Positions 1 to 64,000 of a DNA stretch of 64,000 nucleotides are shown piece by piece. The notes under the pieces were generated by a model. The model did no database searches. It had not been told where the DNA came from and worked only from the letters and a program-made list of their open reading frames with translations. Source of the DNA: Acetobacter sp. 46_36 (GTDB taxonomy: Bacteria; Pseudomonadota; Alphaproteobacteria; RF32; CAG-239). Position 1 is the stretch's first letter, and each line of letters starts with the position of its first letter. The DNA lies in the NCBI GenBank assembly GCA_001917135.1, contig MNTT01000015.1:7751-71750 (forward strand). The letters run 5' to 3'. Position numbers and translations under genes: made by a program.

Positions 1-180
1 CAATATTCAGCCCGCGATTGACGGCTTCGCGCAAAATGCCGATTTTTCCCTGGCTTGCCAGATAATACATTTTGTTAAAATCGCGTGGCGACAACCGGCC
101 GCCAAACGCACAGGCGTTTTCCGAAACAGAAACGGCAGCAAAAAAGACTGCGGAAAAATATAAAGCGGCGCCAAACCTCA
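1..180 (-). CDS. Ankyrin-repeat protein with N-terminal signal peptide, 5' portion only (gene continues left of window)
   Basis: Reverse-complement of 1..180 translates MRFGAALYFSAVFFAAVSVSENACAFGGRLSPRDFNKMYYLASQGKIGILREAVNRGLNI.... This gives a hydrophobic signal peptide followed by an ANK-like G-x-I-x-x-L-x-x-x-x-x-G-L-N-I segment. The frame stays open to the window edge. Confidence 0.5.
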
Positions 181-270
181 TCTAACAAAACCATAAAAAC
201 AATTGCTTTGTATCGATTCTACGCCGGAGTTTCTTAAAAAAGAGTATAATTTATAAAATTATGCCGAAAA

Positions 271-681
271 TTAATATTCATCCTCTTCAGAGTAACTCTC
301 GCCATAGCGGTAACCGTCTTGTCCGGTACGATAGTCATCCTGCCCGATACGATAACCGGCCTGTCCTGCCTGATAACCGTCCCCCGCCCGGGCACTCTTT
401 TTCTGATAACTGTCCTGCTCTGTTTGGCCGCTTTGTTTTTGATAACCGTTCTGCGGCTGATAACCTACGGCATAAGCGTCTTTTCCTTCGACTTCAAGGC
501 TGGGGTTAACGTATGCCGTCGCGCCTTTTTCATAAAAATAGAAATCGCGCCGGAGCCGCGCCTGATCGCGAATGGAAAGGGAATTCCATTCCGTTTCCGT
601 CAAACCGTAAGGATAAGCCTCTTCTCCGCCGGCACAACCGGAAAGCAAAAACAGCGCCAGCAGCACACCCGCTTTTTTCAT
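271..681 (-). CDS. Lipoprotein with C-terminal Gly/Tyr/Gln-rich degenerate repeats
   Basis: Lipobox LLSGC after a hydrophobic N-terminus. The C-terminal half is built of GYQ/GYR/DGY repeats (QAGYRIGQDDYRTGQDGYRYG). The underlying DNA shows 'gataaccg' periodicity. Confidence 0.55.
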   Translation of the reverse strand: MKKAGVLLALFLLSGCAGGEEAYPYGLTETEWNSLSIRDQARLRRDFYFYEKGATAYVNPSLEVEGKDAYAVGYQPQNGYQKQSGQTEQDSYQKKSARAGDGYQAGQAGYRIGQDDYRTGQDGYRYGESYSEEDEY

Positions 682-902
682 CTTAAAGTCTCCCGTACAA
701 TCAAAAACTTTTTATGCTACAGATTTGCGTTATAGGATATAATAATTTGTTTTTCAAGCAAAATCTTCCGCTGCACGTTTCCGCCGCCCCTCCTGCCGGC
801 AAAAACGCCGCCCGGCCGCATTCCGCAACAACCGCCGCTGAATTTTCAGCAGTTCCTTAAAAAAACTGCCGCGCATAACCATTCTCTCAGTTTCCGCTCC
901 GC

Positions 903-1466
903 CTATATCTTCAGCAGATTCTTTACAAAGGCCTCAACATAATCCTTCCTGCGGTTTTGGTAATCAAGATAGTAAGCGTGTTCCCAAACGTCCAGATTCA
1001 ATATCGGCTTAAAGCCAAGCACCAGCGGCGTATCGCCGTTGCGCGTAGTCAGAACGTCAAGTTTCCCGCCTTTGCCCTCGGCCAGCCACACCCAGCCGCT
1101 GCCGAAAAGCTTAACCGCCTCGTCTGCCAGCTTTTCCCGCAATGCGTCGCGCGTTTCAAAACGCTCGGCAATGCGCTCCTGCATATCCTCATCAAATTTT
1201 TCCCCGATACCGATTGAATTCCAATACACGTTATGGTTAAAAACCTGCCCCGCATTATTATACAAAACCTGATATTCCGGCTTGTCAAACGTCCTTTCGA
1301 TAATTTCCTCCAGCGGCGTATCCTGAAACTCCGTTCCCGAAATCAGTTCGTTGACTTTATCCACATAGGCCTTATGGTGTTTTCCGTAATGGAATTGCAC
1401 AGTTTCTTCCGAAACATATGGTGCCAAAGCGCTTTCTTTAAACGGCAGTTTCATCAGTTCTATCAT
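903..1466 (-). CDS. sodB: Fe/Mn-family superoxide dismutase
   Basis: 187 aa. Hallmark motifs are FHYGKHH, the NNAGQVFNHNVYW segment and the metal-ligand region DVWEHAYY. Confidence 0.93.
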   Translation of the reverse strand: MIELMKLPFKESALAPYVSEETVQFHYGKHHKAYVDKVNELISGTEFQDTPLEEIIERTFDKPEYQVLYNNAGQVFNHNVYWNSIGIGEKFDEDMQERIAERFETRDALREKLADEAVKLFGSGWVWLAEGKGGKLDVLTTRNGDTPLVLGFKPILNLDVWEHAYYLDYQNRRKDYVEAFVKNLLKI

Positions 1467-1635
1467 TTTTTCCTCCTGAAATATTATAATCCAGCCTTTA
1501 TAATAGCCTCTAAATATTTATTTTAAATAGGCGTTTTAATTTTGTTAATAATTATTAACAGCCCCATATCAAAGATTCACAAATAAAATTTATGTAGTAT
1601 GATAACGATAACAATAAACAAAACGGAGAGGAAAA

Positions 1636-2322
1636 ATGAGAGTTTTATTAATAGAAGATGACTATGCCGTTTCTCAAAGCGTCGAAACAATCCTCAAAAA
1701 AGAAGGCATGGTTGTCGATACCACCGATGACGGCGAAGACGGGCTGGACTGCGGCAAACTGTATGATTATGACATCATTATTCTGGATTTGAACCTGCCC
1801 GGCATGAACGGCTATGAAGTCTTAAAAAGCCTCCGCAACGCCAAAATCACCACTCCGGTTCTGATTTTGTCCGGCCTCTATGAACCGGATAAAAAAGTCA
1901 AGGGGCTGGGTTACGGTGCAGACGACTATCTGACCAAACCGTTTGACAAGAGCGAGCTTCTCGCCCGCATTCAGGCAATTGTCCGCCGCTCCAAAGGACA
2001 TTCCAATTCGATTATTCAAACCGGGCTCGTCGAAGTCAATCTGGATACACAGACCGTCAGCGTCGCCGGCAAAGACCTGCACCTGACCGGCAAGGAATAC
2101 GGTATTATGGAATTGCTTTCCCTGCGCAAAGGTTCAACCTTGAACAAGGAACAGTTCTTAAACCACCTCTACGGCGGCATTGACGAACCGGAATTAAAGA
2201 TTATTGACGTCTTTATCTGCAAGCTGCGCAAAAAGCTGGAAAAAGCTTCCGGCGGCAAAAACTATATTGAAACTGTCTGGGGCCGGGGATATATCTTAAA
2301 AGACCCCGATGAACACAAATAG
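1636..2322 (+). CDS. ctrA: Cell-cycle response regulator CtrA (OmpR family)
   Basis: 228 aa with near-identity to canonical CtrA blocks: [97 protein letters not shown]. An SD (GGAGAGGAAAA) sits before the ATG. Confidence 0.9.
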
Positions 2323-2335
2323 TTTCAATTGCAGG

Positions 2336-2380
2336 ATTAAGAGGCGGTTGCTCCCACATTAAACCGCCTCTTAATTTTTT
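2336..2380 (+). terminator. Rho-independent terminator after ctrA
   Basis: Inverted repeat ttaagaggcggtt / aaccgcctcttaa followed by TTTTTT. Confidence 0.6.
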
Positions 2381-2445
2381 GTACCAGTCTTCGCTCGGAA
2401 AAGCAAGTTTAAAAACCCGAATACATACCCGATGTCGCAATCCTG

Positions 2446-3090
2446 CTATTCAAAAGTAAATACCAGCGTACAGTTTTCATAATCCAGACAAGTCTGGCAA
2501 AACGCCTGCATGTCTGTAAACGTTACCGATTGCAGGCATTTTCGGCCGCCGCTGCACCAGCCGCTTCCCCAAAAGCTTCCTGAAGAACCGCTCCCCTCGC
2601 CTTCTCCGTACCTGTGTATCCAGACCTTAAACAGCATATCCTGATATGGCAGCGCCACATGCTCAAACAACAGCCGGCAGTATTCCTCAAGCTGTACACC
2701 GGTCCAACCGCCGGCCTTTTTGTTTTTAAGCTCATAATTGACGGTTATGTACTTATTGCTTGCGGTTACCGTTGTCGTATGCAGGGTGCTGTCTACAATT
2801 CTGCCGCCGGAATACCTCCAGTTTTTAGGCAGAAATCCGGCATTGATCACCTGTGGCGTTAATCCGGCATATCCACCCGACTGTCTGGCAATTCTGAGCC
2901 AGCTGTCACGAAACTCCGTCAAATCGCGGATAAATCCGGCATACTCGGTTGCTGCAGTCGTTAATCTGTGGGTGGTCATGGCCTTGCCGAAACCGGCAAT
3001 AGCGCCAACCGATAAAATGCCGACAATAGCCAAAACCCCAAGCATTTCAATCATTGACCGCCCCGCATGGCTCCGATTGCTTTCCCTCAT
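2446..3090 (-). CDS. Prepilin-type (type IV pilin / pseudopilin-like) protein
   Basis: N-terminus MRESNRSHAGRSMIEMLGVLAIVGILSVGAIAG has a short basic leader. It carries a Glu at +5 relative to a plausible G|RSMIE cleavage, and a hydrophobic helix typical of the prepilin N-methylation domain. SD GGAAGGA lies 9 nt upstream of the ATG at 3090. The six-frame ORF extends to 3192, but that upstream part lacks an RBS. Confidence 0.65.
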   Translation of the reverse strand: MRESNRSHAGRSMIEMLGVLAIVGILSVGAIAGFGKAMTTHRLTTAATEYAGFIRDLTEFRDSWLRIARQSGGYAGLTPQVINAGFLPKNWRYSGGRIVDSTLHTTTVTASNKYITVNYELKNKKAGGWTGVQLEEYCRLLFEHVALPYQDMLFKVWIHRYGEGEGSGSSGSFWGSGWCSGGRKCLQSVTFTDMQAFCQTCLDYENCTLVFTFE

Positions 3091-3244
3091 CTGACAAGTC
3101 CTTCCCGTTTGTCCGCAGCCCCTTTGCCGCGAAAACAAAAGTTCATAACAAAAAACCACCTGATTAAGGCGGTCGGAGAGTTCAACAATCATATCGCATA
3201 AAATGACTCTTTTAGCCTTTCAGCCGAAGCTTTGGACATACGCT

Positions 3245-3278
3245 AAAAGCTCCCCGACCTTTTACAGTCGGGGATATA
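3245..3278. repeat. REP-like palindromic intergenic element, copy 1
   Basis: aaagctccccgaccttttacagtcggggatata contains a 7-bp stem ccccgac/gtcgggg. A near-identical copy lies in inverted orientation at 61279..61312. Confidence 0.5.
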
Positions 3279-3450
3279 TCTATTGCCGGCAATAAAACCA
3301 ATCGGCAATATAACGATGTTATATCCTAACACCGTATGCGATAAAGACCGTTGAAAGTCCCGCACCACCTCTGGCGCTGACAGGCAAAAGCCTGCTTAAC
3401 CAAATACTAAATGCTTTTTTCTTAAAATAAAGTAAATGAACGTGCCGGAA

Positions 3451-5337
3451 TTAAAAATTAACCTTAATACCCAGGCCAAACTCTTCATCGTCATGATAAT
3501 CGGAATTAAACTTTTTATATCCAGCATACAGCATCACATCGCGCGTCAGCCCGTACCCTCCTTCCGCCGCATAGGTTTGACCGCGCGCCGTATCGCTGGT
3601 GGTAAAATTCTGCATCGCCTGCAAATTAAGGCGAACTCTTCCGCTGTTATAATAAACTCCGCCTTTCAGCCCGATTCCCAAATATCCGTTGTCATAAAGC
3701 CCGCCGCCGTATGCCGCATTCGGAACGCTCATTGCATATAACAAGGTATGCTCTCCCAGCGCATAGCTTTGCCCCACGCCGGTTTCCAGCACCAAAGCCC
3801 CGCTGTCTTCACCCGACTTGGCATCAAACAATTCCCTGTAACCGACTTTAATATCGTATGACAACGGCGAAAACATCGCATCTGCTCCCGCCAGAGATTT
3901 AATCCCCAGCAAATTCAGTTCCTGCAACACCCATTTGCCCCGTACATCATAATGCCGGACTTTTCCTTCAAATAAATTGATTTCAGCTCCGTTTAACAAG
4001 CCATAGCTGTCTTCCAGCAGCGAGTTGTAAACCGGCTTGAAACTGACTTCCTGAAACGCCTCGCCGTTTCTCGCCCCAAACATTATGCCTGCCTGTTTTG
4101 CCTTATGCGCCAAAACCGGATTCTCGCCTTCTTTCAATTCGTCAAAATACTGTCGTTGATTGGCAATTTTGCTACGTTCGCGCAACAATGCCAGACTTTT
4201 CTTCCGATAGTCCGTAAGTTCCAAATCGCCGTCCACATAACGGTATTGCACATACTGGTACGCCGTTTCCAGCACATCGGCCTTTTCCTCTTCGTCAAGC
4301 GCGGATAAATCCGTCTTATCGCGGCGGATAATATCAATAAAAGCGTCATACTGACGGCTGTTCATCTGTGCCGCACGGTATTTCAGCTTAGACTGGCGGG
4401 AGGGACGGTAATTCGCCGCCGTCACCAGCCCCGAAACATTATTCACCGCTTTCAGCGTCGCCAGCGGCACCGTATATCCGCCAAACCCGTCACTGATATC
4501 TAATTCCGGACGTGCCGCCTCCAGCATCAGCAACAGGACGTACGAACAGTTGCGCGATGCAAAGTAATAGCGGATTTTCGCCCGCTGCATCTCCCACATA
4601 TGCGCCGTAAACAGTTCCAGTTCATCATCCGAAAGCCGCAGTTCATACTCCCAGATATCGCGATTCTCAATATTGTTGTACAGATTGATAACATCATAAT
4701 ACGGCTTGATGCCGAACGTTCCGTAATAACCGCCCCACAGGCCTTTCAGTGCATACAAAACGCCGGTTTCGTCGCCGGTATCCGCACCGAAATTCGCCCC
4801 ATGCGCCAACAGTTGCGTCCCTTTGCGCTTCGTGTCAATCCGAAACAACGTATGCCCGAACAAGGACGACGGATTGCTCATATACGCATTCGTAAACAGC
4901 ATGGTAACCGCTTTAGGCTGAACATCCGCCAGAAATTTCTGATAACCGGCACAGCCATCCAACGTTCCACGTACAGCCCCCTGCCGCTTCAGATAAATAA
5001 ACCGCGCCGGAAAAGCACATTTTTTCAACTCGCCGCTGTTTTCCTCTTTTCCAGACGCCTTAGCCTCCTTTCCGAACGCCTTAATCTCCTCTCCGGCCGA
5101 CTTTGCCTCCGCATTAAATGTCGTAACCGCTGCCCGATATTCGGCTTCCGGATTCTCTCTTCCTCCCGGCGTTAGAAAAAACTCCCCATTTTCCACTACG
5201 GACTCATAACCACTGCCGTTTTTTTCATAATGCAACAGTTTCAGCCAGCCTTTGTCAAAAGCTTCTGTTTCCGCACATGCACCCTGCACCGGAACCGCCA
5301 CAATCGCCAACAATGCCAGCCAAACCCGTATTTTCAT
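3451..5337 (-). CDS. DUF4105 (Lnb-like) periplasmic domain protein fused to a C-terminal beta-barrel-like domain
   Basis: Signal peptide MKIRVWLALLAIVAVPVQGACA. The central region (SSLFGHTLFRID, GANFGAD) matches the Lnb N-terminal/DUF4105 family. The C-terminus has alternating Gly/Tyr-rich beta-strand pattern and ends in F (GIKVNF), like outer-membrane proteins. Start chosen at Met16 of the six-frame ORF. Confidence 0.65.
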   Translation of the reverse strand: MKIRVWLALLAIVAVPVQGACAETEAFDKGWLKLLHYEKNGSGYESVVENGEFFLTPGGRENPEAEYRAAVTTFNAEAKSAGEEIKAFGKEAKASGKEENSGELKKCAFPARFIYLKRQGAVRGTLDGCAGYQKFLADVQPKAVTMLFTNAYMSNPSSLFGHTLFRIDTKRKGTQLLAHGANFGADTGDETGVLYALKGLWGGYYGTFGIKPYYDVINLYNNIENRDIWEYELRLSDDELELFTAHMWEMQRAKIRYYFASRNCSYVLLLMLEAARPELDISDGFGGYTVPLATLKAVNNVSGLVTAANYRPSRQSKLKYRAAQMNSRQYDAFIDIIRRDKTDLSALDEEEKADVLETAYQYVQYRYVDGDLELTDYRKKSLALLRERSKIANQRQYFDELKEGENPVLAHKAKQAGIMFGARNGEAFQEVSFKPVYNSLLEDSYGLLNGAEINLFEGKVRHYDVRGKWVLQELNLLGIKSLAGADAMFSPLSYDIKVGYRELFDAKSGEDSGALVLETGVGQSYALGEHTLLYAMSVPNAAYGGGLYDNGYLGIGLKGGVYYNSGRVRLNLQAMQNFTTSDTARGQTYAAEGGYGLTRDVMLYAGYKKFNSDYHDDEEFGLGIKVNF

Positions 5338-5389
5338 AATCGTCCGCAGATACAAAAAGGGCGCGGTTCCCCACGCCCTCAATCAAGAA

Positions 5390-5851
5390 TCACGCCTGAG
5401 CCAATTCCATGATTTTCAAAGTCAAATCAACAGCTTCAACGTTTTCATCCGTAAACAGATACGCAAAATTCTGCTGTGCTCTAGCACCGAGTTCTTTGCT
5501 GTCGACTTCCAAAAGTCCGGCAATCGTATCAATTGTTTCGCCTCTTCCGGCCGAAGCGTCCATCGCAAACTGTTCCATATTGTTTTCAATCACGGCCAGA
5601 ACCAGCTTGCCCGTACCGCCGGTAACGCGCCCGTTCGGATCGCAACCGGAAGTTCCGAGCGTAACGCCGATGGTATTCAGGAAAATGCCGTTGGTTGTCA
5701 TCGCCAACACCTGCGGGATAATACCGGACTGCCCTCTCCAAGCCATAGAACCCAAACCACAGCCGCCGGTAGAGTCAATTGCCTTCGCCGGAGAAACGGC
5801 AAACAGGGCAGCCGCAAAAACAGCACCCAAAACTAAATTCTTTTTCATCAA
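5390..5851 (-). CDS. Secreted DUF3015-like protein
   Basis: 153 aa with signal peptide MMKKNLVLGAVFAAALFAVSPAKA and Gly/Cys-containing segments GGCGLGSMAW and GTSGCDPNG typical of the DUF3015 family. Confidence 0.6.
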   Translation of the reverse strand: MMKKNLVLGAVFAAALFAVSPAKAIDSTGGCGLGSMAWRGQSGIIPQVLAMTTNGIFLNTIGVTLGTSGCDPNGRVTGGTGKLVLAVIENNMEQFAMDASAGRGETIDTIAGLLEVDSKELGARAQQNFAYLFTDENVEAVDLTLKIMELAQA

Positions 5852-5959
5852 AGTTCTCCTTGTACAATAAAACAGTTATAATCTAGCACCTCCTGCCTGG
5901 TTGTATAGCATAAAGTTTGACTAATCAACAGCTCCTCCGTTATATGTCCCGCTTCTCCA

Positions 5960-6085
5960 TTACCGTATGTTCTGCCTTTTCGTTGCCGTATGCTCCCCCT
6001 TCCCGCCGTATACTCAGCCGCTTTGCCGCCGATACCGCCTCGTCGCCGTACGCCTGATTTCCCGCCGCCGTTTGCCGTATCCCGC
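5960..6085. repeat. Array of about six GCCGTA(T/C) boxes at about 21-22-bp spacing in a divergent intergenic region
   Basis: Cores (t/c)gccgta(t/c) occur near 5964, 5986, 6006, 6048 and 6076, with a degenerate copy near 6028. Periodicity is about two helical turns. The array lies between the divergently oriented DUF3015 gene and greA. Confidence 0.5.
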
Positions 6086-6303
6086 CGCCGCTCCCTTCCG
6101 CCATTTTGCTGCATAACAAGGCTTGCCCACACCACTTTAAAAATTTTACTTGATTTATTATTTGATTTGTGCTTATATTTATATACAGAAAATAACGGAT
6201 ACTGGCTGGCACCGCAAAGGTGGCAGTCAAATTTTTTCAAACTTTTCAATTAACGCACACATCCGCAGCCTTTTGCGGAAAACTTATTTTTAGGAGAAAT
6301 AAA

Positions 6304-6777
6304 ATGGATAAATTCCCACTGACCAAGAAAGGATTTTTACGGTTAGAGCAGGAACTCAAGACCTTAAAAGGTGTTGAGCGGCCCAATGTTATCGCCGCCA
6401 TCGCCGAGGCGCGTTCGCATGGCGATTTATCGGAAAATGCCGAATACTCGGCAGCTAAAGAAAAACAAGGCTTTATTGAAGGGCGGATTCAGGAGCTGGA
6501 AGCCGTCGTCAGCCGGGCACAAATTATTGACCCGGCAGAAATGAGCGGCGACGTCATCCGTTTCGGTGCAACTGTTTCCGTCGTTGACGTTGATACGGAT
6601 ACCGAAAACTGCTACCAAATTGTGGGCGACTATGAAGCCGACATAAACGACAACAAAATTTCTCTGTCCTCGCCGCTGGCAAAGGCTCTGATTGGCAAAG
6701 AAGTCGGCGACGAAGTTGTCTATATGGCTCCGGGCGGCAAAAAGACGTTTGAAGTACTAGAAGTTTCGTATATCTAA
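6304..6777 (+). CDS. greA: Transcription elongation factor GreA
   Basis: 157 aa. Carries LTKKGFLRLEQELKTLK, the GDLSENAEY motif and a C-terminal FKBP-like domain. Strong SD TAGGAGAAATAAA before the ATG at 6304. The upstream in-frame part of the six-frame ORF was rejected. Confidence 0.9.
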   Translation: MDKFPLTKKGFLRLEQELKTLKGVERPNVIAAIAEARSHGDLSENAEYSAAKEKQGFIEGRIQELEAVVSRAQIIDPAEMSGDVIRFGATVSVVDVDTDTENCYQIVGDYEADINDNKISLSSPLAKALIGKEVGDEVVYMAPGGKKTFEVLEVSYI

Positions 6778-6851
6778 AAACTTCCGCGGTAAAACCTTAT
6801 ATCAAAGCCAGGACAAATTCCTGGCTTTTTTCATATTAAGGAGAATCGACA

Positions 6852-7604
6852 ATGAACGATACGACAGAAACCGGCGACTGCCATTACGACTATGCCAACA
6901 AATGTGACTGTTCTGAAGACGATAAATGCGGCTGCACATTTCCCAATAATCTTGCCCACGATTACAGTCCCGGATGTTTTGAGGAAAAGGAACCGCTCCA
7001 CCCCCATATGGAATTGACGGTAGGAATGGCGGCACCGGATTTTACTGCCCCGGCAGTCTTAAGCGACAACACGCTTGTTGAACATTTCAACTTTTACAAA
7101 TACACCAGAGGAAAGCTTGCCGTTCTGTTCTTTTACCCTGAGGATTTCAGTTTCACCTGCCCGTCCGAACTGCTGATGCTTAATCGGGAACTTAATGCCT
7201 TCTCAAAACGCAACACTCGCGTTTTGGCCATTTCGACGGATTCAGTACACTCACATCTGGCTTGGAAAGAACTGCCGCCGGAAAAAGACGGCGTCTCGGA
7301 CATAAACTTTCCTATGATTGCCGATCTTGATAAAAAAATTTCCGCCCATTACGGTATTTTAAGCAAAAAAGAAACCGCCCTGCGTGCCACTGTCATCATT
7401 GACGAAAAAAAGATAATCCGCCATATGAGTATTAACGACAACAAAATTTGGCGTAACCCGGAAGAAACCCTCCGTATTCTTGATATCTTAAACCAAAAAG
7501 ACGATACGCTTACCTCATGCCCTAAAGGCTGGAAACAAAACTTTTTCTTTGAGCGTCCTGAACCCGAAAGTCTGACTGAAATGTTCAGCCATCGAGATAA
7601 TTAA
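6852..7604 (+). CDS. Peroxiredoxin (AhpC/TSA family) with about 50-aa Cys-rich N-terminal extension
   Basis: The core from about residue 55 (MAAPDFTAP...FTFTCPSE) is a typical thioredoxin-fold Prx with the peroxidatic Cys in FTCP. The N-terminus MNDTTETGDCHYDYANKCDCSEDDKCGCTF has 5 Cys plus a His. Strong SD AAGGAGAA before the ATG at 6852 supports the extension being translated. Confidence 0.85.
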   Translation: MNDTTETGDCHYDYANKCDCSEDDKCGCTFPNNLAHDYSPGCFEEKEPLHPHMELTVGMAAPDFTAPAVLSDNTLVEHFNFYKYTRGKLAVLFFYPEDFSFTCPSELLMLNRELNAFSKRNTRVLAISTDSVHSHLAWKELPPEKDGVSDINFPMIADLDKKISAHYGILSKKETALRATVIIDEKKIIRHMSINDNKIWRNPEETLRILDILNQKDDTLTSCPKGWKQNFFFERPEPESLTEMFSHRDN

Positions 7605-7700
7605 CATTTCTTATGCCGCCACTTTTCTGCATCAATATATCTGGCTTCCGGCATACCTCTGGCGCAAAACCTGACTTTTCCCGCGTTTCCGCCGGATACG

Positions 7701-7731
7701 AAAAAAGACGCTGTAAACCAGCGTCTTTTTA
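7701..7731. terminator. Bidirectional intrinsic terminator between the peroxiredoxin gene (+) and tRNA-Ser (-)
   Basis: agacgctg-taaac-cagcgtct hairpin flanked by A-run upstream and T-run downstream, so it has a T-tail on either strand. Confidence 0.6.
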
Positions 7732-7738
7732 ATCAAAA

Positions 7739-7829
<91 letters not shown>

Positions 7830-7926
7830 GTTGCACCGCTTTGTATAACCTTTTTTTATATTTGGCAAGCACTTTTTTTACTTGTGCGAAAAAAATCCCG
7901 GCGCAAACTCAAACCGCAATCGGCAT

Positions 7927-8523
7927 CTAACTTTCAGGATAGCCGATAACCTGATTCATAATCACAAACTCATCCCGATTCAATCGCAGTTTATCTTTAA
8001 GCTCGTCTTTGTCAATATAACCGCGGACAATCGTATTCAACCCCTTACTCGTTGCATATAAATAAACATTCTGCGCAGCGGCACCAGCATGAAAAGGTGA
8101 ATTTATCTGGTCGCTCCCGGCATAAATCAGATTAACCGGAGCGTTTTTAACAAAATCCTGCTTGGCAATATATCTGCTAATTTCTTCATCGCTGACTTTA
8201 ATCAGCGAATTTGCCGCCGCATCGTATGCCCAGATAGAGTTTTGATAGACCACAAAAACTTTCAGGTTCTGCTCATTCTTTGCCGTCGGGATAGTCCTGG
8301 TTCCCTTTTTATTAATACCGAAAGATGCCCACAGCAAATCGCTGAGCGTCTGCTCGCTGATATCCTTGCTGCTGTATGAACGAGCCGACTGTCTATTATC
8401 TATTAACTGCATCAATTCCGAACTTTTATCCGGCTGAGGCAGTTTTTTAACCTCTCCGGCAAAACATTCCAACGGCAAAATCAACGAAAACAAAAGCAAA
8501 CCCAGCCCGCGCATCATAACCAT
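7927..8523 (-). CDS. Nitroreductase-family (SagB-type-like) protein with predicted signal peptide
   Basis: 198 aa. N-terminus MVMMRGLGLLLFSLILPLECFAGEV is signal-like. The remainder resembles the nitroreductase superfamily (ARSYSSKDIS...LLWASFGINK...VNLIYAGSD...AAQNVYLYATSKG). Confidence 0.7.
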   Translation of the reverse strand: MVMMRGLGLLLFSLILPLECFAGEVKKLPQPDKSSELMQLIDNRQSARSYSSKDISEQTLSDLLWASFGINKKGTRTIPTAKNEQNLKVFVVYQNSIWAYDAAANSLIKVSDEEISRYIAKQDFVKNAPVNLIYAGSDQINSPFHAGAAAQNVYLYATSKGLNTIVRGYIDKDELKDKLRLNRDEFVIMNQVIGYPES

Positions 8524-8771
8524 TCCCCTGTATGTTTTTTAAGAATAATTATGTATACGCCGCGTTTGCTTTAAATTCGGTTAATTTTGTTGTGATATTT
8601 GTTTTCCAGCCTGTTTTTGCGGCTGCATTCTAACGCGACCGCCGCTTTTTTGCTACTCACATTTTCTACAGCCGCCGCCTTTCCCGTTACGCACATTTTC
8701 TGCAACAGCATTTTTATGAAAAAGGCCTACAGCATACTTCTTCAGGCAGATGCGCCTGCATTCTTCCCGGC

Positions 8772-10172
8772 TTACTCCCTGCTGCTGCGTCCGAGATTAA
8801 CGTTAATCGGAACATACTTCTCGTCACGAGAAGCCCTTTCCAGCCCGGCCTGCTGCTCTTCAAGCATTTTCTGCTTGCGCTCTTCTATATTTTTCTTTTG
8901 CTCTTCATTATAAGCCTTGCGTTCTTCTTCCAGCCGTTCGGCATGAAATGCCTTAGCCTTTTCAAAAATAACTTCGTCTTTCTCCTCCGGTTTTTTGGCT
9001 ATAGTGTTTTTAATCTTCAAAAAAGCCTTGACCAGCTGATCCGTACTAATGCTGTTTTTAGTCAAATCAATCCAGCCCGTAAACCTCCCGTTACTCAGAA
9101 ACTCGGAAAAATCAATATAAAAACGCTTGGCTTTTTTACAGTTTTTCGGCGCCAGAATCTTTTTAAGCTCATCGGCATTCGGAACCCGTCCCAACGCCTG
9201 TGCAATCTGTTGCGGCGTAATAATACACTCACTCAAATCCAATTCCATGATATTAACCCCGGTAAAGTCAAGCCCGGTAAAGTCAACGCCTCTCAGGCTA
9301 ACCTGCCGCAGGTCAATTCGTTTCAAATCCAAAAGCGACAGATTAATTCGGCGCAAATTAAGCTTATGCGGATAATACACTGCCAGATATTCCACCAATG
9401 CCTGCAATTCTTCTATCGCCAGTTCGTCCATCCGGATATCGATTAAAATCGCATCCTCAATGTCCGCATCGCGCAAAATGACGCCTTCCATGTTGGCGCC
9501 GGTAAAATTGGTGCCTTTCAGCTTAGCGCCGGCAAAAATAGAGTCGCTTAAATCCGCCCCGGACAAATCAGCCCCGGATAAATCCGCCCCGGTAAAGTCT
9601 GTTCCGGTCAATACCGCATCTTTAAAATTGGCATCTTGCAAATTCGCTGCGGAAAAATCGGCATGCGCCAAATTTTGCCCTGAAAAATCCATCCCGACCA
9701 TATTTTGACCGACATGATATTCCCCGTCCGCCAAATTTTTGCGCCGCCCGTTCAAATCGTCATATTTGCTGATTTCATCGGCAATTGAGCGCCACGAATG
9801 GCTGAACTCATAAAGCTTGGCTTCAACCTCGCCTTCAACTGTAGAACCGGACAGAGCAGCCTCCAGCTCCTTTTCCATCATCTCCCGCGCCTGTCCGAGC
9901 TGCGCATAATATGCCCGGAGTTTTTCCATCCGCGGCGACGGTTTCTTTTCCTGCTTTACAGAAACATCCAAACCGACAGCACCGTTCTGAGAATCACGCT
10001 GTTTTTCAGCAGAACCGGCCGACAAACCCTCTCTGCCGGAAATTTCCGCCGTCCCGCTTCCGCTCATCTCTGGCAGCCTGTCATTTTCCGCAGAAAAACT
10101 GGCAACATTCCCCGGACGTATATCCGAAAACCCGGTTCCGCTGCCGGCGTCATTGTCCCCTGAATGGTCCAT
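8772..10172 (-). CDS. Pentapeptide-repeat protein with N-terminal coiled-coil region and C-terminal acidic/Gly-Ser-rich tail
   Basis: 466 aa. Central ADLSGADLSGADLSDSIFAGAKLKGTNFTGANMEGVILRDADIEDA is a textbook A(D/N)LxG pentapeptide array. SD AGGGAG lies before the ATG. Confidence 0.8.
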   Translation of the reverse strand: MDHSGDNDAGSGTGFSDIRPGNVASFSAENDRLPEMSGSGTAEISGREGLSAGSAEKQRDSQNGAVGLDVSVKQEKKPSPRMEKLRAYYAQLGQAREMMEKELEAALSGSTVEGEVEAKLYEFSHSWRSIADEISKYDDLNGRRKNLADGEYHVGQNMVGMDFSGQNLAHADFSAANLQDANFKDAVLTGTDFTGADLSGADLSGADLSDSIFAGAKLKGTNFTGANMEGVILRDADIEDAILIDIRMDELAIEELQALVEYLAVYYPHKLNLRRINLSLLDLKRIDLRQVSLRGVDFTGLDFTGVNIMELDLSECIITPQQIAQALGRVPNADELKKILAPKNCKKAKRFYIDFSEFLSNGRFTGWIDLTKNSISTDQLVKAFLKIKNTIAKKPEEKDEVIFEKAKAFHAERLEEERKAYNEEQKKNIEERKQKMLEEQQAGLERASRDEKYVPINVNLGRSSRE

Positions 10173-10265
10173 AAAGCACTACTCCCTTGTAACAACTGCC
10201 CTATCATACAATATTTTCCGGAAAAACTCAAGCCCAAATTCGCTATGCCGTTCGCTGTCCGGAAA

Positions 10266-11630
10266 TTACACCCCTGCCAGATATTCCGGCTTTTTTTTAT
10301 ACAAATACAGACAGAGCAGCGTTCCCGGAACCGCCAGAGCGGCGCTCGCCAGAAAAAACGCCGGCCAGGATGTCTGGTCCAGAACCCAGCCGGACGTAGA
10401 CGCAAACACATCCCGCGCAAACCCCGGCAGCGATGACAGCAGGGCATATTGCGTTGCCGTATATCCTTTATCGCACAAAACTGACATAAAGGCGATTATC
10501 GCCGTTGTTGCCATTCCCGAAGACAAATTTTCCAGTGAAATGGTAAGCATCAAAAGCCAGACATTGTGCCCCGCATAATAAAGCGGAATATAAAGTGCCG
10601 TCGTCAGCCCCTGCACAACGGCAAATATAAGCAGCCCCTTTAACAGCCCGATTCGAGCTAAAACGCAGCCGCCCAGCAACCCGCCGGCTATCGTCGCCCC
10701 CATGCCGTATAATTTGGAAATATATGCTATTTCAGCCTTGCTGAAACCAAGCTCGTCGTAAAAAGGATACGCCATCGGTGCAAAATACGCGTCGCTCAGC
10801 CGATAGCAAAAAACGACAAACAATGCAGCAACCCAATGCGGTCTCCGCATAAACCGGCAAAAAGGCTCTATCAGGGCATAACGCAAAATATCCCTGTTTT
10901 TCCTGCCGTCAGATGCGCCCCCGCAGTTTTTTTCCTTGCGCTCCTCCTTCGCTGCCGCATTTCCCCCGTTCTCCTCCCTGCTCTCACAGATTACTTCTTT
11001 GCAAACGCTTGTCTCCTCGTTTCTGTCCACTGGCTCCCTTGCCGTTAAAACCGCAGCAATTCCTGCCGCAAGCAAAAGTGCGTTGATAAAATAAACCTGA
11101 TTCCACGGCATAACCGCCGCCAGTCCGATGGCTCCCGCTCCGGAAACCACATTTCCCAGCCGATAGCCCAGAACATACATGGTAGCTCCGTTGATTTCCC
11201 CTTCCTGATTTGTCCGAAACAACTCCACCCGAAACGCATCAAGCACAATATCCTGCGTTGCCGAAAACAAACTGACGCAAAAAGCCGCGGCAGCCATTGC
11301 CAAAATGCTGTCCGCCGGGCTCAAAACCGACAGCCAAACTAAACTGAACAGCAGTCCCAACTGAGATAGCAGTGCCCAGCCCCGCCTTTTCCCCAGCCGG
11401 CAAAATAACGGCAGCCTGTAAGTTTCAACCAACGGTGCCCACAGCCATTTGAACGAATAAGGCAGACGCAGCAGCGAAAAAGCACCGATGGTGCGGTATG
11501 CGATACTATAATCTTTCAGCCACAGCGACAGCGTTCCGAATACCAGCGCCAACGGCAAACCGCTTGAAAAGCCGAAAGCTACGGTTATCAGCATTTTCCG
11601 GGAAAAATATGCCGTTGCTTTACTCGTCAT
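10266..11630 (-). CDS. ampG: AmpG-family MFS permease (muropeptide transporter-like)
   Basis: 454 aa, 12+ TM. Blocks GFSSGLPLAL, FKWLWAPLVE, GKRRGWALLSQ, SATQDIVLDAF and VLGYRLGNVVSGAGA match AmpG-family signatures. A hydrophilic insert (ENGGNAAAKEERKEKNCGG) sits in the central loop. Confidence 0.8.
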   Translation of the reverse strand: MTSKATAYFSRKMLITVAFGFSSGLPLALVFGTLSLWLKDYSIAYRTIGAFSLLRLPYSFKWLWAPLVETYRLPLFCRLGKRRGWALLSQLGLLFSLVWLSVLSPADSILAMAAAAFCVSLFSATQDIVLDAFRVELFRTNQEGEINGATMYVLGYRLGNVVSGAGAIGLAAVMPWNQVYFINALLLAAGIAAVLTAREPVDRNEETSVCKEVICESREENGGNAAAKEERKEKNCGGASDGRKNRDILRYALIEPFCRFMRRPHWVAALFVVFCYRLSDAYFAPMAYPFYDELGFSKAEIAYISKLYGMGATIAGGLLGGCVLARIGLLKGLLIFAVVQGLTTALYIPLYYAGHNVWLLMLTISLENLSSGMATTAIIAFMSVLCDKGYTATQYALLSSLPGFARDVFASTSGWVLDQTSWPAFFLASAALAVPGTLLCLYLYKKKPEYLAGV

Positions 11631-12591
11631 CGTCTAAATTAACCTTTTTCTCTACAATATACAACGGCCGGCGTTTAACCTCAATAAAAATACGGCCGAT
11701 ATATTCCCCGAGAATGCCGAGAATAATCATCTGCACGCCGCCCACCAGCAAAATAAATACCAGCAGCGAAGCATATCCCGGAACGTCAGCACCGTACATA
11801 ATCGTCCTGGCTATAATGTAAAGGGCATACAGCAGTCCCAAAAAAGACAGCATCGATCCAAGATACGTCCAGATTCTGAGCGGCAGCGTCGTCGATGCGG
11901 TAATGCCGTCCAAGGCAAAATTCCATAACCGCCAGTAATTCCATTTGCTGACGCCGGCCTGCCTCTTTTGCCGGACATATTTGATACCGCAGGACTTAAA
12001 CCCTGTCCAGCCGAAAATGCCTTTCATAAAAATATTGCGCTCTTTCAATTCCAATATTGCATCAATGATTTTACGGTCAATCAGCCGGTAATCCCCGGCA
12101 TTATACGGAATAGGCGATCTCGTCATCAGATTATACGCCTTATAAAAAAGTTTGGCCGTCCAACGCTTAAGCCACGAGTCGCTGCGCCGGTCGTTACGGA
12201 TTCCGTAGACCATGTCATATCCTTCTTCCCACTTTTGGATAAACTGGAGAATTAATTCCGGCGGATCCTGCAAATCAACGTCAATCGGTACGGCCGCACG
12301 CCCGCGGCAATGTTTAAGCCCGGCCATCAATCCGTATTCCTTGCCGAAATTGCGGGAAAACTTAAGCACTTTTACCCGGAAATCCTCAGTGGCATACTGT
12401 TCCAGCAGATTATAGGTTCCGTCTGTCGAACCGTCGTCAATACAAATGATTTCATAAGTATATCCGTCCGCCCGTTCCATCGTTTTGCGGATTGTTTCAA
12501 AAAACAGCCCCAGACTTTCCTCTTCATTATAAACGGAAACGATAATCGAAATATCCGGATGCCCCGCTGCTGCCGTTATGACTTTGTTCAT
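11620..12591 (-). CDS. GT2 polyprenyl-phosphate hexosyltransferase (GtrB/ArnC/DPM1-like)
   Basis: 323 aa. IVSVYNEEE, CIDDGSTDGT and DVDLQDPPE (DxD) motifs, plus two C-terminal TM helices typical of GtrB/ArnC. Its 3' end overlaps the ampG start by 11 bp. Confidence 0.85.
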   Translation of the reverse strand: MNKVITAAAGHPDISIIVSVYNEEESLGLFFETIRKTMERADGYTYEIICIDDGSTDGTYNLLEQYATEDFRVKVLKFSRNFGKEYGLMAGLKHCRGRAAVPIDVDLQDPPELILQFIQKWEEGYDMVYGIRNDRRSDSWLKRWTAKLFYKAYNLMTRSPIPYNAGDYRLIDRKIIDAILELKERNIFMKGIFGWTGFKSCGIKYVRQKRQAGVSKWNYWRLWNFALDGITASTTLPLRIWTYLGSMLSFLGLLYALYIIARTIMYGADVPGYASLLVFILLVGGVQMIILGILGEYIGRIFIEVKRRPLYIVEKKVNLDDDE

Positions 12592-12769
12592 GTTTTCCTC
12601 TCTTTGGCCAAACGCTGTTTCCTGCCATTTTATCGGCCGCTGCTTTTCGGCCGTTTTTAAAAGAATTTACCTTTTTTAAGATAATACGCAATTTATTTGC
12701 CCTTTATTAACAGATTTAAAGTTAAGCTCTCCTTAAGAAACGAAATGATTTTTTAGGGAACTGCAACTT

Positions 12770-14341
12770 ATGTCTTTTATCAAATCCATTGCCACCTTTG
12801 GCGGCTTTACGATGGTCAGCCGCGTAACCGGCTTTCTGCGCGATATGGTTATAGCCAATTTTCTCGGTGCCGGAAATGTTTCCGACGCCTTTCTGGTATC
12901 GTTCAAACTGCCGAATTTGTTCCGCAGCCTTTTCGCCGAAGGAGCCTTTACCTCAGCGTTCGTCCCGTTGTTTTCTTCCAAGCTGGTTGCCTCCGGACGC
13001 GACAAGTCGGTAGAATTTGCCGCCAAGGCCATATCTTTGTTGACATTTTTCCTCATCGTTTTCACCATTTTGTTTGAACTGTGCATGCCGCTGGTTGTCA
13101 GGGTTCTCGCCCCCGGTTTTATGGAAAGCCCCGAAAAAGTTGCCCTGACCGTCGACTTATGCCGCATAACGTTTCCTTTTTTGCTTTTTATTTCAATCGT
13201 TTCTTTTCAGGCAGGAATTCTGAACTCGTTTGACCGCTTCGCTGCTCCCGCCGCCGCACCGATAATTCTTAATCTCGGCATGATTGTTGCCGGGCTGGCC
13301 TCCGTCATCCTATTTGATATGCCGGTATACGGCATGGCTTGGGGTATTACCGTTTCCGGTTTCATCGAAGTCATCTGGCTCAAATATTTTCTTAACCGCG
13401 AAAGCATCCGTATCCGTCCGGATGTTCACATCCGTACGCTGATGCAGGATAAAGAAATACGCACCCTGTTCAAACGCATTGCCCCCGGAGTCGTCGGCGC
13501 CGGCATTTACCAGATTAATATGGTTGTAGACACGATACTTGTTTCGCTCGTTTCCGGCGGTGCCGTATCCTGGCTGTATTACGCCAACCGGCTACAGCAG
13601 CTGCCGCTGGGCGTCATCGGCGCGGCAATCAGCGTCGCCCTGCTGCCGCTGCTCTCACGCAAACTGAAAGCCGGAGAAATCCGGGAAGCCGCCGCCGTAC
13701 AGGATAAAGCCGTCATATACGGGCTGATGATGTCTCTGCCTGCCGCTGTGCTATTTGTCTGTCTCGCCGATTCGCTGATTGAACTTCTGTTTGAACATGG
13801 GCGTTTCACCGCTTCCGACACATACAAAACCGCGTTGGCACTAAAAGCTTATGCCGTCGGACTGCCCTGTTACGTTATGGTCAAAGCGCTGATGCCGAAT
13901 TTCTTCGCACGCGGCGACACGACAACACCGGTAAAATACAGTTTCGTCGTCTTCCTGACCAACCTTGCACTCAACTTGCTTCTGATGAAACCGTTCGGTC
14001 ATGTCGGCATTGCCGCCGCGACTTCTGCCGCGGCATTCGTTTCGCTTTACCAATATGTCCGCGGCCTGAAAAAACGCGGTTTCTGGAGCTTTTCCGCCGA
14101 ATTAAAACGCAAAATATTTGACATTTTCCTTTGCACTTTCGTTATGGGCGTTCTCGTCTACGGAACACAGGCCGCGCTAAACCGCTGTTTTCCGACACCC
14201 CACATCGGAATTTTAATCCTCAAACTGGCAGCTATCGGCACAATAGGGCTTGCAACTTTTTTGATTGGCGCTAAAATAAGAGGCATACTGGATATTACCG
14301 CAATCGCCAAGAATCTGGTTTTAAGGAGAAAAAAAGCATGA
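12770..14341 (+). CDS. murJ: Lipid II flippase MurJ (MviN)
   Basis: 523 aa, 14 TM. N-terminus MSFIKSIATFGGFTMVSRVTGFLRDMVIANFLGAG... is the conserved MurJ start. The GDTTTPVKYS motif is present. Confidence 0.9.
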   Translation: MSFIKSIATFGGFTMVSRVTGFLRDMVIANFLGAGNVSDAFLVSFKLPNLFRSLFAEGAFTSAFVPLFSSKLVASGRDKSVEFAAKAISLLTFFLIVFTILFELCMPLVVRVLAPGFMESPEKVALTVDLCRITFPFLLFISIVSFQAGILNSFDRFAAPAAAPIILNLGMIVAGLASVILFDMPVYGMAWGITVSGFIEVIWLKYFLNRESIRIRPDVHIRTLMQDKEIRTLFKRIAPGVVGAGIYQINMVVDTILVSLVSGGAVSWLYYANRLQQLPLGVIGAAISVALLPLLSRKLKAGEIREAAAVQDKAVIYGLMMSLPAAVLFVCLADSLIELLFEHGRFTASDTYKTALALKAYAVGLPCYVMVKALMPNFFARGDTTTPVKYSFVVFLTNLALNLLLMKPFGHVGIAAATSAAAFVSLYQYVRGLKKRGFWSFSAELKRKIFDIFLCTFVMGVLVYGTQAALNRCFPTPHIGILILKLAAIGTIGLATFLIGAKIRGILDITAIAKNLVLRRKKA

Positions 14342-15414
14342 TGCAAGCCATTCTGACCAAGCTCAAAATAACGGCCAAACGCCTGCTTGGCAAATGCGTA
14401 TACGCGTATGTTTATCTGAAAAACAGTATCTTGGAATTGCGCAGCACGCCAAACGCCGCCATACCGCCCTCCCGCAAAAAACATAAAAACAGCCTTTTTA
14501 ACTTTATCGTCCTGTTTGTCGAACGCTGGCGTTTCTTTACCATCGCCCTGTTCGGTTTCATTGCCGTCTACTATGGCCTGGGCGCCGCCGTCAGTTCTAA
14601 AATCAATAACGCGCTTGACGCGCCGCTGGCCATAAATGCATCTTCTCCCCGCTACACGGCGGCTGCGTTGCTCCACGTTTTAAAAACGCAGGTGGACGAT
14701 TCCCCGTGGACCCCGGCACTTCCGGCCGTTTTTCCGGCAGCCGTCCTTGACAACCTGCCCAATTTTCAGCTTGGAGCCAAAGACAGCGTCAGATATTTCG
14801 TAAAGAGAATGGCTCGTTTTTATGGTGACAAAAATCTGAAAGAAGCAGGAGAGCTGTTAGACTATCCGGCCGACATCTGGCTGTTTTCTCAAACCGGAGA
14901 AGACAGGCTTGCTCCCGGTTCTGCCAAACAATATCGCAAAGCTCTGGCCAAAATTTCAGATTTCGCCGCATCGGGAGACAATCTTCCCGCAATCGAAACC
15001 CGGGAAGCCGCATATATGCTCTCCGGCATTGAAAACCTGTTGGAAAGACAGCTTTCCGCCCTGCATAAACATGTCCTGGAGCATAATTCGGAATTGCTGG
15101 ACTTTAAGGCCGATGACATATTTTACCGCACAAAAGGCTGCATCTATGCTGTTTATTATATGCTTTCAGCCCTCTCCAAAGACCATCAGGATTTGATTGT
15201 CGAAACCGGACAGTACGAAAATATTACCGCCGCCCTCAGTTTTCTGGGCGAAGCGTCCGCCCTCAGCCCGGCATCGGTAAAAAATGCCGCGCCCGGGGAA
15301 GTCTTCGCCGCAAACCACCTGCTGTACCTCGGGTACTACCTTGCCCGAGCCCAAAATTACATTAAAACCGTACACAACAGCATCAACACATATGCCCGGA
15401 ACCAAATGCAATGA
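14338..15414 (+). CDS. Hypothetical protein with single N-terminal TM anchor, translationally coupled to murJ
   Basis: 358 aa. ATGA overlap with the murJ stop. Hydrophobic segment FFTIALFGFIAVYYGLGAAV. No motif I can name confidently. Confidence 0.55.
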   Translation: MMQAILTKLKITAKRLLGKCVYAYVYLKNSILELRSTPNAAIPPSRKKHKNSLFNFIVLFVERWRFFTIALFGFIAVYYGLGAAVSSKINNALDAPLAINASSPRYTAAALLHVLKTQVDDSPWTPALPAVFPAAVLDNLPNFQLGAKDSVRYFVKRMARFYGDKNLKEAGELLDYPADIWLFSQTGEDRLAPGSAKQYRKALAKISDFAASGDNLPAIETREAAYMLSGIENLLERQLSALHKHVLEHNSELLDFKADDIFYRTKGCIYAVYYMLSALSKDHQDLIVETGQYENITAALSFLGEASALSPASVKNAAPGEVFAANHLLYLGYYLARAQNYIKTVHNSINTYARNQMQ

Positions 15415-16067
15415 CCATAGAGCAAAAAAAACTTTCGGATACGGAATTCCTTTTGTTTTTTTCCCGTCCGTTTCCTTTTCGCGGAACATTTTATCTGACA
15501 CCTGAAACCGCATCTGTTTCATCGGACGCAAATACCGTCGCGCCGAAAATGAACGCCCAGCCTGCTCCGGATGCGGAACATTGCAGCTGCAGCCTGCCGC
15601 TGTCCGGCACAGCCCCTGCCGCCGCATCAAACAGCAATTTAGCTATGCAATCAGATAATACCCCGATATTCCTCACCGAATTAGCAACTTCCGGCTTTGC
15701 CTCCGAATTGCTTTTAACCGAAAGCTTTATGTATTTGCGCAGCACTGAACCCGGCACAGCGGAAGACCTAGAAACACTGGCGCTTGCCGAAATCGACGAC
15801 TATGCGCCGCTGGCAGATGCAGTAATAACCGCTAAGGAAGATTACACTGAAACTAAAATAAAAATAATCCTGAAAACGATTATCGCCCCTTTTCTGCAAA
15901 AAGACGGCGGAGACATCGAGTTCTGGTCATTTGACAACGGAACCGCCGTCGTTCGCTTTCTCGGCAAATGTCAGGGCTGCCCCTATGCCCAGAGGACCTT
16001 AAAAGAGCGGGTTGAAAAAAATCTCATCCGCTGGCTGCCGCAGGTCAGAGAGGTCGTTTTACAATGA
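15411..16067 (+). CDS. NifU/Nfu-like Fe-S cluster protein (C-terminal Nfu domain) with low-complexity N-terminal half
   Basis: C-terminal GGDIEFWSFDNGTAVVRFLGKCQGCPYAQRTLKERVEKNLIRWLPQVREV has the CxxC Nfu motif. ATGA overlap with the upstream gene. Confidence 0.65.
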   Translation: MTIEQKKLSDTEFLLFFSRPFPFRGTFYLTPETASVSSDANTVAPKMNAQPAPDAEHCSCSLPLSGTAPAAASNSNLAMQSDNTPIFLTELATSGFASELLLTESFMYLRSTEPGTAEDLETLALAEIDDYAPLADAVITAKEDYTETKIKIILKTIIAPFLQKDGGDIEFWSFDNGTAVVRFLGKCQGCPYAQRTLKERVEKNLIRWLPQVREVVLQ

Positions 16068-17155
16068 AAAAACAGATTCTAAAAACATTCTGGATTTTGT
16101 CTTTTTTACTTTGCAGTACCTCTTTTGCTGAAAATGCCGTCCAAACCGCCACAACAGCAAAAGCCCAGATTGCAACCATTCAAACTACAGCAGCAGAAAA
16201 AAAACAAACTGCCGCAACTCAAACCGTTGCATCGGCAAAAGCTGAAACCGCTGCTGTTTCCCCCCATGCATCGGCGACAGCCCAAACCGCCGCCGCTCCA
16301 ACCGTACGCAGCCGAGAACCGCAAATGAAGACCTCCGAATTCGGCGGCATAATTTACGTTGAAAACGCCACCGTCCAAGAACTCGAAGATTTTTTTAAAA
16401 TACACAAATATCAGAGGTTTCGCGCTTTGGACGGCGATGCGTATCCCGCCATTTTCGTCCGAACGCTGCCGCGGGATTTTCCGCAGATTAAATCTCAGAA
16501 ATACCGCAACGAACTGTTTATCCGGATTCTTGCCCCGCTGGCTTTAAAAATCAATGAAGAAATATTAAATGAACGAAATACCGTATTGCGATTGGAGCGA
16601 CACTTCAAAAGCAGCGGTTCTCTTTCTCCTGCCGATACCCGGAAGTTGGAAAACCTAGCCTTGAAATATGACTATTTTACCCGCTTGAAAGGCAGCGAAC
16701 GCACTGCTGCCCAGCTGCAAAATCTCAAATTGCGCATTGACGCCGTACCACCCTCAATTCTGATTGCCGCTGCTGCCATGGAAAGCAACTGGGGCTTTTC
16801 CCGTGTAGCTCGCGAGGCCAACTCTTTGTACAAGGAAAAAGTCTGGTACACCGGAGAGGGCTTGGAACCTGCTGAAAATAAAGATGACGGTTATCGTTTC
16901 CGCATTTTCGACAGCCTGTTGGAAAGTATGCGGAGTTTTGCTCTGACCTTTAATTCCAACATCAATTACGAACACGTATGGAAAGCACGTGAAGGCTATG
17001 CCGACCGCCACGGTGTCGTTATCGGCGAAAGCATTGCCTACGCCCTGTCTAATGCATCCAATCTGCCAAACTTTGCCGGCATCCTTGATTACACCACTGC
17101 CTATTATGACTTGCTCGCTATCGACATCGGACATCTGGAAAGGATAAAAAAATGA
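16064..17155 (+). CDS. Bax/FlgJ-like glucosaminidase-domain protein with Ala/Thr/Gln-rich N-terminal region
   Basis: Signal peptide, then low-complexity TATTAKAQIATIQTTAAEKKQTAATQT.... The C-terminal domain with LIAAAAMESNWGFSRVAREANSLY matches the mannosyl-glycoprotein endo-beta-N-acetylglucosaminidase/Bax (COG2992) signature. ATGA overlap upstream. Confidence 0.65.
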   Translation: MKKQILKTFWILSFLLCSTSFAENAVQTATTAKAQIATIQTTAAEKKQTAATQTVASAKAETAAVSPHASATAQTAAAPTVRSREPQMKTSEFGGIIYVENATVQELEDFFKIHKYQRFRALDGDAYPAIFVRTLPRDFPQIKSQKYRNELFIRILAPLALKINEEILNERNTVLRLERHFKSSGSLSPADTRKLENLALKYDYFTRLKGSERTAAQLQNLKLRIDAVPPSILIAAAAMESNWGFSRVAREANSLYKEKVWYTGEGLEPAENKDDGYRFRIFDSLLESMRSFALTFNSNINYEHVWKAREGYADRHGVVIGESIAYALSNASNLPNFAGILDYTTAYYDLLAIDIGHLERIKK

Positions 17156-17853
17156 AGTACGAAGTTACGCCTGTCTTGTGCAACGAAAAAAATATGGCCA
17201 ACTACGCATACATCGTCCACACACCCAACAGGGAAACAACCATTGTCGTCGACGCCGCAGAAGCCAATCCGACAATTGCCGCGTTAGAAAGATTAAAATT
17301 GCACCCCTCATTTATCCTGACGACCCATCACCACTTTGACCATGTTGAAGGCAACCTGAAACTCAAGGAAAAATACGGAGCCCGAATAGTGGCACCCGAA
17401 AAAGAATTTGCCAAAGTCCCCGGTGCGGACATTCCTGCTGCCGAAAACACCCCGCTGCTTCTGAATAACATGAAGTTTACCGTCATAAACGCGCCGGGAC
17501 ACACACTGGGGCATGTCTTGTATTACCTTCCTGACGGGAAAATGCTTTTTACCGGAGACGTTTTGTTTAATCTTTGCATCGGCGGCCTGTTTGAAGGTAC
17601 GCCGCAGCAAATGTTCGCCACCCTGCAAAAAATAAAAGCTCTGCCGGATGATACGGAAATTTTCCCCGGACACGAATATACGCGCGCATGCCTTTCCCCT
17701 CGCTTCAAGGAAACTCCAGATTTTGCCGCATACCTGCAAAAAATGGTTCAACGGGAACACGGAGAGAAGGCACCCGCCACCCTTGCCGAAGAAAAAAAGT
17801 TTAATCCCTATCTTCAGGCTGCAACTTTAGCCGGATTTATGGGCATGGAATAG
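17152..17853 (+). CDS. gloB: Hydroxyacylglutathione hydrolase (glyoxalase II)
   Basis: 233 aa. Metallo-beta-lactamase motif THHHFDHVEGN, plus GHTLGHV and the C-terminal HGEK...FNPYL glyoxalase II region. ATGA overlap with the upstream gene. Confidence 0.85.
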   Translation: MKYEVTPVLCNEKNMANYAYIVHTPNRETTIVVDAAEANPTIAALERLKLHPSFILTTHHHFDHVEGNLKLKEKYGARIVAPEKEFAKVPGADIPAAENTPLLLNNMKFTVINAPGHTLGHVLYYLPDGKMLFTGDVLFNLCIGGLFEGTPQQMFATLQKIKALPDDTEIFPGHEYTRACLSPRFKETPDFAAYLQKMVQREHGEKAPATLAEEKKFNPYLQAATLAGFMGME

Positions 17854-17863
17854 GAGTTGCGTT

Positions 17864-27468: not shown

Positions 27469-29238
27469 ATGAACGAAACAGAAGATTGCGACCTTTCTCT
27501 CGGCGGAAACGTCTGGAACGTCGCCCAAACCGATGAACATCGCACCGAGCAAATATGCCGGCGATTGGAAATTTCGTCATCAATGGCGAAACTCCTTATT
27601 CTGCGCGGAATTACGGAGGATAACGCGCCGCTTTTCCTCAATCCGAAATTATCGACTTCCATGCCTGACCCCAGCGTCTTAAAAGATATGGATAAAGCCG
27701 CCGCCCGAATTGCCGAAGCAATAATCAATCATCAAAAAATCGGCATTATTGGCGACTACGATGTTGACGGGGCAACTTCCACATCCGTCCTGCGCCTGTT
27801 TTTGACCTACCTGGGAATTGAAACCGCCGTCCATATCCCCGAAAGGGAAGAAGGCTACGGCCCGAGTACGCTGGCTTTTCAGGAGTTTGCAGATTTTGGC
27901 GCCGACCTTGTCATAACCGTCGACTGCGGTACTTCTGCTTTTGAAGTTCTTGACACCGCTGCCGAAAAATTCGAAATTATCGTTCTGGATCACCACGAAG
28001 CCGAAACCCGCTTACCGAAGGTCTATGCCGTTGTCAATCCCAAACGCCTGGATGAAAACAACAACCATCCCGATTTGGCCTATATGGCAGCCGTCGGCGT
28101 CGTCTTTATGACCGTAGTAGCCATAAACCGGATTTTGCGCCAAAAAGGATTTTACACCTCTGCCCTGCCCGAGCCTAACCTGATGCAGTGGCTGGATTTG
28201 GTGGCACTCGGCACCGTTTGCGATGTCGTCACGCTGTTGGGTATAAACCGCTCATTTGTAACACAGGGGCTCAAGATTATGTCTTCGCGCCAAAACCTCG
28301 GACTAAGAACACTTGCCGACGCCGCCAACATCAACGAAAAGCCGGACGCCTACCATCTGGGATTTGTGCTCGGTCCCCGTATCAATGCCGGCGGGCGTGT
28401 CGGCAAAGCAAGCATCGGCAGCCAGCTCCTCTGCTCCGTCAACCCGATGGAAGCCAAACAATTGGCCGACGAACTCAACGGTTTTAATCAGGAACGTAAA
28501 GACATTGAGGGTTTTGTTTTAGAGCAATCCATAGAAATGCTGGAAGGTACGCCGCAAAGCTGGCCTATGGCTTTTGTTTACAACAAAGGCTGGCACCAGG
28601 GCGTCATCGGCATCGTCGCCGGCAAACTAAAGGAACGTTACAATCTGCCCGCTTTTGTCATGAGCATTGAAGACGACGAAATCAAAGGCTCCGCCCGGTC
28701 AATTCCCGGCGTAGATTTGGGTGCGTTGATTATCGCCGCCAAAGAAAAAGGCGTCCTGACCAAAGGCGGCGGGCACACGATGGCTGCCGGCTTTTCCCTG
28801 ACCGAAGCGCAAATTCCCGCCTTTCGCACATTTGCCGGCGAATATATTGCCCGCAGCCTGAACAATACCCGGCCGCACCCCGTCATTAACATCGACCTGA
28901 GCCTTAGCCTCCCTGCCGCCAATGCCGGGTTATGCAGCGAGCTGGAACGGCTGAAGCCTTTCGGCACCGGCAACCCTGAACCTCTTCTCCTGCTGCGCGG
29001 CGTATATTTTCAACGCCCCTGCATCATCGGCGCCGGACATGTTAAATGCGAATTGGCAACCATATCCGGAGAAAAACTCCCTGCCATCGCTTTCCGTATT
29101 GCCGACAGCGAAATCGGCAAAGAAATATTAAGCCGCCGCCATGACTGCTATGACGTCGTCGGCAATCTGCGTTTTAACCGCTGGAACAACTCTGTTTCGC
29201 TCCAGTTTATCCTGACGGATATTAAAAAGTCAAAATGA
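27469..29238 (+). CDS. recJ: Single-stranded-DNA-specific exonuclease RecJ
   Basis: DHH motifs (IGIIGDYDVDGATS, VLDHHE), DHHA1 region (GGGHTMAAGFSL) and C-terminal OB domain. Start moved to the Met with SD AAGGA (27469); the six-frame ORF begins at 27415. Confidence 0.88.
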   Translation: MNETEDCDLSLGGNVWNVAQTDEHRTEQICRRLEISSSMAKLLILRGITEDNAPLFLNPKLSTSMPDPSVLKDMDKAAARIAEAIINHQKIGIIGDYDVDGATSTSVLRLFLTYLGIETAVHIPEREEGYGPSTLAFQEFADFGADLVITVDCGTSAFEVLDTAAEKFEIIVLDHHEAETRLPKVYAVVNPKRLDENNNHPDLAYMAAVGVVFMTVVAINRILRQKGFYTSALPEPNLMQWLDLVALGTVCDVVTLLGINRSFVTQGLKIMSSRQNLGLRTLADAANINEKPDAYHLGFVLGPRINAGGRVGKASIGSQLLCSVNPMEAKQLADELNGFNQERKDIEGFVLEQSIEMLEGTPQSWPMAFVYNKGWHQGVIGIVAGKLKERYNLPAFVMSIEDDEIKGSARSIPGVDLGALIIAAKEKGVLTKGGGHTMAAGFSLTEAQIPAFRTFAGEYIARSLNNTRPHPVINIDLSLSLPAANAGLCSELERLKPFGTGNPEPLLLLRGVYFQRPCIIGAGHVKCELATISGEKLPAIAFRIADSEIGKEILSRRHDCYDVVGNLRFNRWNNSVSLQFILTDIKKSK

Positions 29239-29245
29239 GGTCAAA

Positions 29246-29956
29246 ATGAAAAAAGCCCAAATCAGAAAACTGCGCCAAACCGTTAAAAACCGGCAGAAGA
29301 AACCCGGGTTTTTCGGCTATGTCATTTCCAAACTGAAAACCTACCTGTTTACGGGCATTCTGGTAACCATGCCCGTAACAATCACCTTTTACATGGCTTA
29401 CGAATTGTTCGTCTGGATGGACAAATGGACGCGCTCGCTGATTCCGCCGCAGGTTGCCGCCCACGAGTTTGTCCCTTATATTCCCGGCATAGGCGTTGTA
29501 ATGCTGATTGTTGTGCTCATTCTCATCGGTATGTTCACCACCGGTTTTATCGGCAGGTTTTTCGTCCGTCTCGGCGACTTCATCGTCTCTAAAATGCCGC
29601 TTATTTCCAGCATTTATTCGCTGTTGAAACAACTGTTTGAAACGGTATTTTCGCAAAAATCAAAATCCTTTAAGGAGGCCGTCCTTCTGGAATACCCGCG
29701 CAAAGGCATCTGGATTATCGGCTTTCTGGCCGGCGAAACGACCGGCGAGCTGGCACATAAGCTGCACAGCCGGAAAATGCTCAGCATTTTCGTCCCCACA
29801 ACGCCAAACCCGACTTCCGGTTTTCTCATAATCGTTCCGTCGGAAGATGTTATTAAATTAAAAATGAGCGTTGAAGACGCGCTTAAATACGTCGTTTCCT
29901 GCGGTATTGTCGTTCCTGAAGAAGAAAAAGAAAAACTGCCGCGCAAAAACGGTTAA
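29246..29956 (+). CDS. DUF502-family membrane protein
   Basis: 236 aa with two N-terminal TM helices and conserved PxVxxIYxLLKQ-type segments characteristic of DUF502. Confidence 0.65.
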   Translation: MKKAQIRKLRQTVKNRQKKPGFFGYVISKLKTYLFTGILVTMPVTITFYMAYELFVWMDKWTRSLIPPQVAAHEFVPYIPGIGVVMLIVVLILIGMFTTGFIGRFFVRLGDFIVSKMPLISSIYSLLKQLFETVFSQKSKSFKEAVLLEYPRKGIWIIGFLAGETTGELAHKLHSRKMLSIFVPTTPNPTSGFLIIVPSEDVIKLKMSVEDALKYVVSCGIVVPEEEKEKLPRKNG

Positions 29957-30139
29957 AATACGGCTCAAATTACACCATTCCCCGCAATCGCTCCGGCAAA
30001 AACGGTTGACAACCGTTTCCTGCGATTGACAAAGACGACGCCGGAGAGTTTAATTATAAGCGAAAACAACAGCCTTGTTGTTTTGTGTGGATTTAACCGA
30101 CTTGTCCGACACCTGATAGGACTAAAAAGGAGAACTGTT

Positions 30140-31174
30140 ATGAACAAAACCGCCGAATATGTGTCTCTCGGACACCCGGATAAAATTGCCGACTATATTT
30201 CAAGTGCACTGCTTGACGAATGTATAAAACAGGATTCCGGCATACGTTACGCCGTAGAAGTTATGGTAAAAAACAATCATATAATCTTGGGCGGCGAAAT
30301 ATCGGGCAACATTAAACTGCACAACCTGCCGGACTGCGTCAGGCAGGCTTTACGTGACATCGGCTATGATGAAGAATACAGCCAGATATGGCAACAAAAC
30401 GCAATTGATATCAACCGGATTGAAATCACCAACCTTATCAGCGCCCAATCCTGTGAGATAGGCAGAGGCGTGGAAGCCGATGGCTGGGGCGACCAGGGCG
30501 TTTTCGTCGGCTATGCCCAAAAAGGGGACGGGCTGATTAACCGCGAGCTTTATCTTGCCCGTAAGCTTAACTGCGCCCTGTATGAAAAAGCCCGGGTTTC
30601 CGACAATCTCGGACTGGACATCAAAACGCAGATAACTCTTAATACCGAGGGAAAAATCCTTACCGCCGTTACCGCCATTCCGATGCAAAAACCTGAAAGC
30701 CTGTCTGCATTCATCGCCGAAACGTTGGAACAAGTGCCTGAAAACCTTATTGTCAACGGAACCGGAGCCTATACCTGCCATTCGTCAATTGCCGACTGCG
30801 GCATAACCGGACGCAAACTTGCCTGTGATTTTTATTCGGCAGCCTGCCCGATAGGCGGCGGTTCGCCATGGACCAAAGACCCCAGCAAAGCGGACCTGAC
30901 CCTCAATCTGTATGCCCGCAAGCTGGCCATACAATATCTTGAAGACAATGACGAATGTTTTGTTTATCTGTCCTCCTGCATCGGTAAATCCCGTTTGCTA
31001 AGCGCTGTCGTCAAAACCCGGCGCAACGGCAATGAAAAAATTTTCGATATTTGCCCGGATTGCAGCCCGCAGATTCTGATTAATGAATTACGGCTCAGAC
31101 GTCCCATATACAAAAAGCTCTGCCGCCGCGGATTAATGTCTTATTTTGACGGCAACGGAAACCCCGCTTTTTAA
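30140..31174 (+). CDS. metK: S-adenosylmethionine synthetase, divergent and short (344 aa)
   Basis: GHPDKIAD, IGYDEE, GDQG and DCGITGRK...GGGSPWTKDPSKAD align to the MetK consensus, but several usually invariant blocks are altered. Strong SD AAAAGGAGAA before the ATG at 30140. The upstream 38 codons of the six-frame ORF were rejected. Confidence 0.8.
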   Translation: MNKTAEYVSLGHPDKIADYISSALLDECIKQDSGIRYAVEVMVKNNHIILGGEISGNIKLHNLPDCVRQALRDIGYDEEYSQIWQQNAIDINRIEITNLISAQSCEIGRGVEADGWGDQGVFVGYAQKGDGLINRELYLARKLNCALYEKARVSDNLGLDIKTQITLNTEGKILTAVTAIPMQKPESLSAFIAETLEQVPENLIVNGTGAYTCHSSIADCGITGRKLACDFYSAACPIGGGSPWTKDPSKADLTLNLYARKLAIQYLEDNDECFVYLSSCIGKSRLLSAVVKTRRNGNEKIFDICPDCSPQILINELRLRRPIYKKLCRRGLMSYFDGNGNPAF

Positions 31175-31182
31175 CCATATAC

Positions 31183-31222
31183 AAAAAAGGAGCTGCACAA
31201 GGCAGCTCCTTTCTTTTTTAAC
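31183..31222. terminator. Bidirectional intrinsic terminator between metK (+) and the flotillin gene (-)
   Basis: aaggagctgc-acaag-gcagctcctt with an A-run 5' and TTCTTTTTT 3'. Confidence 0.6.
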
Positions 31223-31229
31223 CAAGTTA

Positions 31230-32783
31230 CTACTTCTTTTTCCCTTTGTTGTCAGCTTCGGGCTTTTGAACACCGGCATTGGAAGATGCACCGGTAATCG
31301 GCTTATCTGCTGCATCATTTCCGGCATTGCAGATTTTGCCAAGAAGCTGCTGTCCAAGTTCGGTTCCGGCAAAGGCTTCAAGCATAGAGTTCATTGCTTG
31401 TCCTCCTTTGGCGGAAAACAGCTGCATAACGGAACTTACGCCCTCTTGCACATTGCTTCCCGCATTGGCAATAATCTTAATGTCAGCGTTTCCGAGATTC
31501 TTTGCCTGTTCGATTCCGACAGCCTGTAACGCATCGACTTTCTTAATTTCAATAAGATAAGTCTGATACCCTTGATTGTTTCCAATCTCGTGAGCCAGCG
31601 TAATCTGCGGTGCAACTTCTGCCTGTCCGAGCTTTTCTTTTGCCAAAGCTTCTGCAGCACCTTTGGCTTCAATACCCAAAGCCTCGTTTTTAGCTTTGAC
31701 CAAATCCGCCTCGGCATCTTTCGTCTTTTGGATAAAGGCAGCACCGGCATCATGTTCGGCAACAAGCTTGTTTTGCTCAGCAACCAACACATCGGCTTCA
31801 GCTTCAATCCGCTGTTTTTCCTTGCCGGCTTCAGCGTCAATGACAACTTTCTTTTTATCAATTTCCGCCTGACGGGTAGTCCCGACTTCAACAACAAGCA
31901 TTTCTTTTTCTTTGGTCAGCCTTTCCTGATCTTTCACTTCCTGTTTGGATTTTTCGTCCGCAATGCCGACCGCTTGTTCGCGTTCAGCCCTGCGCTTGCC
32001 AACCTTTTCCTCTTTCTCTTCCTTTTTCAGGGCAATTTCCTGTTCGGATAAGATTTCGGCTTCTTCCGCCTCTTGTCTGTTTTTAGCCACTTCTTTGCGC
32101 GATTCCATGTCGATAAAAGATTTTTTCTTTTCCATGATATTGGAAATAACCTTCTCTCCCATCTTGTCACGCACATCCATCAGCTCAATGCTCTTGACCG
32201 GCACGATACCCCATTCCTTAAGGTTGTCATTTACTTCTTTGGTAAATTCCTCCCCGTAAACGGAACGCTGGGTCATAATCTTTTCCAGCGTATCATTCGC
32301 CAAAATAGAACGCACGGCACTCTGTACAATACTCGTCAGATGTTCCTGCAAGGTGTCATTGTCTGAAATACGCGAAGCCGCCTGACGATAATCGGCGATG
32401 CGGAAAAACGCTGTAACATCTACTACAAACGGCAGTTTGTCTTTATCATACGCTTCATACCCGTCCAAATCTACCGAAAAGTTATGCAGCGGCAAAATCT
32501 GTACCTCTACACCCCAAACCGGGACCCATGACGGAATTTGATAATAGACATTTCCGGCCGTCTCGTCTGCCCGGGAAATTCCTCCGCCGGCATTGTTTCC
32601 AGCACCAGAATCTATCGGCTTGATACTGCCGTAGATTTCCGTTACCTTGCTGCGCCGGACGACATGAACTTCCGAAGGTTTGACAACTCTTCTCAGAGAC
32701 AAAATCCATCTCACTAAAAGAACCAACACTACAACCACGATGGCAACGCCAATCCATGGAAGATAATTCATAACTTGTTCCAT
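31230..32783 (-). CDS. Flotillin-like SPFH/Band-7 domain protein with long Glu/Ala/Lys-rich coiled-coil
   Basis: 517 aa. N-terminal TM, an SPFH core (HVVRRSKVTEIYGS...GYEAYDKDKLPFVVDVTAFFRI) and the extended EA-repeat helical region typical of flotillins. Confidence 0.8.
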   Translation of the reverse strand: MEQVMNYLPWIGVAIVVVVLVLLVRWILSLRRVVKPSEVHVVRRSKVTEIYGSIKPIDSGAGNNAGGGISRADETAGNVYYQIPSWVPVWGVEVQILPLHNFSVDLDGYEAYDKDKLPFVVDVTAFFRIADYRQAASRISDNDTLQEHLTSIVQSAVRSILANDTLEKIMTQRSVYGEEFTKEVNDNLKEWGIVPVKSIELMDVRDKMGEKVISNIMEKKKSFIDMESRKEVAKNRQEAEEAEILSEQEIALKKEEKEEKVGKRRAEREQAVGIADEKSKQEVKDQERLTKEKEMLVVEVGTTRQAEIDKKKVVIDAEAGKEKQRIEAEADVLVAEQNKLVAEHDAGAAFIQKTKDAEADLVKAKNEALGIEAKGAAEALAKEKLGQAEVAPQITLAHEIGNNQGYQTYLIEIKKVDALQAVGIEQAKNLGNADIKIIANAGSNVQEGVSSVMQLFSAKGGQAMNSMLEAFAGTELGQQLLGKICNAGNDAADKPITGASSNAGVQKPEADNKGKKK

Positions 32784-33065
32784 AAAACCTAAAAATTTAA
32801 AGTAAATAAAAATAAAATTATCATTGTCCTATTACATGACTTTTTTATTTTTGTCAATAGGTTTGTCAAAAAATAAAATCTCTCGTTTTTTCGGAATTTT
32901 CCCCGAAACGGTTTCATTTTTTCCAACTGTTTTGCGGCAGCGGCCAAGTTTCTTAAAATTTTTAAAAAAATTGTATTTTTTCACCGCCCGTCTATTGCTT
33001 CCGTCAAAACGCCTCCCTATATAAGGTAACAGAAAGATTTCATAACGTAAAAAAGGATTTGAGAT

Positions 33066-34991
33066 ATGAGCAATAAAGTATTGGGTATTGACTTGGGTAC
33101 GACAAACTCCTGTTTTGCCATCATGGAAGGCGGGGAACCGAAAGTACTTGAGAATTCCGAAGGCGCAAGAACAACTCCGTCTATGGTTGCGTTTACGGAT
33201 ACGGAAACGCTGGTAGGCTATCCGGCAAAGCGTCAGGCCGTTACCAACCCGGAAAATACGCTGTTTGCAATTAAGCGTTTGATTGGACGTCGTTTTGACT
33301 CGCCTGAAGTCGCCAAAGACAAAGAACTGGTTCCGTTCAAAATTATTGCCGGTGACAATGGCGATGCGTGGGTAGAAGCTAAGGGCAAAAAATATGCCCC
33401 GTCGCAAATTTCGGCAATCGTCTTGCAGAAAATCAAAGAATATGCCGAAAGCTATCTCGGCGAAAAAATTGAAAAAGCCGTCATTACCGTTCCTGCATAT
33501 TTTAACGACTCACAGCGTCAGGCAACCAAAGACGCCGGCAAGATTGCAGGCCTTGACGTCCTGCGTATCATCAACGAACCTACTGCGGCAGCGCTTGCCT
33601 ATGGTATGGACAAGAAAGCGTCCGGCACCATTGCGGTTTATGACCTGGGCGGCGGTACGTTCGATATTTCCATTTTGGAAATCGGCGACGGCGTTTTCGA
33701 AGTAAAGTCAACAAACGGCGATACTTTCCTCGGCGGTGAAGATTTTGACCAGCGTCTGGTAAATTATCTGGCCGACGAATTCAAAAAAGAAAACAACATT
33801 GACCTGAAGGCTGACCGGCTGGCTCTGCAACGTCTGAAAGAAGCTGCTGAAAAAGCCAAAATTGAATTGTCTTCAACAACGCAGACCGAAATCAACCTGC
33901 CGTTCATTACTGCTGATATGAGCACCGGCACCCCGATTCCGAAGCACCTGAATATGAAATTAACCCGTGCAAAACTGGAATCCATTGTTGACGACCTGAT
34001 TGAAAAGACCGTTGAACCCTGCAAAAAGGCTATGGCTGACGCCGGAGTCAAACCGTCCGACATTAGCGAAGTCATTCTGGTCGGCGGTATGACCCGTATG
34101 CCGAAAGTACAGGAAAAAGTAAAGGAAATCTTTGGCAAAGAACCGCACAAAGGCGTTAACCCGGACGAAGTTGTTGCCGTCGGTGCCGCTATTCAGGGCG
34201 GCGTTTTGATGGGCGATGTCAAAGACGTTCTGTTGCTCGACGTTACCCCGCTGTCGCTGGGTATTGAAACGCTGGGCGGCGTCTTCACCCGCTTGATTGA
34301 CCGCAATACGACAATCCCGACCCGCAAGTCGCAGGTATTCTCCACCGCCGAAGACGGACAGACAGCCGTAACTATTCGCGTCTTCCAGGGCGAACGCGAA
34401 ATGGCTGCCGACAACAAACTGCTGGGTCAGTTCGACTTAGTCGGCATTCCGCCGGCACCGCGCGGCATGCCGCAGATTGAGGTTACTTTTGATATTGACG
34501 CCAACGGCATCGTTAACGTTTCCGCCAAAGATAAAGCGACCAACAAAGAACAGGCTATCCGTATTCAGGCCTCCGGCGGTTTGTCTGATGCCGATATTGA
34601 AAAAATGGTCAAAGACGCCGAAGCGAATGCCGAAGCCGACAAGAAGAAAAAAGAGTTGATTGAAGCCAAGAATCAGGCCGAAAGCCTCATCCACACAACG
34701 GAAAAGACTTTGAAGGAAAACGCTGATAAAGTTTCCTCCGCTGACAAAGAGGCTATCGAATCTGCAATTACGGCCCTAAAAGGCGTAATTGAAGGCGATG
34801 ACGCAGCGACAATCAAAGAAAAATCAGACGCTCTCATGCAGGCTTCCCTGAAACTGGGCGAAGCTATGTACAAAGCTCAGGGTGCAGCTGCCGGTGCCGG
34901 TAATGCACAGGGAGCTGAACAGGGCGCGCCTGAAGCCGAACCTAAAAAAGACGACAACGTTGTTGACGCCGATTTTGAAGAAGTTAAATAA
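33066..34991 (+). CDS. dnaK: Molecular chaperone DnaK (Hsp70)
   Basis: 641 aa, alphaproteobacterial-type N-terminus ([37 protein letters not shown]). SD before the ATG. Confidence 0.97.
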
Positions 34992-35006
34992 ACAAACTTC
35001 AACCTC

Positions 35007-35041
35007 AAAAGCCGCAGGCACAAAACCTGCGGCTTTTTTAT
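35007..35041 (+). terminator. Rho-independent terminator after dnaK
   Basis: aaagccgcagg-cacaaaa-cctgcggcttt followed by TTTTTTA. Confidence 0.65.
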
Positions 35042-35108
35042 TCCCTTTACTTCGCTGTCTTGATAACGGCTTCATCACCGTTGTACGGCCTCCGGCCGCA
35101 TAGCACCT

Positions 35109-35393
35109 CTACTCGCCCTGGTTCAGTCGTGCAAACTCCTGTTTCTGTTCATCCGTCAGCATATTCCAGAATTCGCCGAAATACTTTTTTTCAATCTCAA
35201 TAATCCGTTGTCTGCCGCTCTCAACCTCTTCCCAAATCGGCTGTACTTCAGCTTTAAGGTTCTCCTTCATCTCTCGCAGTTTCTGATTTTGTCCGGGAGT
35301 CAATCGCAACGCTTCCGCACTGATTTCCGCCGCCCCGGCGTTAAAACTCAGTCCCAGGCAGACAATCGCCGCCAAAACAGGTATTTTTATCAC
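35109..35393 (-). CDS. Spy/CpxP-like periplasmic protein (LTxxQ motifs)
   Basis: 94 aa. Signal peptide, then LTPGQNQKLREM and LTDEQKQEFARL (two LTxxQ motifs) in a helical, charged protein. Confidence 0.6.
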   Translation of the reverse strand: MIKIPVLAAIVCLGLSFNAGAAEISAEALRLTPGQNQKLREMKENLKAEVQPIWEEVESGRQRIIEIEKKYFGEFWNMLTDEQKQEFARLNQGE

Positions 35394-35538
35394 TTCATAT
35401 CTCCTTGAACATCAAAACTAAACGCTTATATTTGAAAAAAGTTCGCATCTAAAAATACTTAAATAAAGTCTGTCTAACATAGCTCACATAATAGGAAACA
35501 ACACGGTAAAGTTCATCTAACAAGGATATATTAACGCC

Positions 35539-36495
35539 ATGCAAAAAAACTTCAACGGATATTTATTCGCCCTGTTTGCAATTTTCTTCTGGAGTTTCAA
35601 CGTCATCTATTCCAAATATTTATCCGGCAAGCTCACTCCGTTTGAAATTTCGTTTATCCGCTGGCTGATACCCAGTCTGCTTTTTCTTCCCTTTATCGGC
35701 AAAACTGTTTGGACATACCGCCGGAAATACCTTAAAGTCTGGCCCCTCATACTGGCTATGTCATTCACCGGTTTGGGTTTTCAAAACACTTTTGTATATT
35801 ATGCCGGACACACGTCCAATGCGGTCGATATGGCATTAATCGGCGCCTCAAGCCCGGTATTTCTGCTTATTTTCTCAGCCCTTCTCTTGCACAAGAGAAT
35901 TACCTTTTTCCAGATTATCGGCATAATATGCGCATTAGCCGGCGTTGCCGCCGTCATCCTTGATGGTAGCTTTACCGATTTAAGCAGAATAACCCTCACC
36001 ACCGGCGATTTCTGGATGCTCTGCGCCGCCGTATCTTTTGCCGTCTACGCCATAGTTCAGAAAAAGATTCCGCCGGAGTTGCCGCCTATCGCCACGTTTA
36101 CTCTGGCAATCTGTATTTCTACCATACTGTTCCTGCCGCTCGCAGCTTTTGATTTCACTAACGTTCCTCTCTCCCCTCTGACCAAAACAGACATTATGAT
36201 TTTAATTGTTCTTGCCGTATTCAACTCCGGTATCGCCTACCTCTCCTGGAACAAAGCCCTCCGTCTTATCGGAACGGTCAAAACCGGAACTCTGTATTAT
36301 CTGATGCCGGTATTTTCCACCATTGAAGCTTACGTTCTGTTAAATGAACAAATATATTCAAGCCAGATTTACGGAGCCGTTTTGGTTATCGCCGGAATTG
36401 TCATCAGCAACATTTCCCCTTCTTCCCGCGTAAATGCCGTCGCGCAGTCCGCTCCGTTTCAGTCCGCCCTCCCCCAAAAAACACCGCGGTCATAA
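35539..36495 (+). CDS. EamA/DMT-superfamily transporter
   Basis: 318 aa, 10 TM, two EamA-like halves. Confidence 0.8.
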   Translation: MQKNFNGYLFALFAIFFWSFNVIYSKYLSGKLTPFEISFIRWLIPSLLFLPFIGKTVWTYRRKYLKVWPLILAMSFTGLGFQNTFVYYAGHTSNAVDMALIGASSPVFLLIFSALLLHKRITFFQIIGIICALAGVAAVILDGSFTDLSRITLTTGDFWMLCAAVSFAVYAIVQKKIPPELPPIATFTLAICISTILFLPLAAFDFTNVPLSPLTKTDIMILIVLAVFNSGIAYLSWNKALRLIGTVKTGTLYYLMPVFSTIEAYVLLNEQIYSSQIYGAVLVIAGIVISNISPSSRVNAVAQSAPFQSALPQKTPRS

Positions 36496-36596
36496 CATTT
36501 TCAAATGCGGACGATTATAAACACCGCTATTTTAACGCTTGCAAATCTCCCACAATCTTTTAACATAGACCTGCTGAACATTTAGGGAGATTTATA

Positions 36597-37901
36597 ATGA
36601 AAATAACAGTTATCGGCACCGGATATGTCGGCCTCCCGACCGGTGTAGGCTTAGCCGAATTGGGCAACGAAGTCGTCTGCCTTGATATTGACGAAAAAAA
36701 AATCAATACGTTAAAATCCGGAAAAGTAACCATTTTTGAAGAAGGGCTGGAAGAACTTTTCCAAAAAAACACCGCCAACGGAAAAGTTCGGTTTTCTACG
36801 TCCTTTGCCGAAAGCATTCCCGCTGCGGATTTGGTTATTCTCGCCGTCGGCACCCCGCCAAACCCGATAACCAAAGAAGCGGACATGAAATATATCAAAG
36901 CCGCCGCCGAAGAACTCGCGCACCACCTTCAGGGATATACGGTAATCGCAGTTAAGTCCACCGTCCCCGTCAATACCGGCGACGCTGTAGAAAGTATTAT
37001 TCGCCGCGAAAACCCGACAGCCGAATTTGATGTAATTTCCCTGCCGGAATTTCTGCGTGAAGGCTTCGCCGTACACGACTTCTTCCATCCGGACCGGATT
37101 ATCGTCGGCGCGAATTCCGAACGAGCCAAGAATCTCATCGCCGAACTTTATGCCCCGTTTAAAGACAAATGCACTATTCTCTATGTGTCGCGCCAGTCTT
37201 CCGAAACGATAAAATACGCTTCAAACGCCTTTCTCGCCATGAAAATCCAATATATTAACGAGATGGCCGACTTTTGCGAAACATCGGGCGCAGACATTTA
37301 TGAAGTCGCCCAGGGCATGGGACTGGACAGCCGTATCGGTGCCAAATTCCTCGTTCCCGGCCCCGGTTACGGCGGTTTCTGCTTCCCGAAGGATACGAAC
37401 GCCATGGCTTATATGGGTAAATTCAACGGCGTTGACCTGTCGCTGATTGAAACCACCATAAAAAGCAACGAACGCCGTAAAATCAATATGGCCAAACGCA
37501 TACTTGATATGGTCTCGGACAAGAAAAATCCGACAATAGCCGTCCTCGGCAGCGCTTTTAAGGGCGGAACCGACGACTGCCGGGAATCTCCCGCCTTGCA
37601 GATTATTGAAATTATGCTTGCGCACGATGTCAGCATCAGGCTCTACGATCCTGAAGCTATGCCAAACACCAAAGCAATCCTAGGCAATATAGTAACCTAC
37701 TGCAATTCGGCTTATGAAGCTATCGGCGGCGCCGACGCGCTTGCCGTTCTGACCGACTGGCAGGAATTTAAAGAGCTGGATTTGGAAAAGATTAAAATGC
37801 TGCTGACCCGTCCGCAAATTGCCGACTATCGCAACGTCTTTGACTGCCGGCTGGCCAAAGAACTCGGATTTGAAATAAAAAGTCTTGGCCGCAGACTGTA
37901 A
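36597..37901 (+). CDS. ugd: UDP-glucose 6-dehydrogenase (UDP-glucose/GDP-mannose dehydrogenase family)
   Basis: 434 aa. N-terminal Rossmann MKITVIGTGYVGLPTGVGLA, catalytic Cys in GGFCFPKD and the C-terminal UDP-binding domain. SD AGGGAGA before the ATG. Confidence 0.85.
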   Translation: MKITVIGTGYVGLPTGVGLAELGNEVVCLDIDEKKINTLKSGKVTIFEEGLEELFQKNTANGKVRFSTSFAESIPAADLVILAVGTPPNPITKEADMKYIKAAAEELAHHLQGYTVIAVKSTVPVNTGDAVESIIRRENPTAEFDVISLPEFLREGFAVHDFFHPDRIIVGANSERAKNLIAELYAPFKDKCTILYVSRQSSETIKYASNAFLAMKIQYINEMADFCETSGADIYEVAQGMGLDSRIGAKFLVPGPGYGGFCFPKDTNAMAYMGKFNGVDLSLIETTIKSNERRKINMAKRILDMVSDKKNPTIAVLGSAFKGGTDDCRESPALQIIEIMLAHDVSIRLYDPEAMPNTKAILGNIVTYCNSAYEAIGGADALAVLTDWQEFKELDLEKIKMLLTRPQIADYRNVFDCRLAKELGFEIKSLGRRL

Positions 37902-37921
37902 TTTTAAATCCCCGCAATCAG

Positions 37922-37951
37922 CAAAAAGGCACCTAAAAGGTGCCTTTTCTG
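37922..37951. terminator. Hairpin terminator after ugd
   Basis: aaggcacc-taaaa-ggtgcctt followed by TTCT. Confidence 0.5.
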
Positions 37952-38072
37952 ATATTCAAAAGCAAATATGCCGCCATTTCCCTCCAAGCGTATCTCTTAA
38001 CCTTCAGCTTTTCTCTCACATTTTCAGAGATATTTCATAACATCGAACCTGTAACGAAATTCACCATAAAAA

Positions 38073-49198: not shown

Positions 49199-51087
49199 CC
49201 GCCGCCAAATTCATCTTCCGCAGCCTGTGGAAAGTAAAATACTATACGCTTGCCACTTTCGGGCTTTTTGCCCTTTCCCGCGTTTTCATTTATCTGGACA
49301 ATTACTGCATCGCTGCCTTGTTCGGATACGTCGGCACGCACCCCGAACAGGCTTTTTCCTCTGCTGCCCTGTCCTGGCTTGCCGTCTACGCCGCGCTCCA
49401 TTTTGGCTCAAACATTGCCGACGGCGTTCGCACCTTTTTTGAATATCGTATGGACATCCGGCTCAAAAAAAATCTCCTTGTCAGCCTGTTCCGGCAAACG
49501 CACAAACATTCCCCAGCCTATTTTGCAGCCGAAATGTCCGGAACCGTATCCGATAAAATCCTCAGTCTGGAAAACAGCACGCGCACTATCGTCTGGAGGC
49601 TCAAAGGTTTTCTGGAAGGCGTCATCGTTCCCTATGCCGTGGCTTTCCCGATTCTGTTTCAGATTAACGGCAGCCTGGCGCTTACTCTGTTCGTTTTCTG
49701 CATCGCCGTGTCAATTATAGACTATGCCCATTGCCAGAAACTTAAACCGGTTTCCCGCGACGCTGCCAAGCTCGAATCCGCCGTTTCCGGAATTATGGTA
49801 GACAGCATAGCCAACGCCCGCCTGGTCAAAAACTGTGCCGCTTTCCCACACGAACGTGCCTGCCTCGCCAAAGCCGTCAATAAATGGGTTCGCAGCTGCA
49901 TTCAAAGGGGAAAGGAAATGGGTATTTCTTTTTGCTATAATAATACGTTACTAATGGCACTTCATATAACTTCCTTATCAATCCTTATTTATTACTGGCA
50001 GATAAAAGATTTAAATCTGACCCAGACATTGATTGCCCTGACTTATATCAATCTATTAAAGACTCCTTGCTCATTCTTTGGCGAAGCTTCTATCCAATTC
50101 CAAAAAGATCTTGGTGCTGTAGAAGACGCGCTCAACCTCCTGTACAAACCGCTTGAAATAACCGACGCCCCGTACGCCCGCCGGCTTGTCCTTAAACGCT
50201 TCCCTGCGGACAAATCCGGTACCGCCGCTCCTGCTGCAAACACTCTCCATCCCGCAACCGGCACCGCCGCTCCTGCCGTAAATATATCTCTCCCCGCAAC
50301 CGACACTGCTGTCCCGGCCGCAACCCCCGCACTCCGGACCACGCCCCCTTCCATATCTTTCCAAAACGTAACTTTCTCTTACACGCCGGATAAGCCGCTA
50401 TTCTCCAATCTGAACCTGAACATTGCCGCCGGAGAAAAAGTTGGTATCGTCGGCCTTTCCGGCGCCGGAAAATCAACCCTTATCAACCTGTTGCTCCGCG
50501 CTTATGATTTGCAAAACGGCAAGATTCTCATTGCCGGACAGGATATCGCCGGCATAACCTTGTTCACACTGCACCAAAACATTTCTCTCATCGCGCAGGA
50601 GCCGGCTTTGTTTAACCGTTCAATCTTGGAAAACATCCGTTTCGCCCGCCCCAAAGCTGCTGATGAAGAAGTCCGCGCCGCCGCGCGGCTGGCCTGCATT
50701 CACGACACGATTATGCGGCTGCCTAAAGGGTACGGCAGTATCGTCGGCGACCGCGGCGTCAAACTTTCCGGCGGCGAACGCCAGCGCATCGCCATTGCTT
50801 CTGCAATCTTAAAAAACGCGCCGCTTCTTATTCTGGACGAAGCCACCTCCGCACTGGACAGCGAATCTGAAGCCGCCATCCAGCAGGCGCTGCAAAACAT
50901 TATGCAGCACAAAACCGTCATCGCCATCGCCCATCGTCTTTCCACACTTAAAAATATGGACCGGATAATTGTTCTTGACAACGGCAAAATTATCGAAGAC
51001 GGAACGCCTCACAAACTTCTCAAAAACAAAAGCGGCCTCTTTTGCCGCCTCTATAACCTGCAAATATCCGGTACTTTGCCCGTGTAA
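49195..51087 (+). CDS. ABC exporter half-transporter, partner 2, with Ala/Pro/Thr-rich repeat linker between TMD and NBD
   Basis: Walker A GLSGAGKST, LSGGERQRIAIAS and LILDEATSALD. SD GGAGAAAA before the ATG at 49195. The linker KSGTAAPAANTLHPATGTAAPAVNISLPATDTAVPAAT is encoded by 42-bp tandem repeats. Confidence 0.85.
   Translation: MTAAKFIFRSLWKVKYYTLATFGLFALSRVFIYLDNYCIAALFGYVGTHPEQAFSSAALSWLAVYAALHFGSNIADGVRTFFEYRMDIRLKKNLLVSLFRQTHKHSPAYFAAEMSGTVSDKILSLENSTRTIVWRLKGFLEGVIVPYAVAFPILFQINGSLALTLFVFCIAVSIIDYAHCQKLKPVSRDAAKLESAVSGIMVDSIANARLVKNCAAFPHERACLAKAVNKWVRSCIQRGKEMGISFCYNNTLLMALHITSLSILIYYWQIKDLNLTQTLIALTYINLLKTPCSFFGEASIQFQKDLGAVEDALNLLYKPLEITDAPYARRLVLKRFPADKSGTAAPAANTLHPATGTAAPAVNISLPATDTAVPAATPALRTTPPSISFQNVTFSYTPDKPLFSNLNLNIAAGEKVGIVGLSGAGKSTLINLLLRAYDLQNGKILIAGQDIAGITLFTLHQNISLIAQEPALFNRSILENIRFARPKAADEEVRAAARLACIHDTIMRLPKGYGSIVGDRGVKLSGGERQRIAIASAILKNAPLLILDEATSALDSESEAAIQQALQNIMQHKTVIAIAHRLSTLKNMDRIIVLDNGKIIEDGTPHKLLKNKSGLFCRLYNLQISGTLPV
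50217..50324 (+). repeat. In-frame 42-bp tandem repeat (about 2.5 copies) inside the ABC exporter gene
   Basis: ggtaccgccgctcctgctgcaaacactctccatcccgcaacc / ggcaccgccgctcctgccgtaaatatatctctccccgcaacc / gacactgctgtcccggccgcaacc. Confidence 0.6.
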
Positions 51088-51259
51088 TCTGAAACAACAG
51101 CCACGTTCTCAACACTCGTATCCTTAGAACCGCCGCATTTCCGCCCATTAAAAACCGCCATTCCGTTTCTGGCTTCTGATTCGGAAATCGCCTGTTCCCG
51201 CGGTCAGGCCATACCATCTCTCCGCTTTGGTTGCCAAACACTGCCTCTCAATAAAAAAA

Positions 51260-53530
51260 TCACATTTCCGCCCCGCCCTTAACAGGCACGGCCGGCACCG
51301 GCTGCAAAGGCTGGCGTTCTTTTTTCTCCGGCAAATCCTTTCCCGTTTTAACGCGTTCGCTCTTAAGCGCGTTTTTACGCACACCGACATACGCCCGCTT
51401 ATGCGCTTCCAAGAGTCTGCGTTTTTCTGCCCTTTCGGCATCGCTCAAAATTCTGCCGCCGGCTTCCCCATTCAAAAGCTCGGCCGCTTCCTGCATCGGA
51501 TTGGCTCCATTGATGCTCATATTATATAGCCGACGTTTGGTTTTAATATCCTCTTTGGTCAGGAACGAACGCAGAAACTCATTTGATTTTATCAAATCCT
51601 GCGGTTTCCCGTCCGCTGAGATTTTCCCTTTTTCCACCACAACCACCCGGTCGGAAAGAGCTACTTCCGCCGGATTATGCGTAACCATAATGACCGTTTT
51701 TTCCTTTGCCATATCTTTCAACGCTTTCATAACTTTCAGGCTGAGCTGCCCGTCAAGTCCTATCGTCGGTTCGTCCATAATAACAATCGGCTTGTCTGTC
51801 AAAAAAGCGCGCGCCAAAGCCAGACGCTGCTGCTGCCCGCCCGAAAGTTTAGCTCCGTCTTGTCCGATTCTATGCGAGAGGCCGTCTTTAAACTTTTCGA
51901 CGTCTTTGTCAAACCCGGCTTTGCGGCAGGCTTCCATCAGTTCTTCTTCCGTCGCTCCGGGCTTAAAATATTTAAGGTTATACCCCACCGTATCGTCAAA
52001 GAAGTGAACCTTCTGATCAACAAACGTTATCTGTGCGTTCAGCTCCCGGTCGGAAAGTTCGCGTATTTCTTTATCGCCGATAAATATTTTCCCCTCCTGC
52101 ACATCATAATCATGCCGTATCAGGCTCATCAGCGTTGATTTTCCGTTGCCAGAAGTTCCGACCACTGCCGTCAAACCGCCTTTGTCAAACTCAACACTCA
52201 TATTTTTGAGGACACTCTCCGTCCGCCTGATTTCGCCGTTTCTGTCCATTGCCTCAACCAGGCTCATATCCGTAACGTCCTTAATCAGCGGATACGCAAA
52301 ACTGACATTCTGTACGCTGATTTTAGTATCTCGTTCCGACAGTTTCTCATTGCCTGTAACGCGTTCCAGTTCTTTTGGCGTAATCAGCTTTTTAGATGCG
52401 TCAATCAAGCGGTGCGTTCCGGCCTGCATTTCATTCCACAGCTCAGACAGCATACTGCCCGACATCATCATCTGCCAGGATGCCGAGCTGATAAGGGCAA
52501 ACCGCCCGATATCCCCGGTCTTGACCACATCGGCAAACGCCGCCGCCATAATCAGCCCCTCCATTCCGATACTGATTGCCGTCTGCATTTTCAGATACGC
52601 CTTGCTTTTTTCATAAGTGATTTTCTGCGTAATCCCTGAAGAATGGTCAAGCCTGCTGCGCATCAGCCGCGTTTCCTCCTCAACCCGGTTTGTATCCTGA
52701 ACCAGCGGCGTATTTTTAATTGAATCGCTGTTGTCTTTCCTGATACGGTTGCCAAACGAACGCATTTTGCTGTTTAATTTCCGGTAGGCATTATTCATAA
52801 ACCCGCCGAATTCCGCAGTTACTGCTGTTACGCCGAGAACACCCGCCGCCAGCATCGGATCAACAGCCAGCAGGCTGGCGGAACTGATACCGAATATGAC
52901 CGCTTTTGACAAACACTCAACCGAGGTATTCAAAAGCGTATTCTTCGCCGAAGCAATTTCCCCGGTAATTCCGCCTAACGCCGCCGGAGCATTATCTTTA
53001 AAATACGGACGCGGCTTATGCAAAATATTTTCATAAATGGAACTGGACGCAGCATTGGCGTGCGTATCATTCAAAACAATCGACGCCATTTTTGCCTTAA
53101 ACCGGCAAAAGTTAGACAGCCTTTTGCGAGTAATCTCCAAAACCGCAGCGCCAAAAAACTTTGCCGCCGCGCCGCCCGTACCATTGACCAGCCCCGGCAG
53201 CGAACCGAACAGCAGATTCTGGCAATAAGGATTTAACCCGGCAAAAACCGACTCTCCCATCTTAAACCCGACTGACTTCTTGAAATCCTTTCCGGTTTTG
53301 TTCCAGGCCTCCTGAAAAACACCCCATACCGTTTTAAGCGTTCCCTGTTCTTTGGCTTTTTTCTCCGCGTCATCCAAAACGTCTCCGGCATTTCCCTCTG
53401 TTCTGTTCCCGGACTCTTCAGTTTTTTTCAGTTTCAGCACTGCTTTGCGCGCTTGTCTGGCCAGTTCCAGCAGCCGTTTCCGTTCATACTCCGCGAAATT
53501 GGGAATTTTATTGTCTTTTTCTTTTGCCAT
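51260..53530 (-). CDS. ABC exporter (TMD + C-terminal NBD) with about 120-aa charged N-terminal extension; paralog of the 56843 gene
   Basis: Walker A GTSGNGKST, signature LSGGQQQRLALARAF and Walker B IVIMDEPT. TMD similarity to the 56843 ORF (ADVVKTGDIGRFALIS vs ADIIKTGDIGRLALIS). Start set at MAKEKDN with SD GGAGA. The six-frame ORF runs to 53626. Confidence 0.8.
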   Translation of the reverse strand: MAKEKDNKIPNFAEYERKRLLELARQARKAVLKLKKTEESGNRTEGNAGDVLDDAEKKAKEQGTLKTVWGVFQEAWNKTGKDFKKSVGFKMGESVFAGLNPYCQNLLFGSLPGLVNGTGGAAAKFFGAAVLEITRKRLSNFCRFKAKMASIVLNDTHANAASSSIYENILHKPRPYFKDNAPAALGGITGEIASAKNTLLNTSVECLSKAVIFGISSASLLAVDPMLAAGVLGVTAVTAEFGGFMNNAYRKLNSKMRSFGNRIRKDNSDSIKNTPLVQDTNRVEEETRLMRSRLDHSSGITQKITYEKSKAYLKMQTAISIGMEGLIMAAAFADVVKTGDIGRFALISSASWQMMMSGSMLSELWNEMQAGTHRLIDASKKLITPKELERVTGNEKLSERDTKISVQNVSFAYPLIKDVTDMSLVEAMDRNGEIRRTESVLKNMSVEFDKGGLTAVVGTSGNGKSTLMSLIRHDYDVQEGKIFIGDKEIRELSDRELNAQITFVDQKVHFFDDTVGYNLKYFKPGATEEELMEACRKAGFDKDVEKFKDGLSHRIGQDGAKLSGGQQQRLALARAFLTDKPIVIMDEPTIGLDGQLSLKVMKALKDMAKEKTVIMVTHNPAEVALSDRVVVVEKGKISADGKPQDLIKSNEFLRSFLTKEDIKTKRRLYNMSINGANPMQEAAELLNGEAGGRILSDAERAEKRRLLEAHKRAYVGVRKNALKSERVKTGKDLPEKKERQPLQPVPAVPVKGGAEM

Positions 53531-53755
53531 TGCCAAATCTCCGTTTTCCCATACAAAAATGATACCATAAAATTTGCACGGTGTCCAGCATAAATCTTTA
53601 TGCCGAAAGCACGCCGTACCCGGCACTTCTCCGATTTAAAAACCGCACCGTGCCCATACAGCCCCGTCAATATTTATCATAGTTAATATGACTTTTCCTG
53701 TTCATTGCTTGTTTACGGAGATAATACAAAAAAACGGCGCCGACGCCGCAAAAAA

Positions 53756-53989
53756 TCACCAGTAAATCGGAGGCAGGGCTGTCATTCTGCCGACTGTCCC
53801 GTCGACAACGCCGGCTCGCGAATTACGATAACCGCTGCGCAATGCCCGCTGCTCCACAAAATACATATCCGTTCCGCAGTTATGGCCGAATGTGCTCTCT
53901 TTATAAACACAGGGTCGGATTGACTGGTAATACAACATACTGCGCCGCCTTAAATGCTTTGCATCCAACAAGTCTGACCTGTCTAACAT
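53756..53989 (-). CDS. Small Cys-containing protein (77 aa) with near-consensus Shine-Dalgarno, immediately upstream of the ABC exporter
   Basis: GAGGAGGAGATATG (AGGAGG 4 nt before the ATG). Product MLDRSDLLDAKHLRRRSMLYYQSIRPCVYKESTFGHNCGTDMYFVEQRALRSGYRNSRAGVVDGTVGRMTALPPIYW. Preceded by about 190 bp of AT-rich DNA. No homolog recognised. Confidence 0.4.
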   Translation of the reverse strand: MLDRSDLLDAKHLRRRSMLYYQSIRPCVYKESTFGHNCGTDMYFVEQRALRSGYRNSRAGVVDGTVGRMTALPPIYW

Positions 53990-54183
53990 ATCTCCTCCTC
54001 TAGAATAAATTCTAAAAAAATTAACATATCGATTACATCTTATACTAAAAATTGAATAAATCAATAAATATTTTATTTAAAATAAAAAATCACCTAATTT
54101 TATCGCCTTTTTTAGAAATTCTACACCGCCTAAACCATAAAAATAAGGGACGACTTTCGTCATCCCTTATCATACGTTCCTGT

Positions 54184-55773
54184 TTACATCTCATCGCCGT
54201 GGCCTTCCTTCGGTTCCTCATCTTTTACAAAGCTTTTAAGAGAAAGTGCGTTCTCTTTGATTTTGCTTTGTAAAATAGCCAGGTACTGCTCGCGGGTCAA
54301 ACCCCATTTACGGGCATAAGCACCGACCAGTTCAAACAAGTTTCCCTTGTCATCGCTGTATTTAAACTCCTTATTAAGCATATACAAAAATGTTGCATCC
54401 GCAATTTTGTATTTGTCAATATAAAGAAGTTTATACTTTTGGCAGCGAAAATCCAACGAAAACAACACACCTTCGGCCGCCGGGCACAGATGGTACTCTA
54501 CGGCAGTAAAAGCATCTGCCCGAACTGCCGCAATCTGCGCTCTGGCTTCCATAATGTCAGCCGCGGCTTTTTGCAAAACATGCGTCAGCTCATTCAACCG
54601 TTGTACCGGAATCATATCACCGCTGGCCAGAACGGCAAGCGCATTTTTCGCCAGCTTTTCATCCCAGCCCGCAAACGGAAATTGATTCCGCAAAAACGTC
54701 GATACGCCGCACTCCACCAACTTCTCACGAAGCTTTGTCCGATATGCCTCCTCACCGCAATTCATCAATATGTCAACATCATGCGCCAATTTAACATTAT
54801 CAGCCATTAAGCCAAACAACTGGCTGTAAGCCTCAGAAGACAACAGTTTTTTCAACTGCGCCAAAGAAGATAAGATACAACCGTATATCCGTGCATCACT
54901 CAACCGGCAGACACCGATTGAGAGCCACGCATATGCGTCGGCATAATCGTCCAAATTTCCGCTTAGTGCTACCCCATAAAGGTTTTTCACTTCGGCATGA
55001 CCGTCCAGATGCTTGCGCAGCTGTGGAAACATCATGCAAAAATACGCTGAAAAATCACTATACAGATAGTAATTTTCTCGCACTTTTGCATATAATTCCG
55101 GAAAGAACACCGCCATATACGGCATCAATTCCGCAATATCTTCCTTTGCTTCAAATGCCCGGTTGAAAAAGAGTTCAAAATACTCCCTTCCAATCTCGCC
55201 CAGCTTTTGCGGAACAATCTTTCGCAACTCAAGCATAAACTTGGGCGCCCAAGACGATTTCGCACAAACAAGAGCTTCCGCAAACGCCCAGCGTCTGTCA
55301 TCGGCAACCGGAGCAGCTTCTTTTTCTCCAACGCCAAGAACTTCCCACGGCGCCAGAGAATCAAAAGCTGACGGCACAGCCTTAACCAAATCCAGTGCTT
55401 CCAGCCCGTATTGGTGCAGCAAACGAAGCATACCCGCCTTGTTTGGCGTATAATACTTCATTGCTTGCGCCACACGGTTGATATCCGCCGAAGCAGCAAT
55501 GGTTTCAAACTCGCGTTCCGTACGGATTTCTGCCAACAAAGCGTACTCTCCCTTCCGGAAAAGCTCAATCTTCGTATCCAAAGACCAAACTCTTTCGCGA
55601 AGTTCGTCTGCACTCAACCCCAGCTTGTCAATCAACTGAAGCTGTTTTTGTACACTGGGAAGATACAATTCTGCATTTGAATTGCTCTTTTTGGTGAAAC
55701 ACTTTACCGCCATTTGCGGAAAAAACACTCTCAAAACAGCGGCAAAAAACCGCACAAATAAATTTGTTTTCAT
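54184..55773 (-). CDS. Hypothetical all-alpha protein (529 aa), no recognisable domain
   Basis: Long uninterrupted ORF with a coherent codon pattern. Flanked by AT-rich spacers. No signal peptide and no SD at the annotated start, so the start is uncertain. Confidence 0.55.
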   Translation of the reverse strand: MKTNLFVRFFAAVLRVFFPQMAVKCFTKKSNSNAELYLPSVQKQLQLIDKLGLSADELRERVWSLDTKIELFRKGEYALLAEIRTEREFETIAASADINRVAQAMKYYTPNKAGMLRLLHQYGLEALDLVKAVPSAFDSLAPWEVLGVGEKEAAPVADDRRWAFAEALVCAKSSWAPKFMLELRKIVPQKLGEIGREYFELFFNRAFEAKEDIAELMPYMAVFFPELYAKVRENYYLYSDFSAYFCMMFPQLRKHLDGHAEVKNLYGVALSGNLDDYADAYAWLSIGVCRLSDARIYGCILSSLAQLKKLLSSEAYSQLFGLMADNVKLAHDVDILMNCGEEAYRTKLREKLVECGVSTFLRNQFPFAGWDEKLAKNALAVLASGDMIPVQRLNELTHVLQKAAADIMEARAQIAAVRADAFTAVEYHLCPAAEGVLFSLDFRCQKYKLLYIDKYKIADATFLYMLNKEFKYSDDKGNLFELVGAYARKWGLTREQYLAILQSKIKENALSLKSFVKDEEPKEGHGDEM

Positions 55774-56122
55774 AACGAAAAAAAATTAAATTAAGAAATA
55801 CATTAAGAAGATTTTCCCCTTAACGGCTCACCAGATTAAAGTGCCAAAACCCGAATTTTCCCCAAAGCAATGAGCTCTAAAGAACGGTATTCAAATCTAT
55901 AGGAACAATAATATGGTAAACAAGATAAATATACCATATTTTTCACCTCTAGTCAACCCCGATTCGTTTAAAAGATTCTGCCGGTCTCACAGGTAACACC
56001 GAAACCGAAAACCCTGGCTTTAATCTCCTTCCAAACCCTTTGGCTCACCTCCGCGCCGCTATTTCGTACGTTGTATGCCGAAATTTTCTCTCCGACACTA
56101 AACGCCTTATCCTCCCTCGCCG

Positions 56123-56806
56123 CTATTTCGTGCGTTCCAGATAATCCTCCAGATACGCCTGCCATTCCGGCACCCGTACCTCGGCAAAAAACTCTTGCAA
56201 AAATTCTGCCATAAACGCATGGCGCCTTTCCGCCTCGCGTTTTCCTGCCGCCGTCCGCATCGCTCCTTTAAGTTTCAGCAGCTTGTCGAAAAAATGGTTT
56301 ATGGAATGGTTGCCGGCACGGCTTTTGTCTTTATATTCCGCCGCCGTCAGATTTTCTTTCGGAAATTCCGCTTCATCAAAAAGTTTTCTTCCCGTCGCCG
56401 CCGAATACATAACTGTCCGGCAGACGCCGACCGCTCCCATTGCATCTAGTTTGTCCGCATCGGAAACGACCGCTTGTTCAATCATCTCAAATTGCGGCCT
56501 GCTGCCCGACTTTGAAAAACCGATGGCGTTTGTAACCGCCAAAACCTTTTCCCGTACATCGTCCGCCGCACCGGCTTCCCGCAGAAAACCATCCGCCCTC
56601 GCTTCTCCGTTATTCAGTTTATAATCGTCAACATCATGCAAGATTGCCGCCAGCCGCACAATCTCAACATCAGCCTCCGACGTTTCCGCCGCTATCTTCT
56701 CCGCATTTGTCAAAACCCGCCGGATATGCTCAAAATCATGTCCGGAACTGTCGCCGTCATGGCACACCTTTGCAAATATTAAAGCCTTTTCCACAATTCC
56801 GGACAT
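56123..56806 (-). CDS. HD-domain phosphohydrolase
   Basis: 227 aa. H...HD motif (VCHDGDSSGHDFEHIRRV) and a downstream conserved D (AAILHDVDDYK). Strong SD TAAAGGAGAAT before the ATG at 56806. Confidence 0.8.
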   Translation of the reverse strand: MSGIVEKALIFAKVCHDGDSSGHDFEHIRRVLTNAEKIAAETSEADVEIVRLAAILHDVDDYKLNNGEARADGFLREAGAADDVREKVLAVTNAIGFSKSGSRPQFEMIEQAVVSDADKLDAMGAVGVCRTVMYSAATGRKLFDEAEFPKENLTAAEYKDKSRAGNHSINHFFDKLLKLKGAMRTAAGKREAERRHAFMAEFLQEFFAEVRVPEWQAYLEDYLERTK

Positions 56807-56842
56807 TTGATTCTCCTTTATATCAAAAAATACCAAAAAAGA

Positions 56843-58792
56843 TTAGGCTGTTTTCCGACAATGCGCAACAAATAATTCCTTTTTGCTCAATATATCCTGC
56901 CTTGTCATCGCTGATTTCAGGAAGCCCGTATTCTCTATTAAATTAAGCGGTTCTCCGTCTGCAACAATATGCTTGCCTTTAATAATCAGTACCCTGTCTG
57001 CCAATGCAATTTCCGTCGGATTATGCGTAACCAATAACACCGTTTTGTCTGTAGCCAGTTCTTTCAAAGCCTTCATTATCTGGAAACTCATAACCTGATC
57101 CAGCCCCGTCGTCGGTTCATCCATAATCACAATCGGGCGATTTGTTAAAAATGTCCGAGCCAATGCCAACCTCTGCCGCTGCCCGCCCGAAAGCTTATTT
57201 CCGTTAATGCCGATTTTATAATCAAGTCCGCCCTCAAAGTGAGCAATATCTTCCGTCAATCCCGCAGCGTCCAATACCTCTCTTATCCGCTTTTCATCTG
57301 TAACATCGCTAAAATAAGTCAAATTGCGCCGAACAGAGGTATCAAAAAAGCGGACATTCTGACCGATAAAGGCAATATGTCTGTTGATTTCCTCATCCGA
57401 CAAATCACAAACATTTTGTGTTCCGATAAAAACTTCGCCCTGTTGCACATCATAATCGTGCCGAATAATCCTCATCAACGTCGATTTACCTTGTCCGCTT
57501 GTTCCAGCAACAACCGTTACCCCGCCGGCCCGCACGTCAAGAGTTACATTTTCCAAAACCGTATTTCCATATTTAACCTCAGTCAAAAAGCCGACATCTT
57601 CCAGACGTTTAAGCGCTGGATATGCAAAACTGACATTTTCCAGGCGAATAAAATTATCTGCCGCGCTTAGCCGATTATTCCCCGTAACCCTTTCTAAAAC
57701 TTTGGGAAGCTGCATGCGTTTTCTAATATCGGCAATCTTATTTTTATACTCATCAATGCTAAGGTAAGAACGAAGCAATGTCTCGCAACGTATTTTCATT
57801 TGCACTGCCGCACCGGAAATTAAAGCCAATCGTCCGATATCGCCGGTTTTAATAATATCGGCAATCGCCACATAACAAACCGCAACAGCCCCAACAGCTT
57901 CCAAAACCAGATAAAAGCTTTTTTCCCCTATCCGTCTGTTACAATACTTCAGTCTTTTTAAAGCAGAACTTTTCATAAGCTTGGCATAAATCCGCCCACT
58001 TTCTTTTTCTACTTTATTTGCGCTTTGCACTAAAGAAGCCTGCCCGCTGACATCTCCTGTCTCCCGGGAAATTTTCTGCGAAAATAATCTAAACCTTTCG
58101 TCAACCGTTCTGAAAAACTTATTGTTATAGAGAACAAACTCCATGGAAATAAGCTGTAACAACACCATAAACAAAGCCAGCTGCGGAACAATGGCAAACA
58201 AACTAAACGTACAGATAACGAAAGTTATTGCTTCTCTAAAACATTGCAACAATTCATTTAAAACAGAACGTTTATATTGAAAAATTTCCTTTGCAAAAGA
58301 CAACATTGACTCAACACTGTTAACCACAAACAGTGCCCTCGGTTTATGCAAAATCTCAACATAGTTTTTCGCCTGTAAAGCATTATCATACAAATCCGTC
58401 ATTTCACTTTTGAAAAATCCCGAGTACATGAAAAAAACAGACCACAAATACCCGTTAATTTCACTTAATGCCATAAATATGGAAAAAATAACAATCGCTT
58501 CTGTCGTTCCACTCAAAAGTTCAGGCAGCTCTCCCATATAAAGCATTCGCAAATAAGGGGCTATCCCACTTGAAATGCCACATACCGCAGATACCAATAA
58601 TAACTTCTTTAACGGTTTAAGCGCATATATTTTAAGTTCACCCAAAATCTCTCCGATAGTCTCCCGTATCGAAACATCATCACTATTCTTCCGCTCTGCC
58701 GTTTCCTTTCTCCCCCCCAATAAAAATTTAATTCTCAGAACTTCAAACTTAACAAAATTATACTTTTCACGAAAAACAGCCTGTTCTTGCAT
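56843..58792 (-). CDS. ABC exporter (TMD + C-terminal NBD), paralog of the 51260 gene
   Basis: Walker A GTSGQGKST, signature LSGGQRQRLALARTF and Walker B IVIMDEPTTGLD. SD GGAGGA before the ATG at 58792. No C39 peptidase domain. Confidence 0.8.
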   Translation of the reverse strand: MQEQAVFREKYNFVKFEVLRIKFLLGGRKETAERKNSDDVSIRETIGEILGELKIYALKPLKKLLLVSAVCGISSGIAPYLRMLYMGELPELLSGTTEAIVIFSIFMALSEINGYLWSVFFMYSGFFKSEMTDLYDNALQAKNYVEILHKPRALFVVNSVESMLSFAKEIFQYKRSVLNELLQCFREAITFVICTFSLFAIVPQLALFMVLLQLISMEFVLYNNKFFRTVDERFRLFSQKISRETGDVSGQASLVQSANKVEKESGRIYAKLMKSSALKRLKYCNRRIGEKSFYLVLEAVGAVAVCYVAIADIIKTGDIGRLALISGAAVQMKIRCETLLRSYLSIDEYKNKIADIRKRMQLPKVLERVTGNNRLSAADNFIRLENVSFAYPALKRLEDVGFLTEVKYGNTVLENVTLDVRAGGVTVVAGTSGQGKSTLMRIIRHDYDVQQGEVFIGTQNVCDLSDEEINRHIAFIGQNVRFFDTSVRRNLTYFSDVTDEKRIREVLDAAGLTEDIAHFEGGLDYKIGINGNKLSGGQRQRLALARTFLTNRPIVIMDEPTTGLDQVMSFQIMKALKELATDKTVLLVTHNPTEIALADRVLIIKGKHIVADGEPLNLIENTGFLKSAMTRQDILSKKELFVAHCRKTA

Positions 58793-58987
58793 AAAAAAGT
58801 CCTCCAAAATTTGCGAGAACCTTAAAATACGCAAAAATAAGCAGAAAAATCAATAACTTATTTTAACAAAACCGCAAATAAAAAACTTGACAAAAAAATA
58901 TACTTCTTTATAATAAAAGACATAAAGCAAGGGAGCGGTACTTCGCTCCCTTTTTGTGTGCCTCAACACCGGTTCTGAGCGTATTTT

Positions 58988-64000: not shown

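What the first reader, a model, noticed from the sequence alone, without database searches (positions are those of the whole stretch)
5960..6085. Periodic GCCGTAT-box array (about 21-22-bp phasing) in the DUF3015 / greA divergent promoter region
Five to six copies of (t/c)gccgta(t/c) recur at two-helical-turn spacing, all on one face of the DNA. This resembles iteron-like or cooperative transcription-factor binding arrays. Equally it could be a degenerate 21-bp tandem repeat. The 450-bp spacer is otherwise GC-rich here and then abruptly AT-rich (6120-6200) before greA. The six-frame ORFs overlapping it (5848..6249, 5940..6230) have no RBS and are low-complexity. I treat them as artefacts of the repeat.
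Basis: seen in the sequence. Interest (0 to 1): 0.55.

Follow-up and report, generated by a model that had tools for sequence, protein, structure and literature searches.

The report
Strain-variable tandem repeat between two promoters
The GCCGTAT boxes are real, but they are the best-kept part of a young, degenerate 20-23-bp tandem repeat that gains and loses whole units between strains of one human-gut alphaproteobacterium and is missing from its sister species, so this is an ordinary variable minisatellite rather than a demonstrated regulator-binding array.

Summary
There are four exact GCCGTAY boxes plus two degenerate ones at 5962-6080, all on the + strand. Spacings are 23/20/23/17/29 bp. 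It is the densest such cluster in the window and is periodic at about 22 bp (p about 0.01). The claim that all boxes lie on one DNA face is not supported (p about 0.36 at 10.5 bp).

I compared 52 same-species intergenic sequences, which gave 21 haplotypes and eight length classes. Whole units come and go: +23 and +46 bp (unit 1 present two or three times), -20 bp between two perfect 11-bp repeats on three backgrounds, and +64 bp in one lineage. Exact boxes number 2 to 6. Boxes vary as often as spacers.

Six related species keep the flanking genes and core promoters but have no array. All ORFs across the array are frameshifted in some strains.

Best reading: a lineage-specific minisatellite remodelled by slippage or unequal recombination, and at most a variable-length spacer between the DUF3015 and greA promoters.

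Two facts keep a binding-site reading alive. The box is far better kept among units than the rest of the unit. Units 1-2 (42 nt) are invariant everywhere.

Low interest; a new member of a known kind.

The parts
5931..6117 (.). Lineage-specific GC-rich, pyrimidine-rich segment that holds the array. Sister species have about 55-100 bp of AT-rich DNA here instead.
   Evidence: Alignment with L021, L022 and L023. Sequences of L122 and L126. Composition.
5939..5961 (+). Unit 0, a proto-unit (GTTATATGTCCCGCTTCTCCATT). It is box-like (CCGTTATATG) and lies at the position where sister species have CCCTATCATATTG or CTCCGTCATTT.
   Evidence: Unit alignment. By-eye comparison with L021, L122 and L126.
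5962..5984 (+). Unit 1 (ACCGTAT + 16 nt, 23 bp). It is present once in most strains, twice in 4 sequences and three times in 1.
5985..6004 (+). Unit 2 (GCCGTAT + 13 nt, 20 bp). Positions 5963-6004, spanning units 1-2, are identical in all 52 sequences.
6005..6027 (+). Unit 3 (GCCGTAT + 16 nt). Its box is polymorphic: ACCGTAT or GCCATAT in some strains.
6028..6044 (+). Unit 4 (degenerate box GCCGATA). It is dimorphic, ACCGC--- versus GTCTCACT. The L129 lineage carries both versions 64 bp apart, so the two forms look paralogous.
6045..6073 (+). Unit 5 (GCCGTAC + 22 nt). Its box reads GCCGTTC, GCCGTGC or GCCACAC in other haplotypes.
6074..6099 (+). Unit 6 (GCCGTAT + 19 nt). The box is GCCATAT in the commonest haplotype (16 of 52). 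It is removed by the 20-bp deletion.
6060..6070 (+). Perfect direct repeat TCCCGCCGCCG, copy 1. It is one endpoint of the recurrent 20-bp deletion.
   Evidence: family D2. The deletion is seen.
6080..6090 (+). Perfect direct repeat TCCCGCCGCCG, copy 2. It is the other deletion endpoint.
5902..5910 (-). Inferred extended -10 (TGcTATACA on the - strand) of the DUF3015 promoter. It lies inside the block GTATAGCATAAAGTTT, which is conserved across species. The array lies upstream of it, at about -45 to -200.
   Evidence: Conserved block. The promoter assignment is my inference; the scan did not call it.
6150..6179 (+). greA promoter-like site (TTGATT, 18 nt, TATATT), conserved in sister species. 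The array lies about 50-190 bp upstream of its -35 hexamer.
   Evidence: Alignment.
5390..5848 (-). DUF3015 gene (context, left flank).
   Evidence: PF11220.
6304..6777 (+). greA (context, right flank).
   Evidence: PF03449, PF01272.

Best explanation
The array is a young, lineage-specific, non-coding minisatellite (a variable-number tandem repeat). It has about seven degenerate units of 17-29 bp and sits between the divergent core promoters of the DUF3015 gene and greA in an uncultured human-gut alphaproteobacterium. It probably grew by tandem duplication of a short sequence just upstream of the DUF3015 promoter (inferred). It is still being remodelled by slipped-strand mispairing or unequal recombination between its direct repeats, which adds or removes whole units (shown as strain polymorphism; the molecular mechanism is inferred). 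The GCCGTAT box is the best-preserved core of the repeat unit. It is not a demonstrated operator. The most likely consequence is none, or a change in the length of the spacer between the two promoters. Both core promoters and the greA leader lie outside the array, and they stay essentially unchanged whatever the unit number.
For: (1) Whole-unit length polymorphism. 52 same-species intergenic sequences give 21 haplotypes and eight lengths: 435, 436, 438, 455, 458, 481, 504 and 519 bp. Unit 1 (23 bp) occurs 1, 2 or 3 times as perfect copies. A 20-bp unit lying exactly between two perfect 11-bp direct repeats is missing on three different haplotype backgrounds. One lineage has 64 extra bp carrying a second version of unit 4. 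(2) Lineage specificity. The array is present in lineages up to 13% divergent at greA 4-fold sites (L117, L124, L129). It is absent from species at 45%, 60% and 79% divergence (L122, L126/L127, L021) and from L022 and L023, although these keep the DUF3015-greA order and the core promoter blocks. (3) No box-specific constraint. Within the species, nucleotide diversity is 0.028 in boxes and 0.027 in spacers. Across 17 haplotypes, 8 of 42 box columns and 10 of 99 spacer columns vary. Array diversity (0.0275) is close to that of 4-fold sites (0.032) and 3-6 times that of the flanking promoter regions (0.0087 and 0.0046). The commonest haplotype has box 6 mutated to GCCATAT. Exact boxes range from 2 to 6. 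(4) Whole units share descent: spacers align better than shuffles (z 3.1, P 0.004). (5) It is not coding. It has no Rfam match. It has no inverted repeats. No second copy was found in the window, the fetched loci, phages or plasmids. (6) The heptamer is at its maximal-order Markov expectation in the window (27 seen, 28.2 expected). No other pair is spaced 20-23 bp apart.
Against: (a) Among units, the 7-bp box is 77% identical while the rest of the unit is 34% identical, against a chance level of 32%. A simple uniform-decay simulation gives this contrast in fewer than 1 in 1000 runs. Spacer indels inflate the contrast, but it still suggests something has kept or regenerated the box. (b) Units 1-2 (5963-6004, 42 nt) are identical in all 52 sequences, including lineages 8-13% divergent at 4-fold sites. 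That run is as long as the invariant runs in the greA leader. (c) The array has persisted in every sequence of the species and is never fully lost. (d) Only assembled contigs were compared. No expression or binding data exist, and only 64 kb of this genome could be scanned for other copies.
Confidence: 0.6

Rival explanations
1. Homotypic binding-site array. GCCGTAT, or the longer TTRCCGTATG, is the recognition site of a regulator or nucleoid protein. Tandem amplification created a redundant cluster upstream of the DUF3015 and/or greA promoter. The two promoter-proximal units are the essential ones and the distal ones are dispensable.
For: The box is kept far better than the rest of the unit among units. 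Units 1-2 are invariant in all 52 sequences. Spacing is about 22 bp. The array lies upstream of both divergent core promoters. Sister species L122 has box-like CCGTCA/CCATAC words at the homologous spot.
Against: Between strains, boxes vary as much as spacers (8/42 versus 10/99 columns; diversity 0.028 versus 0.027). In units 1-2 the spacers are as invariant as the boxes, which is not the pattern expected of an operator. There is no coherence at the 10.5-bp helical repeat. The array is absent from six related species that keep both promoters. No regulator gene is adjacent. There is no other phased pair in 64 kb, and the heptamer is not enriched beyond lower-order composition.
Confidence: 0.2
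2. Adaptive promoter tandem repeat (contingency locus). Frequent, reversible gain and loss of units changes the distance or coupling between the divergent promoters. This tunes DUF3015 and/or greA expression heritably within populations, as described for promoter tandem repeats in Mycobacterium tuberculosis.
For: Unit-number changes recur on different backgrounds, for example the 20-bp deletion on three backgrounds, and unit 1 forms a 1-2-3 copy series. 16 of 52 sequences depart from the modal length. Some low-coverage contigs break inside the array (L103 and L104). The precedent is PMC12817950.
Against: The repeats do not overlap either core promoter, so no -35/-10 spacing changes. Most strains (36 of 52) share the modal architecture. 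Within-sample heterogeneity and expression effects could not be tested. The unit lengths (20 and 23 bp) are simply what slippage between the existing repeats yields.
Confidence: 0.15
3. A small protein-coding gene on the - strand (ORF 5848..6249 or 5940..6230), with the periodicity reflecting a peptide repeat.
For: Some assemblies call ORFs of 54, 76 or 133 aa here.
Against: Unit lengths are not multiples of three. The ORFs change frame, length or stop position in haplotypes carrying the 20-, 23-, 46- and 3-bp indels. There is no Pfam match. The ORFs run through the greA promoter. No such sequence exists in sister species.
Confidence: 0.01
4. Iterons or a centromere-like site of a replicon or integrated element.
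For: Directly repeated boxes at about 22-bp spacing resemble iteron spacing (from general knowledge of iterons).
Against: No rep or par gene is nearby, and the flanks are housekeeping genes in conserved order. The copies are poorly conserved outside 7 bp. There is no plasmid or phage match. The copy number is freely variable.
Confidence: 0.01

Closest known systems
Promoter tandem repeats with polyphyletic copy-number variation in Mycobacterium tuberculosis (PMC12817950)
   Same: Tandem repeats of tens of bp lie in a promoter-containing intergenic region. Whole-unit gain and loss recurs on different strain backgrounds.
   Different: In that case the repeats duplicate promoter elements and are linked to expression phenotypes. 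Here the units lie upstream of both core promoters, are much more degenerate, and no expression effect or within-population switching has been shown.
Intergenic minisatellites used for strain typing (MIRU-VNTR and MLVA loci; from general knowledge)
   Same: Non-coding units of 10-100 bp. Unit number differs between strains. The repeats are species- or lineage-specific. Evolution is by slippage or unequal recombination.
   Different: Typing loci usually have near-identical units. Here only a 7-bp core is well kept, so Tandem Repeats Finder misses the array.
BrickBuilt 23-nt minisatellite inside a MITE of Porphyromonas gingivalis (PMC4596501)
   Same: The unit length is similar (23 nt). The location is strictly intergenic and near promoters. 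The element is species-specific.
   Different: BrickBuilt has inverted-repeat ends and about 19 genomic copies. Here there are no inverted repeats and no second copy in the DNA available.
Direct-repeat operator arrays at about 21-bp spacing (AraC/MelR-type sites, plasmid iterons; from general knowledge)
   Same: Same-orientation boxes lie about two helical turns apart in a divergent promoter region.
   Different: Operators and iterons are kept between strains and relatives and sit in helical register. Here boxes mutate as freely as spacers, the register at 10.5 bp is not coherent, relatives lack the array, and no cognate gene is adjacent.

Membership tests
Variable-number tandem repeat / minisatellite | Head-to-tail units of about 10-100 bp | tested here: met
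   Six to seven units of 17-29 bp. Autocorrelation peaks at lags 20 and 23. Period about 22 bp with R 0.82. Spacers share similarity beyond shuffles. Caveat: the array is too degenerate for TRF.
Variable-number tandem repeat / minisatellite | Unit number differs between strains by whole units | tested here: met
   +23, +46, -20 and +64 bp classes among 52 sequences.
Variable-number tandem repeat / minisatellite | Non-coding | tested here: met
   ORFs are not conserved between haplotypes. No Pfam match.
Phase-variable promoter tandem repeat (contingency locus) | Copy-number changes recur independently (polyphyletic) | tested here: met
   The 20-bp deletion occurs on three haplotype backgrounds. 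Recombination between strains cannot be excluded as the cause.
Phase-variable promoter tandem repeat (contingency locus) | Heterogeneous unit number within one population | not testable with these tools
   Only assembled contigs are available. Contig breaks inside the array (L103, L104) are only a hint.
Phase-variable promoter tandem repeat (contingency locus) | Unit number changes expression of a flanking gene | not testable with these tools
   No expression data. The repeats lie outside both core promoters.
Cooperative transcription-factor operator array | Boxes conserved better than spacers between strains and relatives | tested here: not met
   8/42 box columns versus 10/99 spacer columns vary. 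Diversity is 0.028 versus 0.027. Exact boxes number 2-6.
Cooperative transcription-factor operator array | Sites in helical register (same face) | tested here: not met
   R 0.42 and p about 0.36 at 10.5 bp per turn for the six boxes.
Cooperative transcription-factor operator array | Present at the orthologous promoter in related species | tested here: not met
   Absent from L021, L022, L023, L122 and L126/L127, which keep the same gene order.
Cooperative transcription-factor operator array | Motif recurs at other promoters (a regulon) | tested here: inconclusive
   No other phased pair in the window, and the heptamer is at Markov expectation. Only 64 kb of a roughly 1.85-Mb genome could be scanned.
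Cooperative transcription-factor operator array | A protein binds the boxes | not testable with these tools
   This needs EMSA, DAP-seq or footprinting.
Iterons of a replication origin | Adjacent initiator (rep) gene and near-identical repeats | tested here: not met
   The neighbours are DUF3015, an Lnb_N-family gene, greA and an AhpC-like gene. The repeats are 34% identical outside the box. No plasmid match.
MITE-borne minisatellite (BrickBuilt-like) | Terminal inverted repeats and several genomic copies | tested here: not met
   No inverted repeats. No second copy in the window or fetched loci. The whole genome could not be searched.
Protein-coding gene | Reading frame kept among strains | tested here: not met

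The most novel reading that the evidence does not exclude
The array is an amplified binding site. The invariant 42-nt pair of promoter-proximal units is an upstream activating site for the DUF3015 promoter (or the divergent pair). Heritable gain and loss of further units gives graded tuning of DUF3015 and greA expression among strains of a very prevalent human-gut alphaproteobacterium. That would be a regulatory input born de novo by tandem duplication within one species.
Probability: 0.15. Interest if true: 0.45.

Novelty: new member of a known kind. Interest (0 to 1): 0.2.

Why it matters
As it stands it matters little. It is one more intergenic minisatellite, though it could serve as a strain-typing marker for a gut alphaproteobacterium that is very common in human-gut metagenomes (its GreA is indexed in 8303 collection blocks). 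It would matter more if unit number tuned expression of greA, a global transcription-fidelity factor, or of the secreted DUF3015 protein. That would be a caught-in-the-act example of a regulatory element arising by site amplification. The analysis also shows how a periodic box array read from a single genome can look like an operator cluster, while population data show mostly unconstrained repeat dynamics.

Tried and rejected
1. Tandem Repeats Finder at score 30 on the region did not call the array, because it is too degenerate.
2. Rfam at E up to 10 on 5700-6500 gave only a sub-threshold freshwater-2 hit in the greA leader and nothing in the array.
3. Pfam on three overlapping ORFs gave nothing.
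4. blastn-short of the array against the window and all fetched loci gave only chance 12-17-mers.
5. Distant blastn of 5930-6120 against plasmids and phages gave no match, so no source for the GC-rich segment was found.
6. GCCGTAY appeared enriched genome-wide (43 seen versus 12 in dinucleotide shuffles). I rejected this as a signal. Hits fall in all frames and both orientations, and the maximal-order Markov expectation is 28.2 against 27 observed.
7. The 'same DNA face' claim was rejected.
8. A MITE or inverted-repeat structure was rejected.
9. I considered a G-quadruplex or triplex on the G-rich strand by eye only. G3 tracts are separated by loops of more than 7 nt and there is no mirror symmetry, so I did not pursue it.
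10. I did not run a homologous-protein search with the spurious ORFs, because the strain frameshifts already settle the coding question.
Close lineages were reached instead through cluster members.

Full report
OBSERVATION

The + strand between 5962 and 6080 carries GCCGTAT at 5985, 6005 and 6074, and GCCGTAC at 6045. It also carries ACCGTAT at 5962 and GCCGATA at 6028. Start-to-start spacings are 23, 20, 23, 17 and 29 bp.

No other place in the 64-kb window has as many same-strand copies within 120 bp: 5 CCGTA and 4 GCCGTAY. The maxima in 200 dinucleotide shuffles were 4 and 2. Self-similarity of 5955-6100 peaks at lags 23 (z 3.7), 20 (z 2.3) and 40. The six box positions are coherent at a period of about 22 bp (R 0.82). 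Only 1% of random placements do as well when periods 18-25 are scanned.

The segment has 60-68% GC and is pyrimidine-rich on the + strand. GC then drops to 30% at 6100-6249. So the array is real and non-random.

The claim that all boxes lie on one face is not supported. At 10.5 bp per turn the phases spread over more than 220 degrees (R 0.42, p about 0.36). Tandem Repeats Finder does not report the array.

CONTEXT

The array lies in the 455-bp spacer between a DUF3015 gene (5390..5848, - strand) and greA (6304..6777, + strand).

The organism is an uncultured human-gut alphaproteobacterium. Sources name it 'Acetobacter sp. 46_36' or 'Alphaproteobacteria bacterium', and relatives are named 'Azospirillum sp. 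51_20'. Contigs reach 1.85-2.0 Mb. Its GreA is indexed in 8303 blocks of the assembly collection.

A sigma-70-like greA promoter sits at 6150-6179. On the other side, a block conserved across species (GTATAGCATAAAGTTT, 5901-5916) reads TGcTATACA on the - strand. I take this to be an extended -10 for DUF3015; that is my inference. The array therefore lies upstream of both core promoters and overlaps neither.

STRAINS

I collected 52 copies of the intergenic region from assemblies that encode the same or nearly the same GreA or DUF3015 protein, and from a metagenome scan with an invariant flank. One contig was fetched twice.

They form 21 haplotypes and eight lengths: 435, 436, 438, 455, 458, 481, 504 and 519 bp. 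All large length differences map inside the array.
- Unit 1 (23 bp) is present once, twice (4 sequences) or three times (1 sequence), as perfect copies.
- A 20-bp unit lying exactly between the two perfect direct repeats TCCCGCCGCCG (6060 and 6080) is missing in 8 sequences on three different backgrounds.
- One lineage (L129-131) has 64 extra bp. These hold a second version of unit 4.
- The two common forms of unit 4 (ACCGC--- and GTCTCACT) therefore look like alternative survivors of a longer array. That is the signature of unequal recombination.

Exact GCCGTAY boxes number from 2 to 6. The commonest haplotype (16 of 52) has box 6 mutated to GCCATAT.

Within the focal species, nucleotide diversity is 0.0275 in the array. 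It is 0.0087 and 0.0046 in the flanking promoter regions and 0.032 at 4-fold sites. Boxes (0.028) and spacers (0.027) do not differ.

Across 17 haplotypes that include three diverged lineages, 8 of 42 box columns and 10 of 99 spacer columns vary.

RELATIVES

Lineages 8-13% divergent from the window at greA 4-fold sites (L129, L124, L117) have the array, with fewer intact boxes.

Species at 45% (L122), 60% (L126/L127) and 79% (L021) divergence lack it, as do L022 and L023. All of these keep the DUF3015-greA order and the promoter blocks. Their spacers are 211-343 bp, AT-rich and free of GCCGTAY. In L024 the upstream gene differs, and it also has no array.

About 190 bp (5931-6117) are thus specific to this lineage.

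At the homologous spot next to the DUF3015 promoter, sister species have short box-like words: CCCTATCATATTG in L021 and CTCCGTCATTT in L122. These resemble unit 0 (CCGTTATATG). The array could have grown from them, but that is an inference.

WHAT IT IS NOT

It is not coding. Unit lengths are not multiples of three. Every ORF across the array changes frame, length or stop position in some haplotype, and there is no Pfam match.

It is not a known RNA family.

It is not MITE-like. There are no inverted repeats and no second copy in the DNA at hand.

It is not iteron-like. No rep or par genes are nearby, there is no plasmid or phage match, and the repeats are poorly conserved.

The apparent genome-wide excess of GCCGTAY (43 seen versus 12 in dinucleotide shuffles) is not a signal. 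Hits fall in all frames and orientations, and the maximal-order Markov expectation is 28.2 for 27 observed. No other pair in the window is spaced 20-23 bp apart.

WHAT KEEPS THE OPERATOR IDEA ALIVE

Among the units, the 7-bp box is 77% identical while the rest is 34% identical in ungapped register, against a chance level of 32%. A uniform-decay simulation produces such a contrast in fewer than 1 in 1000 runs.

Spacer indels exaggerate this contrast. With gaps allowed, the spacers do share descent (z 3.1).

Units 1-2 (5963-6004) are identical in all 52 sequences, boxes and spacers alike. That run is as long as the invariant runs in the greA leader.

Neither the neutral reading nor the operator reading explains both facts. 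I logged this as unexplained.

MECHANISM AND VERDICT

Shown:
- The array is a degenerate tandem array.
- It is confined to one lineage.
- Its unit number differs among strains, with endpoints at direct repeats.
- Its boxes are not preferentially kept.

Inferred:
- It arose by tandem duplication next to the DUF3015 promoter.
- It changes by replication slippage or unequal recombination.
- It acts at most as a variable-length spacer between the two promoters.

My confidence in this reading is about 0.6. I put a redundant binding-site cluster at about 0.2 and an adaptive promoter tandem repeat of the kind described in M. tuberculosis (PMC12817950) at about 0.15.

The closest known things are intergenic VNTRs, promoter tandem repeats, and, by unit length only, the BrickBuilt minisatellite (PMC4596501).

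It is a new member of a known kind and of low interest. Its operator or iteron reading and the one-face claim are not supported.

Noticed in passing
window 6186-6303 (hairpin 6203-6229, U-run 6232-6237; second hairpin 6262-6279): The greA leader carries a terminator-like hairpin followed by a U-run. It is nearly invariant among the fetched sequences; position 6215 varies in the L129 lineage. It is conserved in seven related gut alphaproteobacterial species, and 4 of 8 pairs show double (compensatory) changes. The leader folds with z -3.2. It resembles the E. coli greA leader terminator that yields GraL RNAs and mediates greA autoregulation (PMC2836576, PMC6829880). That paper reports conservation among enteric bacteria. 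There is no Rfam match here.
   Followed up: partly
window 5043-5110, inside the Lnb_N/DUF7843 gene (3451..5382, - strand): An in-frame 21-bp tandem repeat (3.2 copies). The gene product is called at 621, 628, 642 or 643 aa in different strains. A 7-aa step would fit gain or loss of one unit, so this is probably a second, coding VNTR next door.
   Followed up: no
window about 7700-8600, downstream of tRNA-Ser (7739-7829, - strand); loci L001-L020: Beyond the AhpC-like gene and a tRNA-Ser, strains carry different cargo. Examples are HamA plus a helicase, GmrSD, a DNA methylase and a recombinase. The window and many strains have a nitroreductase plus a pentapeptide-repeat protein. This looks like a strain-variable defence-island hotspot.
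   Followed up: no
whole window: GATC is strongly depleted (48 seen, 380 expected; O/E 0.13). GGCC (0.41) and CTAG (0.34) are also depleted. This suggests restriction-modification pressure on these palindromes.
   Followed up: no
window 5390-5848 versus 6304-6777: Among strains, the DUF3015 gene has about 7 times the nucleotide diversity of greA (0.018 versus 0.0025). It also has far more variable 4-fold sites (32/77 versus 13/69). A boundary between deeply and shallowly coalescing DNA seems to fall in or near the array.
   Followed up: no
L129-L131 (intergenic region, 519 bp): This lineage holds both forms of unit 4, separated by a unique 40-bp stretch (GGAAAACCTGGCGAAACAGACAGCAGGCACTGCCTCTTT) of unknown origin.
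   Followed up: partly
L103, L104 (contig ends inside the array); L120, L121 (contig ends just to its right): Several low-coverage metagenome contigs stop in or next to the array. This could reflect mixed unit numbers within a sample, or simply low coverage of GC-rich repeat DNA.
   Followed up: no

What the first reader, a model, noticed from the sequence alone, without database searches (positions are those of the whole stretch)
53756..53989. Unannotated small ORF with consensus Shine-Dalgarno upstream of ABC exporter
GAGGAGGAGATATG provides AGGAGG with 4-nt spacing, the strongest RBS I saw in the window. It sits in front of a 77-codon ORF (3 Cys, basic N-terminal third, hydrophobic C-terminus ending PPIYW). 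The ORF follows about 190 bp of AT-rich promoter-like DNA and ends 225 bp before the exporter gene. Genes this small are routinely missed. In a locus with exporters and a peptidase it is a candidate precursor or immunity peptide. An opposite-strand ORF (53705..53923, poly-Arg/Lys) overlaps it but has no RBS.
Basis: seen in the sequence. Interest (0 to 1): 0.6.

Follow-up and report, generated by a model that had tools for sequence, protein, structure and literature searches.

The report
Real, conserved orphan small-protein gene
The 77-codon ORF is a real protein-coding gene with its own promoter and terminator, from an unnamed small-protein family in a few related human-gut bacteria; its function is unknown, and it does not look like a bacteriocin precursor or a leader peptide for the neighbouring ABC gene.

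Summary
The ORF exists on the minus strand (ATG 53989, stop 53756) behind AGGAGG-AGAT-ATG. It is a real gene.

- **Selection:** substitutions pile up at third codon positions at three depths. Within the species, 12 of 15 polymorphic sites are synonymous. L026 vs L027 gives pN/pS 0.12. Window vs L004 gives 10/8/41 differences by codon position, pN/pS 0.15.
- **Rejected ORF:** the opposite-strand ORF is not coding.
- **Family:** about eight lineages, all about 77 aa, have no Pfam, NCBIfam, PDB or source name. They share MLDR.D.LDA, YYQ, RSGY and an almost invariant C-terminal LPP[IV][YF]W-stop.
- **Protein:** basic, hydrophilic, no signal peptide or TM segment, 2 Cys (not 3, and not conserved).
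- **Transcription unit:** a strong terminator follows the upstream gene in the window and the three lineages scanned. Then come a conserved promoter block and the ORF's own terminator, which carries one compensatory stem change.
- **Downstream gene:** the ABC gene has its own promoter-like site.
- **Variants:** a few strains carry deletions in one 37-nt hot-spot.
- **L025:** this lineage lost the ABC genes but kept the ORF.

Tests for a crocagin-type RiPP precursor, a double-glycine bacteriocin and an attenuator leader peptide failed. Best reading: a small protein acting in trans, partner unknown.

The parts
54142..54171 (-). Intrinsic terminator of the upstream 529-aa gene. It insulates the small ORF from that gene.
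   Evidence: 13-bp stem plus T-run. An equivalent hairpin follows the homologous gene in L021, L024 and L027, with stem changes that keep the pairing.
54037..54082 (-). Promoter block of the small ORF: an A/T-rich UP-like element (TTTTAAATAAAATA), -35 TTGATT (54064..54059), a 16-nt spacer and -10 TAAGAT (54042..54037).
   Evidence: The block is conserved across six diverged lineages while the surrounding DNA is not. It occurs once in the window. The L025 version is TTGATT-16-TATAAT, 10 of 12 matches. The window's hexamers were read by eye and the promoter scan did not list them. This is consensus-level evidence only; the transcription start is not mapped.
53990..54036 (-). 5' UTR with a conserved U7-8 run, followed by the Shine-Dalgarno AGGAGG (53999..53994).
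   Evidence: The U-run and the purine-rich SD are present in all lineages. An SD-sequestering hairpin is significant only in the window (z -2.8) and L025 (z -3.6), so it is not a conserved structure.
53756..53989 (-). Small protein gene: 77 codons plus TGA.
   Evidence: Translation. pN/pS is 0.15 against L004, with 10/8/41 differences by codon position. Within the species there are 12 synonymous and 3 non-synonymous polymorphisms. Homologues of about 77 aa occur in about eight lineages. GC (0.51) and GC3 (0.58) resemble the neighbouring genes.
53756..53776 (-). Codons for the conserved C-terminal tail A-L-P-P-I-Y-W plus the stop. This is the best-conserved feature of the family.
   Evidence: L72, P73 and W77 are invariant in alignment A8. 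The tails are ALPPIYW, ALPPVYW, ALPPVFW, TLPPVFW, GLPVIYW and SLPSLSW.
53727..53749 (-). Intrinsic terminator of the small ORF (GCGGCG-TCGG-CGCCGT plus T7), starting 6 nt after the stop.
   Evidence: Terminator scan. L004 has GCGGCA-ATAA-TGCCGT, a compensatory G:C to A:T change in the stem. Terminators also follow the ORF in L024 (50 nt after the stop) and L027 (81 nt after). None was found in L021 or L025.
53818..53854 (-). Deletion hot-spot inside the ORF (codons 46-58).
   Evidence: L001 has a 29-nt deletion (53846..53818). L003 has a 37-nt deletion (53854..53818), flanked by GAGC direct repeats. L005 has a 1-nt deletion (53822). P0012 has an in-frame 114-nt deletion ending at 53825.
53559..53587 (-). 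Context only: promoter-like site of the downstream ABC gene (TGGACA-17-TATCAT with an extended -10 TG).
   Evidence: 10 of 12 matches, identical in L004. The scan found a similar site before the ABC gene in L024. Comparable sites in L021 and L027 were read by eye from the sequence.
53705..53923 (+). Opposite-strand ORF. Not a gene.
   Evidence: pN/pS 2.9 against L004, a stop codon in L004, and no ribosome-binding site.

Best explanation
This is a real small-protein gene transcribed on its own. It has its own promoter, a strong ribosome-binding site, 77 codons and its own terminator. The product is a basic, hydrophilic, cytoplasmic protein with no confidently predicted fold on its own. It belongs to an unnamed orphan family found so far only in a few related diderm bacteria of the human gut. 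The only species-representative genome that carries it is MAG UMGS1453.

Shown:
- It is protein-coding and under purifying selection.
- It has the anatomy of an independent transcription unit.
- Its position is conserved between an orphan helical-repeat protein and an atypical ABC half-transporter.
- It survives in one lineage that has lost those neighbours.

Inferred:
- It acts in trans as a protein, not in cis as a leader.
- The near-invariant C-terminal tail LPP[IV][YF]W-COOH and the conserved N-terminal segment (MLDR.D.LDA...YYQ) are docking elements for a partner.
- The most likely partners are the adjacent alpha-solenoid protein or the cytoplasmic extensions of the ABC half-transporters. 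This partner assignment is speculation.
For: Coding:
- Window vs L004 has 59 differences, split 10/8/41 by codon position, with pS 0.73 and pN 0.11. Four of the five other frames give ratios of 1.3 or more. The fifth gives 0.22 but carries 4-6 stop codons.
- Within the species there are 12 synonymous and 3 non-synonymous polymorphisms in 14 intact copies. L026 vs L027 gives pN/pS 0.12. All deeper pairs show a third-position excess.
- Length is fixed at 77 (76) codons in lineages down to 41% identity.
- A strong SD precedes the start in every lineage.

Independent unit:
- A terminator follows the upstream gene in the window, L021, L024 and L027.
- The promoter block is conserved.
- The ORF's own terminator has a compensatory stem change.
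- The ABC gene has a separate promoter-like site.

Acting in trans:
- In L025 a deletion of about 6 kb removed the three ABC genes and left a fragment of the first. The 529-aa gene is not within the 1.1 kb of contig upstream of the ORF. The ORF, its promoter, SD and invariant residues remain.
- The protein is soluble and basic: pI 9.0-9.8, and no 19-residue hydrophobic window scores above 0.8.

Partner idea:
- The two genes are adjacent in every lineage except L025.
Against: - No homologue has a known function. There is no Pfam, NCBIfam, PADLOC, PHROG or PDB match.
- The AlphaFold model of the small protein is uninformative, with mean pLDDT 45.
- No expression or protein data are available.
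- Loss-of-function or altered alleles occur in some strains (L001, L003, P0012), so the gene is dispensable under some conditions.
- A C-terminal x-Y-W also recalls RiPP cores.
- The partner assignment rests on gene neighbourhood alone. It is weakened by L025, where the neighbours are absent from the stretch of contig seen.
Confidence: 0.6

Rival explanations
1. RiPP precursor. The long conserved N-terminal part is a leader. The C-terminal x-Y/F-W is a core that is modified, cut off and exported by the neighbouring ABC transporters. The chemistry would be crocagin-like or different, carried out by non-homologous enzymes.
For: - Crocagin precursor CgnA and its mined relatives end in x-Tyr-Trp at the extreme C-terminus, behind basic leaders (PMC10070186).
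- Here the tail is IYW or VYW in most lineages and the N-terminal third is basic.
- The cluster holds four ABC exporter genes, a GNAT, an HD-domain protein, a nearby glycosyltransferase and a 46x-aa orphan with non-significant subtilisin-like matches.
Against: - No CgnB, CgnE, CgnC or CgnD-type protein lies within 6 kb. The two orphan neighbours have no PDB sequence match at E<=10, and the PDB holds CgnB and CgnE according to the paper.
- The 529-aa neighbour has a helical-repeat scaffold fold, not an enzyme fold.
- Known precursors are 20-37 aa and end in (G/Q)N-xYW. This protein is 77 aa and ends in LPP-xYW.
- The Tyr is Phe or Ser in three lineages.
- The first 47 residues are under the strongest constraint, pN/pS 0.09.
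- L025 keeps the ORF without exporters.
- HD and one ABC gene are absent in L004 and L024.
Confidence: 0.12
2. Cis-acting leader peptide. Translation of the ORF, or ribosome stalling at its PP..W-stop end, controls read-through of the terminator 6 nt after the stop. That in turn controls expression of the downstream ABC exporter, as BmrB does for BmrCD in Bacillus subtilis (recalled from memory, not checked here).
For: - The ORF lies on the same strand directly upstream of an ABC exporter gene in all lineages but one.
- In the window and L004 the terminator begins 6 nt after the stop, so a ribosome at the stop codon would cover its 5' arm. This is inference.
- An anti-SD-like ATCTCCG after the terminator is complementary to the ABC gene's SD. 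The two pair in the minimum-free-energy fold.
- The last residues before the stop are conserved.
Against: - The distance from stop to terminator is 6, 50 or 81 nt, or no terminator is found, so the geometry is not conserved.
- The ABC gene has its own promoter-like site roughly 30 nt upstream of its ATG. The scan found it in the window and L024, and comparable sites were read by eye in L021 and L027.
- The intergenic lengths are 96, 222 and 296 nt, with no shared RNA structure.
- The whole 77-aa protein is constrained, most strongly the N-terminal 47 residues, which would be outside the ribosome tunnel.
- L025 keeps the ORF although the ABC genes are gone.
- No Rfam match.
Confidence: 0.08
3. 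A gene decaying in this species. It was functional in the family's history, but in the window's lineage it is on the way to loss, as the recurrent deletions suggest.
For: Four independent lesions cluster in one 37-nt stretch among roughly two dozen close copies. In L001 and L003 the two adjacent genes (the 529-aa gene and the downstream ABC gene) are intact.
Against: - 16 fetched loci of the window type carry the intact 77 codons.
- Polymorphism within the species is 12 synonymous to 3 non-synonymous, which shows ongoing purifying selection.
- L005 has 2.6x coverage, and L002 comes from an assembly whose neighbouring genes are also broken. Both lesions may be errors.
Confidence: 0.1
4. Not a protein gene. 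The conservation would reflect a non-coding RNA or a DNA element.
For: - The window mRNA folds more stably than shuffled controls, z -4.35.
- It has long-range complementarity between the YYQ codons and the W-stop codons.
Against: - The third-position substitution pattern holds at three depths.
- The frame and length are kept at 41-55% amino-acid identity, with synonymous sites saturated.
- No Rfam hit.
- The complementarity follows largely from the conserved codons and is not kept by covariation beyond that (read by eye).
Confidence: 0.02

Closest known systems
Conserved small ORF-encoded proteins of the human gut microbiome (orphan families without domains)
   Same: A product of 77 aa, found only in gut metagenomes and MAGs, with no domain and no name. 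It is under purifying selection, has a strong ribosome-binding site, and is called inconsistently by gene finders: 56, 60, 68, 77, 97 and 107 aa versions exist.
   Different: I could not check whether this particular family is listed in a published small-protein catalogue. Its fixed position between an alpha-solenoid orphan and an atypical ABC half-transporter is specific to it, as is its invariant C-terminal Trp.
Crocagin precursor CgnA and related x-Tyr-Trp RiPP precursors (PMC10070186)
   Same: A ribosomal product whose last three residues are Ile/Val-Tyr-Trp, a basic N-terminal part, and transporters and a glycosyltransferase nearby.
   Different: - It is 77 aa against 20-37 aa.
- LPP precedes the tail instead of (G/Q)N.
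- The Tyr is not invariant.
- No CgnB/CgnE peptide-binding proteins, dioxygenase or hydrolase are present.
- The N-terminal 47 residues are the most constrained part.
Leader ORF bmrB upstream of the ABC exporter genes bmrCD (ribosome-mediated transcription attenuation; recalled from memory, not checked here)
   Same: A small ORF with a strong ribosome-binding site on the same strand, directly upstream of an ABC exporter gene, with an intrinsic terminator in between.
   Different: - The terminator position is not conserved.
- The exporter gene has its own promoter-like site.
- No conserved alternative RNA structures were found.
- The ORF persists where the exporter genes were deleted.

Membership tests
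Protein-coding gene (generic criteria) | Excess of synonymous over non-synonymous change in the proposed frame, and not in the other frames | tested here: met
   pN/pS is 0.15 (window vs L004), 0.12 (L026 vs L027) and about 0.07 within the species. Four of the five other frames give ratios of 1.3 or more, and the fifth (0.22) carries 4-6 stop codons.
Protein-coding gene (generic criteria) | Reading frame and length kept in diverged relatives | tested here: met
   77 (76) codons in about eight lineages down to 41% identity. A minority of close strains carry deletions.
Protein-coding gene (generic criteria) | Evidence of transcription and translation | not testable with these tools
   No RNA-seq, ribosome profiling or proteomics data are available here. 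Only sequence signals (promoter, SD, terminator) were seen.
Crocagin-type RiPP precursor | Extreme C-terminal core x-Tyr-Trp | tested here: inconclusive
   IYW or VYW in most lineages, but VFW in two and LSW in L004. Only Trp is invariant.
Crocagin-type RiPP precursor | Short (20-37 aa) Lys/Arg-rich leader ending in (G/Q)N before the core | tested here: not met
   The protein is 77 aa and the tail is preceded by (T)ALPP. Published precursors are listed.
Crocagin-type RiPP precursor | CgnB/CgnE-family peptide-binding proteins within about 2 kb, plus a dioxygenase (CgnC) and a hydrolase (CgnD) | tested here: not met
Double-glycine bacteriocin precursor with a peptidase-ABC exporter | ABC exporter with an N-terminal C39 peptidase domain | tested here: not met
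   Pfam finds only ABC_tran and related ATPase families in the 757-aa and 663-aa proteins. NCBIfam matches to peptidase-containing bacteriocin exporters cover only the transporter part and fall below the cut-offs.
Double-glycine bacteriocin precursor with a peptidase-ABC exporter | Leader with a conserved GG/GA cleavage motif followed by a variable mature peptide | tested here: not met
   No such motif was seen by eye in alignment A8. The conserved parts are the N-terminal 55 residues and the last 6 residues.
Leader peptide of a ribosome-mediated attenuator | Terminator and antiterminator structures in fixed register with the leader ORF, conserved among relatives | tested here: not met
   The terminator lies 6, 50 or 81 nt after the stop, or is absent. 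The intergenic lengths are 96-296 nt.
Leader peptide of a ribosome-mediated attenuator | The regulated gene depends on the leader's promoter, with no promoter in between | tested here: inconclusive
   A promoter-like site precedes the ABC gene: scan hits in the window and L024, sites read by eye in L021 and L027. These are consensus matches only and no transcription start sites are mapped.
Known RNA families (Rfam 15) | Match to a covariance model | tested here: not met
   No match at E<=1 in 53000..54600 on either strand.

The most novel reading that the evidence does not exclude
The protein is the precursor of a new kind of C-terminal Trp-derived ribosomal natural product. The last residues (x-Y/F-W) would be modified and released by enzymes unrelated to the crocagin machinery, and exported by the unusual ABC half-transporters, in a gut commensal. 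Alternatively, it is a new small regulatory subunit that plugs its LPPxYW tail into those transporters or into the alpha-solenoid neighbour.
Probability: 0.12. Interest if true: 0.7.

Novelty: new member of a known kind. Interest (0 to 1): 0.33.

Why it matters
It adds a well-supported unnamed family to the many small proteins of gut bacteria that annotation handles badly. Public gene calls give it six different lengths.

The family has a striking invariant C-terminal tail. It sits at a fixed position next to two orphan proteins and atypical ABC half-transporters, which gives a concrete starting point for experiments on that uncharacterised gene cluster.

It also shows that a few frame-shifted alleles in close strains do not disprove a small gene when deeper comparisons show purifying selection.

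On present evidence it is an ordinary hypothetical small protein, not a new type of system.

Tried and rejected
1. **Known RNA families.** Rfam scan of 53000..54600 found nothing.
2. **Family libraries.** The small protein, alone or as an alignment, has no match in Pfam, NCBIfam, PADLOC, PHROGs or PDB sequences.
3. **Structure.** AlphaFold2 on a 7-sequence alignment gave pLDDT 45, so no fold search was attempted.
4. **FourU-type or SD-sequestering RNA thermometer in the 5' UTR.** The hairpin is significant in only 2 of 6 lineages. Rejected.
5. **Shared regulon.** The promoter block occurs once in the window.
6. **Long-range RNA pairings** (I2 and I6; the GGCGGCGC segment against the terminator). 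They are not maintained in relatives or in the majority allele. Rejected as chance or as a by-product of conserved codons.
7. **Crocagin-type RiPP.** Checked against PMC10070186 and its supplements. The defining proteins are absent.
8. **Peptidase neighbour.** No Pfam hit at E<=10, and subtilisins appear only at E 1.5-1.8. Unproven.
9. **Defence-system reading of the cluster.** The PADLOC hits cover only the ATPase domains of the two ABC proteins.
10. **Spurious long matches.** The two long proteins hit by the exhaustive HMMER search (P0013, P0014) are repeat proteins and were discarded.
11. **Literature.** A search for the tail motif and for UMGS1453 found nothing relevant.
12. **AFDB Foldseek.** The library was unavailable.

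Full report
**Observation.** The ORF lies on the minus strand. ATG is at 53989 and the TGA stop at 53758..53756, giving 77 codons that translate to MLDRSDLLDAKHLRRRSMLYYQSIRPCVYKESTFGHNCGTDMYFVEQRALRSGYRNSRAGVVDGTVGRMTALPPIYW. AGGAGG sits 4 nt before the ATG. The window holds six AGGAGG-N3-9-ATG sites, so this one is among the strongest but not unique. The upstream spacer is 194 nt at 26% GC. The ORF is 51% GC with GC3 of 0.58, like the neighbouring genes. Two details of the finding are wrong. There are 2 cysteines, not 3. The C-terminus is not hydrophobic: the protein is basic (pI 9.6) and hydrophilic, with no TM segment or signal peptide.

**Is it coding?** Yes. The one moderately diverged syntenic copy (L004) differs at 59 of 234 positions, split 10/8/41 by codon position. 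That gives pS 0.73, pN 0.11 and pN/pS 0.15, or 0.09 over codons 1-47. Four of the five other frames give ratios of 1.3 or more. The fifth, the antisense frame in codon register, gives 0.22 but carries 4-6 stop codons. The opposite-strand ORF 53705..53923 gives 2.9 and has a stop in L004. Among 14 nearly identical intact copies from human-gut metagenomes, 12 of 15 polymorphic sites are synonymous. L026 vs L027 gives 19 synonymous and 8 non-synonymous changes. All deeper pairs keep a third-position excess.

**Family.**
- A word-indexed search found only close relatives.
- An exhaustive HMMER search of 1.84 billion representatives, followed by a profile search, found about eight lineages. All are about 77 aa, none has a name or domain, and all come from metagenomes or MAGs.
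- One called 107-aa version really starts at a GTG directly after AGGAGGAGACG.
- Conserved features are MLDR.D.LDA, YYQ, F.E.RA.R.GY and above all the C-terminal (T)ALPP[IV][YF]W-stop, with L72, P73 and W77 invariant.
- The cysteines are not conserved.
- Only one species-representative genome carries the gene, a human-gut MAG labelled UMGS1453.
- Twelve further human-gut contigs carry it intact.
- AlphaFold2 gives no confident fold, pLDDT 45.

**Transcription unit.**
- The upstream 529-aa gene ends in a strong terminator in the window and in L021, L024 and L027.
- An A/T-rich block plus TTGATT-16-TA..AT hexamers follows. It is conserved across six lineages while the surrounding DNA is not. The window's hexamers were read by eye; only the L025 version was picked up by the promoter scan.
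- Next come a U-run and the SD.
- In the window a hairpin (GCGGCG-TCGG-CGCCGT plus T7) starts 6 nt after the stop. L004 has GCGGCA-ATAA-TGCCGT, a compensatory change in the stem.
- L024 and L027 have terminators 50 and 81 nt after the stop. None was found in L021 or L025.
- The downstream ABC gene has its own promoter-like site shortly before its ATG (TGGACA-17-TATCAT with TG, 53587..53559). The scan found a similar site in L024, and comparable sites were read by eye in L021 and L027.
- The ORF therefore looks monocistronic.

**Disrupted alleles.** Some close relatives have altered C-terminal thirds.
- L001 has a 29-nt deletion.
- L003 has a 37-nt deletion between GAGC repeats.
- L005 has a 1-nt deletion, at 2.6x coverage.
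- P0012 has an in-frame 114-nt deletion.
- All of these end within 8 nt of one another, at 53825..53818.
- L002 comes from an assembly whose neighbouring genes are also broken.
- In L001 and L003 the two adjacent genes, the 529-aa gene and the downstream ABC gene, are intact.

This partly meets the finder's refutation criterion. The intact allele dominates, however, and it is under purifying selection. I read these alleles as occasional loss or alteration at a deletion-prone site.

**Context.** The gene order is conserved: 46x-aa orphan, GNAT, [ABC 65x aa, HD], about 520-aa orphan, small ORF, ABC about 750 aa, then a convergent canonical ABC exporter pair, glycosyltransferase, GroES/GroEL and an autotransporter. 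L004 and L024 lack the bracketed pair.

Between the window and L004 the locus is mosaic: GNAT 94%, 529-aa gene 43.5%, small ORF 79% and ABC 88% amino-acid identity. The ABC gene has pS of only 0.23. The ORF and the 529-aa gene therefore form a deeply diverged module, with a recombination boundary near the ORF's 3' end.

In L025 a fragment of the first ABC-pair gene remains right after the ORF. A deletion of about 6 kb removed all three ABC genes. Upstream lies an unrelated lipoprotein-like gene. The ORF still keeps its promoter (10/12), SD, 76 codons and invariant residues.

**Hypotheses tested.**
- *Leader peptide or attenuator of the ABC gene.* The 6-nt spacing between stop and terminator, and an anti-SD-like ATCTCCG that pairs with the ABC gene's SD in the fold, are suggestive. 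The geometry is not conserved, however. The ABC gene has its own promoter-like site, the whole protein is constrained rather than only the tunnel-proximal part, and L025 keeps the ORF without the ABC genes. Disfavoured.
- *Double-glycine bacteriocin.* There is no C39 domain and no GG motif.
- *RNA element.* There is no Rfam match, and the candidate pairings are not maintained.

**Conclusion.** This is a real, independently transcribed gene for a small, basic, soluble protein of an unnamed, lineage-restricted family. The most likely mode of action is in trans as a protein. The invariant C-terminal tail and the conserved N-terminal segment would serve as docking elements. The adjacent helical-repeat protein or the ABC half-transporters are the obvious candidate partners, but that step is inference only.

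| Statement | Confidence |
|---|---|
| It is a protein-coding gene | about 0.95 |
| It acts in trans rather than as a precursor or leader | about 0.6 |
| Any specific partner | low |

It is a new member of a known kind, an orphan small protein, and of modest interest.

Noticed in passing
window 53818..53854 (-): Deletion hot-spot inside the ORF. Four independent lesions in close relatives (29 nt, 37 nt, 1 nt and an in-frame 114 nt) all end within 8 nt of one another, next to the palindrome TCGCGA. The 37-nt deletion is flanked by GAGC direct repeats.
   Followed up: partly
window 54184..55773 (-): The 529-aa orphan neighbour is hypervariable between otherwise similar strains: 43.5% identity against about 90% for the flanking genes. 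Its model is a confident alpha-solenoid with an N-terminal hydrophobic helix. The family has 34 clusters, all without a name.
   Followed up: partly
window 51260..53533 (-) and 56843..58834 (-): Two atypical ABC half-transporters (757 and 663 aa) have no Pfam ABC_membrane hit. They match MsbA-type NCBIfam models only below the cut-offs, and they have long charged N- and C-terminal extensions. They share about 39% identity with each other.
   Followed up: no
window 53716..53722 and 53541..53547 (-), approximate: ATCTCCG just after the ORF's terminator is exactly complementary to the ABC gene's SD region CGGAGAT about 170 nt downstream. The two pair in the minimum-free-energy fold. Both are identical in L004, but that whole spacer is 89% identical, so this is no test.
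   Followed up: partly
L025 1500..1628 (-): A remnant of the first gene of the canonical ABC pair (residues 20-62, 63% identity) marks a deletion of about 6 kb that removed three ABC genes. It leaves the small ORF next to glycosyltransferase-GroES-GroEL.
   Followed up: yes
window 59520..61079 (-): The 46x-aa orphan is conserved at 65-75% identity among lineages. Its motifs (VID, HG, GVAPKADIY) resemble the Asp and His regions of subtilases, but it has no significant match: no Pfam hit, and PDB subtilisins only at E 1.5-1.8.
   Followed up: partly
L026 240..378: One relative (P0011) has its last 19 or so residues replaced by an unrelated 45-residue tail on a 681-nt contig. This is either a recombinant or an assembly chimera.
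   Followed up: no
window 53915..53931 and 53755..53771 (-): The codons for YYQSIR and for PPIYW-stop are 82% complementary over 17 nt. The core of the pairing follows from UAU-UAY-CAR against UGG-URA, and it persists for 6-8 bp in the other lineages for that reason (by eye).
   Followed up: partly
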